Counted from the first letter of the stretch, positions 1-64,000 are shown. The stretch: 64,000 nucleotides of DNA from Promethearchaeota archaeon (GCA_048937405.1 JBHLNF010000001.1:912785-976784); one strand, 5' to 3'. The notes: a model not told the origin generated them from the letters alone. Numbers and translations are program-made.

Positions 1-1
1 T

Positions 2-1534
2 ATAGTTATTAATGGAACTGAAGAACTTGTGTGGATTGATACTCAAGATTCAAATTTTCAGAAGGATGATATCGTCAAAATAAGTGTTACAACTCAATCA
101 ACAGCACTATACAACAGAGATTATATCTTTACTAATGCAACAAGTAACTTTTTTGTTAAAGAGGCAAAAGAACAGGGAATTAGAATTAATAAAGAAAATA
201 GTATAGTTATTCAGAGGGATCCTTCTAGTGTTGATATTCATTTAGAAGTAGAAAACATAGGAGAATCAATAGCCTTGTTAGACAGATTTTATGTTAATAG
301 TAATACATTAGATAATACCTTTAACGAAACGAACATCGAATATTTAAGTGGTTCTGCTATCCTTGGACCAACAGAAAAAGCAAACATTTTGATACAAAAT
401 ATTACAACTGACTTTTACCCAATCTCAACATTCAATAAAATAGGAGTTTCAACTCCAAATAACATTTCTGATGAAATTTTATTTACATCAAGTAATGAAA
501 ACTTTTCTCTGTCAATTTTGAAACAGGATCGAACGATATCCCCCGAACTTAAGGCAACTCTTAATGGTAATTTCAGAAAACATATCCCAATCGATTTAAG
601 TGAATCATATGCTTATACAACTGATATTGGAACTACTACTTTAAATATTAAGGTAAAAAATACTGGAGACATCATATTTGGGCTTGATTCAGTTTATTTA
701 ACAGAATCTTTAGAGAAAGTACCTGATGAAAAAATAAATATTCCTTTGGGTGGTGAGAATTTAGATAGTGGTGAAGAAACAATAATCACAATAGATGCAA
801 CCACCATCCCTGGTATTTTAGGAGAGATTAATGAAGAGATTTTAGTATGTATCACAGGAAATTTTGGAATTAATGGTTCTATTGTTACATCAGATATTGG
901 ATATGTACATACTATAAACAATGAACCGGACATTCAAATAATCGATACTGTTGAAAATAATAATGTATCTTATATATATTCCAATGAAACAGGAAAATTA
1001 GTTATTAAAAATACTGGGAATGCTCCAATAAGGCTCACCAACATATCTATTAATAGTACTTCTGTTAGCAATCTTGTTTATACATATGGAGATTCTTCAT
1101 TAGATATTCAGGAATGTGCTGTAATTTCGTTTGATATTCCAGACCTAAAGATAAATGATTCAGATGAATGTATTGTAAAGATATTAACGAATTCTTCCTT
1201 ACAATTAAACAAAACATTATATGCGTATACAGATCCAACTTATTATAATATAATTATTGATGACGCAGGAACCTCAGCAGATTATTCCGGAGATTTGACG
1301 ATCTTAGTAAAAAATGAAGGTCTATTAAATGTTACTCTCGATTCGATTTACATTAATAATACATACTACTCTCTGGATCTTTTCAATATAGAATCCATGA
1401 TAATTGGGGCTGGAGAATCATCAGAACTTACAATTGATATGGGCCTTCTTCCATATATTGTTGATGATAAATTAGAAATATTGGTCCGTACTCTCGAAGG
1501 TGCGGAATATACTCACGAAGAAATTGTAATCTAA
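2..1534 (+). CDS. C-terminal part of a large, probably surface/extracellular protein with repeated beta-rich (Ig/CARDB-like) modules; 5'-truncated by the window edge
   Basis: Frame is open from position 2 (the ORF track starts at an internal GTG at 29). Recurrent motif I-x-(V/I)-(K/E)-N-x-G...LD-x-x-Y-x-N occurs about 4 times; acidic, N/T/I/S-rich. Confidence 0.5.
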   Translation: MVINGTEELVWIDTQDSNFQKDDIVKISVTTQSTALYNRDYIFTNATSNFFVKEAKEQGIRINKENSIVIQRDPSSVDIHLEVENIGESIALLDRFYVNSNTLDNTFNETNIEYLSGSAILGPTEKANILIQNITTDFYPISTFNKIGVSTPNNISDEILFTSSNENFSLSILKQDRTISPELKATLNGNFRKHIPIDLSESYAYTTDIGTTTLNIKVKNTGDIIFGLDSVYLTESLEKVPDEKINIPLGGENLDSGEETIITIDATTIPGILGEINEEILVCITGNFGINGSIVTSDIGYVHTINNEPDIQIIDTVENNNVSYIYSNETGKLVIKNTGNAPIRLTNISINSTSVSNLVYTYGDSSLDIQECAVISFDIPDLKINDSDECIVKILTNSSLQLNKTLYAYTDPTYYNIIIDDAGTSADYSGDLTILVKNEGLLNVTLDSIYINNTYYSLDLFNIESMIIGAGESSELTIDMGLLPYIVDDKLEILVRTLEGAEYTHEEIVI

Positions 1535-1684
1535 TTAACTTATATTCTTTCCTCTATTCTTAACTTTTTATTAATTAAAGTAAAAATCAAAAGTTATTAT
1601 TCATTAGAATTTCTATAGTCTTATTGTCAATATATACAAATTTATTTTACTTTAAAATATCTCATTAGTTCTTTAATTATTAAA

Positions 1685-3691
1685 ATGAAAGAAGATTTTA
1701 TAATTCACTCTGATTTTAAACCGATGGGTGATCAACCCTCCGCTATTCAAACTCTTAAAGAAGGAATTGAAAATAATAAAAGATTCCAAACTTTATTAGG
1801 TGCGACGGGTACAGGCAAAACATTCAGTATTGCTAATATAATTCAGGAAATACAGAAACCTACCTTAGTTATGGCACCAAACAAGACATTAGCTGCACAG
1901 TTGTATAACGAATTAAAAGATCTATTCCCTGAAAATGCTGTCCATTATTTTGTAAGTTATTACGATTATTATCAACCTGAGGCCTATATGCCCATAACTG
2001 GGCTGTATATTGAAAAAGATTTTAGTGTTAATGAAGAAATTGAACGTTTGAGATTAGCAGCAGCACATGCAATAAGAACTCGAAAGGATGTAATTATTGT
2101 AGCAACCGTTTCATGTATTTATGGATTAGGAAATCCAGATCTCTGGGAAAAAATATCACTTTATATAGAAACAGGTATGGTGATAAAAAGATCTGAAATG
2201 TTGAAACAACTAATAAAAATGAATTATGAAAGAAATGAGATTGAATTTAAACCTGGAAATGTACGAGTAAAAGGAGATATAATTGACATTTATCCTGCAT
2301 ATCTAAATAATGGTTTAAGAATTTCATTATTTGGAGATGAAATTGAATCCATAACAGAAATACATCCAATATCTAATAATCCAATAAGTAAAGTACCAAA
2401 TTATAGAATATTCCCAGCAACCCATTTTATCATTCCAGATGAAAATAAAATAAGAGCTCTAGAGTTAATAAAGCAGGAATTAGAGGAAAGAATTGAATTT
2501 TTTAAAAGTCAGAAAAAATATGCTGAAGCACAACGAATTGAGAGAAAAGTAAAGTTTGATTTAGAGATGATGAAAGAACTGGGTTGGTGCAAAGGTATAG
2601 AGAATTATTCTAGGCCTTTGGATGGAAGACCACCAGGAACACCTCCTATGACTTTAGTTGATTATTTTCCAGATGATTTTTTGATAGTAGTTGATGAGTC
2701 CCATATAACTATCCCACAAATCCATGGTATGATTGGTGGTGATCGCTCTCGTAAAAAGAATCTTGTAGATTATGGATGGCGTTTACCAAGTGCCTATGAT
2801 AATAGACCTCTTACATTTGAAGAATGGGAGAGCAAGATTAAGTATATTATTTTTATGAGCGCTACACCAGGAGAATACGAATTGGAAAAAAGCGAAGAAA
2901 TTTATGCTGAACAAATAATTAGACCAACTGGTCTTGTTGATCCAATGATAGAAGTAAGACCTGCTGAAAATCAAATTGATGATTTATTGGAAGAAATACG
3001 GAAGGTAATTGCAAAAAAAGGTAGGACTCTTATAACAACTCTCACGAAACGAATGGCAGAAGATATTGCCGATTATTACAATGAACTAGGTTTAAAAATA
3101 ACCTATTTACACTCAGAAATAGATACAGTCGAACGATTTGAAATTTTACGTCAATTGAGGGATGGTACTTTTGATGTGTTAGTAGGTATTAATCTGTTAA
3201 GAGAAGGTTTAGATCTCCCAGAAGTTCAATTAGTAGCCATTTTAGATGCTGATAAATTAGGTTTTTTACGAGATACGCGTTCTTTGATACAGACTATTGG
3301 TAGAGCGTCGAGAAATGTTGATGGAAAAGCTATATTATATGGAGATAGAATTTCACCAGCCATGAAAGCTGCTATTGATGAGACAAATAGAAGAAGGAAT
3401 AAACAAATAAAATATAATGAAGAACATAATATTACACCTCAAACAATTAAAAAAAATATTTTAAAATCTCTCTCCGAAGAGCAGGAATTTAAAGAAAGAG
3501 AAGTTAAAAGGTTAAAACAAAAAGTAAAAAATAAAATAACTGAGTTAGAAAAAGAAGGAGATATTGAAGTTGTTATTCAATATCTTGAAGATAAAATGTT
3601 CATGGCAGCCAGGGAACTAAGATTTGAGGATGCTGCTTATCTAAGAGATAAAATAAAAGAATTTAAGCAAACATATAAATTAACAACGTAA
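1685..3691 (+). CDS. uvrB: Excinuclease ABC subunit B
   Basis: GATGTGKT Walker A, YFVSYYDYYQPEAY beta-hairpin, DESH, GINLLREGLDLPEV, QTIGRASR, C-terminal UVR coil (FEDAAYLRD). Confidence 0.98.
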   Translation: MKEDFIIHSDFKPMGDQPSAIQTLKEGIENNKRFQTLLGATGTGKTFSIANIIQEIQKPTLVMAPNKTLAAQLYNELKDLFPENAVHYFVSYYDYYQPEAYMPITGLYIEKDFSVNEEIERLRLAAAHAIRTRKDVIIVATVSCIYGLGNPDLWEKISLYIETGMVIKRSEMLKQLIKMNYERNEIEFKPGNVRVKGDIIDIYPAYLNNGLRISLFGDEIESITEIHPISNNPISKVPNYRIFPATHFIIPDENKIRALELIKQELEERIEFFKSQKKYAEAQRIERKVKFDLEMMKELGWCKGIENYSRPLDGRPPGTPPMTLVDYFPDDFLIVVDESHITIPQIHGMIGGDRSRKKNLVDYGWRLPSAYDNRPLTFEEWESKIKYIIFMSATPGEYELEKSEEIYAEQIIRPTGLVDPMIEVRPAENQIDDLLEEIRKVIAKKGRTLITTLTKRMAEDIADYYNELGLKITYLHSEIDTVERFEILRQLRDGTFDVLVGINLLREGLDLPEVQLVAILDADKLGFLRDTRSLIQTIGRASRNVDGKAILYGDRISPAMKAAIDETNRRRNKQIKYNEEHNITPQTIKKNILKSLSEEQEFKEREVKRLKQKVKNKITELEKEGDIEVVIQYLEDKMFMAARELRFEDAAYLRDKIKEFKQTYKLTT

Positions 3692-3967
3692 AAAAATTCT
3701 TAAACTTTATACTTAGAAAATATTTAAACTTTAATTCAGATGATATATCTCTATAAAAGGTTATAGTCATTATGAAAAAAATAAAAATTAAGATACTCAA
3801 TACAAAAAAAAGAATACGATTGGTTATTAAATAAATAAGATGGTCGAGTGCTATTTAACTCAAAAAATTTATATTTGAATTAGAACTTATTTCTTCCTAA
3901 TAGTTATTTTAATTAAACATAAAAAAAACTTTAATAATAACTAAATATACATTTAGGAAATAAACTT

Positions 3968-4021
3968 TCATTATTGTTTAGTTCAATAATGATTTCTTTC
4001 TAAATAAAAAAGTAAGGAGGT
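3968..4021 (+). promoter_or_regulatory. 9-bp inverted repeat (TCATTATTG-7 nt-CAATAATGA) and a strong AAGGAGGT ribosome-binding site upstream of the 75-aa ORF
   Basis: Read directly: IR at 3968-3992, AAGGAGGT at 4014-4021. Confidence 0.4.
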
Positions 4022-4030
4022 AACAAAGTA

Positions 4031-4258
4031 ATGCCAGATAAATATAATGTTGACATGACATTGGGGGAACTTCTAGAAGATGAAGTTTCTGGGAATTATC
4101 TTAGAGAAAAATTAGGAGAACTCATTAATAGTCCTCAAGCACAGATGGCGATGGGATTTTCATTGCGCCAAATTCAACAATATGCAGAATCAATGGCTCC
4201 TGGTCAATTTCCAGCAGAAAAACTTGATGAATTAGATGCTGGATTAAGAGCTCTATAA
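4031..4258 (+). CDS. Small helical protein resembling the short C-terminal domain of some glycoside hydrolases (DxTLGELL...MAMGFSL)
   Basis: 75 aa, good RBS, followed by T-rich tract. Family resemblance is from memory of the motif only. Confidence 0.6.
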   Translation: MPDKYNVDMTLGELLEDEVSGNYLREKLGELINSPQAQMAMGFSLRQIQQYAESMAPGQFPAEKLDELDAGLRAL

Positions 4259-4534
4259 AAAAATTGTAATTTTTAGAACATAATTGAGTAATTCTAACTT
4301 TTTAATTCTTTTTTTTTATATTTTTTCTCTTAAATTAATCTATTGATAATTGGTCGTATCAATAAGATTACTTTTTATTTAATTCCTAAATTATCTAATT
4401 TCTTTGAGTTCATGATTAGAAAATCAAAATACTTTAGGATCACATTAAAAACATTATTGGATCATAAAATAAAGCAATGAAGTTTTTATTTAGTAAATAT
4501 TTCTTCTACTATTTTTTTAAAATATTATACTATG

Positions 4535-5518
4535 TTAAAGAATTTTTTTTTTTGAATTAGAATGTATTATGAGAATATAATGTGATGGTATTTTTTGTGG
4601 ATAGACCATATCTTTTTTTATTGCATTAAATGATAATTTGTTATATCTTTGAATTTTTATTCTACGCATATTTCCTATTTTTTTTCTATATGACTCAGTA
4701 ATATATTTATAGTGTAAATACCTACAATGTTTTCCTCCAAGATTTAGTAGGATTGAGTATGAAAAGTCTTTAAATAATCTTACAATCTTTGAAATTGTTC
4801 TGGGCGTATACTGTCTTACACCATGAAAACGATAGAGCGGTAAGGAAGCCTTTGAAGGTAATCCGTGAATTTGAATTACTTCTTTTCTTGAAGAGGATAT
4901 ATAATCTCTTATTTGTTTAAAAAAAGTTAAATCTTCCTCGAAATGTTCGACAGCAGATTGCGTAACAAAAAAGTTTGTTTCATGAGGAATTAAATCAGTG
5001 AAATCTTTACCATCAAATTTAATGAATTGAAAGAAAGAATACTTCTTCTTTAAACTAATCCAGTTATTATTCGTTTTAATATCTAAACCTAAATATCTAT
5101 TGATATTATTCATGCTAAAATCAACAAATTTCTCCCCATAACTCCCTGTACCACATCCTATATCTAAAATATTTATATCATTCAATTCTCTCTTTATTAA
5201 ACCCCATGGCAAATTAATCCAAAATAATTCAGATAGTTTTCTACTCGGAGAATAAGTAATAGGACACTTAGACCAATTTTTCTTTAAATTTTTATCATTG
5301 AAATTACGAATCTCTAAACTTTTATCAACTTTGTAATATGGAAATGAATTATTTATCTTATTTAATAAATAATAGAGCATTTTTAATGGAAGATTTAAAC
5401 CTCTATCAGCATTAAGAATATGAATGGAAGTTGTTTTGTTTGAATTTAAAAAATTTGAAAGAAAGTTTAACTCTAATCTTTGACCATAATGTTCAAACAA
5501 ATTTTTGAAGATAATCAT
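4535..5518 (-). CDS. Class I SAM-dependent methyltransferase
   Basis: ILDIGCGTG motif I, YLGLDI motif II, SAVEH post-II motif. Confidence 0.8.
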   Translation of the reverse strand: MIIFKNLFEHYGQRLELNFLSNFLNSNKTTSIHILNADRGLNLPLKMLYYLLNKINNSFPYYKVDKSLEIRNFNDKNLKKNWSKCPITYSPSRKLSELFWINLPWGLIKRELNDINILDIGCGTGSYGEKFVDFSMNNINRYLGLDIKTNNNWISLKKKYSFFQFIKFDGKDFTDLIPHETNFFVTQSAVEHFEEDLTFFKQIRDYISSSRKEVIQIHGLPSKASLPLYRFHGVRQYTPRTISKIVRLFKDFSYSILLNLGGKHCRYLHYKYITESYRKKIGNMRRIKIQRYNKLSFNAIKKDMVYPQKIPSHYILIIHSNSKKKIL

Positions 5519-6267
5519 GACAAGTTCAGCTGGTCAACTATTTTAAAAATAAATCTTCCACAAAAAAGTTCATTTCCATTATTTTATTGTTTTATTCTTC
5601 ACTAAAGGAGGAAATTTATCTCGAATATTTAAATAATTCATTCTTTCTATGTTTTTATGAAAAATTTTCTCTTCCTCTCTACTATTCAATCAAATTATTA
5701 TAGATTTTATTAACTAAAAAGGGTTATGTTATACATTTATATTCATTTCACCTCAAAACCTAGATTATTGATTCTATGAACCTTGTTTATCACAATTTCC
5801 GTGAATGAGTAGTTAAGATAACAACAAAAAATCAATCTGGGAAAGTAAAAGTACCTATTCATGAAGATACTAAATAATTTTTTTCTTGTAAGTTCAAACA
5901 CGGTTTTAAGAACTTTTAAAATTATGATTTTTCCAAGAGGAACTTTTATGATTGAATCATCTTATTCCAAAATAACAATTCCTTCTTAATTATAATCTAG
6001 TTGACGTATTAAAGCTTAATATGCTTTTTCTTTTGATTTAGAATATATCGTTTTGACTAAATATGAAGTTTATGAATTATATCCAATTTTTTAAAATCAG
6101 AATTTATTGATTTCATTAAATATACTAATATACTTAGAGAAAATAATTTGAAAAATCTACCATTTTCAAAAGGGAAATAAAGGATGAATCTTTTGGAAGA
6201 CATCAAGAAAAATCTGGCTTTCTTTTAAACTTTTATTAGTGAAAATGAAAAAACTAATTTTAATAAT

Positions 6268-6500
6268 AATTCATAAATTAAATTCCCTACTTCTGAATAT
6301 ATTTTTTAAATTGTAAATATCAATATAAGGTTTTATAATATCTCAGAAAAATTTTTTTGATTTTCTGAATTAAAAAGATATAGTAGAATATGAATGAATT
6401 CATTGTCATTAAGGGTACTAGAGAAAACAATTTAAGAGATATTGATGTAAAAATACCATGTAATAAACATATGTTTATAATTAGTATTAGTTGGAGTGGT
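6268..6500 (+). repeat. Degenerate direct copy of the uvrA promoter and first ~37 codons (partner 9188-9420)
   Basis: Colinear with 9188-9420 at offset 2920. ATG at 6390 reads MNEFIVIKGTRENNLRDIDVKIPCNKHMFIISISWSG versus UvrA [37 protein letters not shown]. Confidence 0.95.
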
Positions 6501-6512
6501 CATTATAAATAA
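6390..6512 (+). pseudogene. uvrA: uvrA 5' fragment (40 codons, homology lost in the Walker A motif)
   Basis: Manual translation and alignment to the gene starting at 9310. Confidence 0.9.
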
Positions 6513-6556
6513 ATCCACAGTGTAAATTTAAATATAAAAAAAAATATAATTGAATT

Positions 6557-8986
6557 ATGGTAGTTCAAGATATCAAAATGTCTCCTCTTCAAGGGATTCC
6601 ATCTGAGAGGGTTAGAAAAATTAGAGATAAAATGTTGTCCCAACCCTTCGAATATGATCTTGAACGAGCCCGATGCTATTCGAGGATTTGGAAACAGATG
6701 GAAGATGCTCATCCCAGCATGAAAAAAGCCAAAGCTCTGGAGGAATTTTTACGCTGCCTTTCTATAAGGATTGATAGTGATGAGCTTCTTGTAGGAGTAA
6801 AATCCAGCAAAATTAGGGCTGATCCTTTTGAAATTGAACTTGGAAGGCACGTTCGAACTTATGATTTTCTCTTAGATGAATCAATAGATGAAGCAGCTAA
6901 AGATCATTTCCGTAGACGTAATCCTATCATTAGACGTTATGTTCCTCTTACAGAACAAGAGCTTAACGAATTGAAAAATGATATTATCCCCGTTTGGAAA
7001 GGAAAGACATTAGCTGATCGAAAAGAAGAGCTCTGGAAGGAAGCAGGCTTATTTAAGGAGAAAAATAGTTCTATGGAACGAGCTATGAGTTGGATTAACC
7101 CATTTTATGCGGAAATGCAAGGTCATACGATTCCAGGTTATAAACGAGTTCTTAATATAGGATTTAAAGGAATAGAAAAGAGAGCTACTGAAGAACTTAA
7201 AAAACTTAGAGAGACTGATGAGGATTACGAACAACGTAAGACTTTTTATGAAGCAGTTCAGGTTACTTCTCAAGCTGTTTGTGATTATTCCAATCGGTAT
7301 GCAGATCTCGCAATGGAAATGGCTAAAAATGCATCAGAATCAAGAAAGGTAGAACTTTTAGAAATTGCTGGGCGTACAAAACGAGTACCGGCCCTCCCAC
7401 CAAGAACATTCATGGAAGCACTTCAATCGATATGGCTGACGAATGTTGTTATGGAAATGAGTTATGGTGAGAGTAATATCTTTTCTCAAGGAAGAGTTGA
7501 TCAATATCTTTACCCCTATTATGCCACTGATTTAGCAGAGGGACGGATTACTTATGAGGAAGCTTTAGAAGCAATTGAAGAATATTTAGTGAAACTTGCG
7601 TCTGTTGTTATAGCTGGACAGAATAATATCACTATTGGAGGGTTAGATAAAGATGGAAATGATGCTACAAATGATATATCATATATGTTTCTTGAAGCTG
7701 TTGCAAATGTAAAAAGTTTATTGAATACAATATCAATACGGATTTCTTCCAAAACACCTCGGGATTTTGTGAAAAGAACTATTGAAGCTTTTAAATATAC
7801 CGGCGGAATGGGAATTCATAATGATGAAATTTTAGTACCACAGCTTCAAGAAGATGGCTATTCACTAGAACATGCCCGAGATTACTCACTCGTAGGGTGT
7901 GTAGAACCTCATGGTACAGGTTTTGATTTTTCATATACTGCTGGTAATGGTGTTCGATTGTCAATCGTTTTACATATGGCTTTAAATGAAGGACGAATTC
8001 TTATAGCAGGGAATCGTCAATTTGGAGCAAAAACACCTGATCCAAGTACTTTTAAAACGTTCGAAGATGTCAAAAAGGCTTTTGTAGATCAGCTTTCCTT
8101 TGGAGTAGATTTAGTTGTGAAAAAAGCAGAGTTAAAAGATCAGGCCTTTGCAGAAGGTTTTCCCTCCCCATTGCTTTCATCTACAATCGAAGGATGTTTA
8201 GAGAGTGGAAAAGATGTAACTCGAAATGGAGCGCGCTATAATAATAACCCTATTGGCTGCCAAGCATTAGCAACCGTAACCAATTCATTAGCAGCAATTC
8301 GCTGGGCAGTATTTGAAGAAAAATTAGTGACAATGGGAGAATTAGTTACTCATCTTAACAATAATTTCAAGGGAGCAGATAAAATTAGAGAACTTTTAAG
8401 AAATAAGGCTCCAAAATACGGTAATGGTGATGATCGTACAGACGAACTTGCAATATGGGTTGCGAATACCTTATGTGATATTGTGAGAAAATATCCTGCT
8501 AGAGGTGGTGCGGGTATTTATCGTACATATTTTGTATCTTCAGGTCTTAATATTCTTGAGGGTAATATGTTAGGAGCGACTCCCGATGGAAGATTATCTG
8601 GTGAAGCTGTTTCTAATGGCATATCTCCTGCAAACGGAACTGAGAAAAATGGTCTTACTATGACGCTCCGATCAGTAGCTTTAGCAACAAAAGACGCTCT
8701 CCTAACCGGTGGAGCAAGCATGAACATAAGAATCAATCCTAATTTATTAGAATCAGATGAGGGCTTAGATAAATTGACTTCTATTGTAGAAGCTTATTTA
8801 GAGTTAGGGGGAAGAGAACTTCAGATTAATCCTGTAAGTTCAGAAACATTAAGAGACGCACAAGCTCATCCAGAAAAATATTCTGATTTATCAGTTAAGG
8901 TAACTGGTTATTCTGCACGTTTTATAGAAATAGGCAGGAGACTTCAAAATGACATCATCACCCGTACAGTATTTAACGAATTATAA
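6557..8986 (+). CDS. Glycyl radical enzyme (pyruvate formate-lyase-like, single-Cys class); substrate unknown
   Basis: GRVDQYLYPY, Cys loop VGCVEP, ATPDGR..GE, C-terminal Gly loop DAQAHPEKYSDLSVKVTGYSARF. Confidence 0.93.
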   Translation: MVVQDIKMSPLQGIPSERVRKIRDKMLSQPFEYDLERARCYSRIWKQMEDAHPSMKKAKALEEFLRCLSIRIDSDELLVGVKSSKIRADPFEIELGRHVRTYDFLLDESIDEAAKDHFRRRNPIIRRYVPLTEQELNELKNDIIPVWKGKTLADRKEELWKEAGLFKEKNSSMERAMSWINPFYAEMQGHTIPGYKRVLNIGFKGIEKRATEELKKLRETDEDYEQRKTFYEAVQVTSQAVCDYSNRYADLAMEMAKNASESRKVELLEIAGRTKRVPALPPRTFMEALQSIWLTNVVMEMSYGESNIFSQGRVDQYLYPYYATDLAEGRITYEEALEAIEEYLVKLASVVIAGQNNITIGGLDKDGNDATNDISYMFLEAVANVKSLLNTISIRISSKTPRDFVKRTIEAFKYTGGMGIHNDEILVPQLQEDGYSLEHARDYSLVGCVEPHGTGFDFSYTAGNGVRLSIVLHMALNEGRILIAGNRQFGAKTPDPSTFKTFEDVKKAFVDQLSFGVDLVVKKAELKDQAFAEGFPSPLLSSTIEGCLESGKDVTRNGARYNNNPIGCQALATVTNSLAAIRWAVFEEKLVTMGELVTHLNNNFKGADKIRELLRNKAPKYGNGDDRTDELAIWVANTLCDIVRKYPARGGAGIYRTYFVSSGLNILEGNMLGATPDGRLSGEAVSNGISPANGTEKNGLTMTLRSVALATKDALLTGGASMNIRINPNLLESDEGLDKLTSIVEAYLELGGRELQINPVSSETLRDAQAHPEKYSDLSVKVTGYSARFIEIGRRLQNDIITRTVFNEL

Positions 8987-9309
8987 AATTAGCATCACCA
9001 TTATCTTCTTTGTCGTTAGATAATTTGCCCTTAAATTCTGTTCATTTATTCTATTGAGTAATTTTATCAAATTTATCAGTTTTTATTATATAAATTTTCT
9101 ATTTTTATCCTATAAAAATTCTGGATGCTTTTCAATAGAAATTAATTTAATAATATCCTAAATAAGTTTTTTAGGATTAAGATTAAAAATTCATAAATTA
9201 TTTACCCTGCATTTGAATATTATTTTTTAATTGTAAATATTAACAAAAAGTTTTATAATATCTTAGAAAAATTTTTTTGACTTTCTGAATTAAAAAGATA
9301 TAGTAGAAT

Positions 9310-12180
9310 ATGAATGAATTCATTATCATTAAGGGTGCTAGAGAGAATAATTTAAAAGATATTGATGTAAAAATACCACGTAATAAGCTTGTGGTGGTAA
9401 CTGGCATTAGTGGGAGCGGAAAAAGTTCCCTTGCAATGAATACATTATATGCAGAAGGACAGCGAAGATTCTTAGAGTCATTATCAAGTTATGCCAGACA
9501 ATTCTTAGGAGAGATGGATAAACCCGATGTAGATTCAATAGAAGGATTATCTCCCGCAATTGCAATTGAGCAAAAACCACTCTCAAAAAATCCACGAAGT
9601 ATAGTTGGGACAGTTACTGAAATTTATGATTATTATCGATTGCTATATGCAAATATTGGTATCCCTCATTGTCCGAATTGTGGAAAAGAAATAAAACCTC
9701 AAACACCACAGCAAATTATTCAACAGATCCTAGGAACAATAAGTGAAAATCAAAAATTTATTGTTAAATCTCCAGTTATACGAGATAGAAAAGGAGAATA
9801 CAAAGATCTTTTACAAGATTTAAAAAAACAAGGATATGTTAGAGTAGAAATTGATGGGATACAATATACATTAGATGAAGACATTTCTATGGAAAAGAAT
9901 GTTAAACACAACATTAATGTTATTATTGACAGATTAGTAATGCGAAAAGATATTAGAACAAGATTAGCTGATTCGATTGAGACTGCATTAGAACTATCAG
10001 AAGGGTTAGTAATTGTTGAGATTGTTGAAAAAACGGAACAAATTTATTCTGAACATCTTGCTTGTATTGATTGTGGAATTTCATTTCCTCCAATAGACCA
10101 TAAAATGTTTTCCTTTAATATTCCTCATGGAAGTTGTAAATATTGTAGTGGATTAGGTAATGTTATGGAATTTGACTATGGTTTATTATTAGGAAATGAC
10201 TTAGATGTTCCACTACAAGAAACTCCGATTAGAGATATTCCTGGTTTTGGATCTGAAAATGGATATTCCTGGCAAACTATAGTACAAGTTGCTAAACACT
10301 ATGGATTCGATACTAAGTATACTCCAATTAAGGATATTGATCCAAAAAAACTTCATAAAGTTTTGTTTGGAACAGAAAATGAATCAATTGATTTCCATTT
10401 TAAAAGTGATAATAATGAATATAAAAATCACAATGGAGAATTTAAATCTTCTTGGCAAGTGCTAAGGCCATTTGAGGGAATAATTCCAATTCTTCAAAGA
10501 AGATATATGGAAACTCGTTCAGAATGGGCTCGTGATGTCTATGAAAGTTTTATGAAGAGGATAAATTGCCCTCAATGCAAAGGTAAAAGGTTAAAACCTG
10601 AGAGTTTGGCTATAACGATAAAGGATCTTAATATTGCTGATTTATCTAACCTATCTGTAAAGGAATCCTTAAATTTTTTTAATAAATTACAATTAAATGA
10701 GACTGAAAAGATAATAGTTAAAGAAGTATTAAAAGAAATATTAGATAGACTATCTTTTCTTAAAAATGTGGGGTTAGATTACATAACTCTAAACCGTCGT
10801 TCAGATACACTATCTGTAGGGGAAGCTGAAAGGATACGATTAGCAACTCAATTAGGCTCTAGTTTAGTAGGTGTTTTGTATGTATTGGATGAGCCAAGCA
10901 TAGGATTACATCAAAGAGATGTCTCACGCCTCATTAAAATGCTAAAGAAGTTAAGAGATTTAGGAAATACAGTTATAGTAGTTGAACATGATGAGGCAAT
11001 AATGCGTAGTGCTGATCACATCATTGATTTAGGACCATTAGCAGGCGAAAGAGGGGGTGAAGTAGTAGCTGAAGGTCCGATAGAAACAATAATTAATTCA
11101 GATAGTTTAACAGGAGAATATTTATCAGGGAAAAAGAAAATTAATATTCCAAAAGCTAGACGCGAAATTAATAAAGATATAATTGAAATAATAGGAGCAA
11201 AAGAAAATAATTTAAAAGATATTAATGTAAAAATTCCTTTAGGTATATTTTCCTGTATTACTGGAGTTTCTGGGGCAGGGAAAACAAGTCTTATTATCGA
11301 TTGTCTATATAAAGGGCTTCATAATATAATAAACACTCGAAGTTCTAAACTAAATCCAGGAGAATTTGATAAAATTATAGGATACGAAAAAATAGATAAA
11401 ATTATAAATATTGACCAATCTCCCATAGGAAGAACTCCAAGATCTGTACCTGCTACTTATACAAAAGCATTAGATTACATTAGAGAAATCTTTGCTGGTT
11501 TGCCAGAATCTAGAGAACGAGGTTATAAGAAGGGAAGATTTAGTTTCAATACAAAAGATGGACATTGTAAAAAGTGTAAGGGTACAGGTTACATCTTGAA
11601 AGAAATGTATTTCCTCCCTGATGTGTATATCAAATGCGATTTATGCAAGGGTAAAAGATATAATGCTGAAACATTAGATATAAAATATCGCGAAAAATCG
11701 ATCTTTGATGTATTAAAAATGACTTTTCATCAAGCATTAGAATTCTTTGATAGTTTTCCAAATTTAAAGAGAACAATAAAAACTGTAGTAGATGTTGGAT
11801 TAGGGTATTTAGAATTAGGTCAATCCTCAACAACGCTTAGTGGTGGAGAATCACAAAGGTTGAAAATAGCGAGGGAGTTAAGAAAAACTAGTACTGGTAA
11901 TACATTATTTATTTTAGATGAACCTACAACAGGTCTCAGTTCGTTTGATATTAATTATTTATTAAGAGTTCTTCAAAAATTAGTAGATAAAGGTAATACT
12001 GTAATTATTATTGAACATAATATGGATATTGTAAAATCTGTCGATTATATTATTGATCTTGGTCCTGAAGGTGGTGAAAAAGGAGGTCATATTGTAGCTC
12101 AAGGTACTCCTGAAGCAATAATTACAAATAATAAATCCTATACTGCTCAATATCTTAAACCATATCTCAACTCCAAATAA
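9310..12180 (+). CDS. uvrA: Excinuclease ABC subunit A
   Basis: Two ABC ATPase domains (GISGSGKS, GVSGAGKT), AEGQRRFLESLSSYARQF, Zn-finger CxxC pairs, LDEPSIGLH, LSGGESQR, LDEPTTGL. Confidence 0.98.
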   Translation: MNEFIIIKGARENNLKDIDVKIPRNKLVVVTGISGSGKSSLAMNTLYAEGQRRFLESLSSYARQFLGEMDKPDVDSIEGLSPAIAIEQKPLSKNPRSIVGTVTEIYDYYRLLYANIGIPHCPNCGKEIKPQTPQQIIQQILGTISENQKFIVKSPVIRDRKGEYKDLLQDLKKQGYVRVEIDGIQYTLDEDISMEKNVKHNINVIIDRLVMRKDIRTRLADSIETALELSEGLVIVEIVEKTEQIYSEHLACIDCGISFPPIDHKMFSFNIPHGSCKYCSGLGNVMEFDYGLLLGNDLDVPLQETPIRDIPGFGSENGYSWQTIVQVAKHYGFDTKYTPIKDIDPKKLHKVLFGTENESIDFHFKSDNNEYKNHNGEFKSSWQVLRPFEGIIPILQRRYMETRSEWARDVYESFMKRINCPQCKGKRLKPESLAITIKDLNIADLSNLSVKESLNFFNKLQLNETEKIIVKEVLKEILDRLSFLKNVGLDYITLNRRSDTLSVGEAERIRLATQLGSSLVGVLYVLDEPSIGLHQRDVSRLIKMLKKLRDLGNTVIVVEHDEAIMRSADHIIDLGPLAGERGGEVVAEGPIETIINSDSLTGEYLSGKKKINIPKARREINKDIIEIIGAKENNLKDINVKIPLGIFSCITGVSGAGKTSLIIDCLYKGLHNIINTRSSKLNPGEFDKIIGYEKIDKIINIDQSPIGRTPRSVPATYTKALDYIREIFAGLPESRERGYKKGRFSFNTKDGHCKKCKGTGYILKEMYFLPDVYIKCDLCKGKRYNAETLDIKYREKSIFDVLKMTFHQALEFFDSFPNLKRTIKTVVDVGLGYLELGQSSTTLSGGESQRLKIARELRKTSTGNTLFILDEPTTGLSSFDINYLLRVLQKLVDKGNTVIIIEHNMDIVKSVDYIIDLGPEGGEKGGHIVAQGTPEAIITNNKSYTAQYLKPYLNSK

Positions 12181-12235
12181 TTAAATACAAATCCTAAAAA
12201 TTTTTTTAAAGCTTTAAACAAAATTCTAAACCTAT
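11981..12235 (+). repeat. 255-bp direct repeat, copy 1 (uvrA 3' end plus downstream 55 bp); partner 16325-16579
   Basis: Ungapped alignment at offset 4344. Confidence 0.95.
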
Positions 12236-12305
12236 AATAGATTTATTTATAATGCAAGTATTGTTAAACTATTTTAAATATAAAATCTGAAAATCGTGGT
12301 AAAAA

Positions 12306-12533
12306 ATGACAGATGAAATGAATAAGATAATTAGAGCACCTATAGTGTGTATTCTTGGTCACATTGACCATGGAAAAACTACTATATTAGATTATATCAG
12401 AGGTACTGTTGTCCAACCAAGAGAAGCAGCAGAGATTACGCAACATATTGGTGCATCATAATTTCCAATAGATGACATAAAGGAATTTTTAAGAAAATCA
12501 AAACAAGAATTTGCTGAAAAAGAAATAAAACTT
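12306..12533 (+). pseudogene. infB: infB (aIF5B) 5' fragment, 76 codons with in-frame TAA at 12459
   Basis: Reads [75 protein letters not shown] and aligns to 18242-18466. Confidence 0.95.
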
Positions 12534-12685
12534 GCACCCTTAATGATAATGAATTCATTCATATTCTACTATATCTTTTTAATTCAGAAAGTCAAAAAAA
12601 TTTTTCTACGATAGGATTAAACCTTATATTGTTATTTACAAATAAAAAATAATATAAAGAACCAGAATTTTTAATTTATGAATTA
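12534..12685 (-). repeat. Inverted copy of the uvrA promoter and first ~10 codons
   Basis: 12534-12608 is the exact reverse complement of 9264-9338 (75 bp); degenerate similarity continues to ~12685. Confidence 0.95.
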
Positions 12686-13180
12686 TTTTCATTAAAATCG
12701 ATTCTTTTCTTCTTTATCCATAAATTCTTGAAGGAAAAATACAACTTTCTTAATATCTTCTAAAAGATTTTGAGCTCGCTCAAAAAAACTCATTTATACA
12801 ATACTAAATTAATCAGGATCAAGGTTAATATATTTAAAGAAGCCTTTAAAATTATTCAAGGTCGATGGATAATTGAGATTTATGATAAGGAAAAAATTTA
12901 CTAAACTCCAAACTATTGAAAAATCTACTCACGAATTCATTGCTCAAAAACCTGATGATCCTAAACATGCTAAAATATTCTTAAAAAGCATCTTAAATTT
13001 TATATGTTAATTTTTATTGATTTAAGCTGTAACGATGATTCTATATTAGAAGAAAATTAAGATTTAAAAACTTTTATTGAAGACGGTATTATTGAATCAA
13101 AAGGCGATGATTATTTGATCCCCTATGTTCAGAGTTCGTCATATCTAATCCCTTATGTTTTTTTAAGTGAAAACATATCC

Positions 13181-13990
13181 TTAACGTAAAAAACCATGAA
13201 TATTTTCAGAATAATTTAAGAAATTCTTTAAAGTTATTTCAGGATGGTGATAACGAGACCTTCCTTTTGTAGTTTTACCATATTGAATGGCTTCTTGTGG
13301 ACACCAATTCAAGCAGGCCATACATTGTTGACACTTATGATGCCATTGAGGTTTATCATTAATAATCTTTATATTTTGTACAGGACAAACTTTCTCACAA
13401 ATACCACAGTTATTACAGTTCTCTTTAACCCAAAACTTACGATCCATTTTTGGTATTTTTCGATAATTACCTTCTTGTAAAAGGTTCATAATTTTAATGT
13501 TAGCGCTTGAAATTTTTATATTTTTATGATTTTCTATAGTTTTACTAATCTCATTTACTTTTTGTTTTGCATTCTTAAATCTTTCTTTTTGATCTTCTTT
13601 TGATGATGGTTCATAAAGAGGTATATAATTACCAGGCATTAAGATAGCAAAACTTGCATTTAAACATTTTCCTTTTTCTTTAAGAACGTTGTTAATTATG
13701 TCAAACGTAGCTCCTAAGATTCTATGGTAAGTAGCGACAGTATATAGATAATCAATCTGTGTTAGATCAAGTATTTTTATAAAATCAGCTACAACAGGAG
13801 GAAGAGCATGAAAATATACAGGAAAGATGATTCCAGCAGTTTCAATTGGATATTTGATTTTTCCGTTAATTACATTTGGAATTGAGCAAATTAACGTATT
13901 CTTTAATCTCTGAGCAAGTTCTATACTTATTCTCAAAGAATTTCCAGTGCCTGAAAAATAAAAAATCCTATTATTTACCGAGATAGTCAA
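13181..13990 (-). CDS. EFR1-type flavodoxin-fold/ferredoxin fusion protein
   Basis: YFSGTGNS, FPVY, MPGNY, two 4Fe-4S motifs (CNNCGICEKVCP, CQQCMACLNWCP), GRSRYHHP. Confidence 0.9.
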   Translation of the reverse strand: MTISVNNRIFYFSGTGNSLRISIELAQRLKNTLICSIPNVINGKIKYPIETAGIIFPVYFHALPPVVADFIKILDLTQIDYLYTVATYHRILGATFDIINNVLKEKGKCLNASFAILMPGNYIPLYEPSSKEDQKERFKNAKQKVNEISKTIENHKNIKISSANIKIMNLLQEGNYRKIPKMDRKFWVKENCNNCGICEKVCPVQNIKIINDKPQWHHKCQQCMACLNWCPQEAIQYGKTTKGRSRYHHPEITLKNFLNYSENIHGFLR

Positions 13991-14117
13991 TCAATTTCAC
14001 TCTCGTTTATTATTATATTAAAGTTAATATTGAGAATATTTCGTAATTCATATTCCATTTTATTTAAAAGCATACGAATATCAAGCCTGTTTATAAGTTT
14101 AATATCTTAATAAGGCT

Positions 14118-14690
14118 CTAATTTATTTTATTAAAGATAAAGGCATTAAACATGGGATTTTTTTTAATTTGTATTGATAAATGAAAATTTCTTGCGTAAT
14201 CTATAGGATCTACAGCCTCTGGGTGTGTTGGAAATTTCTTTCTTGCTATTTTAATTCTTTTACGAGTAGGTTCGAATATGCAAATAACACCGTTTGGTTT
14301 TATTGTGCGAACACATTCTTTAAACGCTGAAGCACTATCATCCATGTGATGGAGAGCTCCCATAACGAAAATTGCGTCAAATGATTCATCTTCAAAAGGC
14401 ATTTCTTCGGCATTAAATGGCTTAAAAGTTATTAAATGATCAACATTAAAGCTTTTGGCATTTTCTAGCCAATTTTGTTTAGCGTGCTCTGAATTATCAT
14501 TTTCAGGTTCTCCAGTAAGTACTTTAAAATTATTTAAAGCCAATGTAATTGCCATTCTACCTTTTCCCGTCCCTACATCCAAAATTTTTGCGTTCTTATC
14601 TAATTTTAAATCTTGAACGACGGGATTGATAATATCAAAAATAGAACTAAATTCATTCTCTAAAACATCTTTCATTTGTTCTTTTTCCAT
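14118..14690 (-). CDS. Class I SAM-dependent methyltransferase
   Basis: ILDVGTGKG, AEEMPFEDESFD, ALHH, KPNG. Confidence 0.9.
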   Translation of the reverse strand: MEKEQMKDVLENEFSSIFDIINPVVQDLKLDKNAKILDVGTGKGRMAITLALNNFKVLTGEPENDNSEHAKQNWLENAKSFNVDHLITFKPFNAEEMPFEDESFDAIFVMGALHHMDDSASAFKECVRTIKPNGVICIFEPTRKRIKIARKKFPTHPEAVDPIDYARNFHLSIQIKKNPMFNAFIFNKIN

Positions 14691-14724
14691 TTTTTTCTAC
14701 TTTTTACTTTTCTTTTTCTTCTTT

Positions 14725-14858
14725 ATTTTTTTAAATTTTTATTTAAATTTTTTTAGTTCGATCTCTGATAGTACGAGATCTGATTATAATACATTAAACT
14801 TAATATTTAAAGATTTTGAATCACCTAAACTCGAACTATCTGGAAATAATTATCAATT
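14725..14858 (-). repeat. 134-bp inverted repeat, left arm (upstream region of the methyltransferase)
   Basis: Reverse complement of 15505-15638 with 2 mismatches. Confidence 0.95.
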
Positions 14859-14892
14859 CAGATTAAAGATTTAGATTAAAAAATAGCTTAAT

Positions 14893-15366
14893 TTATAAAG
14901 AATCTAAATTATCAAGCAATTTTTTAATTAATATGGATAATTGCTCGATTTCTTCAGGTTTAAAGTCCTTACAACAATTTATCATTAATCTTTCATTTGC
15001 AGGTATTGATTTACAAAGATTCATACCTTTATCTGTCAATTTAACGAATAGACTTCTCCTATCTTCTGGATTTGCTTTACGAATAACTAATCCTTTTTTT
15101 TCCATCGTATCAACAACTGATGTAATGGTTGATCTGGAAGAATAACAAATTTCTGCCAAATTTTTAAATTGAAGTTTACCATGTTTTTCTAGTTGTTCTA
15201 AAATAAAATATTGAGGAATAGTTAATCTAAATTTTCGAACTATTGGTCTTTGTAATTGGTAGAATTTTTTAGCAACTATATCAATTGATTTAAAAATCTC
15301 CTCAATTTTACTTGAGTTAACATTAATATTAGAACTACTAGAATAATGGTTTGAATTTTCATTCAT
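14893..15366 (-). CDS. MarR family transcriptional regulator
   Basis: LTIPQYFIL...STITSVVDTMEKKGLV.R...DRRSLFVKLT.KG. Confidence 0.92.
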   Translation of the reverse strand: MNENSNHYSSSSNINVNSSKIEEIFKSIDIVAKKFYQLQRPIVRKFRLTIPQYFILEQLEKHGKLQFKNLAEICYSSRSTITSVVDTMEKKGLVIRKANPEDRRSLFVKLTDKGMNLCKSIPANERLMINCCKDFKPEEIEQLSILIKKLLDNLDSL

Positions 15367-15504
15367 AGGTTATCAATGTAATAATTTTACTTTTAATTAA
15401 TTGTATTCTAATTATCTTATATGGTTTTTATTCTTATTATTTTTCTCTTATAATGAAGAAATTGATTCGAATTTATATACGCACTTATTAAAATTTATCA
15501 ATTT

Positions 15505-15638
15505 AATTGATAATTATTTCTGGATAGTTCGAGTTTAGGTGATTCAAAATCTTTAAATATTAAGTTTAATGTATTATAATCAGATCTCGTACTATCAGAG
15601 ATCGAACTAAAAAAATTTAAATAAAAATTTAAAAAAAT
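15505..15638 (+). repeat. 134-bp inverted repeat, right arm (upstream region of the C-GCAxxG-C-C gene), with candidate MarR operator half-sites
   Basis: Partner 14725-14858. Contains TAGTTCG, CGTACTA and CGAACTA half-sites and a GATCTC-9 nt-GAGATC palindrome. Confidence 0.95.
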
Positions 15639-15659
15639 CAACAAGTACAAGTGTATTAA

Positions 15660-16091
15660 ATGTCAAAAGTAGAACAAGCTGTTTCATGCTTTATGAAAGG
15701 ATTTTCATGTGGGCAAGCAATTCTTTCTACCTATGCAACAGAATTTGGATTAGAACGAGAACTAGCTATAAAGGCGGGTACTGGTTTTGGAGCAGGGATG
15801 GGTAGATTAGGTAAAACTTGCGGAGCAGTGACTAGCGCAATTCTAGTTCTCAGTTTAAAGTATGGAAGCAATAAAATAGATGAAAAAGCAAAAAATGAAA
15901 CATATGGCCAAGTTAAAAGATTCATAAAAAGTTTTATATCTGTTAATGGTTCAATTATTTGTAACGAATTGCTTGATTGCGATATTACCACTTCTGAAGG
16001 TATGAAGAAAGCAATTGATAATAATTTATTTAAAACTATTTGTCCTAATTTCGTGAGATCATCATCTGAAATCCTTGAACAAGTCTTATAA
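15660..16091 (+). CDS. C-GCAxxG-C-C family putative redox-active protein
   Basis: GFSCGQA, GFGAGMG..TCGAV, GSIICNELL, C-terminal ICPNFV. Confidence 0.9.
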   Translation: MSKVEQAVSCFMKGFSCGQAILSTYATEFGLERELAIKAGTGFGAGMGRLGKTCGAVTSAILVLSLKYGSNKIDEKAKNETYGQVKRFIKSFISVNGSIICNELLDCDITTSEGMKKAIDNNLFKTICPNFVRSSSEILEQVL

Positions 16092-16324
16092 GAATATAAT
16101 AGTCTGTTTCACATTAAGAAATTTTGGTTAATTTTATAAATGAAAGATAAATTAACTGAAATTCATAAAACTGTTTTTATTTTACTTAAATAATATTTAC
16201 TTTTTAAATAAATAATTGATTGTCATTTTGGTTTCGAATCCCTCAAACTCGTGATAACTAAAAGAAATTAATTCGTGTTATACTTTATGTCCTCAATATT
16301 CTTTTTACAGTTTCTAATGTTTGG

Positions 16325-16579
16325 TAGTAGATAAAGGTAATACTGTAATTGTTATTGAACATAATATGGATGTTGTAAAATCTATCGATTATATTATTGA
16401 TCATGGTCCTGAAGGTGGTGAAAAAGGAGGTCATGTTGTAGCTCAAGGTACTCCTAAAGCAATAATTACAAACAATAAATCCTATACTGCTCAATATCTT
16501 AAACCGTATCTCAACACCAAATGATTAAATACTATTCCTAAAAATTTTCTTAAGGCTTTAAACAAAATTCTAAACCTAT
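16325..16579 (+). pseudogene. uvrA: uvrA 3' fragment plus downstream sequence (copy 2 of the 255-bp direct repeat)
   Basis: [35 protein letters not shown]...YLKPYLNTK*; about 10 substitutions over the ~200 coding bp versus 11981-12180. Confidence 0.95.
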
Positions 16580-16685
16580 GGTAATTTAATTTTGGTTAAT
16601 ATTTCTCAAAATTAGAAGTCCTTCTATATTTTTAACACATAAATACGATATAAATATATGAAATTATTATTCAAATAATTTAATC

Positions 16686-18116
16686 ATGTCAAATAGAAAA
16701 AATATATATTGTACTATGGAAAAAAATTTTGAAAATAATAAGAAATGCAAAATAAACAGCATTACAAGATATAAAATTCAGTATGATAAATTAAAGACTA
16801 ATAATACTTTACAATTCATTGAAGATTTACTTATTGAGCTTCAAAAAAATCCTGAATTATTAGCAGATATCTTTCCAGAACGAGTAAAAAAATTTACGGA
16901 TAGAGCACTCTCTCGATTTTGGAATCGTCATGAAAGGTTTATTGATAAGTTGAAATTAAAAATAAAAAAATTCAACTCTGATAATAGTTTCACTTTTAAA
17001 GATCTAAATTATCTTAAAAATAAATATATCAATGATTTTAATGATAAAGCTCATGATTGTATGAGAATGATTAATAGTTATCAAAATAATGAAATAAATA
17101 CTCTTGAGTTTATTGAGCAATTTAAAATTGAATTAGGAAAAATTTCAGGCAAAATTGAAATATCTAAACAAGAATTGAGTATTTTATTTGGACATTACCC
17201 TGGATTTATATCAGAGATTATGTCAAAAATTAAAAAATCACATATTCAAAAGAGTTATCCTAATTATAAATTTTCTTTAGAAAATTTAAAAGATTTGGAG
17301 GAGAATCTCATCGAAATATCACATCCTTCTTTAAACAGATTTTTAAAACTAATCAATAAGTATAGAAGTCTTAATTCTAATTTAAAAGAATATTCAAAGC
17401 AACAATATACAATAAAAAATCCAAATTTATTTTCAGAAATCATTTTGTTATCTACTGCTTATTGGTATGGATTTCTTTGTGCTGATGGTTGGATTAGTAA
17501 AATTTGTGAAAATAAATATAGAATTGGATTTAAACTTGCTAAAAAAGATCGAGACCGAATTAATTCATTTGCTGATTATGTAGGTTTTAAACGAAACCGA
17601 ATAAGAGAAGTCTATCAATTTAGGAAGAATAATGAAGGTGAGATTAAATTATATGAAAGTCTTAGTATTGAATTTTGTTGTAAACCTATGTATAAAGATC
17701 TAATAGAACATGGTTTCGATGATTTTAAATCCAATAGAGAAGGTGTTCCAAAATTTGTGAAAAAAGCTATCAAACAAGCAAAAGAAGAAGTATTTAGTAC
17801 TAATCTTCATTGGTCTCAATCATTTGAGGGCAAAATAGCTTTTGCTTGGCTTCTTGGTTTTTATGATGGTGATGGTCGATATCGAGGAGGTTATTGTGCT
17901 GAACTATATTCTTCTAATAAAAAATTATTAGAAGAAATCAAGGAATTTTTTGAATGTCCAAATGAAGTAAGATTTTTAAGGGAACCAGGTGAAATCAAAT
18001 TAATTTTTAATAAAGAAACAATTTGTGAAGGTTATTATATTTTAACAACTGGTTCTGAGATATTTAAGTGTATGTTATTAAGTTATAGTAATAGTATGCA
18101 ACGAAAACGACCCTAA
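16686..18116 (+). CDS. Free-standing double-motif LAGLIDADG homing-endonuclease-like protein with ~250-aa N-terminal extension
   Basis: AYWYGFLCADGWI (~17457) and AWLLGFYDGDG (~17844), both keeping the acidic catalytic position; SSNKKLLEEIK follows motif 2; no intein splice termini. Confidence 0.85.
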   Translation: MSNRKNIYCTMEKNFENNKKCKINSITRYKIQYDKLKTNNTLQFIEDLLIELQKNPELLADIFPERVKKFTDRALSRFWNRHERFIDKLKLKIKKFNSDNSFTFKDLNYLKNKYINDFNDKAHDCMRMINSYQNNEINTLEFIEQFKIELGKISGKIEISKQELSILFGHYPGFISEIMSKIKKSHIQKSYPNYKFSLENLKDLEENLIEISHPSLNRFLKLINKYRSLNSNLKEYSKQQYTIKNPNLFSEIILLSTAYWYGFLCADGWISKICENKYRIGFKLAKKDRDRINSFADYVGFKRNRIREVYQFRKNNEGEIKLYESLSIEFCCKPMYKDLIEHGFDDFKSNREGVPKFVKKAIKQAKEEVFSTNLHWSQSFEGKIAFAWLLGFYDGDGRYRGGYCAELYSSNKKLLEEIKEFFECPNEVRFLREPGEIKLIFNKETICEGYYILTTGSEIFKCMLLSYSNSMQRKRP

Positions 18117-18241
18117 CTTTTAACTTTTATATATTCCATTAACTTTTATTACAATAACATTGTTAAAATCAAAATACTTTTATTATTAGTGCAATATTAG
18201 TTTTAATTTTATAATAATTAACAAAAAAGTTTTGTGATAAA

Positions 18242-20044
18242 TTGATTGAACAAAAAAAAGTAATTAGAGCACCAATAGTATGTATTTTAGGACATATAGA
18301 TCATGGTAAGACTACAATATTAGATTATATCAGAGGGACAGTTGTCCAGCAACGAGAAGCTGCAGGAATTACTCAACATATTGGTGCATCTTATTTTCCA
18401 ACAGAAGATATCAAAGAATTTCTAAGAAAATCTAAACAAGAATTTGCTGATAAAGAAATTAAACTTCCAGGAATATTGGTTGTTGATACACCTGGACATG
18501 CTGCATTTCTAAATCTCCGAAGACGAGGTGGTGCTGTTGCTGATATAGCGATTCTTGTTATAGATATAACTGCGGGTACTATGCCAATTACTTGGGAATC
18601 TGTACGGATTTTAAGAGAAAGAAAAACACCTTTTGTTATTGCTGCCAATAAAATAGATAGATTATCTGGATGGAAATCAAAAAAGGATGCTGATTTTCTC
18701 GATTCCTATAATTCTCAAAAACCACACGTAAAAGATTTCTTAGATGAGAAAATTCTAGGTATTGTTGGTAATTTCTTAGAGGAGGGATTTAAGGGTATAG
18801 ATCGCTATGATAAAATAAAAGATTTTACAAAGAAAATAGCGATTGTACCAACAAGTGGTAAAACTGGAGAGGGTATCTCAACACTTTTAATGATTTTAAT
18901 GGGATTGGTTCAACAATATCTAACAATAAATCTTCAATTTTCAGAAGGATCAGCTAAAGGCGTAGTATTAGAAGTTAAAAAAGAGAAAGGTCAAGGAAAA
19001 ACAATGGATGTTCTTATTTATGATGGTATTATTAATAAAGGAGATGAATTTATTGTTGGAGGATTAGAAAAACCGATTAAATCTAAAGTAAGAGCTTTAT
19101 TAACTCCAAAACCTCTGGATGAAATTCGGGATCCAAGACAAAAATTTGATTCTGTTGATTTTATTAGTGCAGCAGCCGGTATTAAAATCCTCTCTCCAAA
19201 TATAGATGACGTCGTGGCAGGTTCCCCATTTAGAGGTATTAAAGATCCTTCTGAAGAAGAAACTATATATAAAGAAATTGAATCAGAAGTTGAAAGTATT
19301 AGGATAAAAACTGATAAAGCAGGGGTAGTTTTAAAAGCAGATACTTTAGGTTCATTAGAGGCATTGGAAAATCATTTTACAAAAAATGGAGTGAAAATAA
19401 GTATTGCGGACGTAGGACCAATTAAAAAAGAAGATGTTATAAATGCAAATATAGTTAAACAATTAGATCCTTATTCTGCTACAGTCTTAGGATTTAATGT
19501 ACAAATATTACCTGAAGCTAATGAACAATCTATTAAAGATAATATTCGAATTTTTACAAATAATGTTATTTATCGTTTATTAGAAGAATACATCGAGTAT
19601 GCAGAGATAAGAAAAGCAAAAGATACTGCTAAAGGTTTAAGTGAGCTTGTATTACCTGCTAAAATTAAAATGTTTCCTGAATTCATATTTCGAAATTCAG
19701 ATCCTGCGGTTTTTGGGGTATCTGTTGAAGCTGGGACTTTATATCCAAAAGTACAATTAATTACTGATAAAGGTAAACGTGTTAGAAGGATTCATCAAAT
19801 TCAAGATAAAGGACAAACACTCGAAAAAGCTCCTAAGGATTCAGAAGTGGCTATTTCTATTCGAGGTATTGAAATAGGTCGAGATCTTGAAAAAGATGAA
19901 ACTTTATATGTTTACATCCCAGAATCTCATGTTCGGCAACTTATGGGAAAATTTATTGATGAATTAACTACAGATCAAAAACAAGCTTTGAGAGAATTTG
20001 TCATTTTAATGCGTAAGGTAAATCACCCATGGTGGGGGATGTAA
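18242..20044 (+). CDS. infB: Translation initiation factor aIF5B/IF-2
   Basis: [55 protein letters not shown]; TTG start. Confidence 0.98.
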   Translation: MIEQKKVIRAPIVCILGHIDHGKTTILDYIRGTVVQQREAAGITQHIGASYFPTEDIKEFLRKSKQEFADKEIKLPGILVVDTPGHAAFLNLRRRGGAVADIAILVIDITAGTMPITWESVRILRERKTPFVIAANKIDRLSGWKSKKDADFLDSYNSQKPHVKDFLDEKILGIVGNFLEEGFKGIDRYDKIKDFTKKIAIVPTSGKTGEGISTLLMILMGLVQQYLTINLQFSEGSAKGVVLEVKKEKGQGKTMDVLIYDGIINKGDEFIVGGLEKPIKSKVRALLTPKPLDEIRDPRQKFDSVDFISAAAGIKILSPNIDDVVAGSPFRGIKDPSEEETIYKEIESEVESIRIKTDKAGVVLKADTLGSLEALENHFTKNGVKISIADVGPIKKEDVINANIVKQLDPYSATVLGFNVQILPEANEQSIKDNIRIFTNNVIYRLLEEYIEYAEIRKAKDTAKGLSELVLPAKIKMFPEFIFRNSDPAVFGVSVEAGTLYPKVQLITDKGKRVRRIHQIQDKGQTLEKAPKDSEVAISIRGIEIGRDLEKDETLYVYIPESHVRQLMGKFIDELTTDQKQALREFVILMRKVNHPWWGM

Positions 20045-20052
20045 TTAATTAA

Positions 20053-21510
20053 ATGCCCTCTATTAATGAGATTTTTAATGAAATTCTCATTGAAATAATT
20101 CCTACACGAAAAGAAATAGTTTTTATAGAGAATGTTATAAAAAAATTATATAATTTATTGTCTAAGAAAGCAGAAGAATTAAATATACATTATACAAAAA
20201 TAGAACCACAGGGTTCAACTGGTATCAAGCAAACACAATTAAAAAATGATTTTGACATTGATCTTTTTATAGGTTTAGATTATGACCAATTTAAACCTAA
20301 ATATCAAGGATTAAGTAAAAGTAAACTTAAAAAAGATTCTAAAAAAGATTTTTTAGCATTATGTAATAATTGGATTCTTCCAAGCTTAACTTTAAATGAA
20401 TTTAAGAAGCCACGCTTATTATATGCTGAACATCCATATGTTACAGTTGATTACCTTTTAGATGATATAAAAGTAAAAATTGATATAGTTTTATATTTTG
20501 ATTTAGATTTAGATTTTATTAAAAGGAATGGACCTATTACTGCTGTCGATAGATCACCCTGGCATGGCTGTTTTGTAAGAGATGAATTAACTTATGAACA
20601 AAAAAATGATGTTAGACTTTTAAAGCAATTCTTTAAATCCTGCTATAGTTATGGTGATAAAAGCGCAATAGGAAAAGTTGGTTTTATTGGTTATAGTGCT
20701 GAATTATTAATTTATTATTTTAATAATATAATAAATCTTTTCAGAAATTTTCATAAGTTAGATAAGTTAGTACTTGATTTCTATAAGAGAAATGAAGAAG
20801 AATTAAATAAAATTATCCATTTTCAGAAAGATTATCTTATCATTATAGACCCAATTGACAAAAATCGAAATGTTGCTTCAGCAATTTCCAAAAGAGCTTA
20901 TAAATATTGTAATCAAAAAGTAAGTGAATTCCTGAAAAATCCAAGTTCAGACTTTTTTAAGATTAAACCAATTACAGAAGTAGATTTATCAAATAAAGAT
21001 GATTCCCTCTTATCAAAAATTTATATTATCGAATTACAGAATACTAACTTTAAAGTCCATTATACTATTAATAGAGATAAGTTATATTCCTTAGGAGACA
21101 CTATAAAAGCTAATGGAGAACAAGAATTTTCTCACGTTGAACGTTTTGGTAAAATTATATTTGAAGTCTATTTCGAAGATGAGAAGGATGAATATAATAT
21201 AGCTATTTTTTGTGATAATCCTAATATTTCTGAATTTTATATTAGAAAAGGACCTCCAATTACAGAAGAAAGGCATGTTATCAATTTTAAAAAAAAAAAT
21301 CTGAATTATTTTGAGAAGGAGGGTTATTTATGGGTAAAAACTAAAAGAGATTTCAGTGATTTCTCTGAATTTTTAAAAGAAATTATTACTAATAAAATTC
21401 CTGATAATTTAAAAATTGTAAATTTATCATCTGCTTTTAATACTATAACTTCTTCAGGAAAGAAAGCAATAAACATCTTGAAAAAAATAGTTTTACCTTT
21501 CTATATTTAA
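20053..21510 (+). CDS. cca: Archaeal (class I) CCA-adding tRNA nucleotidyltransferase
   Basis: GSTG..T.L....DIDLF, YAEHPYV, TAVDRSPWH, VRLLKQF, GFIGYSAELL, IDPIDKNRNVASA. Confidence 0.93.
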   Translation: MPSINEIFNEILIEIIPTRKEIVFIENVIKKLYNLLSKKAEELNIHYTKIEPQGSTGIKQTQLKNDFDIDLFIGLDYDQFKPKYQGLSKSKLKKDSKKDFLALCNNWILPSLTLNEFKKPRLLYAEHPYVTVDYLLDDIKVKIDIVLYFDLDLDFIKRNGPITAVDRSPWHGCFVRDELTYEQKNDVRLLKQFFKSCYSYGDKSAIGKVGFIGYSAELLIYYFNNIINLFRNFHKLDKLVLDFYKRNEEELNKIIHFQKDYLIIIDPIDKNRNVASAISKRAYKYCNQKVSEFLKNPSSDFFKIKPITEVDLSNKDDSLLSKIYIIELQNTNFKVHYTINRDKLYSLGDTIKANGEQEFSHVERFGKIIFEVYFEDEKDEYNIAIFCDNPNISEFYIRKGPPITEERHVINFKKKNLNYFEKEGYLWVKTKRDFSDFSEFLKEIITNKIPDNLKIVNLSSAFNTITSSGKKAINILKKIVLPFYI

Positions 21511-21539
21511 TCTTGAAAAGGTCAATTTATATCAATTTT

Positions 21540-22490
21540 TTATTTTTTGATTTTTAATTTAAATTTCTGAAGGGTCATCATTAAAGCAATTCCAATTAGT
21601 GTAAATAACAAGAAATACTTCCCAAAGGAAATTGTATCATCTTTAAAACCCATCATGATATCATAACTTAAGGAAATATAATCTTCATAAATTCTTACAT
21701 TGTTCCATTCCCATAAATAACTTTTTCCACCTTTGATATTTGAAATTGTACAGTTTTTACCATAAGCACCATCTGATCCACTGCGCCAACAATTGAAATG
21801 ATCAGGTTGATATCCTTTAACTCTAAATTCAACAGATTCTGTTATATTCCCAAACCATGTCCGAGCTGTACCCACTTGATATATAAATTCTATCGCATAA
21901 TAAGAAGATCCTAATATTGGTGGAGTTGCTATATGAGTATTAAAATTGTATTCCAACACTAAATTACTATTCTCTGGAAGTGTAATGTTGCATAAAAAAC
22001 AAAACATAAAATTATAAGAATCTTCTCGATAACTTTTAGGAAAATAACAAATCTCATATGGAATAATAGTATTGTTAATTTTGATGGTAGAATTAAAAAT
22101 CAAACTAGGTATTTCTAGAGGTGTAATTTCATAATAAGATCCACCTGCTTCATCCATAAGATCATCTAAAGTATGATAATCTATTCCCAGCATGTTTATG
22201 GGAAATGGGGCTAAAATAGTCACATTCTTGTTATTGTTAGGATTAAATATTGTATAATTACCCTTGAAATGCAGATTAATATAACTATTGGGCTTAATAG
22301 CATCAATTTCAACTAAAACGTTTGCATATGGCATTGAATATGTATTATTATCTGTCATTAAAATACCTCCATATCCAGTTATATAAGGTGAATATGGATT
22401 TGCAAGGCATTCTTTAGTATATTGGGTATTACAGCATATAATAAGAAATGATACTATCAATAAACAACTGCGTATTTTGCTTGATTTCAT
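21540..22490 (-). CDS. Secreted, C-terminally anchored hypothetical protein
   Basis: N-terminal signal-like helix; C-terminal ISFG + hydrophobic helix + Lys-rich tail resembling a sorting signal. Confidence 0.6.
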   Translation of the reverse strand: MKSSKIRSCLLIVSFLIICCNTQYTKECLANPYSPYITGYGGILMTDNNTYSMPYANVLVEIDAIKPNSYINLHFKGNYTIFNPNNNKNVTILAPFPINMLGIDYHTLDDLMDEAGGSYYEITPLEIPSLIFNSTIKINNTIIPYEICYFPKSYREDSYNFMFCFLCNITLPENSNLVLEYNFNTHIATPPILGSSYYAIEFIYQVGTARTWFGNITESVEFRVKGYQPDHFNCWRSGSDGAYGKNCTISNIKGGKSYLWEWNNVRIYEDYISLSYDIMMGFKDDTISFGKYFLLFTLIGIALMMTLQKFKLKIKK

Positions 22491-22621
22491 CTCTTCAATA
22501 AATACTATGTATTATTTTTATTTAAGTCTTTTTGCGAACTTTTTTGACTAAAAGAAGCTTTCTATTATATTCTTTGCTTTTTTTAAAAAATAATAATATT
22601 TTATTTTTCTAAATCTTAAAT

Positions 22622-23929
22622 TTAATGAGCTTCAGGAATTATAACAATAATAGTGGTACCCTGTGTATGATCTCCCTTAATCTTATCTTCAACCCATATT
22701 TTACCAGAAAAGCTTTTTATTACCTCATTTACAAGCAATAATCCTAATCCAATTCTCTTGAAACCTTTTGGTTTCTCATAAATTGGTTGAAAAAGAGTTT
22801 TTTTCATAGAATCTGGTATTCCTACACCATTATCGATGAATTCTATTTTAATGTCTGAACTAATCTCTTTTTTGTTTTTAGAAATTTTAATCAAAATCTC
22901 TTTTGTAGAATTATCATTATATCTTACTGCGTTATTTAATATGATTCGAAATGCATTTACTAATAAAGTATTAGCATTGACAAAAATATCCTCTCTCTCA
23001 CCAACCAATTCAATCTTAATTTGTTCTTCATAAAATCTTTCTTTTATCTCATTAATTATTTTGTCTAAAATTTCATACAGATTTGTCGGTACGATTTGAA
23101 TTTCTCCTTTCTCTATATCAGAGAGGATTTTAACGTTTTGACCCAATTCTGCACCTCGTTTTACTTGACTAACTGCAATATTTATCAACTCATCTAAATC
23201 TCCCTTTTTATCATAACCTTCTAAATTATGAGAAATTATTTCCAGTGAAAATTGTAAATTTTGCAATATATTGTTTATGTCATGGACAAATAGATCTTTG
23301 TAAAATTCCGCTCTATTATAGGATACTCGATATTTAGTTTCTGATTTAAGAATTAAATCTTCAATAAGAGCGATAACTCCAGTTATAAGCATCATTGTAG
23401 CCATCATAACTCTAGAGAACTCTAAGAATTCTTCCCCTCCAGGAAATCCTAGATCTCTTAAAATACTTGCAATTAATTGTAGAAAACCTGTTATTAAAAT
23501 AAAACTCATAAATGCATACAAAGGTGTTCTTTTTTTAAAATATATTTCTGCGCTCAGGAACAATGCTATAATTAAAAAAAGAGCAATTAATAATTGAAGT
23601 AATAGACTGGTAAAAATTTGAATATTTACAAATAATATTAGATTAAATGATATTATTTTTGATCTTACTGAAAAGGTGTGGTAATATTCCTTAGCTACAG
23701 CAATTACGAATATTAAAACAGTCAAAGCCGAAAACGTGATAGAAATCAATTCTAAAAAATCATAAAGTTCTTGAGACATTAATCTAAAGACTTCTGATAT
23801 AGAAGCAGCAATATAAGCTAAAAGCCATGAAAATAAATCTCTCCTTGTAATGCATACTTTAGCAAGAATAAAAGTAGCGAGAATTATAACGATTGATGTT
23901 GATAAATGGATAATAAAATAATCGCTCAA
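22622..23929 (-). CDS. Membrane-bound sensor histidine kinase
   Basis: About 6 TM helices, H-box HDINNILQ, N-box ILNNAVRY, DNGVGI, GLGL; no response regulator adjacent. Confidence 0.9.
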   Translation of the reverse strand: MSDYFIIHLSTSIVIILATFILAKVCITRRDLFSWLLAYIAASISEVFRLMSQELYDFLELISITFSALTVLIFVIAVAKEYYHTFSVRSKIISFNLILFVNIQIFTSLLLQLLIALFLIIALFLSAEIYFKKRTPLYAFMSFILITGFLQLIASILRDLGFPGGEEFLEFSRVMMATMMLITGVIALIEDLILKSETKYRVSYNRAEFYKDLFVHDINNILQNLQFSLEIISHNLEGYDKKGDLDELINIAVSQVKRGAELGQNVKILSDIEKGEIQIVPTNLYEILDKIINEIKERFYEEQIKIELVGEREDIFVNANTLLVNAFRIILNNAVRYNDNSTKEILIKISKNKKEISSDIKIEFIDNGVGIPDSMKKTLFQPIYEKPKGFKRIGLGLLLVNEVIKSFSGKIWVEDKIKGDHTQGTTIIVIIPEAH

Positions 23930-24198
23930 CTAAAAAACCAATTCCTATATCAAATTTAGTTGTTAAGATCTTAATGGATTTAGATATTATAAATGTGTAT
24001 CTATCATAAAAGGTAATTTATAATAAATATTTTTTATAAAAACTCTATCTTTTGTATTCATTTTATATTATTAGTGAAAATAAAATGAGTATAATTTTAC
24101 TCGTTTTAATAGTCTATCCATCAATTGTTTTAAATTAAAGTTGAAGAGTCTAAAAAAAGTCTAAAGGTCCATATGCACTCCTAATACAAAAACTATTT

Positions 24199-24909
24199 AT
24201 GGATTTCTATTATATAGTTCAAATAATGATGTTATCATTACACACGGGATATAAAGAATTAGATTATCTCTTAGATGGAGGAATTCATCCAGGTAGAATT
24301 ACAGAGTTTTATGGTCATACCTGTACAGGAAAAACTCAAATTATTCATCAAATAATTGTGAATTCTTATCTTCCAGAAAATAAAGATGGTTTAAACGGAG
24401 GAATACTTCATATTGATACTAATGGAGATTTCTCTCCTGAAAGAATTATTCAGTTATGTGAATCCAAAGGATTAGATCATGAATCAATCTTCAATGATAT
24501 TCTATTAATTAGACTCATCAATGAAGCGCGTTTATTAGATATGTTTAATATTATAGAAGAAATTGTTCAAAACCAGCAAGTTAAATTGATTACTATTGAT
24601 TCTTTAACTTGGCCTTTAATCAAAATGATTGATGAAAAACAGATTAATGAATCTAGTCTTGAAAAACTATATGACTACCTTATTCACCTTATTGAAAAAT
24701 TCCCTTCTCTTTCAATTGTTTATACAAGTAATTATGTAAAAAAAAACCATTTAACTAGTTATATGACTCATGCTAATATTACTCGCGTAAAATTACAAAA
24801 TGTTAAGGGAAAGCATAAAAGAGCAGAATTAATACAACCTAGTGTAAATTCTAAACAAATAGATTTTAACATAACCAAAGATGGACTTTCTGATCATGGG
24901 ATCGATTAA
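24199..24909 (+). CDS. RadA/Rad51 paralogue (RadB/aRadC-like, no N-terminal HhH domain)
   Basis: TGYKELDYLLDGGI..GRITEFYG, Walker A GHTCTGKT, IDT..FSPERI, Walker B LITIDS. Confidence 0.85.
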   Translation: MDFYYIVQIMMLSLHTGYKELDYLLDGGIHPGRITEFYGHTCTGKTQIIHQIIVNSYLPENKDGLNGGILHIDTNGDFSPERIIQLCESKGLDHESIFNDILLIRLINEARLLDMFNIIEEIVQNQQVKLITIDSLTWPLIKMIDEKQINESSLEKLYDYLIHLIEKFPSLSIVYTSNYVKKNHLTSYMTHANITRVKLQNVKGKHKRAELIQPSVNSKQIDFNITKDGLSDHGID

Positions 24910-25156
24910 TAAGATGATTCAGTAAAGATATAAATAAATTAACTTTTAATCAACCATAACTACATTTTTTAGAGATAATTTGAAAGGCAGTATATTAGAA
25001 TTAGTTCAATTTTTATAAATAAAATAGTATAATAAAAGCATTATTCCAACTTTATTGATTATTTTTCATTAACTCATAAAATTTTTATGATTTCCCGAAT
25101 TCCTTTCTTTAATTATATCATGATGATATTAAGAATTTATAGTAAGTGAATTATTA

Positions 25157-27409
25157 ATGGTTAAAGTTAAGAACCCAGAAGAAATTGCTAAACTGGTTAC
25201 ATCTGGTTCATATGAAAAAAAAAGGATTTTTAGCATTACTGCTCATATTGATCACGGTAAGACTACAGCTACAGACTACTTATTGCGTAGAGCTGGACTT
25301 ATGCGACCTGAAGACGCAGGTCAACTTCAAATGACAGACTCGGATGATGAAGAGCAAGAAAGAGGAATTACAATTTTTACATCTGTAGTACTGCTTGCAT
25401 TCAATGATCCAAGAAAACCTGATGATGATGAACCTTATATTATTCAACTTAATGATACCCCAGGTCATATTAGTTTTACTGGAGAAGTATCTCGAGCTCT
25501 TAGAGGTTCAGATGGTGCAATCGTGTTAGTAGATGCTCTGGAAGGAGTAATGACACAAACAGAAACTAACATTCGATTATCTGTAGGTGAAGAATTCTGT
25601 AAACCGGTTCTTTTTATTAATAAAGTTGATAGATTGATAAGTGAATTAAAATTAAGTCCTCAAGAAACTTTTGCGAAAATTGATAAAATTACCCGAGAAG
25701 TAAATGATTTAATTAAAAAAGTTAGACCTGAAGGGTCGGATTGGAGTATAGATTTTGCCAAAAATTCTGTTGCTGTTGGTTCAGCTAAACATGGATGGGG
25801 ATTTACTTATGAAATTTTACTTGAAAAGGGTTTAAAACCTCAAGATGTCTTTGCAAAATATAATGAAGGAGACATCCAATGGTTAAGAGATAATTTACCA
25901 TTAGATGAGCCCATGTTACGGATGATTGTAGATCATCTTCCGGATCCAATATCTGCTTCTAAATACAGAATTCCTCATATTTGGGGTCATGATTTAAATT
26001 CAGAACTTGGACAGGCACTTCAAAAAAGTGATCCAAATGGACCCTTGTATGGTATGATTACAAAAATTTTTCTTGATCCTAAGAGAAATTATCAAGCGAC
26101 TCTTATAGGTCGAGTCTTTTCAGGCACATTTGATCAATCCGATACAATTTATCTTATTAACAGTGAGTCAAGTAATCGAGTAAAAAGATTAGGAGTTATG
26201 GAGATAACAGATATTCTAGATATTCCTAAAATACCCGCAGGTAACTTATTTGCATTATTTGGTTTTATCTGTCCTTCTGGTGAAACATTTATGTTAGCAG
26301 ATAATATACCTAAAGATAAGGAAGAAAAAAGAAGATTACCTTCATTTGAAAAAATCCATTATGCTTGTGAAGCGGTTGTCTCTAGAAGCATTAAACCAAA
26401 AGATCCGCATGAAATCGATAAATTAGATGAAGTTGTAAGTAAATGGCTAAAAGCAGATCCTACTGCTGAATATAGAAGAGATGAAGAATCAGGAGAATTC
26501 ATATTATCTGGAATTGATCCATTACAGATTGAAATTTTAGTAAAAAGGATAAATAATCAGGTCAACATTAATATTGGAGAACCAATAATCGTATATCGAG
26601 AAAAAATCACTCAAAAGAGTCCAGAATATTATACTAAGTCGGCAAACACACACAACCGTATTTTATTATACATAGAACCTCTAGATGAAACATCAGAACA
26701 CCTAATTGAAACTGGAAAAGTCAATGACTTACAAAATGAAAAAGATCGAGCCCAAATACTTAGAGAAGAAGCTGGATGGGACGCAAAAGAGGCAAGACGT
26801 ATTGTTGATGTATATCAAGGAAGCGTTCTTGTAAATGGTACCACAGGATTACAGAGATTTGATCGAGTAAAATCATATTTGAGTGCGGCATTTAGAGATT
26901 GGTTAGGTAATTGTATTATCGCTAAAGAACCAGCAACAGGAGTTAAAGTAGTTTTCACAGATATGACAATTCATGAAGACCCCAGACATACACAATATGG
27001 GCAGATTGCAGGAATGTTCTTTTCAGGTGTCTCCTTAGCTATGTTAGACGCAAATCCTCATCTTTTCGAACCAATCCAGAAAATAGATATAAAATCACCT
27101 CAAGGAACGGAAGGAGGAATTAGTACAATCATAACAAAGCGACGTGGTCGAATCACCAATGTAATTCCAGAAGGAGAATACGTAAGAATCCAAGGTCAAA
27201 TCCCTGCAGCAGAGACTATCGGTATTGCTGATGACATTAGAGGCTCAACTCAAGGACGTGCATTCTTTGGCTACGAATTTTTAGGTTTTGAAAAAGTGCC
27301 TCCAAGTTTAGAAGAAAATCTTATCATGGAAATTCGTAAAAGAAAGGGAATGCCTGAAGAATTGCCATCCAGAAAAAGTTGGGAGCGATTTATATATAAA
27401 CGTACGTAA
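25157..27409 (+). CDS. Elongation factor 2 homologue, possibly the Asgard aEF-2 paralogue
   Basis: [38 protein letters not shown]; diphthamide loop reads HEDPRHTQYGQ; not next to rpsL/rpsG. Confidence 0.9.
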   Translation: MVKVKNPEEIAKLVTSGSYEKKRIFSITAHIDHGKTTATDYLLRRAGLMRPEDAGQLQMTDSDDEEQERGITIFTSVVLLAFNDPRKPDDDEPYIIQLNDTPGHISFTGEVSRALRGSDGAIVLVDALEGVMTQTETNIRLSVGEEFCKPVLFINKVDRLISELKLSPQETFAKIDKITREVNDLIKKVRPEGSDWSIDFAKNSVAVGSAKHGWGFTYEILLEKGLKPQDVFAKYNEGDIQWLRDNLPLDEPMLRMIVDHLPDPISASKYRIPHIWGHDLNSELGQALQKSDPNGPLYGMITKIFLDPKRNYQATLIGRVFSGTFDQSDTIYLINSESSNRVKRLGVMEITDILDIPKIPAGNLFALFGFICPSGETFMLADNIPKDKEEKRRLPSFEKIHYACEAVVSRSIKPKDPHEIDKLDEVVSKWLKADPTAEYRRDEESGEFILSGIDPLQIEILVKRINNQVNINIGEPIIVYREKITQKSPEYYTKSANTHNRILLYIEPLDETSEHLIETGKVNDLQNEKDRAQILREEAGWDAKEARRIVDVYQGSVLVNGTTGLQRFDRVKSYLSAAFRDWLGNCIIAKEPATGVKVVFTDMTIHEDPRHTQYGQIAGMFFSGVSLAMLDANPHLFEPIQKIDIKSPQGTEGGISTIITKRRGRITNVIPEGEYVRIQGQIPAAETIGIADDIRGSTQGRAFFGYEFLGFEKVPPSLEENLIMEIRKRKGMPEELPSRKSWERFIYKRT

Positions 27410-27457
27410 TTTTTTCTAAATTTATTTTTTTAAACTAATTCAAAATATTTAAATTTC

Positions 27458-28030
27458 TTAAGAGAAATCAGAAATCTTAGCTATCTGATATAATTTTCTA
27501 ACAAGTACCTTAAAAGCGTCGGTAACCCCTTGACCTGTTAACGCACTTGTTTTATAATACCCTAAAAATCTATTCATTTTAGCAAATTGAATCACATTTT
27601 CATCTGAAGTAGGTAAACTAGGATTTGATGCTAATGTTCCATCATCAACTAAATCTACTTTATTTCCAAATAGAACTATTGGTATATTACCACAGTGTTT
27701 TTTAAGATCGTCAAGCCATCGAGAAACATGTTCAAAAGATCGTTCTTGCTCTGGATCAAGAGAGAAGACGATTATTGCTCCTGCACTTCCAATATAGAAT
27801 CGTTGTCGTAGGGCTTGAAATTGTTCTTGTCCAGCAATATCCCAAAGAAACAATTCAACTTTCTCTCCATCTATTTCTTCTTCAAATTTTGAAAATTGTG
27901 TTCCTAAAGTAGCAATATATTCCTTTTTAAAAGATCCTTGAGTGTATTTCTTAATTAGAGATGTCTTTCCCACAGCACCATCCCCAATAATTACTACCTT
28001 GAACCCATATCCTTTTCCTTCTTCATTCAT
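27458..28030 (-). CDS. Rab-like small GTPase
   Basis: GDGAVGKT, YIATLG, WDIAGQE, GNKVD, TSA; no C-terminal Cys prenylation motif. Confidence 0.93.
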   Translation of the reverse strand: MNEEGKGYGFKVVIIGDGAVGKTSLIKKYTQGSFKKEYIATLGTQFSKFEEEIDGEKVELFLWDIAGQEQFQALRQRFYIGSAGAIIVFSLDPEQERSFEHVSRWLDDLKKHCGNIPIVLFGNKVDLVDDGTLASNPSLPTSDENVIQFAKMNRFLGYYKTSALTGQGVTDAFKVLVRKLYQIAKISDFS

Positions 28031-28213
28031 TATTCTGATTCAACAATAAAAACTATACATCCCTTGTATAGATTATAAAAGTAAGATATTTTAAATTTTT
28101 ACTAAACCTAAACTCATTAATACTTAATAATCAAATCAAATAAATGAAATTAAAAGAGTTATAATATCTCTATATTTTTAAAAGATAATATATAATTTGA
28201 TAAAATAAAGATT

Positions 28214-28768
28214 TCATATATTAGCTTGACGATATAGTCTAAATACTAATGAATGAAAACCCTCTTCAACACCTTGACCCGTTAAGGCGCTTGTTTTGAA
28301 GTATTTCCCTATATTGTAATCTTTTACAAATTTCATAACATGAACATCTGAAGTGGCATAATTAGAGCTAGTTGCTAATGCATTTTGATCAACTAAATCA
28401 GCTTTATTTCCAAATAGTATTACAGGTATATTTCCACAAGCTTCTCTTAAATCTGATCTCCATTTAGTAATATGATTATAAGTTTCAATTTCTTCGGGAG
28501 CAAGAGAAAAAACAATTATAGCGCCACTGCTTCCTTTATAAAATCTATCGCGTAGGATACCGAATGACTCTTGTCCAGCTAAATCCCATAATAATAACTC
28601 CACCATTTCTCCATCAACATCCGTTTCAAATTTTGAAAATTGCATTCCTAACGTAGAAATATAGTCTTTTTCAAATGTATTTGTTGTATATCTTTTAATT
28701 AACGATGTTTTTCCAACTGCAGCATCGCCTACTACAGTTATTTTAAAACTAAAAGCTTTTTCGCTCAT
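28214..28768 (-). CDS. Rab-like small GTPase (tandem paralogue)
   Basis: GDAAVGKT, YISTLG, WDLAGQE, GNKAD, TSA. Confidence 0.93.
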   Translation of the reverse strand: MSEKAFSFKITVVGDAAVGKTSLIKRYTTNTFEKDYISTLGMQFSKFETDVDGEMVELLLWDLAGQESFGILRDRFYKGSSGAIIVFSLAPEEIETYNHITKWRSDLREACGNIPVILFGNKADLVDQNALATSSNYATSDVHVMKFVKDYNIGKYFKTSALTGQGVEEGFHSLVFRLYRQANI

Positions 28769-29120
28769 TTTTAAGATTTAATTTAATAGTTTTTCTAGTA
28801 ATAAAAATAAGATTTTTTAAGCCTTACTAAAAACTAAATAATATATAAATATCAAAACTTCAAATATTATAAATAGTTAAACAGATAGTCTTTTCTTCAT
28901 TTTATATCTTTCTCGTAATATTTATTTATTCAATTATCCTTGATTAGAATATGAAAAAATTAAGCCTATTAAAAATATTCAAAATACCATTTAGTAAGAT
29001 TAAGGTCTAGATTGTCCCTGAAAAGTTTTAAATTGATCAAACTTAAATATTTATTAATTTATGTATTTCTAAAGAAAAAAATTAAAAATTCAATTAGTAT
29101 CATTTAGATTTTTAAAAATT

Positions 29121-30044
29121 ATGCCCACTCACTATGAAGAGGATGATTTTTTTGAAAAGGATGCAGAAGAGGAACCCTCTTGTTGCGATAGTCCTAAAAT
29201 CAGTGAAGAAGATGGTTTTTATGTTTGTCTAAATTGTGGGTTTGTATATTCACGTATTCTTGATGATAGCCCTCGGAGGGCTTTTACTCAAGAAGAAATT
29301 CAAAAAAGGAAGAGTAATGAGCGAGTTTATAGCCCAATTGGTCCTAGAACAATTATTAGAGGAACACGAGATGCAAGGGGGACATTATTAAGTCCAAAAT
29401 ATAAGTCAAAATTCAACCGTTTGGCAAAAATTCATCGATCTTTAACAACTAGCTATGAAAGAAATCTTTGGATAGCTCTACCAAATTTACAACGTCTACA
29501 AAAGAGATTAGGGATTCCAGACGCAGTTGCTGAAGATGCACTCAGAATCTATACTCAAACAGTCAAAAAGAAGCTAACAATGGGTCGTAGTATTGATACT
29601 TTATTATCAGCTTCGATTTTTGCTGCTCTAAGAGTTCATGGAATACCTAGAACTGCGGAAGAAATCACAAAAGTTGCTCAGATTCCAAAAAAGAAAGTAA
29701 TTAAAAGTTATAGATTAATTTTAATGGAAGTATTACCCAAGTTAAATCTTAAAGTCCAGCACTTCAGTGCTGATCGTTATGTTGATAAATTTAATGAAGA
29801 ATTAAAACTATCCATGAAATGTCGTAATATTGCCGTTAAAATTATTACAAAGGCAAAAGAGAGTGGATTTAATTCAGCAGGAAAAGATCCGAAAGGAATT
29901 GCAGCAGCAGCAATTTATATTGGTTCGAAAATTTGTAATGAGAACAGAACTCAGAAAGAAATAAGTAAACTTGCGAAAGTTACAGAAGTAACACTTCGAA
30001 TGCGAGTAAAAGATTTGCAACGTTATGCAAATGTAATTGAATAA
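29121..30044 (+). CDS. tfb: Transcription initiation factor IIB (TFB)
   Basis: N-terminal Zn ribbon (CC...CLNCG), B-reader RAFT..E...R, two cyclin repeats (GRSI, PRTAEEI, GKDPKGIAAAAIY, RTQKEI..VTEVTLR). Confidence 0.92.
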   Translation: MPTHYEEDDFFEKDAEEEPSCCDSPKISEEDGFYVCLNCGFVYSRILDDSPRRAFTQEEIQKRKSNERVYSPIGPRTIIRGTRDARGTLLSPKYKSKFNRLAKIHRSLTTSYERNLWIALPNLQRLQKRLGIPDAVAEDALRIYTQTVKKKLTMGRSIDTLLSASIFAALRVHGIPRTAEEITKVAQIPKKKVIKSYRLILMEVLPKLNLKVQHFSADRYVDKFNEELKLSMKCRNIAVKIITKAKESGFNSAGKDPKGIAAAAIYIGSKICNENRTQKEISKLAKVTEVTLRMRVKDLQRYANVIE

Positions 30045-30058
30045 ATAAAATCAAAAAT

Positions 30059-33000
30059 CTAGGCTTCAATTTCAATTAATAATTCTTCTTCCTCAAATAT
30101 AGGGAGAAATTCTAGCATCCCTTTAATCTTTGGTAAATAAGTATCAAAACTATATAATCTTATATCAATTAGAAATAATATAAGCATTATATATAATGTT
30201 TCCTCAAGCATATTCTTGTTCACTCCTAAATTAAATAAAAAATTATCGATATTCTTTTTAATTGATTTTAAAGGTTCTCCTGCTTTTAGAAGGGCTAGTC
30301 CATGTAAAAGAATCATCAATGAACAAGTTTCAAAGTCTTTTCTTTTTGAAAATGAGGTTCCTAATTCCAAATATTCTTTTGCAGCGTCTTTAAATTTATG
30401 AGATTTCAACATCTCTAGGATTGATGAGTAATACCGTTTTTTCATTGGTTTTCTCTTCTTGTATATAATATCCTTATCTCTTTGAGCCTCTACCTTTTTA
30501 GATTGGATTTTACCAAATCTTTGATCAATTTCTATTTGTAGCTTAGATTTTTCTCCAAATTCCTTTCGTGTAATTTTATCTCTAAGTTCTTTTTCTGTAG
30601 AAACTATTTTTTCTTTTAGAATTTCTTCCTTTTCTTTTCTAGATGTATCTAATCCCAAATAATCATTTAATAGATCTAATTCTTCTTCAAATAAGGGAAG
30701 TACTTCAAAAAATTGGAGTGAATCTTTAAATTTTGATACATCCTGAATTTCTTTTAATCCAATTATATATTTCAACAAAGTTACAGCAAAAGTTTCTGAA
30801 AATAATTTACCTAAACCCGAGAGTGGTTTTATTGTTTGCTCTAATAGTTTCTTAGCATCATCAAATCTATCTTCTTTTATTAGGATTAGACAGGCTACAG
30901 CTAAAGAAACTCCCGCTAGGCGATATTTATTTCTTAAATTAAATCGATCAATTGTATTTTTATATATCTCAAAAGCTTTATCATACTGTTGATTCTTTAG
31001 ATAAATCAATCCATCACTAAAATATCTCCTTTTTAGTCCTTTCCTTTCCTTTTTATCATTTTCTTTGTCTAATAACGCTTCTCGAGCCCTAGTTTCAATA
31101 ATAGAACCTTTTTCTTTTAATTCTTCTCCTCTACGTGTTTCTTTAGCTTTTTCTGACCGAATAGCACTTTTCTCAGCTTCTAATTTTTCAATTTTCTTAT
31201 GAATTTCTGTTTTATATTCTTTTTTAACAATTTTATCATTATAAATTTGAGCTAAATGTAAATGATCTAAATTAATATAAATTTCAGCAATTTTTTTGTA
31301 AATTTTATTAAAAGTAATATCAATGCTTTCTTCCTTTTCTAAATATGATGTCCTTAAATCTATTACTTTTTTCACATACATTTCTGTTTTATTAATTGAT
31401 GATAGATTTTCTTCTTTTTCCAAAATATCCAAAACTTCACTCTTAATTAGTTTGATAAAAATTGTACTTATTTCTTTAGATTGATCGTAAAGCATTTGAT
31501 TTCGATATATTTTAATTGAATTTTCAAATATCATCTCATTTTTTTTAAAATCCTCTGATTTCCTTAATTCCTGTAGTTTTTGACAAAATTTCGGAAATAT
31601 TCTGGTTAAATATCTTTTCTTCATATCACCAGAAAGTTCAATAAAAAAAGAAAAAAAATCTTCAAATCTTAGACCCTCTAGCAGTGTGTCTAAAGATTTT
31701 GTGAGAATTTGATCTCTTATATCTTCTTTTCCGATCTTTTTAAGGTATTCTGCGTGATTTTTTAAGAGTTTTGCAGCTTTAAGATAACGATTTTGACTTG
31801 CTAGCTCTTTTGCCTTATTTATTTTTTGAGTATTTTCCATTGAAATTATATCGATTTCAGCTTGAACAAAATCTCTTAAAATTTTAATTCCTTTATTAAT
31901 ATAATGTTCAACTTCTTTCTTTTTCAAGACATTATACTTATCTTCTAACTCATCACGGATTTTTGCAATTTGTTGTTTTAATTTCCTTGAAGTTAATTTC
32001 TCTATCAAAATACTTGCCATACTAAAGTTATGAGCATCAAAAAAATTATTAATTAATTCTTCTAAAGTTGAATCTAAATCTACTCTTTTCACATTATAGG
32101 ATTCCCATAAATTTTCAAGCTCATCATGAATATTTTTGGCAGCATGATTTTTTTTCTCACTAACCTGTTTTTTAAAAATAGTAATTAGGACATCTGTTAA
32201 TTTTTCAGTCAAATTTTTTAATTCTTCAAAAAGATCTTCTCGTTGGTATCGATTGACTGCCATATACAATTGTTCTCTTGCTAACTCAAAATTTTCAATA
32301 CTTACCAAGTATTCTGCTGCAGCAACAATCTTTCCAGATATTTCCCTTAAGATCACTAACACACCCTTATGTGGTAAACTTTGAAGAATTCTAAATGCAT
32401 CTTCTATTCTACAGGCAGAGATCCAAGAATTTATTGCCAACCGAAAAGCTTCATCAATAAATGCCTTATCTAATGATTCTATACTTGACCATTGAGCAGC
32501 TCTTTCATAGTTTTTAGCTGCTAGTTCATATTCTTTTTTATTGAAAAATTGGTTTCCTTCTCTTATTATTGCGTCTGCATATAATTTTTTAAAATTTAAT
32601 GATTTCTTTTTATCTACTCTTTCTATGATATGACTTGCTTCTAAATATAAATTGATTTTAGAATAAAGATATGCTGCTTGCTCACAGATGATATAAAATT
32701 CCTCTTTATTGTAAATATCTGCAATTATGGCAGCTTTTCTAATGGCTTGTGCGGCATAAAAATAGTTTTGATTATTAAAATAGATATTTGCCATTTGAAT
32801 AAATATAGGAAATCTCATCCAAGCATTTTCAATATTTAGTGGTGTGTCACCATTAATCATTGCAGAACATAATGATTGCAGCGCTTGGTGAAAATTATTT
32901 GGAGAAAGATTAACAAAAGCCTCTAAATTCGGAAAATTAACCCAGATATGAGTTAATAAATCATTAACTGGAATTGGAAGAATTCCATTTTGATCATAAA

Positions 33001-33325
33001 ATATGATTACTGTTGGAATATCATGCTTTACCGAAAAAATATCTGGAAGTATCATTTCAAATAATTCAGATTCCTCCTGAATAGTTGGATTCAAAAAATA
33101 AATAATTCCATCAACCTTAGGAATTATATCATCTAAATCAACAGATATATTTGTAATTGCATCAATTTCTAAATCACATATATTATCTAAGACTTTTACT
33201 TCTTTATACCACTTATAATAAGTTTCTTGATCTTCACCCTCCTCATCAAACGCATTTGAAATGTAAAAATTAATTGTATCAGGATCACATCCAAGAATCA
33301 GAGATCGAAAATAGAAAGTTGACAT
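30059..33325 (-). CDS. 1088-aa hypothetical protein: degenerate small-GTPase-like N-terminal domain plus TPR/SNAP-like alpha-solenoid
   Basis: Helical repeats such as YELAAKNYERAA, YFYAAQAIRKAA and FKDAAKEY; duplicated ~130-aa C-terminal module. Confidence 0.55.
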   Translation of the reverse strand: MSTFYFRSLILGCDPDTINFYISNAFDEEGEDQETYYKWYKEVKVLDNICDLEIDAITNISVDLDDIIPKVDGIIYFLNPTIQEESELFEMILPDIFSVKHDIPTVIIFYDQNGILPIPVNDLLTHIWVNFPNLEAFVNLSPNNFHQALQSLCSAMINGDTPLNIENAWMRFPIFIQMANIYFNNQNYFYAAQAIRKAAIIADIYNKEEFYIICEQAAYLYSKINLYLEASHIIERVDKKKSLNFKKLYADAIIREGNQFFNKKEYELAAKNYERAAQWSSIESLDKAFIDEAFRLAINSWISACRIEDAFRILQSLPHKGVLVILREISGKIVAAAEYLVSIENFELAREQLYMAVNRYQREDLFEELKNLTEKLTDVLITIFKKQVSEKKNHAAKNIHDELENLWESYNVKRVDLDSTLEELINNFFDAHNFSMASILIEKLTSRKLKQQIAKIRDELEDKYNVLKKKEVEHYINKGIKILRDFVQAEIDIISMENTQKINKAKELASQNRYLKAAKLLKNHAEYLKKIGKEDIRDQILTKSLDTLLEGLRFEDFFSFFIELSGDMKKRYLTRIFPKFCQKLQELRKSEDFKKNEMIFENSIKIYRNQMLYDQSKEISTIFIKLIKSEVLDILEKEENLSSINKTEMYVKKVIDLRTSYLEKEESIDITFNKIYKKIAEIYINLDHLHLAQIYNDKIVKKEYKTEIHKKIEKLEAEKSAIRSEKAKETRRGEELKEKGSIIETRAREALLDKENDKKERKGLKRRYFSDGLIYLKNQQYDKAFEIYKNTIDRFNLRNKYRLAGVSLAVACLILIKEDRFDDAKKLLEQTIKPLSGLGKLFSETFAVTLLKYIIGLKEIQDVSKFKDSLQFFEVLPLFEEELDLLNDYLGLDTSRKEKEEILKEKIVSTEKELRDKITRKEFGEKSKLQIEIDQRFGKIQSKKVEAQRDKDIIYKKRKPMKKRYYSSILEMLKSHKFKDAAKEYLELGTSFSKRKDFETCSLMILLHGLALLKAGEPLKSIKKNIDNFLFNLGVNKNMLEETLYIMLILFLIDIRLYSFDTYLPKIKGMLEFLPIFEEEELLIEIEA

Positions 33326-33520
33326 TTTTTCAATAAATCAATTATATTCTTCAATTTATATTGTTTGATTAATTCTAGCTTTGTTATAAAGATTTTTTAA
33401 CACATAAAATTAATACTATAATACTTATGAAATTATTTTAAAAGAATAGAAATCTTTTAATAATAATTAATTGAGTTCGGGAATATATATTTTTGTTTCA
33501 AACATTTCGGTGATTATACA

Positions 33521-34183
33521 TTGAATTACATAGATAGGAATTATCATCTTATAAAAGGTAGAATGATTGAACAAATGGAGAAATCTTTAGCATTAGGGAG
33601 AAAACTTATCGATTCTGAATTAGATACAGGTTTTTTTAACTTCATAATCAATCCAATTGTCAAAGGTTTTTATGATTATTGGGCAAGAAATGAAGCAAAA
33701 ACAGGAACTTTAAAGCAAATAAATATTACTTTAGAGGCTGGTAAGCAATTGATCCTTAATGGTAATACTGAACAGAGATTTAAAAAAATAGTTGAGGATT
33801 ATTTTCCTAAATATTTTAAACATGATCAAACTTCTCGTATGGGGAATAGAAACCATAAAAATTTTGAAAGGTTTAGAAAGAATGCTAGAGAAACATTTAT
33901 AAACTATTTAGAAGAATTAATAACACTTTTAGGAGTAGTAGAGAACGTAGATAATTATGGCGATTTGTGTCGAATTGCATTTAGCTCAAGAGAAGTAGCA
34001 AAAGAGAATCTTATAAGGCAATTAGATTTTACAGAAAAAGGAATTAAAATACTCGAAGAAGATCCCTCAATTCTTAAAGTCCCTATAGGAAAAAAAATAA
34101 TTATCAAAGCACTTAGAAAGGGTTTTGAATTGACCAAAAAAGACTTTATGGAAAGTCTCAACGATACTTATAACCAGAAATAA
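33521..34183 (+). CDS. Hypothetical protein, paralogue of the downstream gene
   Basis: Shares LIDSELDTG, PIVKxFYxYW, DQTxR, NHKN, RQLD, SILKVPxGK and LRKGFE with 34241-34900. Confidence 0.8.
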   Translation: MNYIDRNYHLIKGRMIEQMEKSLALGRKLIDSELDTGFFNFIINPIVKGFYDYWARNEAKTGTLKQINITLEAGKQLILNGNTEQRFKKIVEDYFPKYFKHDQTSRMGNRNHKNFERFRKNARETFINYLEELITLLGVVENVDNYGDLCRIAFSSREVAKENLIRQLDFTEKGIKILEEDPSILKVPIGKKIIIKALRKGFELTKKDFMESLNDTYNQK

Positions 34184-34240
34184 TTAAATTTATGAATAAT
34201 TCTATTAATTATACGTTGTTTTTATTTTGGAGAATTAAAC

Positions 34241-34900
34241 ATGGAAGTTATTGAGAGAAATTATAAAATACTAGAGAATAAAATGATTGAACAGATGCAT
34301 AGTTCTTTTAGTGATGGAAAATCATTAATTGATTCAGAATTAGATACAGGAGTTTTTAATGCTGTAGTGAAACCAATTGTAAAATCTTTTTATAAATATT
34401 GGACCGATAAAGATGCTCGTATAGGTATACTCGAACAAATTAAGGTAACTTTAGATTCTGCTAAAGAAATATTAACAAATGGAGATGGATCAAAAGAGCA
34501 ATTCGAAATGGTTATTAATAAGAATTTTCCAATTTATTTAAAAAATGACCAAACAGATAGGCAATGTAAAAAAAATCATAAGAATTATATAAAATTGAGA
34601 GAAATAACTAAAAATAGTTTTATAACACAGGTTAAAGAAAGTATCTTATTTTTAAAGGTTGATGATGATATTAAAGATTATGCTGAATTATCAAGAGCAA
34701 CCTTTAAAACTAAAGTAAGAGCATACGAAGCTTTAAAACGACAATTGGATTATAATGAAGAGGGAATCTCAATTGTGGAGAAAGATGATTCAATATTAAA
34801 GGTTCCAGTTGGAAAAAACATAATTCTAAAAGTTCTTAGAAAAGGATTTGAAGTAACAAAGCAAAAACTAATCAAAGAGCTTGATGAAATTTTTAATTAA
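34241..34900 (+). CDS. Hypothetical protein, paralogue of the upstream gene
   Basis: Full-length similarity to 33521-34183. Confidence 0.8.
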   Translation: MEVIERNYKILENKMIEQMHSSFSDGKSLIDSELDTGVFNAVVKPIVKSFYKYWTDKDARIGILEQIKVTLDSAKEILTNGDGSKEQFEMVINKNFPIYLKNDQTDRQCKKNHKNYIKLREITKNSFITQVKESILFLKVDDDIKDYAELSRATFKTKVRAYEALKRQLDYNEEGISIVEKDDSILKVPVGKNIILKVLRKGFEVTKQKLIKELDEIFN

Positions 34901-34948
34901 AAAGAATCTATATCAAAATTTTAATCAAAAAAAGAGTTATTAATTATA

Positions 34949-36010
34949 TTGAATGAAATTCCTCAAAAGATAGAGGGAAAAAATTATTTACGTCTTATTT
35001 TTTTAAACCTATTTATTATAACTTTTATAGTAATCACCTATGTATATATCTCTGAATCTTTTGGTTCAATATCCAGTATTTTCATAAATGACCAAGAATT
35101 CTCAGTCCAATTTGGAATAACTCTTCTACTATTTACCTTCTTTTCTATATTAACTGGGCCAATACAAGGCGCAATCTCAGGATTTATTGGTGAATTACTA
35201 TTTCAACTAGCTTTTTATAACAGTTTGTATATTGAATGGTGTTTTATTGTAGCTATTCTTGGATTTTTATCTGGCATCTATAAATATCAACCTTTGAAAT
35301 ACTCTAATCCCCTAAGCGTCTACTATACTTTTATATTTTTAATCATTGTAACTTTTGTTATTTTTGGATTAATTATAGCTATTCAATTTTCCGTCTATCC
35401 CAACCAAGAAACAGCAGAAACAATATTAATAAATTACGGGTTTAAATTCTTTGTCCAATCTCTTATTTCAATTATATTTATTGTTCCTATCCTTTTATTA
35501 ATATATGATAGAATACTCTCTAAAGAAAAGAACGATCTATATTATATGATTTTAACCCACCATCCCCTCTCTGCTATTGATCATACTTTCTATCTTACAT
35601 TTGGAAGAACTAAAATATATTTTTGTTCAAGATGTTCTGGTGTAATTCTTGGAGGATTAATTGCATTATTTTCTACTTATATGATTTACAACATCTTTCA
35701 AGTTGAAGTTAGCCCAGAAATTTCTTTATTACTTTGTATCGTATTCCCAATACCAGGTTTAATTGATTGGGGAACTCAAAGACTTTTACTTAGGAAAAGT
35801 ACTACATCATCTCGATTATTTACTGGATTTATTATCGGATCCGCTTTACATTTCATGAGTTATACTTACAAATATTATTATTATACTGTACTCCTTCTGG
35901 TAATTTACTTTACAATATTTGGCGTCTTAGTATTCTTAGGACATAAGAAAGAATTAAAATTGTTAAAAGAAGAGTGGAATAATGTTTCTCCAAAAGTAGA
36001 ATTATATTAA
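34949..36010 (+). CDS. Membrane protein: ECF S-component-like domain fused to DUF2085-like domain
   Basis: LTGPIQGAISGFIGELL (S-component-like); HH...FCSRCSGV...LIDWGTQ...RLFTG (DUF2085-like). Confidence 0.65.
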   Translation: MNEIPQKIEGKNYLRLIFLNLFIITFIVITYVYISESFGSISSIFINDQEFSVQFGITLLLFTFFSILTGPIQGAISGFIGELLFQLAFYNSLYIEWCFIVAILGFLSGIYKYQPLKYSNPLSVYYTFIFLIIVTFVIFGLIIAIQFSVYPNQETAETILINYGFKFFVQSLISIIFIVPILLLIYDRILSKEKNDLYYMILTHHPLSAIDHTFYLTFGRTKIYFCSRCSGVILGGLIALFSTYMIYNIFQVEVSPEISLLLCIVFPIPGLIDWGTQRLLLRKSTTSSRLFTGFIIGSALHFMSYTYKYYYYTVLLLVIYFTIFGVLVFLGHKKELKLLKEEWNNVSPKVELY

Positions 36011-36024
36011 AATTTCTGAAAAAA

Positions 36025-36528
36025 ATGCAAAATAAAATTTTTATTCATGGACTTATCAGCTCAGGAGACGGTTTTAAAGGTCAGTTATTAAGAAAAATAT
36101 TGCCTGGATGCTTAACCCCAACATTTTTGCCATATAATTCAAATAAATCAATCGTATTATTATTTAAAGAACGTATGGAACAATTAATTCCAATCTTAGA
36201 TGAAAAGAATGAGTGGTTAATAATTGGTTCTAGTTTTGGAGGATTAATGGCTACAGTATACACTTTAGATAAGCCATATAAAATTTCTAAATTAATTCTA
36301 CTCGCACCTTATTTGTCAACTCCTTTATTAAATCTAAAATTATATTCACCTGTAGATGTTCCAGTTATAGTCTTCCATGGAAAATATGATAAAGAAGTTT
36401 CAGTTGATCGAGTTAAGAAAGTTGCAGTAAAATTGTTTACAAATCTAAGATATAATATAGTAAATGATGATCACACCCTCAAAAAAACAGTTAAAATGTT
36501 AAATTGGAATGACATAATTAAAAATTAA
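36025..36528 (+). CDS. Small alpha/beta hydrolase (YqiA-like)
   Basis: FIHGL, GSSFGG nucleophile elbow, HGKYD, DDH. Confidence 0.88.
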   Translation: MQNKIFIHGLISSGDGFKGQLLRKILPGCLTPTFLPYNSNKSIVLLFKERMEQLIPILDEKNEWLIIGSSFGGLMATVYTLDKPYKISKLILLAPYLSTPLLNLKLYSPVDVPVIVFHGKYDKEVSVDRVKKVAVKLFTNLRYNIVNDDHTLKKTVKMLNWNDIIKN

Positions 36529-36644
36529 TACTTTAATCAAATATTAGCTATAAACAATTCAAAAATTGGACTCCAATTTTTTTAAAATCAATTATTAACA
36601 TCTCTTTAATAGTAAATAATCATATAAAAAATGGTGGATTAGAT

Positions 36645-37130
36645 TTGGAATGGGAGAATATTTTTGATAATATTGGCTTCTGGTATGATACATTTGTCGA
36701 ATGGTACTTAGAACAGCCAATTTATGGGCAGGTTTTAGCAATAATTGGAATAATCGCTTTAATCGCATTTACAATAACCCTTATATACTATGTAATTAAA
36801 GGGATTGCTTATTTAGTATATTACATCTTCAAAGGAATATATTTGCTTCTTAAATATATTGGTTATGGTTTTTATAAACTAACTGAAGGTTTTTATTACT
36901 TGGTCTCAGGCAAAGCAAAACCTAAGAAACAGGAAAGTCCACAAACGATAATAGAAAACAATTATAATAGTGAAAACCATTATATTTTGGAATATTGTAG
37001 TGAATGTGGGAGGAAGCTATCTAATAGAATGAAATATCACTTTGAGAAAAATGGAATGGCGTTTTGTGAGAATTGTGGGACTCGCCTTACAGTAAATCAT
37101 GCCTTTAGAACATTATCTATTTCCCATTAA
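36645..37130 (+). CDS. Membrane protein with C-terminal Zn ribbon
   Basis: Hydrophobic helices, then CSECG-x-CENCG. Confidence 0.7.
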   Translation: MEWENIFDNIGFWYDTFVEWYLEQPIYGQVLAIIGIIALIAFTITLIYYVIKGIAYLVYYIFKGIYLLLKYIGYGFYKLTEGFYYLVSGKAKPKKQESPQTIIENNYNSENHYILEYCSECGRKLSNRMKYHFEKNGMAFCENCGTRLTVNHAFRTLSISH

Positions 37131-37209
37131 TTAGATTAAACATCTTTTTAATAAAAAATAATTAAAGTAATAGAATAAAGATATAATTATAAAGGTGCAA
37201 TAAAACAAT

Positions 37210-38754
37210 ATGTCAAGAGTTTATGTATGTAGGGAATGTGGATACACATTTCCAGAAGAACTATCCCACTTAATAAAAACTAATATTCAAGTTTATTGTG
37301 AACGGTGTGGTTCACCTTTTATTATGGAAGGGGTTAAATTTAAACCAGCAACAACCCCATATCGAAAAATTAAAAAACCAACTTTTCAATTATCTGAAAA
37401 AAAGACTTCTAAGATAGAAAAGACTATTCGAATTTTAAATGCAATATCTTTTCTACCTTTTTTTATCTTTACCAGTATTATATTGGGATTTATACCAGTA
37501 TTCGTTATAACTGGGGATATAAGATTGCTATTTAAATTCCTTATGTTTAGTTTTTTAGGACTATGTTTCCTAATTTACGATAGAACACGTATAACTCGTA
37601 AAGTAAAGGAGAAAAAATACAATGATATTTTTTTTGATTCGTTTTGTTGGGGTATACTTGGTTGCATTCTATTCGGTCTTGGTGTGATTATCCTTATTAA
37701 AGGTATTTTTATTATAATCTATGTAATTAGTAGTCCTGAGAATGAGCATTTTAAAAAATTTGATTATGGATTACTTGCAAAAAATTCATTGAATCATTTT
37801 TCTGCTAAAGCAGGTTTGATGATTATACTTTTTGGTATGTTTGGAATATATGCCAATAGAGTTTATTTACCTGAATCGGATACTATAAATATAGATTTAC
37901 CTTTTGGTATCCAAGCACCTGTAAGAATCTTCATTCTTCTTGTTTACTTGATTATCTCATTAATAATTTTAATTATTGATATTAGTTTACAAAAGAAAAC
38001 AGATGAAAAGCAAGAATTTAAGGCTCAGGATGCAATTCTTTATTTTATTTTAGGGATTTTAGGATTAGTCTTTTGTGCTGCTAGTATCTTTATATTATTG
38101 AAAGGGATTTTAATATTCTTTTTAATTTTTGGTAAACCAACAGAAGAGATTAAAAGAATATCAACAGAAGAAAAACAAGTATATTATGCTCCAACACCTT
38201 ACAAAAAAGTAGAAGAAATACAAAAAGAGATACCAGGAGATCAAATAGTAGAAATAACGAAAATAGAAGAAAAACCAATTAGAGAACAACCTCAAAAAAT
38301 TGAAGAAATTAATGCTAAAAAGCTTGAAATAATCCCGATAACTACAGATAAAAAAGAAAAGGCAAAGAGGGAAGAGGAATTTAAATTAAAATTACATGAT
38401 TCCCTTTTACCTGTTAAAGATGAAAAAGACAAGAAATTAGTTAAAGAATATTTCTCAAAAATATTTGCCGTTTTATCAAAGGATTTAAGGAAACAAATAA
38501 TCGATTTAAAAATTTCTAAAAAAGAAAGGAAAGAAATTTTGGAAGAACTTGCTTTCTTAACAAAAGAAGAACAAGTAAAATATATCGAAGCTATAGTTAA
38601 TCTATATAAAGAAATTCCTAAAAGATTAATTGCCAGAATTCGCAAACTTCCCAATGTTCAACCAAAACATTATGATAAAATTTTGGATCAATTAAAATAT
38701 ATGGATTATGAAGAACAAATCAAATTTGTCCAATTCTTAGAGGAAAACGCCTAA
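37210..38754 (+). CDS. Polytopic membrane protein with N-terminal Zn ribbon and duplicated C-terminal helical module
   Basis: CRECG...CERCG; internally repeated TM block; two ~42-aa repeats ending EEQVKYIEAI / EEQIKFVQFL. Confidence 0.7.
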   Translation: MSRVYVCRECGYTFPEELSHLIKTNIQVYCERCGSPFIMEGVKFKPATTPYRKIKKPTFQLSEKKTSKIEKTIRILNAISFLPFFIFTSIILGFIPVFVITGDIRLLFKFLMFSFLGLCFLIYDRTRITRKVKEKKYNDIFFDSFCWGILGCILFGLGVIILIKGIFIIIYVISSPENEHFKKFDYGLLAKNSLNHFSAKAGLMIILFGMFGIYANRVYLPESDTINIDLPFGIQAPVRIFILLVYLIISLIILIIDISLQKKTDEKQEFKAQDAILYFILGILGLVFCAASIFILLKGILIFFLIFGKPTEEIKRISTEEKQVYYAPTPYKKVEEIQKEIPGDQIVEITKIEEKPIREQPQKIEEINAKKLEIIPITTDKKEKAKREEEFKLKLHDSLLPVKDEKDKKLVKEYFSKIFAVLSKDLRKQIIDLKISKKERKEILEELAFLTKEEQVKYIEAIVNLYKEIPKRLIARIRKLPNVQPKHYDKILDQLKYMDYEEQIKFVQFLEENA

Positions 38755-38756
38755 AA

Positions 38757-39650
38757 ATGTCGATGGAAAAAAGAAGAGAACCCAGAGAAGATAAGAAAAA
38801 AGAAACTCTCCGAGATAGCTCATTTAGGCGAACCGATTTTACACCATTGCAGCAAACTGTTGAAGTAGAAGAAAAGGTATCGAAAAAAGAAGAAATTGTT
38901 GAAGAATTAACTGAAATTGAAAAAGAAGTTTTAGATATTGCAACTGAAATTTTGAAGTTAAAAAGATATGATACTGAATTTGAAATTGAATCAGAAAGTC
39001 AAATACAAAAATATCCAATAATCGAGAAATTATATGCTAAATGTATTGCCAAACTTTCCTATAAGAAAGGATATAGTAAAGAGGAAATCTTTTTAAATAT
39101 TCGAAGTCTTGAAGAGAAAAATTGGATAGTAACAAATGAAAGACGTACTAAGCTGGAAATCCTTACTAATGAAAAACTTGTTTCTATTCTTGAGTTTATA
39201 AAAAATAATCCAGGAATTCATGCGAGAGATGAAAAAATTGAGGCAGAATTAGGGATAACTAGAACACCTTTCTTAAAACATGTAATGACCCTAGAACGCT
39301 TTGAATTGATTAGATCTAAAAAAATTGGTAAAACTCTTCATTATTTTTTAAGTGAAATATCTGAGGATTATGACAAATTTAAAGTTATTTTTCTAAATCC
39401 ATTGATTCCTAAAGTGCTGGAAGAAATTTTTAAAAATGAAGAGATCACGGTCTCAAAAATAGGAGAAAATCTTGACATTTATTCAGGGACTATTTTATAT
39501 CATATTAAAAAACTAAAGGATTTGAATCTTTTAAGAAGTACTAAAAATAATTCTGGTAAAAAAATATTTTTAATTAATATTGAACTCTTAAAGAAATATA
39601 ATGATTTTTTTGATGAGCCAGACTTTTCTCAACTTTTGAAAGGTCTTTAG
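38757..39650 (+). CDS. Protein with tandem winged-helix domains (putative transcription regulator)
   Basis: ILEFIKNNPGIH...KHVMTLERFELI.S..IGK and ITVSKIGENL...TILYHIKKLKDLNLL. Confidence 0.75.
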   Translation: MSMEKRREPREDKKKETLRDSSFRRTDFTPLQQTVEVEEKVSKKEEIVEELTEIEKEVLDIATEILKLKRYDTEFEIESESQIQKYPIIEKLYAKCIAKLSYKKGYSKEEIFLNIRSLEEKNWIVTNERRTKLEILTNEKLVSILEFIKNNPGIHARDEKIEAELGITRTPFLKHVMTLERFELIRSKKIGKTLHYFLSEISEDYDKFKVIFLNPLIPKVLEEIFKNEEITVSKIGENLDIYSGTILYHIKKLKDLNLLRSTKNNSGKKIFLINIELLKKYNDFFDEPDFSQLLKGL

Positions 39651-39670
39651 AATTCCAATTGTTATACTTT

Positions 39671-40552
39671 TTATATTTTAAATTTAAGCTTTATTTGAGG
39701 TAAGACTTTCATTAATAATTTTATTGCATTATCAACTCCTTGCTCCATATCATGATGAATTTCATTAGATTTTAGTAAATCATATTTAGGATGTCCTGGT
39801 ATATCTGAAATGGAGAGAACTGAAACTGTGTGTAAATTGTAGATTTTACCAAGTAAGAATAATATAGATGATTCCATATCTACAGATTGAATATTTACTG
39901 AGGACAATGCTCGTACAAAATCCAAACTTTCACAAAATAAGGCGTCAGTAGTCCATAAATCAACTTCTTTAACTTTATTAGAAAAAAGTGAAATACCCTC
40001 TTTTAAAAACAATTTTTTCAACATTTCATCAGGTTTAGATATAAAAATTGTTTGATTGCCTGTAAACATATTTTGAAACTTTCCCATTGGATTTTGTATT
40101 GATTGCAATTCATTAACTAAGGAAGGATGTTCTCTTAAATATTGAGGACTTGTTCCATCATCACAAAAAGCAAATTTGGGGATTATTATATCCCCAATAT
40201 TAATTGGATAAGTCTGATTTTCTATTCCTCCACATACATCAATTCTAATAATAATTTTCGCTTTACATCTTCTTAATGCTTCTACTGTCATTGCACAATT
40301 CGGAGCCCCAACCAAAGAACGAACTATACTAACTTTAACATTATTCAATTCCCCACTATAAATCCGTCCATAATTTCGTTTGTTCTGCAATTTTTGTATT
40401 AGTTTTTTCATTACAGGCTTTATTGCAGGTAGAATTACTATTTCGTTTACATTTGAGGAACTTGTCTCAATTATCATCCTTACAATTTTTTCATCCACAT
40501 TAATGAATTTTAATCCAACGTTCAATAATTCACTCTTTATTCTGTTTAACAT
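39671..40552 (-). CDS. Nucleoside phosphorylase (PNP/UDP family)
   Basis: VGAP, CGGI, DDGTS..Y, WTTDALFCES, VDMESS, SISD. Confidence 0.85.
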   Translation of the reverse strand: MLNRIKSELLNVGLKFINVDEKIVRMIIETSSSNVNEIVILPAIKPVMKKLIQKLQNKRNYGRIYSGELNNVKVSIVRSLVGAPNCAMTVEALRRCKAKIIIRIDVCGGIENQTYPINIGDIIIPKFAFCDDGTSPQYLREHPSLVNELQSIQNPMGKFQNMFTGNQTIFISKPDEMLKKLFLKEGISLFSNKVKEVDLWTTDALFCESLDFVRALSSVNIQSVDMESSILFLLGKIYNLHTVSVLSISDIPGHPKYDLLKSNEIHHDMEQGVDNAIKLLMKVLPQIKLKFKI

Positions 40553-40729
40553 TTTGGATCATCTTATCATTTATTCTAATTAACCAAAATTATAATTTTA
40601 GTTATAATCTAAAAGTAGTTTAATAAATATTTAGGTACTTATAATTTTAAACAATATAATTTAATATCTAAATAAAATACATTTATTTATATAAATTAGT
40701 GAGAAATTTGAGTTCACAGTGGTTACTTT

Positions 40730-42022
40730 ATGAAGAATCGATTTATCTTGGATAATAAAATCACGAATGAATTTGTTGAAACTTATACAAAAACAACCTA
40801 TAGAATTGTTGGAGAACACAAACATTCATCAGTTAAACCTTGTCATTGGCTTGAACAGAGATTAATGACTGGAAGGGATAATCGAAATTGCTATAAAGGA
40901 GTTTTTGGAATAAAGAGTCATAGATGTTTACAAAATACACCTTCCTTACCCTTTTGTAACCATCAATGTGTTTTTTGTTGGAGAGATTTAGAATCTGGAT
41001 CTTTAGGAAGTGAATTTATTGGAGAACCAGATGAACCAAAATTGCTTATTGAAGAAATGCTACGACATCATAAGGACATTATTAAGAATCATTTACCTTT
41101 GAGACGCTATCTCGATAATTATGAAATAATGATCGATATTCTATATTATATACTTTTAAATAATCAAGAAGGGCATAGTATAAATTCCATCAGTAATAAT
41201 ATCCATGTTTCAAAAAATAAAATTGAAAGAGCCATCACCCTTCTTAAAAATCAGAACTATGTTAAAAGTATCGATGACTCATTAAATATGTTTAAACTAG
41301 AGGATGACATTGATTGTTGTATTAAATCTAGAGATGAACTCGAGGTATTAATTAATAGAACATTAACTACACCTGATGAGATAATGCAAGCGCATAATGA
41401 AGCAATGACGCCGAATCATGCGGCAATTTCCCTTGATGGGGAACCACTATTATACCCCAAAATCTCTGGTTTGGTAAATGAATTTAAAACCAGAGGTTTT
41501 ACCACTTTTATTGTTACAAATGGCACAATATCAGAGAAAGTTCGAAATTTAGATCCTTATCCTTCTCAACTATATATTACATTAGCAGCCCCAAATGAAG
41601 AGATTTATAAAAAGGTGTGTCGACCAATGATTAAAAACGGTTGGCAGAATATTATGGATACAATGGAATCAATCCAATCATTAAATTGCAGAAGTGTTGT
41701 ACGATTAACAGCCGTGAAGGACTTGAATATTAATGACGCAATGGTTGAAAATTATGTTAAGATCATTGAAAAGGCAAATCCTAACTTTTTTGAAATAAAA
41801 GGATTCACTTTACAAGCTAAAGCGCTATTAATTAAAGATAGGTTAAAAACTAATAAACCCGTTCAATATTATTTCCCAGAATATGATTATCTTGAAAATA
41901 TTGCTAAAAAATTTGAAGAATTGGGTAATTTTCCCCTGATTTATACGAATAAACCAAGCAGAGATTTCTTATTTGCTGTAAATTGGGATGAGAATAAAGA
42001 TCCAGTAATTAAAAATCCCTAA
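40730..42022 (+). CDS. taw1: 4-demethylwyosine synthase TYW1/Taw1 (radical SAM) with an internal insertion
   Basis: HSSVKPCHW, CYK..FGIKSHRCLQ.TP, CNHQCVFCWR, HAAISLDGEP.LYP, FIVTNG. Confidence 0.93.
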   Translation: MKNRFILDNKITNEFVETYTKTTYRIVGEHKHSSVKPCHWLEQRLMTGRDNRNCYKGVFGIKSHRCLQNTPSLPFCNHQCVFCWRDLESGSLGSEFIGEPDEPKLLIEEMLRHHKDIIKNHLPLRRYLDNYEIMIDILYYILLNNQEGHSINSISNNIHVSKNKIERAITLLKNQNYVKSIDDSLNMFKLEDDIDCCIKSRDELEVLINRTLTTPDEIMQAHNEAMTPNHAAISLDGEPLLYPKISGLVNEFKTRGFTTFIVTNGTISEKVRNLDPYPSQLYITLAAPNEEIYKKVCRPMIKNGWQNIMDTMESIQSLNCRSVVRLTAVKDLNINDAMVENYVKIIEKANPNFFEIKGFTLQAKALLIKDRLKTNKPVQYYFPEYDYLENIAKKFEELGNFPLIYTNKPSRDFLFAVNWDENKDPVIKNP

Positions 42023-42065
42023 AACTAACTTATTAAAAGTTTTATGAAATATTTCTTATTCTCGA

Positions 42066-42722
42066 TTAAACTATATCATTTTTCTTTTCTTCTTGGTTTA
42101 ATTCTATAGATTTCTTTACATAATTTTGAAACAATTCTTTAAAATCTGTTATAGAGTTAACCATTTCTTTAAAAAATTCAAGCCATTTTATTTCAACTTC
42201 ACAATGAAGTCTCCAATGTTTTAACGGTAAAATATTAAATGGATTATATTTATATGAAAAATGCGAAGTCACTATATTCTCACCTTCTTCAGCGTGTTTT
42301 AACGACTCCTTAAGTATAACAATTTTTTTATCTATAGATTCAAAAAAGAATTCTCTTTCAATATTTGATCCAAAAAGGGTAATAAAAGGCATTGTCGCGT
42401 CAATATCAAAATAAAAATCTTGGATCTCTACTATAAAATGCTTCATTTGTTCAAAAAATTCCTTTCTTCCTTTGCTTGTTAATCTAAAAATCGTTTTTTC
42501 AGGACGGTTGCCTTCTTGCCAAGTACCACTTTCCCGAATGAAACCTTCCTCTTGAAGTTGTTTTAATGTATAATAAAACGATGCATTTGTTGCATTAATA
42601 TAGTGATCATAATACCATTCATTTGCTATAGAAATGAGTTCATACCCGCTCATAGGTTTGGGAATTTGATTCATAACACCTAAAATGAATGCTTTTAATG
42701 GTGTAAACCTTTTTTTTGGCAT
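42066..42722 (-). CDS. PadR family transcriptional regulator
   Basis: ILG...PMSGYEL...SFYYTLKQL..EGFI...RPEKTIFRLT.KG; C-terminal EIKWL. Confidence 0.88.
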   Translation of the reverse strand: MPKKRFTPLKAFILGVMNQIPKPMSGYELISIANEWYYDHYINATNASFYYTLKQLQEEGFIRESGTWQEGNRPEKTIFRLTSKGRKEFFEQMKHFIVEIQDFYFDIDATMPFITLFGSNIEREFFFESIDKKIVILKESLKHAEEGENIVTSHFSYKYNPFNILPLKHWRLHCEVEIKWLEFFKEMVNSITDFKELFQNYVKKSIELNQEEKKNDIV

Positions 42723-42771
42723 AATTTCTTTTCAATTCTTAAATTTGAATTACATTTTTCAATATTAAAAT

Positions 42772-42819
42772 TATAGTTAAGTTTAAATGATTAAGCTTAA
42801 ATATTCAAACTTAATTATA
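42772..42819. promoter_or_regulatory. 48-bp imperfect palindrome in the divergent padR/ICMT intergenic region (candidate PadR operator)
   Basis: TATAGTTAAGTTTAAATGATTAAG|CTTAAATATTCAAACTTAATTATA; 20 of 24 positions pair. Confidence 0.6.
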
Positions 42820-42863
42820 TCTAGTAACTTCAAATATTTAAAACTTTAGGTGGTGATTGAAAA

Positions 42864-43388
42864 ATGTTAGAAAAAAAAGTAATTTTAACTAAAAATAATT
42901 ATAAATTTAGTATTGGAGATATCATTCTTACAACAATATTCTCAATTGCTTTTATAATTCAAATTATTTTGATGTTTATTATCTACAATGAGTTAGGTCT
43001 TACATACTTAGTGTATATCGGATATATAATTTGGCCATTTAGCATCTATTTTGCATTAATTCCTTTTATATCTTTCAGGAAAAGAGGTGGTGTTAAGAAG
43101 GGTAAAAGCTATGTTAATACCACGAAATTAGTAAAGGAGGGACCATATGCAATAATTCGCCATCCTCAATATTTAGGAGGAGTATTATTTTCTATTTGTA
43201 TTACTCTATGGAGTCAGGTATGGTTAAGTCTAATTCTTAGTATTATTATAATATTTTTAACCTATCAATGGACTTATTCCGAGGATAAAAAACTTATAGA
43301 AAAATTCGGTGAAGAATATAAAATTTATAGAGAAAAAGTACCTCGCCTCAATCCAATATTAGGGATAATTAAATATTTTTCTCAATAA
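42864..43388 (+). CDS. Isoprenylcysteine carboxyl methyltransferase/PEMT family membrane protein
   Basis: TTKLVKEGPYAIIRHPQY, ED..L..KFGEEY..Y..KVPR. Confidence 0.88.
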   Translation: MLEKKVILTKNNYKFSIGDIILTTIFSIAFIIQIILMFIIYNELGLTYLVYIGYIIWPFSIYFALIPFISFRKRGGVKKGKSYVNTTKLVKEGPYAIIRHPQYLGGVLFSICITLWSQVWLSLILSIIIIFLTYQWTYSEDKKLIEKFGEEYKIYREKVPRLNPILGIIKYFSQ

Positions 43389-43406
43389 AAGCAGAGCTGG
43401 TGCAAT

Positions 43407-43931
43407 GTGTTTGACTTTATATTTTTAATAATTTGGATCGCCTTGATGATATATTTTATGCGTTGGCTTATTTGGGCTATTAAAGGGAAAAGTAAATATG
43501 AAGCTGCTATGTGTTTAGCAATGACACTATATTTTAATAGCATAATGTTAAATTTCTATTTTAAACAGTTTTATGATAATATATTTTTATTTATTTTCGG
43601 AATGACTCTGTGTGGCTTCGGAATATTCATTTTCATAAGTCAACTCTTAATTATGAAAAAGTTTGGTCAAAGTGAGCACTGGGAGGATACAAAAGTCCTT
43701 ATCATAAATGGATGGTTTAAATATATGCGTCATCCTATGTATTTTGGTTTAGCTATAGCAGATATTGGAATTATATTGGGAATGCCCACCCTTTTATCTG
43801 TAATTCTTGCTCCAATGTCAATATTATTTTGTTTATTAAGTTCAATTTGGGAAGATCAGATGAATTTGGAAAAATTTGGTAATGAATACGATAAATATAA
43901 GAAAAAAGTGAAATTATGGGGAATTATATAG
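43407..43931 (+). CDS. Isoprenylcysteine carboxyl methyltransferase/PEMT family membrane protein
   Basis: LIINGWFKYMRHPMY, ED..NLEKFGNEY..Y..KV. Confidence 0.85.
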   Translation: MFDFIFLIIWIALMIYFMRWLIWAIKGKSKYEAAMCLAMTLYFNSIMLNFYFKQFYDNIFLFIFGMTLCGFGIFIFISQLLIMKKFGQSEHWEDTKVLIINGWFKYMRHPMYFGLAIADIGIILGMPTLLSVILAPMSILFCLLSSIWEDQMNLEKFGNEYDKYKKKVKLWGII

Positions 43932-44124
43932 GCAATAAAAATGAGTATATTAATCAAGAATGAGATCATTTGCTATTATTACCTTATAAAATTGATTGCT
44001 TTTGATAAGTTAGTAAATTCCCATCGATTTACCTTTTATTTCTCTTATATATTAGAAAATTCTTACTCTCTGGTATTTTAATTATTATGATATGGCCTAA
44101 TATTATATATTTACAAGCCTCAAT

Positions 44125-44335
44125 GAAATACGAATGAAAAGGAGAGATCCCTGCCCACTTCCGCTCAATGTTATCCCTTCGGATTATCATAGTTAGGGGG
44201 GTAAATAATGATACTCGTATCGAGAGAAGCGATGGGAGTAAATAAGAAAATAAGAGAATTAAATGGAAAACGTATTCCCAAAAACCAGAGGTGGATGGGA
44301 TAGAGGCTATTGGACTGTAGCCATAAATAACATAG
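44125..44335 (+). other. Locally GC-richer, potentially structured intergenic element (ncRNA and/or 31-codon ORF at 44208-44303)
   Basis: TATA-like TTATATAT near 44103, long-range complementarity, two hairpins, GGGGGGT before ATG; no known family recognised. Confidence 0.3.
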
Positions 44336-44405
44336 ATAATATTATTATTTGAAATAAAATGAGTTAAATTTTATTCATTTTAATGGTCTAACCTCTAAAT
44401 TTCCT

Positions 44406-45035
44406 TTATTTTTTTAAGTGTTCCTGTATTATCTGATTTAATTTGTCCAGATTTATTTTCTTTAAAGCAGAAAATTCTAAATATGGGCTTTTTTTTTCAT
44501 CTCCAATTCTATGATTCTTAAGAGAAACAGGGTTCAATCCAAATTCCTTGGCGGAATCAATAAATAGATTAATAATTTTATTTTTATCATAATTAGATAA
44601 TTTATCAATTTTGTTTATGATTATTAAGAGAGGAATCTGAAACTCTCTAAGAAAGCTAATTAATTCAAAGCTTAATGGAATAGTTTTTTTATTTTGAATG
44701 TAATATTTATTAATTTCATCCTCAATTCTTAGAATGTTTATAACTACTAAGCCAAAAAAATAGTCTTCATAATGCTTTTCTAAATGAACTACTATTTGTT
44801 TTTTAATATGTTCTCCTCTTCTCCGGCTTGAGTTACCAACGTACCCAAATCCTGGAAGGTCAACTATTTGATATGGTAAATTATTTTGACTTATCTGTTT
44901 TATCAATAATGTACTACCAGGGCTTTTCCCAATTTTACCTTTAAAATTTCTAGGATTTGGCATCAACAATCTAGTTATTGAGCTCTTTCCTACATTAGAA
45001 TTTCCAATAACTAAAAGTGTAGGTTTTGGGTTCAT
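44406..45035 (-). CDS. engB: EngB/YihA-like GTP-binding protein
   Basis: GNSNVGKSS, PGST, DLPGFG, NKIDK, FSA. Confidence 0.8.
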   Translation of the reverse strand: MNPKPTLLVIGNSNVGKSSITRLLMPNPRNFKGKIGKSPGSTLLIKQISQNNLPYQIVDLPGFGYVGNSSRRRGEHIKKQIVVHLEKHYEDYFFGLVVINILRIEDEINKYYIQNKKTIPLSFELISFLREFQIPLLIIINKIDKLSNYDKNKIINLFIDSAKEFGLNPVSLKNHRIGDEKKSPYLEFSALKKINLDKLNQIIQEHLKK

Positions 45036-45059
45036 TTTTTCAATTAATAAAATTTAAGC

Positions 45060-45950
45060 TTATATATCAAGAAAGTCCTCATCAAGAAAATCCTTGAACA
45101 TTTTTTTTTTCTCTTCTTCTTTTATTACAGGTCTAGTGCTGATAGGTTCCCCCGCTTCTTCTAAAAGGGTTTTCAAGATTTCTACATTAATACTTACTTT
45201 AAATTTTCCATCTCTCATAAATCGTACAATTTGTTTATTGTTTAAACTCAATCTTAAGATATAACCAAGACCAAAATAAAATTGATGTTCTGGGATAGGA
45301 TCTATAGCACTTTTACTTGTTATTTCTTTTAATACTTCAAATAATAACTGTTTTGAAGCAATATGATCTTCTACATTAAAAACTAAATAATATAGAGAAT
45401 GATACCAAATCTTATCACGCTTGGTTTTTATGTATTCTAAAAATTTCTCTGGCGTTATAACTTCTTTTGCTTCAACCTCCTTCCTTTTTAAGATCTCCTG
45501 TTTAATTCTTTCTTCCAGTTCTTTTGAAACACTTTGAGTTGTTTCAATTTTTCCTATTTCTCCTGATTCGAGCTCAATTTCATCATGTTTTACAGTTTCA
45601 ATAGCTTCTTGCATTTCCCTTAATTCATCAAAATCAATTTCATCCATATCGGAGAAATCTGAAATCATAGCTTCTTTAAATTCTTGCTCTTCTTTAATTT
45701 CCTCAATTATTTCTGTTTCTTCAGAGATATCTTCACTGGTTTTTTCAAATTCTGATAAGTCTTCACCTTCTTTGACTTTATCAATTGCATCTTGTATCTC
45801 TTGAAGTTCTTCCACGTCTAAATCTTCTAAATCAGAAAAATCAGTTTCAAGCACTTTTATATCTCTGAGATAGTTTTCTAAATCATCCTCTTCGCCTTCA
45901 AATTCTTCAATATCTTGCTTTTCATTTCCTTTTTCTTGGTTTTCGTTCAT
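45060..45950 (-). CDS. Hypothetical protein with highly acidic, internally repeated N-terminal half
   Basis: DFSDLEDLDVEELQEIQDAIDKVK and DFSDMDEIDFDELREMQEAIETVK repeats; globular C-terminal domain. Confidence 0.7.
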   Translation of the reverse strand: MNENQEKGNEKQDIEEFEGEEDDLENYLRDIKVLETDFSDLEDLDVEELQEIQDAIDKVKEGEDLSEFEKTSEDISEETEIIEEIKEEQEFKEAMISDFSDMDEIDFDELREMQEAIETVKHDEIELESGEIGKIETTQSVSKELEERIKQEILKRKEVEAKEVITPEKFLEYIKTKRDKIWYHSLYYLVFNVEDHIASKQLLFEVLKEITSKSAIDPIPEHQFYFGLGYILRLSLNNKQIVRFMRDGKFKVSINVEILKTLLEEAGEPISTRPVIKEEEKKKMFKDFLDEDFLDI

Positions 45951-46053
45951 TGTGAGTTTTAAAAAGTTAATAATTACAATTTTTGATAATAATATAATTA
46001 AAATATTAATATCCGTATAATTAAAATTGTTCTAAATATTAATAGACTTTAGT

Positions 46054-46764
46054 ATGGAAAAAATTAACTTAGATAATTATAAGGGAATTATCTTCGATAT
46101 GGATGGGGTAATTTTTAATATCTCTGATGCAATTAAGAAGGCAGTCGATGATTCAGTGAATAAATATCAAATAAGTATCAATAAGGACGAAGTAATGGAA
46201 GAGATTGCCCATCTTATTGAAGAAATACAAAACTATCCTGTACCTAAAATTGTTCTAAATTCCTATGACCTATTAAAAGTAAATTTCTTAGAAGGATTGA
46301 GCTATTTCAAGAAATTAAGAATTGCAATTTTTATGTTTAATCAATTTAATAAGTATAAAGATGCAGAATCCTCTATTTATGAAGGGATAGACACATTAAT
46401 TTCAAAATTAGCAAAAAGTAAAAAATTAGCGATATTGACAAATAACAAAAGTGAATATGCTGAAGAAATTTTAGCAAAATTTGATCTTTCGGATTTTTTC
46501 AATACAATAATAGGTTTTAATGATGTATCAGAAGTAAAACCTAGCCCTGAGGGAATTCTTAAAATTGTTAACAAATGGAAATTAAAACCTAAAGAAGTAA
46601 TATTCATTGGAGATATGACAACTGATATCGACGCGGGTAAGGCAGCAGATGTCACAATGATTTGTGTCGAAAGTGGACTTGCTCAAGAACAAACTTTAAA
46701 AGAGCATCAGCCAGATATATTAGTAAATAATACAGATCAATTAATTAAGCTCTTTCCTCTTTAA
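46054..46764 (+). CDS. HAD-family hydrolase (phosphoglycolate phosphatase-like)
   Basis: FDMDGV, LTN, KPSP, IGD..TDI.AG. Confidence 0.9.
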   Translation: MEKINLDNYKGIIFDMDGVIFNISDAIKKAVDDSVNKYQISINKDEVMEEIAHLIEEIQNYPVPKIVLNSYDLLKVNFLEGLSYFKKLRIAIFMFNQFNKYKDAESSIYEGIDTLISKLAKSKKLAILTNNKSEYAEEILAKFDLSDFFNTIIGFNDVSEVKPSPEGILKIVNKWKLKPKEVIFIGDMTTDIDAGKAADVTMICVESGLAQEQTLKEHQPDILVNNTDQLIKLFPL

Positions 46765-47019
46765 TTAAAAATGTTAATATGTATTAAAATAGAAGATATT
46801 TTAGTAAGTGTTTTGCAATTATATTCAATGAAAAATTGAGTTTATGTTTAATGTAAATCCATTAATAACATTTATTAAGAATGTTAATAGATTATATTAA
46901 ATAAAGAAAATCACAGTATACAAAGATTTTTAAAACAATTAAATAATATCATAAAAGTTACATAAATAATAATAAAAACTTTCTCGCTATATTAGTATTA
47001 AAGAATAATCGATGATTCT

Positions 47020-48258
47020 ATGTCTTCAGACATTTCTAGTTTTATAAAAGTTATTTCAAAATTTTTAAATTTAAAGTCAACAAAAATCGATAAATTACAA
47101 AAGATTGATGACGTCTTAAAATTAAATATCAGCTCCTATAAATTTATTGATAAAGAAGAGGCAACTATAATTAAACAATTGTTAGAAGTTTCTACGATTT
47201 TAGATGCTTCCAAATTAGATAAAGAAAATCCATTTGAGGTGCTAACTGAGATTGAGGAAACTGACGATTCCATCGAATTAACTACTAATTTAGAATTGAA
47301 GATCGAGGAACTTAAAGCAAAATATCCAACACTTGAGGAGAAATTAAAAAAAACAGCTACAATTAGCTCACTTATCGCAAGTGTTAAAGAAGATAAAGAA
47401 GGAATTGACATGGAAGCCCAAAAAGTACTTGTGGCAGGTCTCGATAATGCAGGTAAAACAGCTACTTTATCAAAATTTGGAGGGCGTTTAGGAATAAGTG
47501 ATATGATTGCTACTCACCCTACTAAAGGAGTAGTTCGTATGAAATTTGGTACCTCTAGCCTCTCACTCTTTATATGGGATCTTGGAGGACAACAAGAATA
47601 CAGAGAAAGGTATTTAGATAATCCAGAACAATACTTTCTACAACTTGATTTGTTAATTTATGTAATTGATGTTCAAGATCCAGAAAGATTTGAAGAGTCT
47701 CTGGAATATTTTGAAAAAATTATCGATGAAATTATTTTATTAGAGGAGAATCCATATATCATAATTTTTATTCATAAGTATGATCCTGACTTAAAAAGTG
47801 ACCCAAAAATTCTCTTAAATATTGAACTGTTAAAAGACAATCTAAATGAATTATTAAAAAGCAAAAAATATGATTTTAATGTTGAAATATATTTAACTTC
47901 AATATACTCATTAATCTCTCGAGAACCTCAATTTGCTAAGTATATAAAAAACCTTATGAGTGCTAATCATTCACTTGCAGATCCCACTGTAAGGAAAGTT
48001 GATGGTCTAGGAAAAACACTTGAAGAAACTTTAAATGCTGTCATAAGATTATCTGAAAGTATTTCATCACAACTCAATGATCTTGATAATCGCCTTAGAG
48101 CGATAGAATCGGGAGCATTTCAAGTCGCCCAAAGTGGAATTCCTATTGAGATCGCAAATCCTAACCAAATGGGTGTAAGACCCCAAGAAAATACGCGATT
48201 ACGAGTTTTAAATGAGTTGAAAGACTTATTTAGCAAAAGAAGAAGTTTAGATCTATAA
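47020..48258 (+). CDS. Arf/Rag-related GTPase with N- and C-terminal extensions
   Basis: GLDNAGKT, PTKG, WDLGGQ, HKYD, TSI; C-terminal coiled coil. Confidence 0.85.
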   Translation: MSSDISSFIKVISKFLNLKSTKIDKLQKIDDVLKLNISSYKFIDKEEATIIKQLLEVSTILDASKLDKENPFEVLTEIEETDDSIELTTNLELKIEELKAKYPTLEEKLKKTATISSLIASVKEDKEGIDMEAQKVLVAGLDNAGKTATLSKFGGRLGISDMIATHPTKGVVRMKFGTSSLSLFIWDLGGQQEYRERYLDNPEQYFLQLDLLIYVIDVQDPERFEESLEYFEKIIDEIILLEENPYIIIFIHKYDPDLKSDPKILLNIELLKDNLNELLKSKKYDFNVEIYLTSIYSLISREPQFAKYIKNLMSANHSLADPTVRKVDGLGKTLEETLNAVIRLSESISSQLNDLDNRLRAIESGAFQVAQSGIPIEIANPNQMGVRPQENTRLRVLNELKDLFSKRRSLDL

Positions 48259-48262
48259 TTAA

Positions 48263-48997
48263 TTATTTCTTGTTCTTTCTAATATATGCCTCAATTGTTT
48301 TTTTAATCGCAAGTAAGAAGATAATAAAAAATACACTTATTGAAAGTAATAGATATCCTAAACTATCAATTAATAAAGGATTGATTTGCCGATAATGAAT
48401 TTCTTCAGCCGAGAATGTCTCTAGATAAGTAAATAAAAGATATACAATTGGACCCATCAAATATCCAGAAAAAAAAAAACCTATGATTCCAAATATACCT
48501 CCAAAAATAACATCCGTAGGGTAATGAACTCCAAGCTGTATTCTTGAAAATGATACTATAATAGCAAAAATTATAATGATAAGTGTTATCAATGGTGAAT
48601 TTAAAAATAATACTCCAATCAATAATCCATGAGCTACAATATTATAAGCATGCCACGATGGAAAACTCTTTGAAGTTGGCGTTCGTTCGAAAGTAATAAT
48701 TTTACCTTCTTTTAGACTCTCATATGGTCTTTTTCTTTTTACTACTTGTTTAATTACTGTTATTGATATTGAACCTGTAAGAAATGTGGCGGAGATATAA
48801 GAAAAGAGATAGGGATCATACCAAATTAATAAATAAAACGCCATTAGGCTTAACCAAATAGTTTCTCTCCCAAAAAAAGAACATAATTTTAAAATAAATA
48901 TGATGGAGTTTCCCCCTACTCCATTATATTTCAAAATAATTTTATGATCCCAATCATCAATTTTATTCAAGTATTCTGGTATTTTCATCGCAATCAA
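48263..48997 (-). CDS. PAP2 family membrane phosphatase
   Basis: KQVVKRKRP, SFPSWH (PSGH variant), SRIQLGVHYPTD. Confidence 0.88.
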   Translation of the reverse strand: MIAMKIPEYLNKIDDWDHKIILKYNGVGGNSIIFILKLCSFFGRETIWLSLMAFYLLIWYDPYLFSYISATFLTGSISITVIKQVVKRKRPYESLKEGKIITFERTPTSKSFPSWHAYNIVAHGLLIGVLFLNSPLITLIIIIFAIIVSFSRIQLGVHYPTDVIFGGIFGIIGFFFSGYLMGPIVYLLFTYLETFSAEEIHYRQINPLLIDSLGYLLLSISVFFIIFLLAIKKTIEAYIRKNKK

Positions 48998-49012
48998 AAA
49001 ATAACATTGATT

Positions 49013-49807
49013 TTAAATAGTAGATAAATATGAATACATCTCCAAAACTTTTGGGATCTTATCTTCAAAATATTGTAAAGAATGTGAATCTGATCCTACA
49101 AAAAAACTAGCGCCCTCATTCTTTAATCTTCTTACAACATCCAGAGAAGGAAAAGGTCTCTTTATAGGAAATTTTGATCCTGATATATTAACCTCTATTT
49201 TGATATTATTCTTTATACATAAACGCCCTAATTCTATTACACGTTCATCAGAAACATTACAATCATCTTCTGGTTTAAATTCGTTATTATTTATATATCG
49301 AAAAATTGTATCTATATGACATATGTTCTTAAAAATTTTAGAATTTATCATCTTTCTGCTAACTTCGAAATAGTCATCAATAATTTTTTTCATTGGCATT
49401 TTCTCTAGTAAGCTTGATAACCTTTCTTTACTTGTAATTGGATATCCTTTAATCCACTCATGAATAGTTCCTCCAATAAAATCCAATTCTTTTTCATAAT
49501 CATCCATAAACTCCATTAATTTAATTTCTCTGTCCTCATAATAATCTACTTCTAATCCACTTAAAATAAAATCGTATGTCTCTTTTAACTTATCAATTTC
49601 TTCAAGATAATCATCAACACTCCCTTTGCGAAATGGATTGTTTTTATCTTTTTCTATATAATAAAATTCAAAATGATTAAGAAAACAGACATTAATTTGA
49701 TGTTTTTCAGCAACTAGAATGTAATCTTCAAAAGTAGGACCATCATCGGTAACATCCTCACTCCAACCCTTCGAGTGAACATGATAATCAGTATATTTAA
49801 ACTTCAT
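49013..49807 (-). CDS. PHP-family phosphoesterase (histidinol-phosphatase HisJ-like)
   Basis: DYHVH, GLEVD, CHID, EVN, GSDSH. Start moved to the ATG at 49807 because the longer ORF start overlaps the upstream gene. Confidence 0.85.
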   Translation of the reverse strand: MKFKYTDYHVHSKGWSEDVTDDGPTFEDYILVAEKHQINVCFLNHFEFYYIEKDKNNPFRKGSVDDYLEEIDKLKETYDFILSGLEVDYYEDREIKLMEFMDDYEKELDFIGGTIHEWIKGYPITSKERLSSLLEKMPMKKIIDDYFEVSRKMINSKIFKNICHIDTIFRYINNNEFKPEDDCNVSDERVIELGRLCIKNNIKIEVNISGSKFPIKRPFPSLDVVRRLKNEGASFFVGSDSHSLQYFEDKIPKVLEMYSYLSTI

Positions 49808-49856
49808 AAATAAACAAGATGAATAATTTAGGAAAAGAAATAAAAATTTAGATATG

Positions 49857-51764
49857 CTAATTAATTGAATCTTGTTTATCAAAAAATACACGATAAAATA
49901 ACTCTCTTTCTCCCTCTTCTGGAGGAGTTATCTTGGTATATCCCCCCTTGTGAATAACACGAATTGTACCTTTGTTTTGAATATGGATATTCCCATAAAA
50001 TCCTTTAATCCCTTTTTCTTTAGCAATAATAATTAAGTGCTGGTAGAGAAAGGTTCCAATTCCTTTCTTCCTATAATCCTCCCTAACCACGAAACTATAT
50101 TCTGCCATGTTCGTTTTAGGATTTAAATAATATGTTGCACTTCCAATCATTTCCTCATTATCAATTTCCCCTATAAATGCTCCTAGTGAGAAGACATTAT
50201 CATAATCAATGTTTACTTCACTTTGAGTTTTTGAGTGAGTGAATTCTTTTCGAAGCTCAAAAAAACGTAAATATCTATCTCTTTCATTTAATGAGTAATA
50301 TAACTCTTTAAGTGCTTGTTCATCTGTTGTTTTTACAGGACGAATGTTAATTTTTTCATTATCCCTCGTTGTAAAAATAGTTTCATATTCGAAAGGATAT
50401 AAGCAAATTCGACCATCCTCATCACAAGGAAGCATTTGATCAGAGAATATGTAATTTAATTTTTTTGCCTCGTCTAATAGAGATTGTCGGAATTTTGGGT
50501 GAGCAATACAAATTAATTCAAGAACTCTTTCACGAATTGTTTTTCCATGAAGATAAGCAACACCCCACTCAGTTACAACATAATGAACATCTCCACGAGA
50601 TAATAATATTCCTGCACCTTCATCTAAATGAGGAACTATACGTGATTTTTCACCATCTCTAGATGTTGACGGTATAATAATTATAGGTTTTCCTCCTTTA
50701 GAAAATGCTGCACCTCTCATAAAATCTATGGTTTCTCCCAAACCTGAATAAAAGCTATAACCTTCAGTTGCTGCGTTTACTTGACCTGTTAAATCTATTT
50801 GCCTAGCAGAATTAATAGAGACCATCTTTTTATTCCTCCCAATTAATATTGGATTGCATACATAATCGGATGGATAAAATTCTATATAGGGATTATTGTC
50901 AACAAATTTATATAATTTGCTTGTTCCTAAAGCAAAACTTGTAACAATTTTTTCAGGATGAAAATTTTTTTTTCTACAAGTTAAAACACCATCTACAATA
51001 AGAGGTATTATATTATCTGTAATATAGTGAGAGTGCATACCCAGATCTTTTTTATCTGATAAATATTTTAGAACTGCATTTGGTAAATCCCCAAAACCAA
51101 CATGAATTGTTGATTTGTTCTCAATCAAATTCATAAGATTTCTCCCTATTCTTTCTGCAATTTCATCTGGTTCATCAAATTGAAATTCTAATATAGTAGT
51201 ATCATTATAAACAAAAAAATCAATTTCTTTCATGTGTATAAAACTATTTCCTAAAGTTCTGGGCATTTGAGGGTTAATTTCAGCAATAGTAATATAAGAT
51301 GATTGAGCAATTGGTTTTGCTATATCTATATTTATGCCTAAAGAACAGAATCCATTAGGATCAGGGGGTGTGACTTGGATTAATGCCACATCAACATGTT
51401 TTTTTCCAGTTAAAAAAAGTGACGGAATTTCACTAGTGAAGATTGGTGTATAATCCGCTTGACCTTTGTTAATTTCCTCACGAAGAGTTTTACCAATAAA
51501 CAAAGCATTGTGCCTAAAAAGATCCTCAGCTTTATCCTTAAAATATTTTTCTGGGCCTATTGTCAGAAAATGAAGAATTTCAGTATCAATTAATTTTTCA
51601 GACTGTTTAATCAATTCTGTTGTGAGTAATTGAGGCTCTGAGCAACCAGAATCAATAAATACCCTATTTCCCGGAATTATTTTCTTTATTGCTTCCTCAG
51701 CTGTTATTTCCTTATCCTTCCATTTTTCTCTCCAATCTTCTGTAATAATATCAGGATTCAACAT
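49857..51764 (-). CDS. Acetyl-CoA hydrolase/CoA-transferase family domain fused to a C-terminal GNAT acetyltransferase
   Basis: ADYTP, PPD.NGFCSLG, AEIN..MPRTLG, IDLTGQV, VVTEWGVA; C-terminal IRP...RYLRFF...YRKKGIGT. Confidence 0.9.
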   Translation of the reverse strand: MLNPDIITEDWREKWKDKEITAEEAIKKIIPGNRVFIDSGCSEPQLLTTELIKQSEKLIDTEILHFLTIGPEKYFKDKAEDLFRHNALFIGKTLREEINKGQADYTPIFTSEIPSLFLTGKKHVDVALIQVTPPDPNGFCSLGINIDIAKPIAQSSYITIAEINPQMPRTLGNSFIHMKEIDFFVYNDTTILEFQFDEPDEIAERIGRNLMNLIENKSTIHVGFGDLPNAVLKYLSDKKDLGMHSHYITDNIIPLIVDGVLTCRKKNFHPEKIVTSFALGTSKLYKFVDNNPYIEFYPSDYVCNPILIGRNKKMVSINSARQIDLTGQVNAATEGYSFYSGLGETIDFMRGAAFSKGGKPIIIIPSTSRDGEKSRIVPHLDEGAGILLSRGDVHYVVTEWGVAYLHGKTIRERVLELICIAHPKFRQSLLDEAKKLNYIFSDQMLPCDEDGRICLYPFEYETIFTTRDNEKINIRPVKTTDEQALKELYYSLNERDRYLRFFELRKEFTHSKTQSEVNIDYDNVFSLGAFIGEIDNEEMIGSATYYLNPKTNMAEYSFVVREDYRKKGIGTFLYQHLIIIAKEKGIKGFYGNIHIQNKGTIRVIHKGGYTKITPPEEGERELFYRVFFDKQDSIN

Positions 51765-52189
51765 AGTTATACATCAAAATTTAATTTTTAATTATAAGTA
51801 CAATATCTAATCTTTTTTTTCAATTATTTCTCATCAATATAATGTTTTTGTAATTATAAATATAATTTTTAGTAGATTTAATGACTTTTTTTTTAATATA
51901 ATGATCATTAAAGACCAAATAGTTCAATTTTACATATAAAAAACAAACCTTACTGTTTCTATTATCTATTAATTGAAGAAAAATTTCTATAATTATAATT
52001 AAATTATAAGTAAAATGTTTAAATGTAATTATATATATTTCCCAATTGATTAAATTCTATCCATTTATACTAGAAAAGTTTAAATGTGATACATCAAAAA
52101 AAAAAAATCTTTAAAATTTTTAAAGAATTTACTATAATTAGATATTTTAACAATTAAAATAAATATTAAATTTGTTTAAGTGAAGAAAT

Positions 52190-54172
52190 TTGTCAAATGA
52201 AGATAAGAAAATGGAAAGTATCTTAACTGAGAACAGAATTTTCGACCCTGTAAAATTAAACGAGGAATTTACGAAGACTGGAATGTCTTTTGAAGAATAT
52301 AAAAGCCTTTATACTCAATCAATTGAAGATTTAGAAGGTTTTTGGGGTGAACAAGCGAAATCTCTTGATTGGTTTACTCCATATGAAAAAGTTTGGGAAA
52401 AAACCGACTTATTTCCAGGTAAGTGGTTTGTTGGGGGCAAACTTAATGTTGCTTATAATTGTCTTGATAGGCATGTAAAAAATGGAAAAGGAGATCAAGT
52501 AGCTCTTATTTGGGAAGCTGATGAACCCGGACAAGTTAAATCTTATACTTATAATGAATTACTTGCTGAAGTAAGTAAAACTGCTAATGCAATGAAAAAA
52601 GTTGGATTAAAAAAAGGAGACAGAGTTACCATTTGGCTTCCTATGATTCCTGAATTGGCAATAATCATGTTAGCATGTGCTCGGATCGGTGTTATTCATT
52701 CAATAGTATTTGGTGGATTTTCTAAAGAAGCAGTGAAAGATAGGATTGAAGATTCAAATTCTCGATTGTTATTTACTAGCGATGAAACCGCTAGAGCTGG
52801 AAAATTTTATCCAAAAATGTCTGATGTAGTCCAGATCATCAATGATGTACCTACAATTGAACATGTTATTGTTGTAAAACGAACTGGAAGAGAAGTTCCT
52901 CATACTGATAAAGATATTTGGTATCATGATTTTATAGAAGGAATGAGTGAGGAATGCGAACCTGAAATAATGGATTCTGAAGATACCTTATTTATTCTTT
53001 ATACTAGTGGTACTACGGGAAAACCAAAGGGAGTAAATCATACAACAGCAGGATATATATTATATACATCTTTTACTCACAAAGTTGTATTCAATTATCA
53101 AGATGGAGATATTTGGTATTGTACTGCGGATATTGGATGGATTACTGGGCATTCTTATATTACATATGGTCCGTTAGCTAATGGTGCTACGACGCTTATG
53201 TTTGAGGGTGTTCCAACTTACCCTGATGTTGATCGATTCTGGGATATTGTTGAACGTCATAAAGTAACCCATTTCTATACAGCTCCTACAGCGATTCGTG
53301 CTTTAATGAGATATGGTGATGAACCTGTCAATAAACATGACCTTAATTCCTTAAAAGTTCTGGGTACTGTTGGAGAACCTATTAATCCAGAAGCATGGAC
53401 ATGGTATCATCGTATAGTAGGTAAAGAACGTTGCCCCATTGTTGATACTTACTGGCAGACGGAGACTGGAGGTTTCATCATGACTCCTATAGCAACAGCC
53501 ACACCCACTAAACCAGGATCATGCTGTCTACCATTCTTAGGTATTAAACCAATTATTTTCGATTTGGAAGGGGAAGAAGTAACAGAGCCTCATGAAGGCG
53601 GATATTTTGCAATAGGAAAACCTTGGCCTGGAATGTTAAGAGATGTTTGGGGTGATACTGAAAGATTTAAATCAACATATCTTGAACGATATCCCGGTTA
53701 TTATTACACTGGCGATGGAGCACGACGAGATGAAGATGGATACTATTGGATTTTAGGTAGGTTAGATGATGTTATTAAAGTATCAGGGCATAGAATTGGT
53801 ACAATGGAAGTAGAATCCGCTCTTGTTAGCCATCCTAGTGTTGCAGAAGCTGCTGTTGCTCCATTCCCACATAAAATCAAAGGTCAAGCAATTTATGCAT
53901 ATGTAACATTAATGCAAGGCGTTGAAAAGTCAGCAAAGTTGGCTAATGAAATCAGGATGCATGTTAGACAAGAAATTGGTCCTGTTTTTCAACCAGATGT
54001 TATACAATTTGCCGATGCTTTACCAAAGACGAGAAGTGGTAAAATTATGCGTAGAATCTTAAAAGCAATTGCGGCGGGAACAGAAATTGGTAATGTAACA
54101 ACATTAGCAGATCCTGCTGTAGTAGATGATTTAATTAATGAACGTAAGAAAATGGATGTAGAAATGGGTTAA
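52190..54172 (+). CDS. acs: Acetyl-CoA synthetase (AMP-forming)
   Basis: YTSGTTGKPKG, WYCTADIGWITGH, VGEPINP, DTYWQTETG, SGHRIG, PKTRSGKIMRR. Confidence 0.97.
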   Translation: MSNEDKKMESILTENRIFDPVKLNEEFTKTGMSFEEYKSLYTQSIEDLEGFWGEQAKSLDWFTPYEKVWEKTDLFPGKWFVGGKLNVAYNCLDRHVKNGKGDQVALIWEADEPGQVKSYTYNELLAEVSKTANAMKKVGLKKGDRVTIWLPMIPELAIIMLACARIGVIHSIVFGGFSKEAVKDRIEDSNSRLLFTSDETARAGKFYPKMSDVVQIINDVPTIEHVIVVKRTGREVPHTDKDIWYHDFIEGMSEECEPEIMDSEDTLFILYTSGTTGKPKGVNHTTAGYILYTSFTHKVVFNYQDGDIWYCTADIGWITGHSYITYGPLANGATTLMFEGVPTYPDVDRFWDIVERHKVTHFYTAPTAIRALMRYGDEPVNKHDLNSLKVLGTVGEPINPEAWTWYHRIVGKERCPIVDTYWQTETGGFIMTPIATATPTKPGSCCLPFLGIKPIIFDLEGEEVTEPHEGGYFAIGKPWPGMLRDVWGDTERFKSTYLERYPGYYYTGDGARRDEDGYYWILGRLDDVIKVSGHRIGTMEVESALVSHPSVAEAAVAPFPHKIKGQAIYAYVTLMQGVEKSAKLANEIRMHVRQEIGPVFQPDVIQFADALPKTRSGKIMRRILKAIAAGTEIGNVTTLADPAVVDDLINERKKMDVEMG

Positions 54173-54614
54173 ATCTTAATTTTTTTATATTTTTTTAATT
54201 TAAGTTACTTTTTCTTAACACTCTTTAATATTTTGGAATATGGAAATACTCCCATTGAGTTATTTTTTACCTTCTTCTTTAAAGAAATTTTTTAAGAAAA
54301 TCCTATTTTAGTTAAATGGTTTAATAAGATCACAATTTACTTCCACTGCATCCACTTCCTATATATTGTATTGTTCTAATATTATTCTTATTCAATTATC
54401 TCGATTAAAGAAGTAACAGATGTTTCATTTCAAAAAGATTAGATTGTATCAGTAAAAAGTGATTTAAGAGGCTTTAATTTATGACTTTAGCATATTCTCT
54501 TTACATTTTCTTTCCTTATTCAATATATACCACTTAGAAATAAAGAAAATTAACCTTATTTCGAATTAAAACGAACATTATCTATATAAAAAACTATATA
54601 TATATCTTTTTTTA

Positions 54615-55037
54615 TTGTTTAGTGAAAAAACTGTAAAATATATTAAACTATTGGTGATTATAATAGAAATACAATTTAGTACTGAGAAAATAAATAGAGA
54701 GGTTGTCAATTTTCAATCCCTACATTTAACTCCAGAACAAAAAAATGTAATAAATTCGTTAATTCATGTTATCAGTCAAAAAATAGATATTCGGGAAATG
54801 GCATTAAAGGGATTTCTCTGCAGAGTCTTACGTGTCTTTCAAGAGAAAAGAGGCATGAAATTGGACAGATCAATGACTCTTACTCCAACAGAAAGAATAG
54901 AAGGATTGGTAGAAATATTTATGATGCTAAAAAAAGAACTTACAAAAATGCTAATTGATGAAGAAGAAGAACCAAAACTAGAAAAAGCATTAATGGAAGC
55001 TTTAGAACTATATAAAAGTCAATTTGTAAATAGATAA
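54615..55037 (+). CDS. Hypothetical helical protein (start uncertain)
   Basis: 140-aa ORF with plausible composition; no motif recognised. Confidence 0.55.
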   Translation: MFSEKTVKYIKLLVIIIEIQFSTEKINREVVNFQSLHLTPEQKNVINSLIHVISQKIDIREMALKGFLCRVLRVFQEKRGMKLDRSMTLTPTERIEGLVEIFMMLKKELTKMLIDEEEEPKLEKALMEALELYKSQFVNR

Positions 55038-55090
55038 TCTCCCCTATAAACTACTAATAATATAATTATTTTTTTTTAAATTCTTCTTAT

Positions 55091-56104
55091 TTATATTTTT
55101 AAAATTCGTAGAGCTTCATTTATTATCCTTTTTGTATTCGGCAGAACTTGATCTTCTAATGTTCTTGAATATGGGATGGTAGTTTCAGTACAAACGCGAC
55201 CGAATTTAAAAGATAGTTCACTTTCTAAAAGCAAAGCACAAATTTCACCTGATAGTCCAAAATTTTTGTAATCCTCATCAACAATTATGAGGGCTTTAGT
55301 TTTACCTACAGAACTTTTCAAACTCTCTATATCTAAAGGATTAACACATCTTAAATCTAATACTTCAGCTGAAACACCTTTTTCTTCTAAATAATTAGCT
55401 GCTTCAATAGAACGATGAACACCAACACCAATACTAACTATTGTAATATCATTTCCTTCTTTTATTTGATTTAATTTACCTAAAGGAATAGGTTTCCATA
55501 CATCAGGTACTGTTCCCTCAAGACCTTCTTCTGGAACATTGTATGAAACTGTGGTTCTCCCACCACTCCCTAAGAAATCAAGCCAGTAATCAGCAAGTAA
55601 TTTATGTTCAAAAAAAATAACGGGATTGTTTTCATATATGGAAGAAAGCATCAATCCACCAGCATCAGCAGGATTAGATGGAACTACAATATTTAATCCT
55701 GGTATATGGGCTAACCACCCCCATAAGCTCTGTTCATGTTGTCCACCATCACCATAACCCCCACCACATGCAGTTCTTATAACGAGAGGAACATTCCATT
55801 TATTACCTGAAAAGAATGATATTTTCGCAGCATGATTTAGTATCGCATCCATAGCGACCCCAATAAAATCAACTAGCATAACTTCGACAATTGGACGTAA
55901 TCCAGCCATTGCTGCTGTAACTGCTGCCCCTACAAATGCACTCTCACTTATAGGCGTAGATATTATTCTTTCTTTTCCGAATCGAGCATATAAATTTAAT
56001 CTTAATCCATGTACATCTTCTCCCATAATAAAAACGTTTTCATCTTCTTCCATAACTTTAACAATTACATTTTCTATTGCTTCTGCGAATCCCATTTTAG
56101 TCAT
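55091..56104 (-). CDS. 2-oxoacid/acetoin dehydrogenase E1 beta subunit
   Basis: MGEDV, TPISE, GLRPIVEVM, GGQHEQ, HIPGL, PVIFFEHK, DLR...PLD. Confidence 0.92.
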   Translation of the reverse strand: MTKMGFAEAIENVIVKVMEEDENVFIMGEDVHGLRLNLYARFGKERIISTPISESAFVGAAVTAAMAGLRPIVEVMLVDFIGVAMDAILNHAAKISFFSGNKWNVPLVIRTACGGGYGDGGQHEQSLWGWLAHIPGLNIVVPSNPADAGGLMLSSIYENNPVIFFEHKLLADYWLDFLGSGGRTTVSYNVPEEGLEGTVPDVWKPIPLGKLNQIKEGNDITIVSIGVGVHRSIEAANYLEEKGVSAEVLDLRCVNPLDIESLKSSVGKTKALIIVDEDYKNFGLSGEICALLLESELSFKFGRVCTETTIPYSRTLEDQVLPNTKRIINEALRILKI

Positions 56105-57110
56105 TTTTCATTCCTCCTTCAGAAATCTCTAATACATTATTAATAGATTGCTCTATTTCATTAGATAATTGTTGGTCTATTTGTTTAAGACGCTCTGACT
56201 CATGTCTCAATTTCTTCTGAATAATAGCTATAGGATCAACTCTTTTCTTTGTTTGACCTCCAATCTTTCGTAAAAGTAAAAGAACCTCATCTAAATTTTT
56301 ACCTGCATATTTTTTAAGAGAATCAACAACTTCAGTTAATAAATTCGGATTTCGATTATATCTGAGTAAAAGATCTCCAAGAAAGTGTCCTTCTGTATGC
56401 ACACAATGTGCATGAATAAATTGAGGTTTGTTTGTACTACGAATTTTGGAGATCGCTTCGTTTGCCACTTTCCAAACCGCCTCTACATCCGTTCCATCAA
56501 CTTCATATCCTTCAATGCCAAAACCTTTTGCTCTTTCAATCAAATTTCCCCCTATCACATCATTCGTAATTGTAGAAATAGCCCAATTATTATCTTTACA
56601 AACAAAGAAGACAGGTAAATTTAAACTAGAAGCCAAATTCATTGATTCAAGCATCATACCTTGATTCATTGCTCCCTCTCCAAAGAATGCAACCGCAATA
56701 TTTGGCTTCTTTTTATATTTTAAAGCTAAAGCAAATCCAGTAGCTGCTGGACCTGATGCCCCTACAATGCCAGAAGAAGCAATTAAATGTTCCTTCGAAA
56801 AAAGATGCATATGACCTCCATTCCCTGCACATAAACCTTTGGAATGACCAAAAAATTCTAATAATAACAGAATTGGATCAATTCCACGCATTATAAATGG
56901 AGGAGTCCCACGATGATCAGTGGCTATAGCATCACCTTGTTCCAATTGTGAAACTATAGCCGCTATAATTGCTTCTTCTCCAGTTCCAAGATGCATTTCA
57001 CCTGAAATTTTTCCCATTATCCATAAGTCCTTTACAGCATTTTCAAAAAGGCGACTTTTCATCATCATTCGATAAAGTTGCCATATATCATATTCACCCA
57101 TAAGATTCAC
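56097..57110 (-). CDS. 2-oxoacid/acetoin dehydrogenase E1 alpha subunit
   Basis: GEMHLGTGEEA, HRG, GGHMH, GIVG, TPP motif GEGAMNQG...NN. Confidence 0.92.
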   Translation of the reverse strand: MNLMGEYDIWQLYRMMMKSRLFENAVKDLWIMGKISGEMHLGTGEEAIIAAIVSQLEQGDAIATDHRGTPPFIMRGIDPILLLLEFFGHSKGLCAGNGGHMHLFSKEHLIASSGIVGASGPAATGFALALKYKKKPNIAVAFFGEGAMNQGMMLESMNLASSLNLPVFFVCKDNNWAISTITNDVIGGNLIERAKGFGIEGYEVDGTDVEAVWKVANEAISKIRSTNKPQFIHAHCVHTEGHFLGDLLLRYNRNPNLLTEVVDSLKKYAGKNLDEVLLLLRKIGGQTKKRVDPIAIIQKKLRHESERLKQIDQQLSNEIEQSINNVLEISEGGMKND

Positions 57111-57171
57111 ATTACTTATCTTATCTTACTCTAACTTTCTTTATATTTTAATTTTTTTTTTTGAATTGAAA

Positions 57172-57318
57172 TTAGTATAATATTATGTTTCTAATTTCAA
57201 CCTGTTCTATATACTCATCTAACTTCTTTTCTAATTCAGATTCCAATAGATATGATTTGTGTCGTTTTAAAATTTCTTTAACTTTTTTTTGAGCTTTATC
57301 AATTATATCAAGGTTCAT
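57172..57318 (-). pseudogene. 48-codon ORF resembling the C-terminal helices of MttB-family methyltransferases (probable remnant)
   Basis: MNLDIIDKAQKKVKEILKRHKSYLLESELEKKLDEYIEQVE; resemblance is from memory only. Confidence 0.35.
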
Positions 57319-57412
57319 TTTATGAATCCTCTTTACTTTAATTTTATTTTATAATCTCTCTAATCTTTAAAGGAAAAAAATAAAAGAATACGAATAAATT
57401 GACCTTTATTTC

Positions 57413-58822
57413 TTATTTTTGACGATTAATTATTCTTTCAATAAGTAAGATTATGATTACAATAAATCCGATTGGAGGAAATATTAATAGAAATAACCTA
57501 AATACCCATAATTCTGCTATATGTTCAGCAAGTACAAACATTAATCCATCTATAAAAGTACTAATTAAGGAAAAACATGTAAATAGAAATAAAATATTGT
57601 TCATTTTATTATCACTTAATTCCTGCAATCTTTCTTTACCCCTATTATGTAAATATTCAAAGACATCTAATTTTTCCATAAAAAAAGCTTCCATTTGAGA
57701 ATTCCTCCAACTTTCAATAGACTGTTGATATATAAAATGGGCAAATGGAGCTAAATTTTGTAAATAATTGGATTTATTTAAAGAATACAATTCCATTTCC
57801 ATTCTTAATTTATTTATCCATCTAACAGCTTTCCTTACACGTCGTTTTTGTAAACCCTGATAAGACACAAGTTGATTTAAACGCCGATACAAGATTTCAT
57901 TAAATATTTGTAGAGTTCGCCATTCAATTTCTAAATATCTCAATGCTTCCTTAGCATAATTAAATTCTTTATCATTTAATCCAGCCCATAAACTATTTCC
58001 CCATCCAATATGCACAAAACCCTCTGTATCTTTGGCAAAATTGATTCGACCTTCAGGATGACTAACTTCGATAATCTTTTTCATAATTTCATCTATGGGT
58101 AATATTTCTTGTGGATTTTTTTTGTTTCTTACAAGTACAATATGCCCCCATAAAGGAGTATTAGATTGCTGGGTGCTAAACAATTCTTCATAGGTAAGTA
58201 TTGGATTTCCGATATTTAATTCTTCAAAAATCGCCTGAGATATTCTAAAAACATTATTTCCAATCGATTCACTTTCTTTTAATAGATCTGGAAATCGTAC
58301 AATTTTATCTAGTAAATCTGCCACTATTTTTTTTGGGTCTTTCTCCTTTATTTTTAAGAGTTCTTCTTTAAATTCTACTTCTAGCTTACAATAAATCATT
58401 CCAACCCCGTATTCATGAAAACTCATGGATTCAAAAATAAGTAGTGGAGGTACTTTAAATATGTTCATTCGAATTATATCCAATGATAAAGTATATTTTT
58501 TTTTAACTTGGATAGTAACAATACTTTTATCTCTTTGAGTAGCACCACTTCCTCCAGTACCTGTAAAAAGAAGCTCATCTATCTCACCATGAATCACTTT
58601 TTCATCTGTTTTTGCCCACTTTTTTATACTTTCGATTGGATTAACTTCATCTTTAAACTTTTCAATTAAAATCTGGTCAGGATAAATATTATCTAATTTT
58701 AAAAAGAGAAGTTTTCTTATTTTTTCATATTTTCCAATTAAAGTAGAATAATCAAAAACCATTCTTGAATTGAAAGGAGTAATAACATAAAAAATATCTT
58801 TTCTATCATCTGCTTTTTCCAT
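57413..58822 (-). CDS. Hypothetical protein with large soluble domain and two C-terminal TM helices (CorA-like topology, no GMN motif)
   Basis: Long helix into NNILFLFTCFSLIS and a second hydrophobic helix at the C-terminus. Confidence 0.55.
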   Translation of the reverse strand: MEKADDRKDIFYVITPFNSRMVFDYSTLIGKYEKIRKLLFLKLDNIYPDQILIEKFKDEVNPIESIKKWAKTDEKVIHGEIDELLFTGTGGSGATQRDKSIVTIQVKKKYTLSLDIIRMNIFKVPPLLIFESMSFHEYGVGMIYCKLEVEFKEELLKIKEKDPKKIVADLLDKIVRFPDLLKESESIGNNVFRISQAIFEELNIGNPILTYEELFSTQQSNTPLWGHIVLVRNKKNPQEILPIDEIMKKIIEVSHPEGRINFAKDTEGFVHIGWGNSLWAGLNDKEFNYAKEALRYLEIEWRTLQIFNEILYRRLNQLVSYQGLQKRRVRKAVRWINKLRMEMELYSLNKSNYLQNLAPFAHFIYQQSIESWRNSQMEAFFMEKLDVFEYLHNRGKERLQELSDNKMNNILFLFTCFSLISTFIDGLMFVLAEHIAELWVFRLFLLIFPPIGFIVIIILLIERIINRQK

Positions 58823-59060
58823 TCTTAATTCACAATACTGTAGTATTTCTAAAATTAATTATTAATAATTATATATCTAATTAGTAAAATAATTTTGGAA
58901 AAAGAAAAGTACAATATTATCACTACTATAAAATACCCTAACTCAAGGATTAGTGTTCCAAGCATAGGAACAAAGACAATAACGTAGAATATTTTAACTA
59001 TTAATATTATATGCTCACTAGTCTCTATAGTTCTATTTGATATAGATACATTTTTTTAAA

Positions 59061-59903
59061 TCACCCCTTTGACCAATTTCCAATAGCATATAATAGATTT
59101 AATTTTTCATGAATTTCTTTGCCACAAATCATCCTAACATTGATTTGATTTTCTAGTTTAGTTAAATTGACTGACTTAAAGAACTTTTTAGGTAAATTTT
59201 GATGTTCAGAGATAATCACATGATTGGCTCCCAAAGTTATACCCCTCTTTGTGATCTCTATAGCAGTTTCTAAATTTTTGGCAATTAGTGGTCCTAGTCT
59301 TCTATTTACCAATAAACCATACCCTTCATTTTCGATGCTAATCACTTTAGCACCTAATCTAACCTTCAAGTTCAAATATTTACTTCTATTAAAACCTACT
59401 GCTTGTTTGTCAAGACTTACTAACCATTCTGGAATAATATCTGAAATCCTTACTTCTTTGTTAATATTATCAAATTCAAAAGAATATGTTGGTAAATTAT
59501 ACATTGTTCCATAAAAACTTCTCAGAAAACCAAACTTTTTATAAATTGGCTCTCCTAAATTAGAAGCATAGAGTATTTTTGTCTCACAACCCATTTCATC
59601 TGCAATTCTCAAAAGATTCTTAAAGATCTCTGTACCTACTCCTTTTCCCCTATATTCCGGTAATACTGACATATGGCCAATGCTACTTACCTTTCCAAAG
59701 AAAAATACAGCACCGATACCAAAAATCTTTCCATTATCTTCAGAAATTAGAAATTTCCCAATTTTCCATTCTATTAGAGATTTCCATATTTTCATTTCTT
59801 CTGTAATATCATCTGGAAGGATTCTACTAAAAGCAGTATAAAAAACCTTTATACATTTTGAAATTTCCTTATCCTCTGGGACTCTAATAATATATTTACT
59901 CAT
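59061..59903 (-). CDS. GNAT N-acetyltransferase (YitH-like tandem architecture)
   Basis: VLPEYRGKGVGT, IYKKFGF; second domain D....GFNR...LGPLIA. Confidence 0.88.
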   Translation of the reverse strand: MSKYIIRVPEDKEISKCIKVFYTAFSRILPDDITEEMKIWKSLIEWKIGKFLISEDNGKIFGIGAVFFFGKVSSIGHMSVLPEYRGKGVGTEIFKNLLRIADEMGCETKILYASNLGEPIYKKFGFLRSFYGTMYNLPTYSFEFDNINKEVRISDIIPEWLVSLDKQAVGFNRSKYLNLKVRLGAKVISIENEGYGLLVNRRLGPLIAKNLETAIEITKRGITLGANHVIISEHQNLPKKFFKSVNLTKLENQINVRMICGKEIHEKLNLLYAIGNWSKG

Positions 59904-60029
59904 AAATATCTATAATAATGGTTTTTTTTAAAAGTATAAACATAAATAAATTAATTTTTTTTAAATATTTCAGAGTTTTTTTGATTTTTCTTAATTTATA
60001 TTCATTTTATTAATAAAAGGGTTTTAAAA

Positions 60030-61700
60030 TTGAATTTAAATACTGAAGAATTAGCTGAAAAGGTAAAAATAATGGAATCTAAAGAAGCTGTTGAATTTCT
60101 AATTTCAATACTTTCTACATCAAAAAATGTAGAATTGAAAATAAAGGCAGCAGATCTTTTAACTGAGTATGCAGATATTGATAAAAAAGATATTCAAGAG
60201 ATAAAAACTGTATTTGTTAAGGATCATCATCCTCGATTACGGCTTAAATTAATTGATTTAATAGCATCATATCATCAATATGAAGGAAGAGACTTTTTAA
60301 AAGAACAATATAAAAATTGTAAAGATGGAACAGTTCGAAAACTTATAATCAAAAAGGTCGGAAATGGGGCTCTAAATGATTCAATCCCATTTCTTATTGA
60401 ATCTTTAACTGATTCCGACATTGAAGCAAAAAAAGAGGCAATAATCCTCTTAGGGAAGTCTAATGCAGTTGATGCAATAAAACCATTAATTGATATGTTT
60501 CATTTTAGGAATGTCGATATTTATAATTCCCTGATTGATACTATTGTGAAAATTGGAAAAAGAGAAAACTTGCAGGTCATTAATGAGTATATAGATACAG
60601 AAGATCTCTATATTAAGCGAGAGATTCCTGTAATACTTGGAAAAATAAAACATAAGGAAAGTGAAAAAATCCTGCTTAACTTTCTAAAAGATAAAGATAC
60701 AATTATACGGAAAAATTCTTTGAAAGCTTTAGAAAAATTAATCGAATTGAAGAATATAAAGTATATTATAGAGTTATTAAAAGATGAAAATATTGAAGTT
60801 AAGAAAGAAGCCATTCGAGTATTAGGAAATGTTGGAAGTAAGAGAGCTATATCCCCTTTATTTGAAATAATTAAAGAAAATGATGCAAAAATACGAAATC
60901 TTTCCAAAAATGCTCTTTTTAAGATTTTTAAAAAAAATAAATCCTTTGAATCCATTTATGAGGTAGCGAAAGGAAGAAACACCAATGCAAGAAGAGAAGC
61001 TATAAAATTATTAGGAATGTTAAAAGATGTTAGTGCAATTGACTTTCTAATATCTATTTTTAATAGTAAAGTAGCAAGTGTAAGAGGATCTGCTTATCGA
61101 TCACTTCTAAAAATTTTAGATAATAAAATTGATAATAAAATTCTCAATGCGCTATCGGATAAATCTTCACAAATAAGAATGTTTTGTGTTAAAATTTTAG
61201 GTGAAATTAGAGATCCAAGTACCATTAATCATATTTTTAATCTAATTGAGGATAATAATGGAAGTGTTAGAAAATCAGCTATTGATGCTTTAATCAAGCT
61301 TGAACATACTAAAGTGTTAGAATTTGCAAATAATGCATTGAACAGTCCAAATTGGAAAACTCGTAGAGCTGCTGTTAAAATCCTATTAAGAACAGGAAGT
61401 AGAGATTCATTAAACTCTCTCATTACATGTCTAGATGATGATGATATATATATCAAAAGTTGGGCGGCTATGGCCTTAGGAAATCTTAAAGATATAGACA
61501 CTATTGAACCCTTTATTCAATTATTGAAAGAAGATGATGAGAAAATAAGAATTTCTGTTGCGAAAGCCTTAGGTGAGATTGCAAATAAAGATGCCATCAA
61601 ACCTCTCATACAATCATTAGGAGACGATAATTGGAATGTACGAAAAGAAATTGAGAAAGCTCTAAATCGAATTGATCCAGACTGGATGAGTTATTTATAA
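60030..61700 (+). CDS. HEAT/PBS-lyase repeat protein
   Basis: More than a dozen ~31-aa repeats of the type L.D.D..VR..A..ALG.I....AI.PLI..L. Confidence 0.92.
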   Translation: MNLNTEELAEKVKIMESKEAVEFLISILSTSKNVELKIKAADLLTEYADIDKKDIQEIKTVFVKDHHPRLRLKLIDLIASYHQYEGRDFLKEQYKNCKDGTVRKLIIKKVGNGALNDSIPFLIESLTDSDIEAKKEAIILLGKSNAVDAIKPLIDMFHFRNVDIYNSLIDTIVKIGKRENLQVINEYIDTEDLYIKREIPVILGKIKHKESEKILLNFLKDKDTIIRKNSLKALEKLIELKNIKYIIELLKDENIEVKKEAIRVLGNVGSKRAISPLFEIIKENDAKIRNLSKNALFKIFKKNKSFESIYEVAKGRNTNARREAIKLLGMLKDVSAIDFLISIFNSKVASVRGSAYRSLLKILDNKIDNKILNALSDKSSQIRMFCVKILGEIRDPSTINHIFNLIEDNNGSVRKSAIDALIKLEHTKVLEFANNALNSPNWKTRRAAVKILLRTGSRDSLNSLITCLDDDDIYIKSWAAMALGNLKDIDTIEPFIQLLKEDDEKIRISVAKALGEIANKDAIKPLIQSLGDDNWNVRKEIEKALNRIDPDWMSYL

Positions 61701-61750
61701 AAATATATATATTATTGACTTTAAGAAGCTATTTTGATTTTTTATATTAA

Positions 61751-62137
61751 TTAATATAATTTAACTAAGTTTTGAATAACTTCTTCTAATTGATTGACTA
61801 TTAAGTTTGTATTGGACTCTTTTTTCACAATCAAAATTAAGAATGTTTTATTGTCGCATATAAAAATTAGTATTGTTTTATTTTCTAATTCAGTAATAAT
61901 CTTTGAGATTCTTATATTACCCATTGTTTCGCCAATACCTGAGGCACTCTCTAATACTGAAGCACACATAGAAGTGAAATTTTTGGTGTTAAATCCATCT
62001 TCTGTAATTTCTGTAATTATACTCCCATCTCTATAAGCAAATATTATTGATTCGAGGTTTCCTTTTTGATTGAACTCAGTAAGAAGATGTTGTGCTTTGT
62101 TTGACTTTTCTAGATTTGAATTATTCATATATTTCAT
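61751..62137 (-). CDS. Roadblock/LC7 domain protein
   Basis: IIFAYRDGSII, SMCASVLESA..IG, IITELENKTILIF. Confidence 0.85.
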   Translation of the reverse strand: MKYMNNSNLEKSNKAQHLLTEFNQKGNLESIIFAYRDGSIITEITEDGFNTKNFTSMCASVLESASGIGETMGNIRISKIITELENKTILIFICDNKTFLILIVKKESNTNLIVNQLEEVIQNLVKLY

Positions 62138-62234
62138 TAAATTATATATTTCAGGTTCAGTAAATATGATTCTATAAACTAGTAAATCTCTTAAGTATTT
62201 AGATTTAAATGTATAGCTTTTTTATAAAACTATT

Positions 62235-62447
62235 ATGAAATCGTCAGAGGCTCGTAAATTACTACAAATTACAAAGCCTACGCTATATAAATTTAAAGAA
62301 AATGGATTTATAAATATAGATCGTTTACCTAATGGATATTGGGATTTTGATGAAGAATCTGTATATTCATTTTTTAATAAAGATATTCCACGAAAGATTT
62401 ATACTTATTTACGAGTTTCTACAAATAAACAGAAGAAAAACCTATAA
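62235..62447 (+). pseudogene. tnpA: Truncated IS607 serine transposase (HTH and start of the catalytic domain only)
   Basis: MKSSEARKLLQITKPTLY...LPNGYWDFDEESV...YLRVSTNKQKKNL* stops just after the catalytic Ser motif. Confidence 0.85.
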
Positions 62448-62479
62448 TTCAACAATTAATATCAAAAGATGGTGTTTAA

Positions 62480-63670
62480 ATGAAGTTAACTGAGATCATT
62501 CAGGTAATGAAATCAAAGGAACTGTCTAAGCTGTGTCACTTGGCTAAAAATTTATACAATTTATCTAATTGGTATTATAGACAAGCCTTATTCAATTTGG
62601 GTAATTTTCTCAGTTATTACGATCTGGATTTCATGTTAAAACATCATGAATGCTATAAAACCTTGCCAGCTCAAACATCTCAACAAGTATTAAAGTTGGT
62701 CATCAAGAATTGGAAATCTTACTTTAGAGCCAAGAGAGAATGGAACATGAACAAGTTCAAGTTTAAACGTGTTCCAAAGATACCAAGATATAAGAGAAAA
62801 GATGGAGAGTCCATTGTCATTTTCACGAATCAGAATGCAAGAATAAAAGATGATGGATGCCTTCATTTTCCTAAGAAATGTGATTTAAAACCTGTTAAGA
62901 CTCGCATTACACAATTTCAACAGGTTAGAATAATACCATTTGGGGATAGATATAAAATCGAAATAATATACGAGAGAGAAGCAAAAGATTTAGGTTTGAA
63001 TAAGGATGCTGTCGTAAGCATTGATTTGGGTTTGAACAATCTCATATCTGCTGTAAATAATAAAGGTTTGAATCCTTTTATTGTTAAAGGTGGGAATGTC
63101 AAATCTGTAAATCATTACTACAATAAGCAATTAGCACGTTATAGAAGCATTGAAAGGAAGAAGGGTAATCTTATAGATACGAAAAGAATTAGGAGATTAC
63201 ATCTGAAGAGAAATAACAAAATTATCGATCACTTCCACAAAATCTCTAAGAAGGTGATTACCTATTGCAAAGAAAATGATATAGGGACGATAGTAATTGG
63301 ATATAACGAAGGATGGAAGCAGAAATGCAATATAGGGAAATTAAATAATCAAAAATTTGTTCAAATTCCTTTTACTACATTATTTCAACAGATTGCATAT
63401 AAGGGAAAGCTGATTGGTATTGATGTAGTGTTAATAGATGAAAGTTATACGAGTAAATGCTCTTTTTTAGACGGAGAAGAGATCAAGAACCATTCCACTT
63501 ATGTAGGGAAGAGAGTTAAAAGAGGATTATTCAAATCTCAGGATGGAACGATTATTAATGCCGATGTGAATGCAGGATATAACATCATGAAGAAAGCATT
63601 CCCAAATTCTATAACTGAAGATGGGATACAGGGTTTGGTGTTAAACCCACAAGTTGTCAAGATTTCTTGA
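62480..63670 (+). CDS. tnpB: RNA-guided nuclease TnpB
   Basis: AKNLYN, LPAQTSQQ, SIDLGLNN, DHFHK.S, ESYTSKCS, INADVNAGYNI. Confidence 0.93.
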   Translation: MKLTEIIQVMKSKELSKLCHLAKNLYNLSNWYYRQALFNLGNFLSYYDLDFMLKHHECYKTLPAQTSQQVLKLVIKNWKSYFRAKREWNMNKFKFKRVPKIPRYKRKDGESIVIFTNQNARIKDDGCLHFPKKCDLKPVKTRITQFQQVRIIPFGDRYKIEIIYEREAKDLGLNKDAVVSIDLGLNNLISAVNNKGLNPFIVKGGNVKSVNHYYNKQLARYRSIERKKGNLIDTKRIRRLHLKRNNKIIDHFHKISKKVITYCKENDIGTIVIGYNEGWKQKCNIGKLNNQKFVQIPFTTLFQQIAYKGKLIGIDVVLIDESYTSKCSFLDGEEIKNHSTYVGKRVKRGLFKSQDGTIINADVNAGYNIMKKAFPNSITEDGIQGLVLNPQVVKIS

Positions 63671-63753
63671 TAATTTTAAATAAGATTAGGTATGTTCTCC
63701 TAGTTTTGATAACATGGTTAATTAAATAAAACTATTTATTTATAGTAATATAT

Positions 63754-64000
63754 ATGGAAAAAGCGAATTCTCATAAAAAAATAGTTCAATTAATAAAAAA
63801 TTCGAATGAAGAATTTATCGAAAAAGAATTGCGTCCATTTTTAAGAATTCCAAGTAATACTCTTAATCAAGAAGGTATTAAGCAAGCAGAAAATTATCTC
63901 ATCTCTTATATCTCCAAATTTTCCGAAGATATAAATGAATTTAAAGGTGAAATCAATCCCCTAATCGTTGCTAATGTTCAGGGAGTAATCAAGAATCCAT
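63754..64000 (+). CDS. N-terminus of a probable M20/ArgE-DapE family metallohydrolase (3'-truncated by the window edge)
   Basis: MEKANSHKK...ELRPFLRIPSNT...NPLIVANVQG, open to the end of the window. Confidence 0.55.
   Translation, partial: MEKANSHKKIVQLIKNSNEEFIEKELRPFLRIPSNTLNQEGIKQAENYLISYISKFSEDINEFKGEINPLIVANVQGVIKNP

Follow-up and report, generated by a model that had tools for sequence, protein, structure and literature searches.

The window, a 64,000-nt stretch of a Lokiarchaeota-type (Promethearchaeia) genome, contains a locus where the junction between the 3′ end of uvrA and the 5′ end of infB, which encodes aIF5B, is present twice (Table 1). This arrangement was described in a first-pass annotation, and both of its repeat pairs are recovered by sequence comparison. 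The uvrA 3′ repeat (11981-12248 versus 16325-16592) spans 268 nt with 93% identity, and the infB 5′ repeat (12314-12536 versus 18247-18469) spans 223 nt with 83% identity. The spacing of 4.3 kb given earlier holds for the uvrA copies, but the infB copies are 5.9 kb apart. Similarly, the spacer of the first copy, reported as 70 bp, is 125 nt long, and only its first 68 nt belong to the repeat. This genome alone, among 54 of the genus, carries a second match to infB.

Table 1. Features of the duplicated uvrA-infB junction, in window coordinates.
Feature	Position	Strand	Remarks
uvrA, intact, native	9310-12180	+	Pfam UvrA domains; colinear with nuclease-free relative G036
Repeat copy B1	11981-12248	+	Final 200 nt of uvrA and first 68 nt of spacer
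uvrA-infB spacer, native right part (nuclease-free type)	12249-12305	+	Absent from copy 2
Dead native infB 5′ fragment, codons 1-76	12306-12536	+	TAA at 12459; unique Q37P, G42E
Inverted copy of uvrA leader and uvrA codons 1-10	12531-12769	-	Directly joined to infB fragment
Cargo region, 3.6 kb	12770-16324		Between inverted uvrA leader piece and copy B2
Flavodoxin/4Fe-4S protein gene	13181-13990	-	Cargo
SAM methyltransferase gene	14118-14690	-	Cargo
MarR gene	14893-15366	-	Cargo, between 170-nt inverted repeats
C_GCAxxG_C_C protein gene	15660-16091	+	Cargo
Repeat copy B2	16325-16592	+	uvrA 3′ fragment, apparently decaying, and 68 nt of spacer
Proposed mobile cassette	16593-18391	+	Upstream region, nuclease gene, infB leader, infB codons 1-50
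Predicted LAGLIDADG homing-endonuclease gene, free-standing, two-motif, 476 aa	16686-18116	+	Motifs, Pfam, AlphaFold2 model
Cassette-borne infB upstream region	18117-18241	+	Unrelated to native spacer
Nuclease-linked infB 5′ end	18242-18391	+	TTG start, codons 1-50, P-loop 18287-18316, switch I
infB (aIF5B), native remainder	18392-20044	+	G036-like; Pfam domains

The first copy resembles the locus of relatives that lack the nuclease gene. The interval 9169-12536 aligns unbroken, at 91% identity, to the locus of the nearest such relative, G036, and the right part of the spacer (12249-12305) can be aligned to the corresponding spacer sequence in G036, G068 and G001. The second copy and the spacer of a further relative, G008 (isolate H3B.172), both depart from this native type after AAACCTAT. 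The second uvrA segment looks like a decaying copy of the genome's own uvrA, as proposed originally: it is nearest to B1 of the same genome and at most 84% identical to those of other species. Ten of its codons are changed, seven non-synonymously and three synonymously (stop included), in keeping with the earlier count of about 10 mostly non-synonymous changes.

The inverted piece of the uvrA leader that adjoins the infB fragment is missing from the first-pass annotation. It takes in the first 32 nt of uvrA, and its proximal 77 nt correspond to 9265-9341 with no differences. The cargo beyond it is not found adjoining uvrA or infB in five close relatives, and none of the ORFs of 12537-18241 has a Pfam match to an integrase or recombinase. 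Exact-protein look-ups with uvrA and one cargo protein returned no independent contigs. A second cargo, a glycyl-radical enzyme gene, is likewise bracketed, in this case by uvrA 5′ repeats.

The LAGLIDADG gene is free-standing, as the first reading had it. It has its own start and stop codons, is out of frame with the host genes, and ends 125 nt upstream of infB as a separate ORF that has no Pfam match to a Hint or Intein_splicing domain. Also, no Rfam intron is found in 11900-18700. The predicted protein consists of a helical N-terminal portion (residues ~40-230) and a nuclease domain (~255-466) that carries the motifs YWYGFLCADGW and LLGFYDGDG, whose acidic residues D267 and D394 are near-invariant among 11 family members. 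Its score against Pfam LAGLIDADG_3 just reaches the cut-off (22.5 bits versus 22.5). An AlphaFold2 model (pLDDT 81) has the duplicated alpha-beta-beta-alpha-beta-beta-alpha fold and resembles monomeric LAGLIDADG enzymes, and the best 50 of the 85 PDB matches obtained with Foldseek at E<=0.001 are all enzymes of this kind, with bI3 maturase, I-AniI, I-SceI, I-DmoI and PI-PfuI at the top.

It had been suggested that the enzyme is an intein-type nuclease without splicing domains. Insertion of aIF5B inteins at the GHVDHGK site is indeed observed, at GHVDHGK/C, in seven metagenomic proteins. However, the similarity of the nuclease to the endonuclease domains of these inteins is at the family level only (hhalign, 94%, 18% identity), and the top Foldseek matches are intron-encoded enzymes, so that this origin is not supported. 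There is no intein in infB in any of 52 congeners, and the protein is ~600 aa in all 52.

Homing-type genes related to this one are also found at other sites. There are three paralogs elsewhere in this genome, none of them with duplicated host-gene ends around it, and the paralogs of relatives adjoin unrelated genes. Thus, the duplicated-end layout is specific to the infB-linked nuclease lineage. The long open frames that surround several of the paralogs are not inteins.

There are three known carriers of the infB-linked nuclease. Of 80 species of related Promethearchaeota, about 77 have uvrA and infB ~130 nt apart with no nuclease between them, and the spacer measures 86-130 nt in 32 of 40 congeners. 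A scan of genome contigs with the nuclease gave no match. In G008 the same position is occupied by a decayed remnant, the sole one among ~80 species, which retains the last 50 codons with 88% amino acid identity. The third carrier, an independent sediment contig (L063), has an infB 5′ fragment, a different cargo, a nuclease ortholog with 79% identity and then an intact infB. A strain variant that is 98% identical to L063 over the nuclease region (L075) has a different cargo again. The cargo of L063 has nothing in common with that of this genome. The sediment relatives carry defence-like genes and this genome metabolic ones. Only degraded IS607-like pieces represent integrase-related content in L063. 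The nuclease gene is intact in both this genome and L063, and dN/dS between the two is 0.33 in the nuclease domain and 0.58 over the whole gene, which as a whole appears to be under weak constraint. Unrelated inserts in other spacers include a ~650-nt family in G002, G013, G069 and G073 and a 372-aa ORF in the enlarged spacer of G034; neither is related to the nuclease.

The intact infB gene is a mosaic. A phylogenetic breakpoint is present at 18391/18394, and trees and AU tests agree on it. The first 150 nt cluster with infB of the other two carriers (UFBoot 98; AU p=0.0035), whereas the remainder clusters with G036 (UFBoot 99; AU p=2.7e-6 against G008), and AU tests reject the alternative groupings of both parts. 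At sites that differ between G036 and G008, the sequence is G008-like to the left of the breakpoint and G036-like to the right, with 28/29 G008-like sites on the left versus 13/72 on the right in one alignment frame, and 19/20 versus 15/72 in a second frame (chi-square 37). G008 itself, compared with its native-like relative G065, has its infB breakpoint at 18380-18400 and the same left spacer boundary as this genome. A 17-nt stretch (18375-18391) that is identical in both infB copies abuts the breakpoint; it encodes the conserved switch I, which is possibly why it is identical.

Between these boundaries, the cassette stands in place of native 12249-12458 (210 nt). Its common part begins at 16776 in the comparison with L063 and at 17967 in that with G008. 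Among the three carriers, the infB 5′ end linked to the nuclease is 91-95% identical, versus a genus mean of ~83%. Between this genome and L063, dS is 0.21 for the nuclease and 0.31 for infB codons 1-50 versus 0.87 for codons 51-210. Across ~80 species, the linked 5′ type is restricted to nuclease carriers. The breakpoint, the clade of nuclease-linked alleles and the limitation of this type to carriers uphold the original proposal that the nuclease travels with a linked infB 5′ end, which proves to be phylogenetically foreign.

That proposal also regarded the upstream infB fragment as the displaced native allele, now a pseudogene, and the evidence agrees. The fragment clusters with G036, G068 and G001 (UFBoot 96), resembles G036 to the left as well as to the right of the codon-50 crossover and thus is native-like over its full length, and has a stop codon and unique changes at invariant residues. 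The previous counts over 68 codons (12330-12533) are reproduced: 23 differences are synonymous, and 6 are non-synonymous or stops, the TAA included. The fragment ends at codon 76 in this genome and at ~codon 97 in L063, in both cases past the codon-50 breakpoint. Therefore, a simple break-and-join event at the cut site fails to explain it.

The P-loop had been put forward as the nuclease target on the grounds that 8 of its 10 codons differ synonymously between the copies. The count is correct, but such divergence is ordinary for the genus, where at least 8 of 10 P-loop codons differ in 64 of 820 pairs of functional alleles. Moreover, the L063 fragment and the intact L063 infB differ at only two P-loop positions, and we do not retain this assignment. 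A P-loop 27-mer and a 26-mer at 18347-18372 are both conserved among carriers, and neither cleanly separates carriers from nuclease-free alleles; the displaced fragment of L063 matches the nuclease-free type in each of them. Positions 18349G and 18353C are candidates for sites that discriminate, and the P-loop differs as well. Mutations unique to the fragment seem enriched in the 26-mer (2/4), but too weakly for use. The candidate target would lie within the spacer or infB nucleotides 1-150, and sequence comparison does not narrow it further.

The reading that we favour, and hold to be probable, is intronless homing with co-conversion by a cassette of ~1.8 kb, whereby the displaced native allele is kept as a pseudogene. 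By this account the cassette (16593-18391) would be swapped in by homologous recombination for the native right spacer and infB codons 1-50. The likeliest trigger would be cleavage of nuclease-free alleles by the predicted nuclease somewhere within the 210-nt replaced stretch. The linked infB 5′ end may be a cut-resistant version, which would keep the nuclease and this 5′ end together. In classical homing the recipient allele is replaced and none is retained. An extra duplicative step is therefore needed to account for the native allele that persists here. In this genome and in the independent sediment relative, the event would have been duplicative, perhaps because of a double-strand break, such that native uvrA, spacer and infB codons 1-76 were kept upstream. 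Foreign cargo would then build up between the pseudogene and the cassette, joined here by the inverted uvrA leader as filler.

Several other histories could be imagined for the same anatomy. A Campbell-style, integrase-free island would start as a circular DNA that bears cargo, the nuclease gene and a look-alike of the infB 5′ end and that enters by one crossover with chromosomal infB. The homology would be duplicated and infB restored from the 5′ end of the element, with the nuclease at most aiding the crossover or guarding the junction. Direct repeats of a target-gene end do bracket variable cargo in two organisms, and the second cargo is flanked in a comparable way. The crossover also adjoins the identical 17-nt stretch, and recombination between B1 and B2 would yield exactly the layout of G008. 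Yet one crossover alone should leave sequence from the element to the right of codon 50, where the fragment remains G036-like; no recombinase is encoded within 12537-18241, and the uvrA 3′ copy and the inverted leader piece are left unexplained. We thus regard this history as unlikely. Alternatively, a segment with the uvrA 3′-infB 5′ junction might have been duplicated, and cargo inserted at the joint, before the cassette homed into the copy in front of the working infB. This would fit the mutual closeness of the uvrA 3′ copies, which an in-genome duplication predicts, and the native-like character of the whole fragment. However, a second infB fragment occurs in none of ~50 nuclease-free congeners and in both of the intact-nuclease carriers with enough flank, a coincidence that makes a prior duplication quite improbable.

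Ordinary horizontal transfer would reduce the nuclease gene to passive or dead cargo that was carried along by homologous recombination at a hotspot. At least eight congeners have other, unrelated inserts in the spacer, which is an insertion hotspot, and constraint on the gene is weak, but three observations make this explanation very improbable: both cassette boundaries recur at the same positions in a second genomic background, this type of infB 5′ end goes strictly together with the nuclease, and two diverged orthologs have kept their catalytic motifs intact. Least credible, and in our judgement hardly to be entertained, is an assembly chimera of nuclease-carrying and nuclease-free strains. 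Such an artefact could arise in a metagenome-type assembly with 5.7% contamination. Against it, the infB fragment is no working strain allele, the uvrA copy is decayed, and the contig that carries the locus is 1.05 Mb long. In addition, an independent Logan contig connects the B2 variant through the nuclease gene to the linked start of infB with 100% identity, and L063, from another organism, has the same layout.

The closest parallel to intronless homing with co-conversion is provided by the free-standing SegF, SegG, SegE and MobE of T-even phages (Belle et al. 2002, as cited in PMC13565253 and PMC2988022). As far as these accounts describe it, the phage nuclease genes also lie between two conserved genes, outside any intron or intein, at sites that are empty in relatives. 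The flank of the neighbouring gene is co-converted there too, and self and non-self differ in it by substitutions only. Unlike the phage systems so described, the present case concerns a cellular archaeal chromosome and a LAGLIDADG rather than a GIY-YIG or HNH enzyme, and is known from sequence; an essential gene receives its leader, start codon and first 50 codons from the cassette, and the displaced allele and cargo are kept. The aIF5B inteins share with this system the host gene, its 5′ region and a LAGLIDADG_3-type nuclease, but the present gene has no Hint or splicing domain and is not in frame with infB.

Integrative islands are known to replace the ends of their target genes, as with tRNA 3′ ends and the islands at the dusA 5′ end. 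Here as well, an element-borne end restores the gene and the displaced fragment lies at the far end, with variable cargo between. In contrast to such islands, there is no integrase, there are extra fragments of the upstream gene, and the repeats as a whole are 83-93% identical, with the 17-nt stretch at the breakpoint as a possible counterpart of an exact att core. Free-standing LAGLIDADG genes also adjoin variable glycosylation islands in the chromosome of the archaeon Haloferax, where nuclease-started gene conversion is proposed for island transfer (PMC5867893). That nuclease belongs to another Pfam family, LAGLIDADG_2, and the study describes neither a co-conversion tract nor a target gene or a displaced allele. 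Local duplication at a homing endonuclease locus is seen in phage T6, where SegB causes segmental amplification that includes its own gene and neighbouring DNA (PMC13096335). That amplification is tandem and occurs in a phage under selection, whereas the duplicate in the present genome is single and partial and comes with foreign cargo.

To our knowledge, intronless homing is documented almost only in phages. The Asgard chromosome described here bears its sequence signature at an essential translation GTPase, with empty sites, a decayed remnant, a co-conversion tract with sharp limits and strict linkage. The candidate is a new predicted LAGLIDADG enzyme whose target window may be predicted to ~210 bp, and it is linked to an integrase-free, cargo-accreting island. 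We can also imagine, although we doubt it, that this island is a mobile unit in its own right. The nuclease would then allow DNA to insert within an essential coding sequence without splicing, by means of an element-borne promoter and 5′ end. The left homology arm would be the 5′ end that was displaced, and the island with its accumulated cargo would home as a unit between Asgard genomes. If homing is the correct reading, pieces of core informational genes can move between archaeal species via homing nucleases. Because infB is a mosaic here, the finding matters to Asgard marker-gene phylogenies.

The window lies on a 1.05-Mb contig of a genome of 4.47 Mb in 29 contigs, and the MAGs related to it carry the label Promethearchaeota or Promethearchaeia, i.e. 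Lokiarchaeota-type Asgard archaea. The region upstream of infB was compared first in 49 congeners and later in 80 species representatives, and uvrA and infB are neighbours nearly everywhere; in 32 of an initial 40 congeners, the spacer measures 86-130 nt. The closest nuclease-free relative, isolate LW60_5 (G036), is colinear with 9169-12536 (91%), and therefore the upstream infB fragment of this genome is the native allele in its native context. The first-pass annotation had described this fragment as a displaced resident allele, which this colinearity and the trees described below bear out. Its counts are also reproduced: of the differences over 68 infB codons, 23 are synonymous and 6 non-synonymous, and the decaying uvrA duplicate has 7 non-synonymous versus 3 synonymous changes. 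The event that bracketed the glycyl-radical enzyme gene predates the nuclease cassette, because G036 has the same upstream copy.

Features of the duplicated uvrA-infB locus and nearby repeats
Feature	Positions	Remarks
Inverted repeats, 166 nt	5875-6040 / 34705-34870	78%; 28.7 kb apart
Direct repeats, 236 nt	6264-6499 / 9184-9419	86%; uvrA leader + first ~37 codons
Glycyl-radical enzyme gene	6557-8986	PFL-like + Gly_radical; between the direct repeats
uvrA, intact	9310-12180	
uvrA-to-fragment spacer		125 nt
infB fragment	12306-12536	76 codons; TAA at codon 51
Inverted copy of uvrA leader + uvrA codons 1-10	12531-12769	joined straight to infB fragment
Cargo		3.6 kb, 4 genes: flavodoxin/4Fe-4S, methyltransferase, MarR, C_GCAxxG protein
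MarR gene in cargo	14893-15366	enclosed by the 170-nt repeats
Inverted repeats, 170 nt	14703-14872 / 15491-15660	91%
uvrA 3' fragment + 68 nt of spacer	16325-16592	
LAGLIDADG ORF	16686-18116	476 aa
Gap between ORF and infB		125 nt
infB/aIF5B, intact	18242-20044	TTG start

The 476-aa ORF is a predicted free-standing LAGLIDADG nuclease. It reaches the Pfam LAGLIDADG_3 cut-off and carries both LAGLIDADG motifs, with the acidic residues kept across 11 family members. Its structure model (pLDDT 81) predicts a helical N-terminal region and, behind it, a duplicated alpha/beta domain, and the PDB matches listed for the model are all LAGLIDADG proteins (bI3 maturase, I-AniI, I-SceI, I-DmoI, I-OnuI, PI-PfuI and PI-SceI). 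No Hint domain was found in the ORF, and an Rfam search of 11900-18700 found no intron. Inteins in aIF5B at the K/C junction of GHVDHGKC do exist, as stated in the first-pass annotation, and were seen in seven metagenomic proteins; the intein-type origin proposed there is not upheld, as their endonuclease domains are akin to the nuclease at the family level only.

The nuclease family is patchy, being found in 15 of 53 congeneric species. There are three paralogs in this genome (C28:467298-468599, C7:997791-998594 and C20:3037-3906), all free-standing LAGLIDADG genes of 32-38% identity, one of which has an in-frame TAA. None of the three is an intein, and a search around them showed no host-gene duplications like those at infB. 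Across the genus, the N- and C-terminal extensions of the family vary and the neighbouring genes are not conserved.

Among the congeners compared, nuclease-related sequence is found at the spacer exclusively in isolate H3B.172 (G008), where a 1.8-kb spacer retains the nuclease's last 50 codons (88% amino acid identity) and the downstream leader. Other enlarged spacers hold inserts unrelated to the nuclease, and the uvrA-infB spacer is a general insertion hotspot. There is a separate family of spacer inserts of ~650-780 nt that are 82-90% alike (L047/L048/L057/L060, from G073, G002, G013 and G069; also G024, G062 and G066), and the spacer of G034 (L056) contains a 372-aa ORF. In addition, uvrA is repeatedly damaged at this locus, because it is cut down to residues 693-955 in G023 (L031, CP070805.1) and has an internal deletion of ~769-903 in G033 (L046).

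A protein search found a third carrier, the sediment contig L063 (ENA ERZ940452, run SRR1555744), whose nuclease ortholog has 79% amino acid identity. The three nuclease-linked alleles share 91-95% identity with one another over infB nt 19-150, versus 81-87% with all others (genus mean 83.6%). At sites differing between G036 and G008, the intact infB is G008-like over 18242-18391 (28 of 29 sites) and G036-like beyond, with the best breakpoint between 18391 and 18394 (chi-square 37). Maximum-likelihood trees with UFBoot and AU tests agree. For nt 19-150, the three linked alleles group together (UFBoot 98; AU rejects intact copy + G036, p=0.0035) and the dead fragment groups with G036/G068/G001 (UFBoot 96), while for nt 151-588 the intact copy joins G036 (UFBoot 99; AU rejects intact copy + G008, p=2.7e-6). 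Against the native-like relative G065, the G008 breakpoint falls at 18380-18400. The left boundary in the spacer, after AAACCTAT, is identical in G008 and this genome. A noncoding motif that congeners conserve, AAAATTCTAAACCTAT (12218-12248 and orthologous spacers), lies ~55-70 nt past the uvrA stop and marks the cassette's left edge in both genomes.

Between this genome and L063, dS rises from 0.21 in the nuclease gene to 0.31 in infB codons 1-50 and 0.87 in infB codons 51-210. The linked 5' type was not found in nuclease-free genomes among 80 species, where the best match is 87.9% versus 94.7% for G008. Thus, both the co-occurrence and the phylogenetic breakpoint suggested by the first-pass annotation are found. 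Nuclease-linked infB has a TTG start and begins MIEQKKV (this genome, 18242) or MIEKNNV (G008); nuclease-free alleles have ATG and begin MTE.

A putative immunity determinant must reside inside the linked block. Because two genomic backgrounds agree on where the block ends on the right, we would place it just left of 18391, and we infer from sequence that this stretch is a candidate determinant site. The 26-mer at 18347-18372 is identical in the three carriers and includes 18349G and 18353C, which are almost specific to carriers; it is only a lead, because nuclease-free alleles differ by as little as 1 nt. The P-loop had earlier been favoured as the target, and 8 of its 10 codons do differ. 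Such divergence is ordinary, since at least 8 of these codons differ in 64 of 820 allele pairs in the genus. Only 2 P-loop positions separate the L063 fragment from the L063 intact gene.

L063 has the order infB fragment, 6.7-kb cargo, nuclease gene, intact infB. It starts with the fragment, which is open to ~codon 97, divergent past there, and differs from its own intact infB by 29 synonymous and 15 non-synonymous codons. Its cargo differs from that of this genome, consisting of degraded IS607-like pieces, two unknown genes and a DUF4238 gene. A ~98-aa segment at 63386-63661, and at least 8 more sites in this genome, match a TnpB-like C-terminal fragment in that cargo (L063:1658-1966). A strain variant, L075, shares 98% identity with L063 across a portion of the DUF4238 gene, the 5' half of the nuclease gene and what lies between them; to the left of this, the L075 cargo differs again and looks defence-related (Schlafen/AlbA_2, PD-Lambda-3_A). 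Within the genus, a second infB match occurs only in this genome; this, with the recurrence in L063, ties the duplicate to the nuclease cassette. An assembly chimera is argued against by the fragment's stop codon, by its unique changes at residues that are invariant elsewhere, and by an independent Logan contig that joins the B2 variant (the downstream uvrA 3' copy and spacer), nuclease gene and linked infB start at 100% identity. The infB duplicate is neither a chance nor an assembly feature.

Homing replaces the recipient allele, and therefore an extra event is needed here. We favour aberrant repair of a nuclease-made break, in which one end would be lengthened by copying homologous DNA and would then be joined by way of template switches that pick up filler and cargo. 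The uvrA 3' copy is nearest to this genome's own uvrA, and the fragment is native-like over all 228 nt and ends past the breakpoint, at codon 76 here and ~codon 97 in L063. Its joint shows little or no microhomology and leads to inverted local sequence, then to foreign DNA that was absent from the five close relatives searched. Campbell-type insertion of a circular element, or a duplication already present before the cassette arrived, is rated a less likely alternative than aberrant repair. There is a precedent for nuclease-caused duplications in the SegB-driven amplification of phage T6 (PMC13096335).

Of the known systems, intronless homing by free-standing nucleases of phages comes closest (PMC13565253, PMC2988022), and a Haloferax study speculates that islands might be moved by free-standing LAGLIDADG genes (PMC5867893). 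What this locus adds is an archaeal chromosomal case where the co-conversion tract has been measured and lies in an essential gene, and in which the infB leader and start are replaced, the displaced allele is kept and the cargo is variable.
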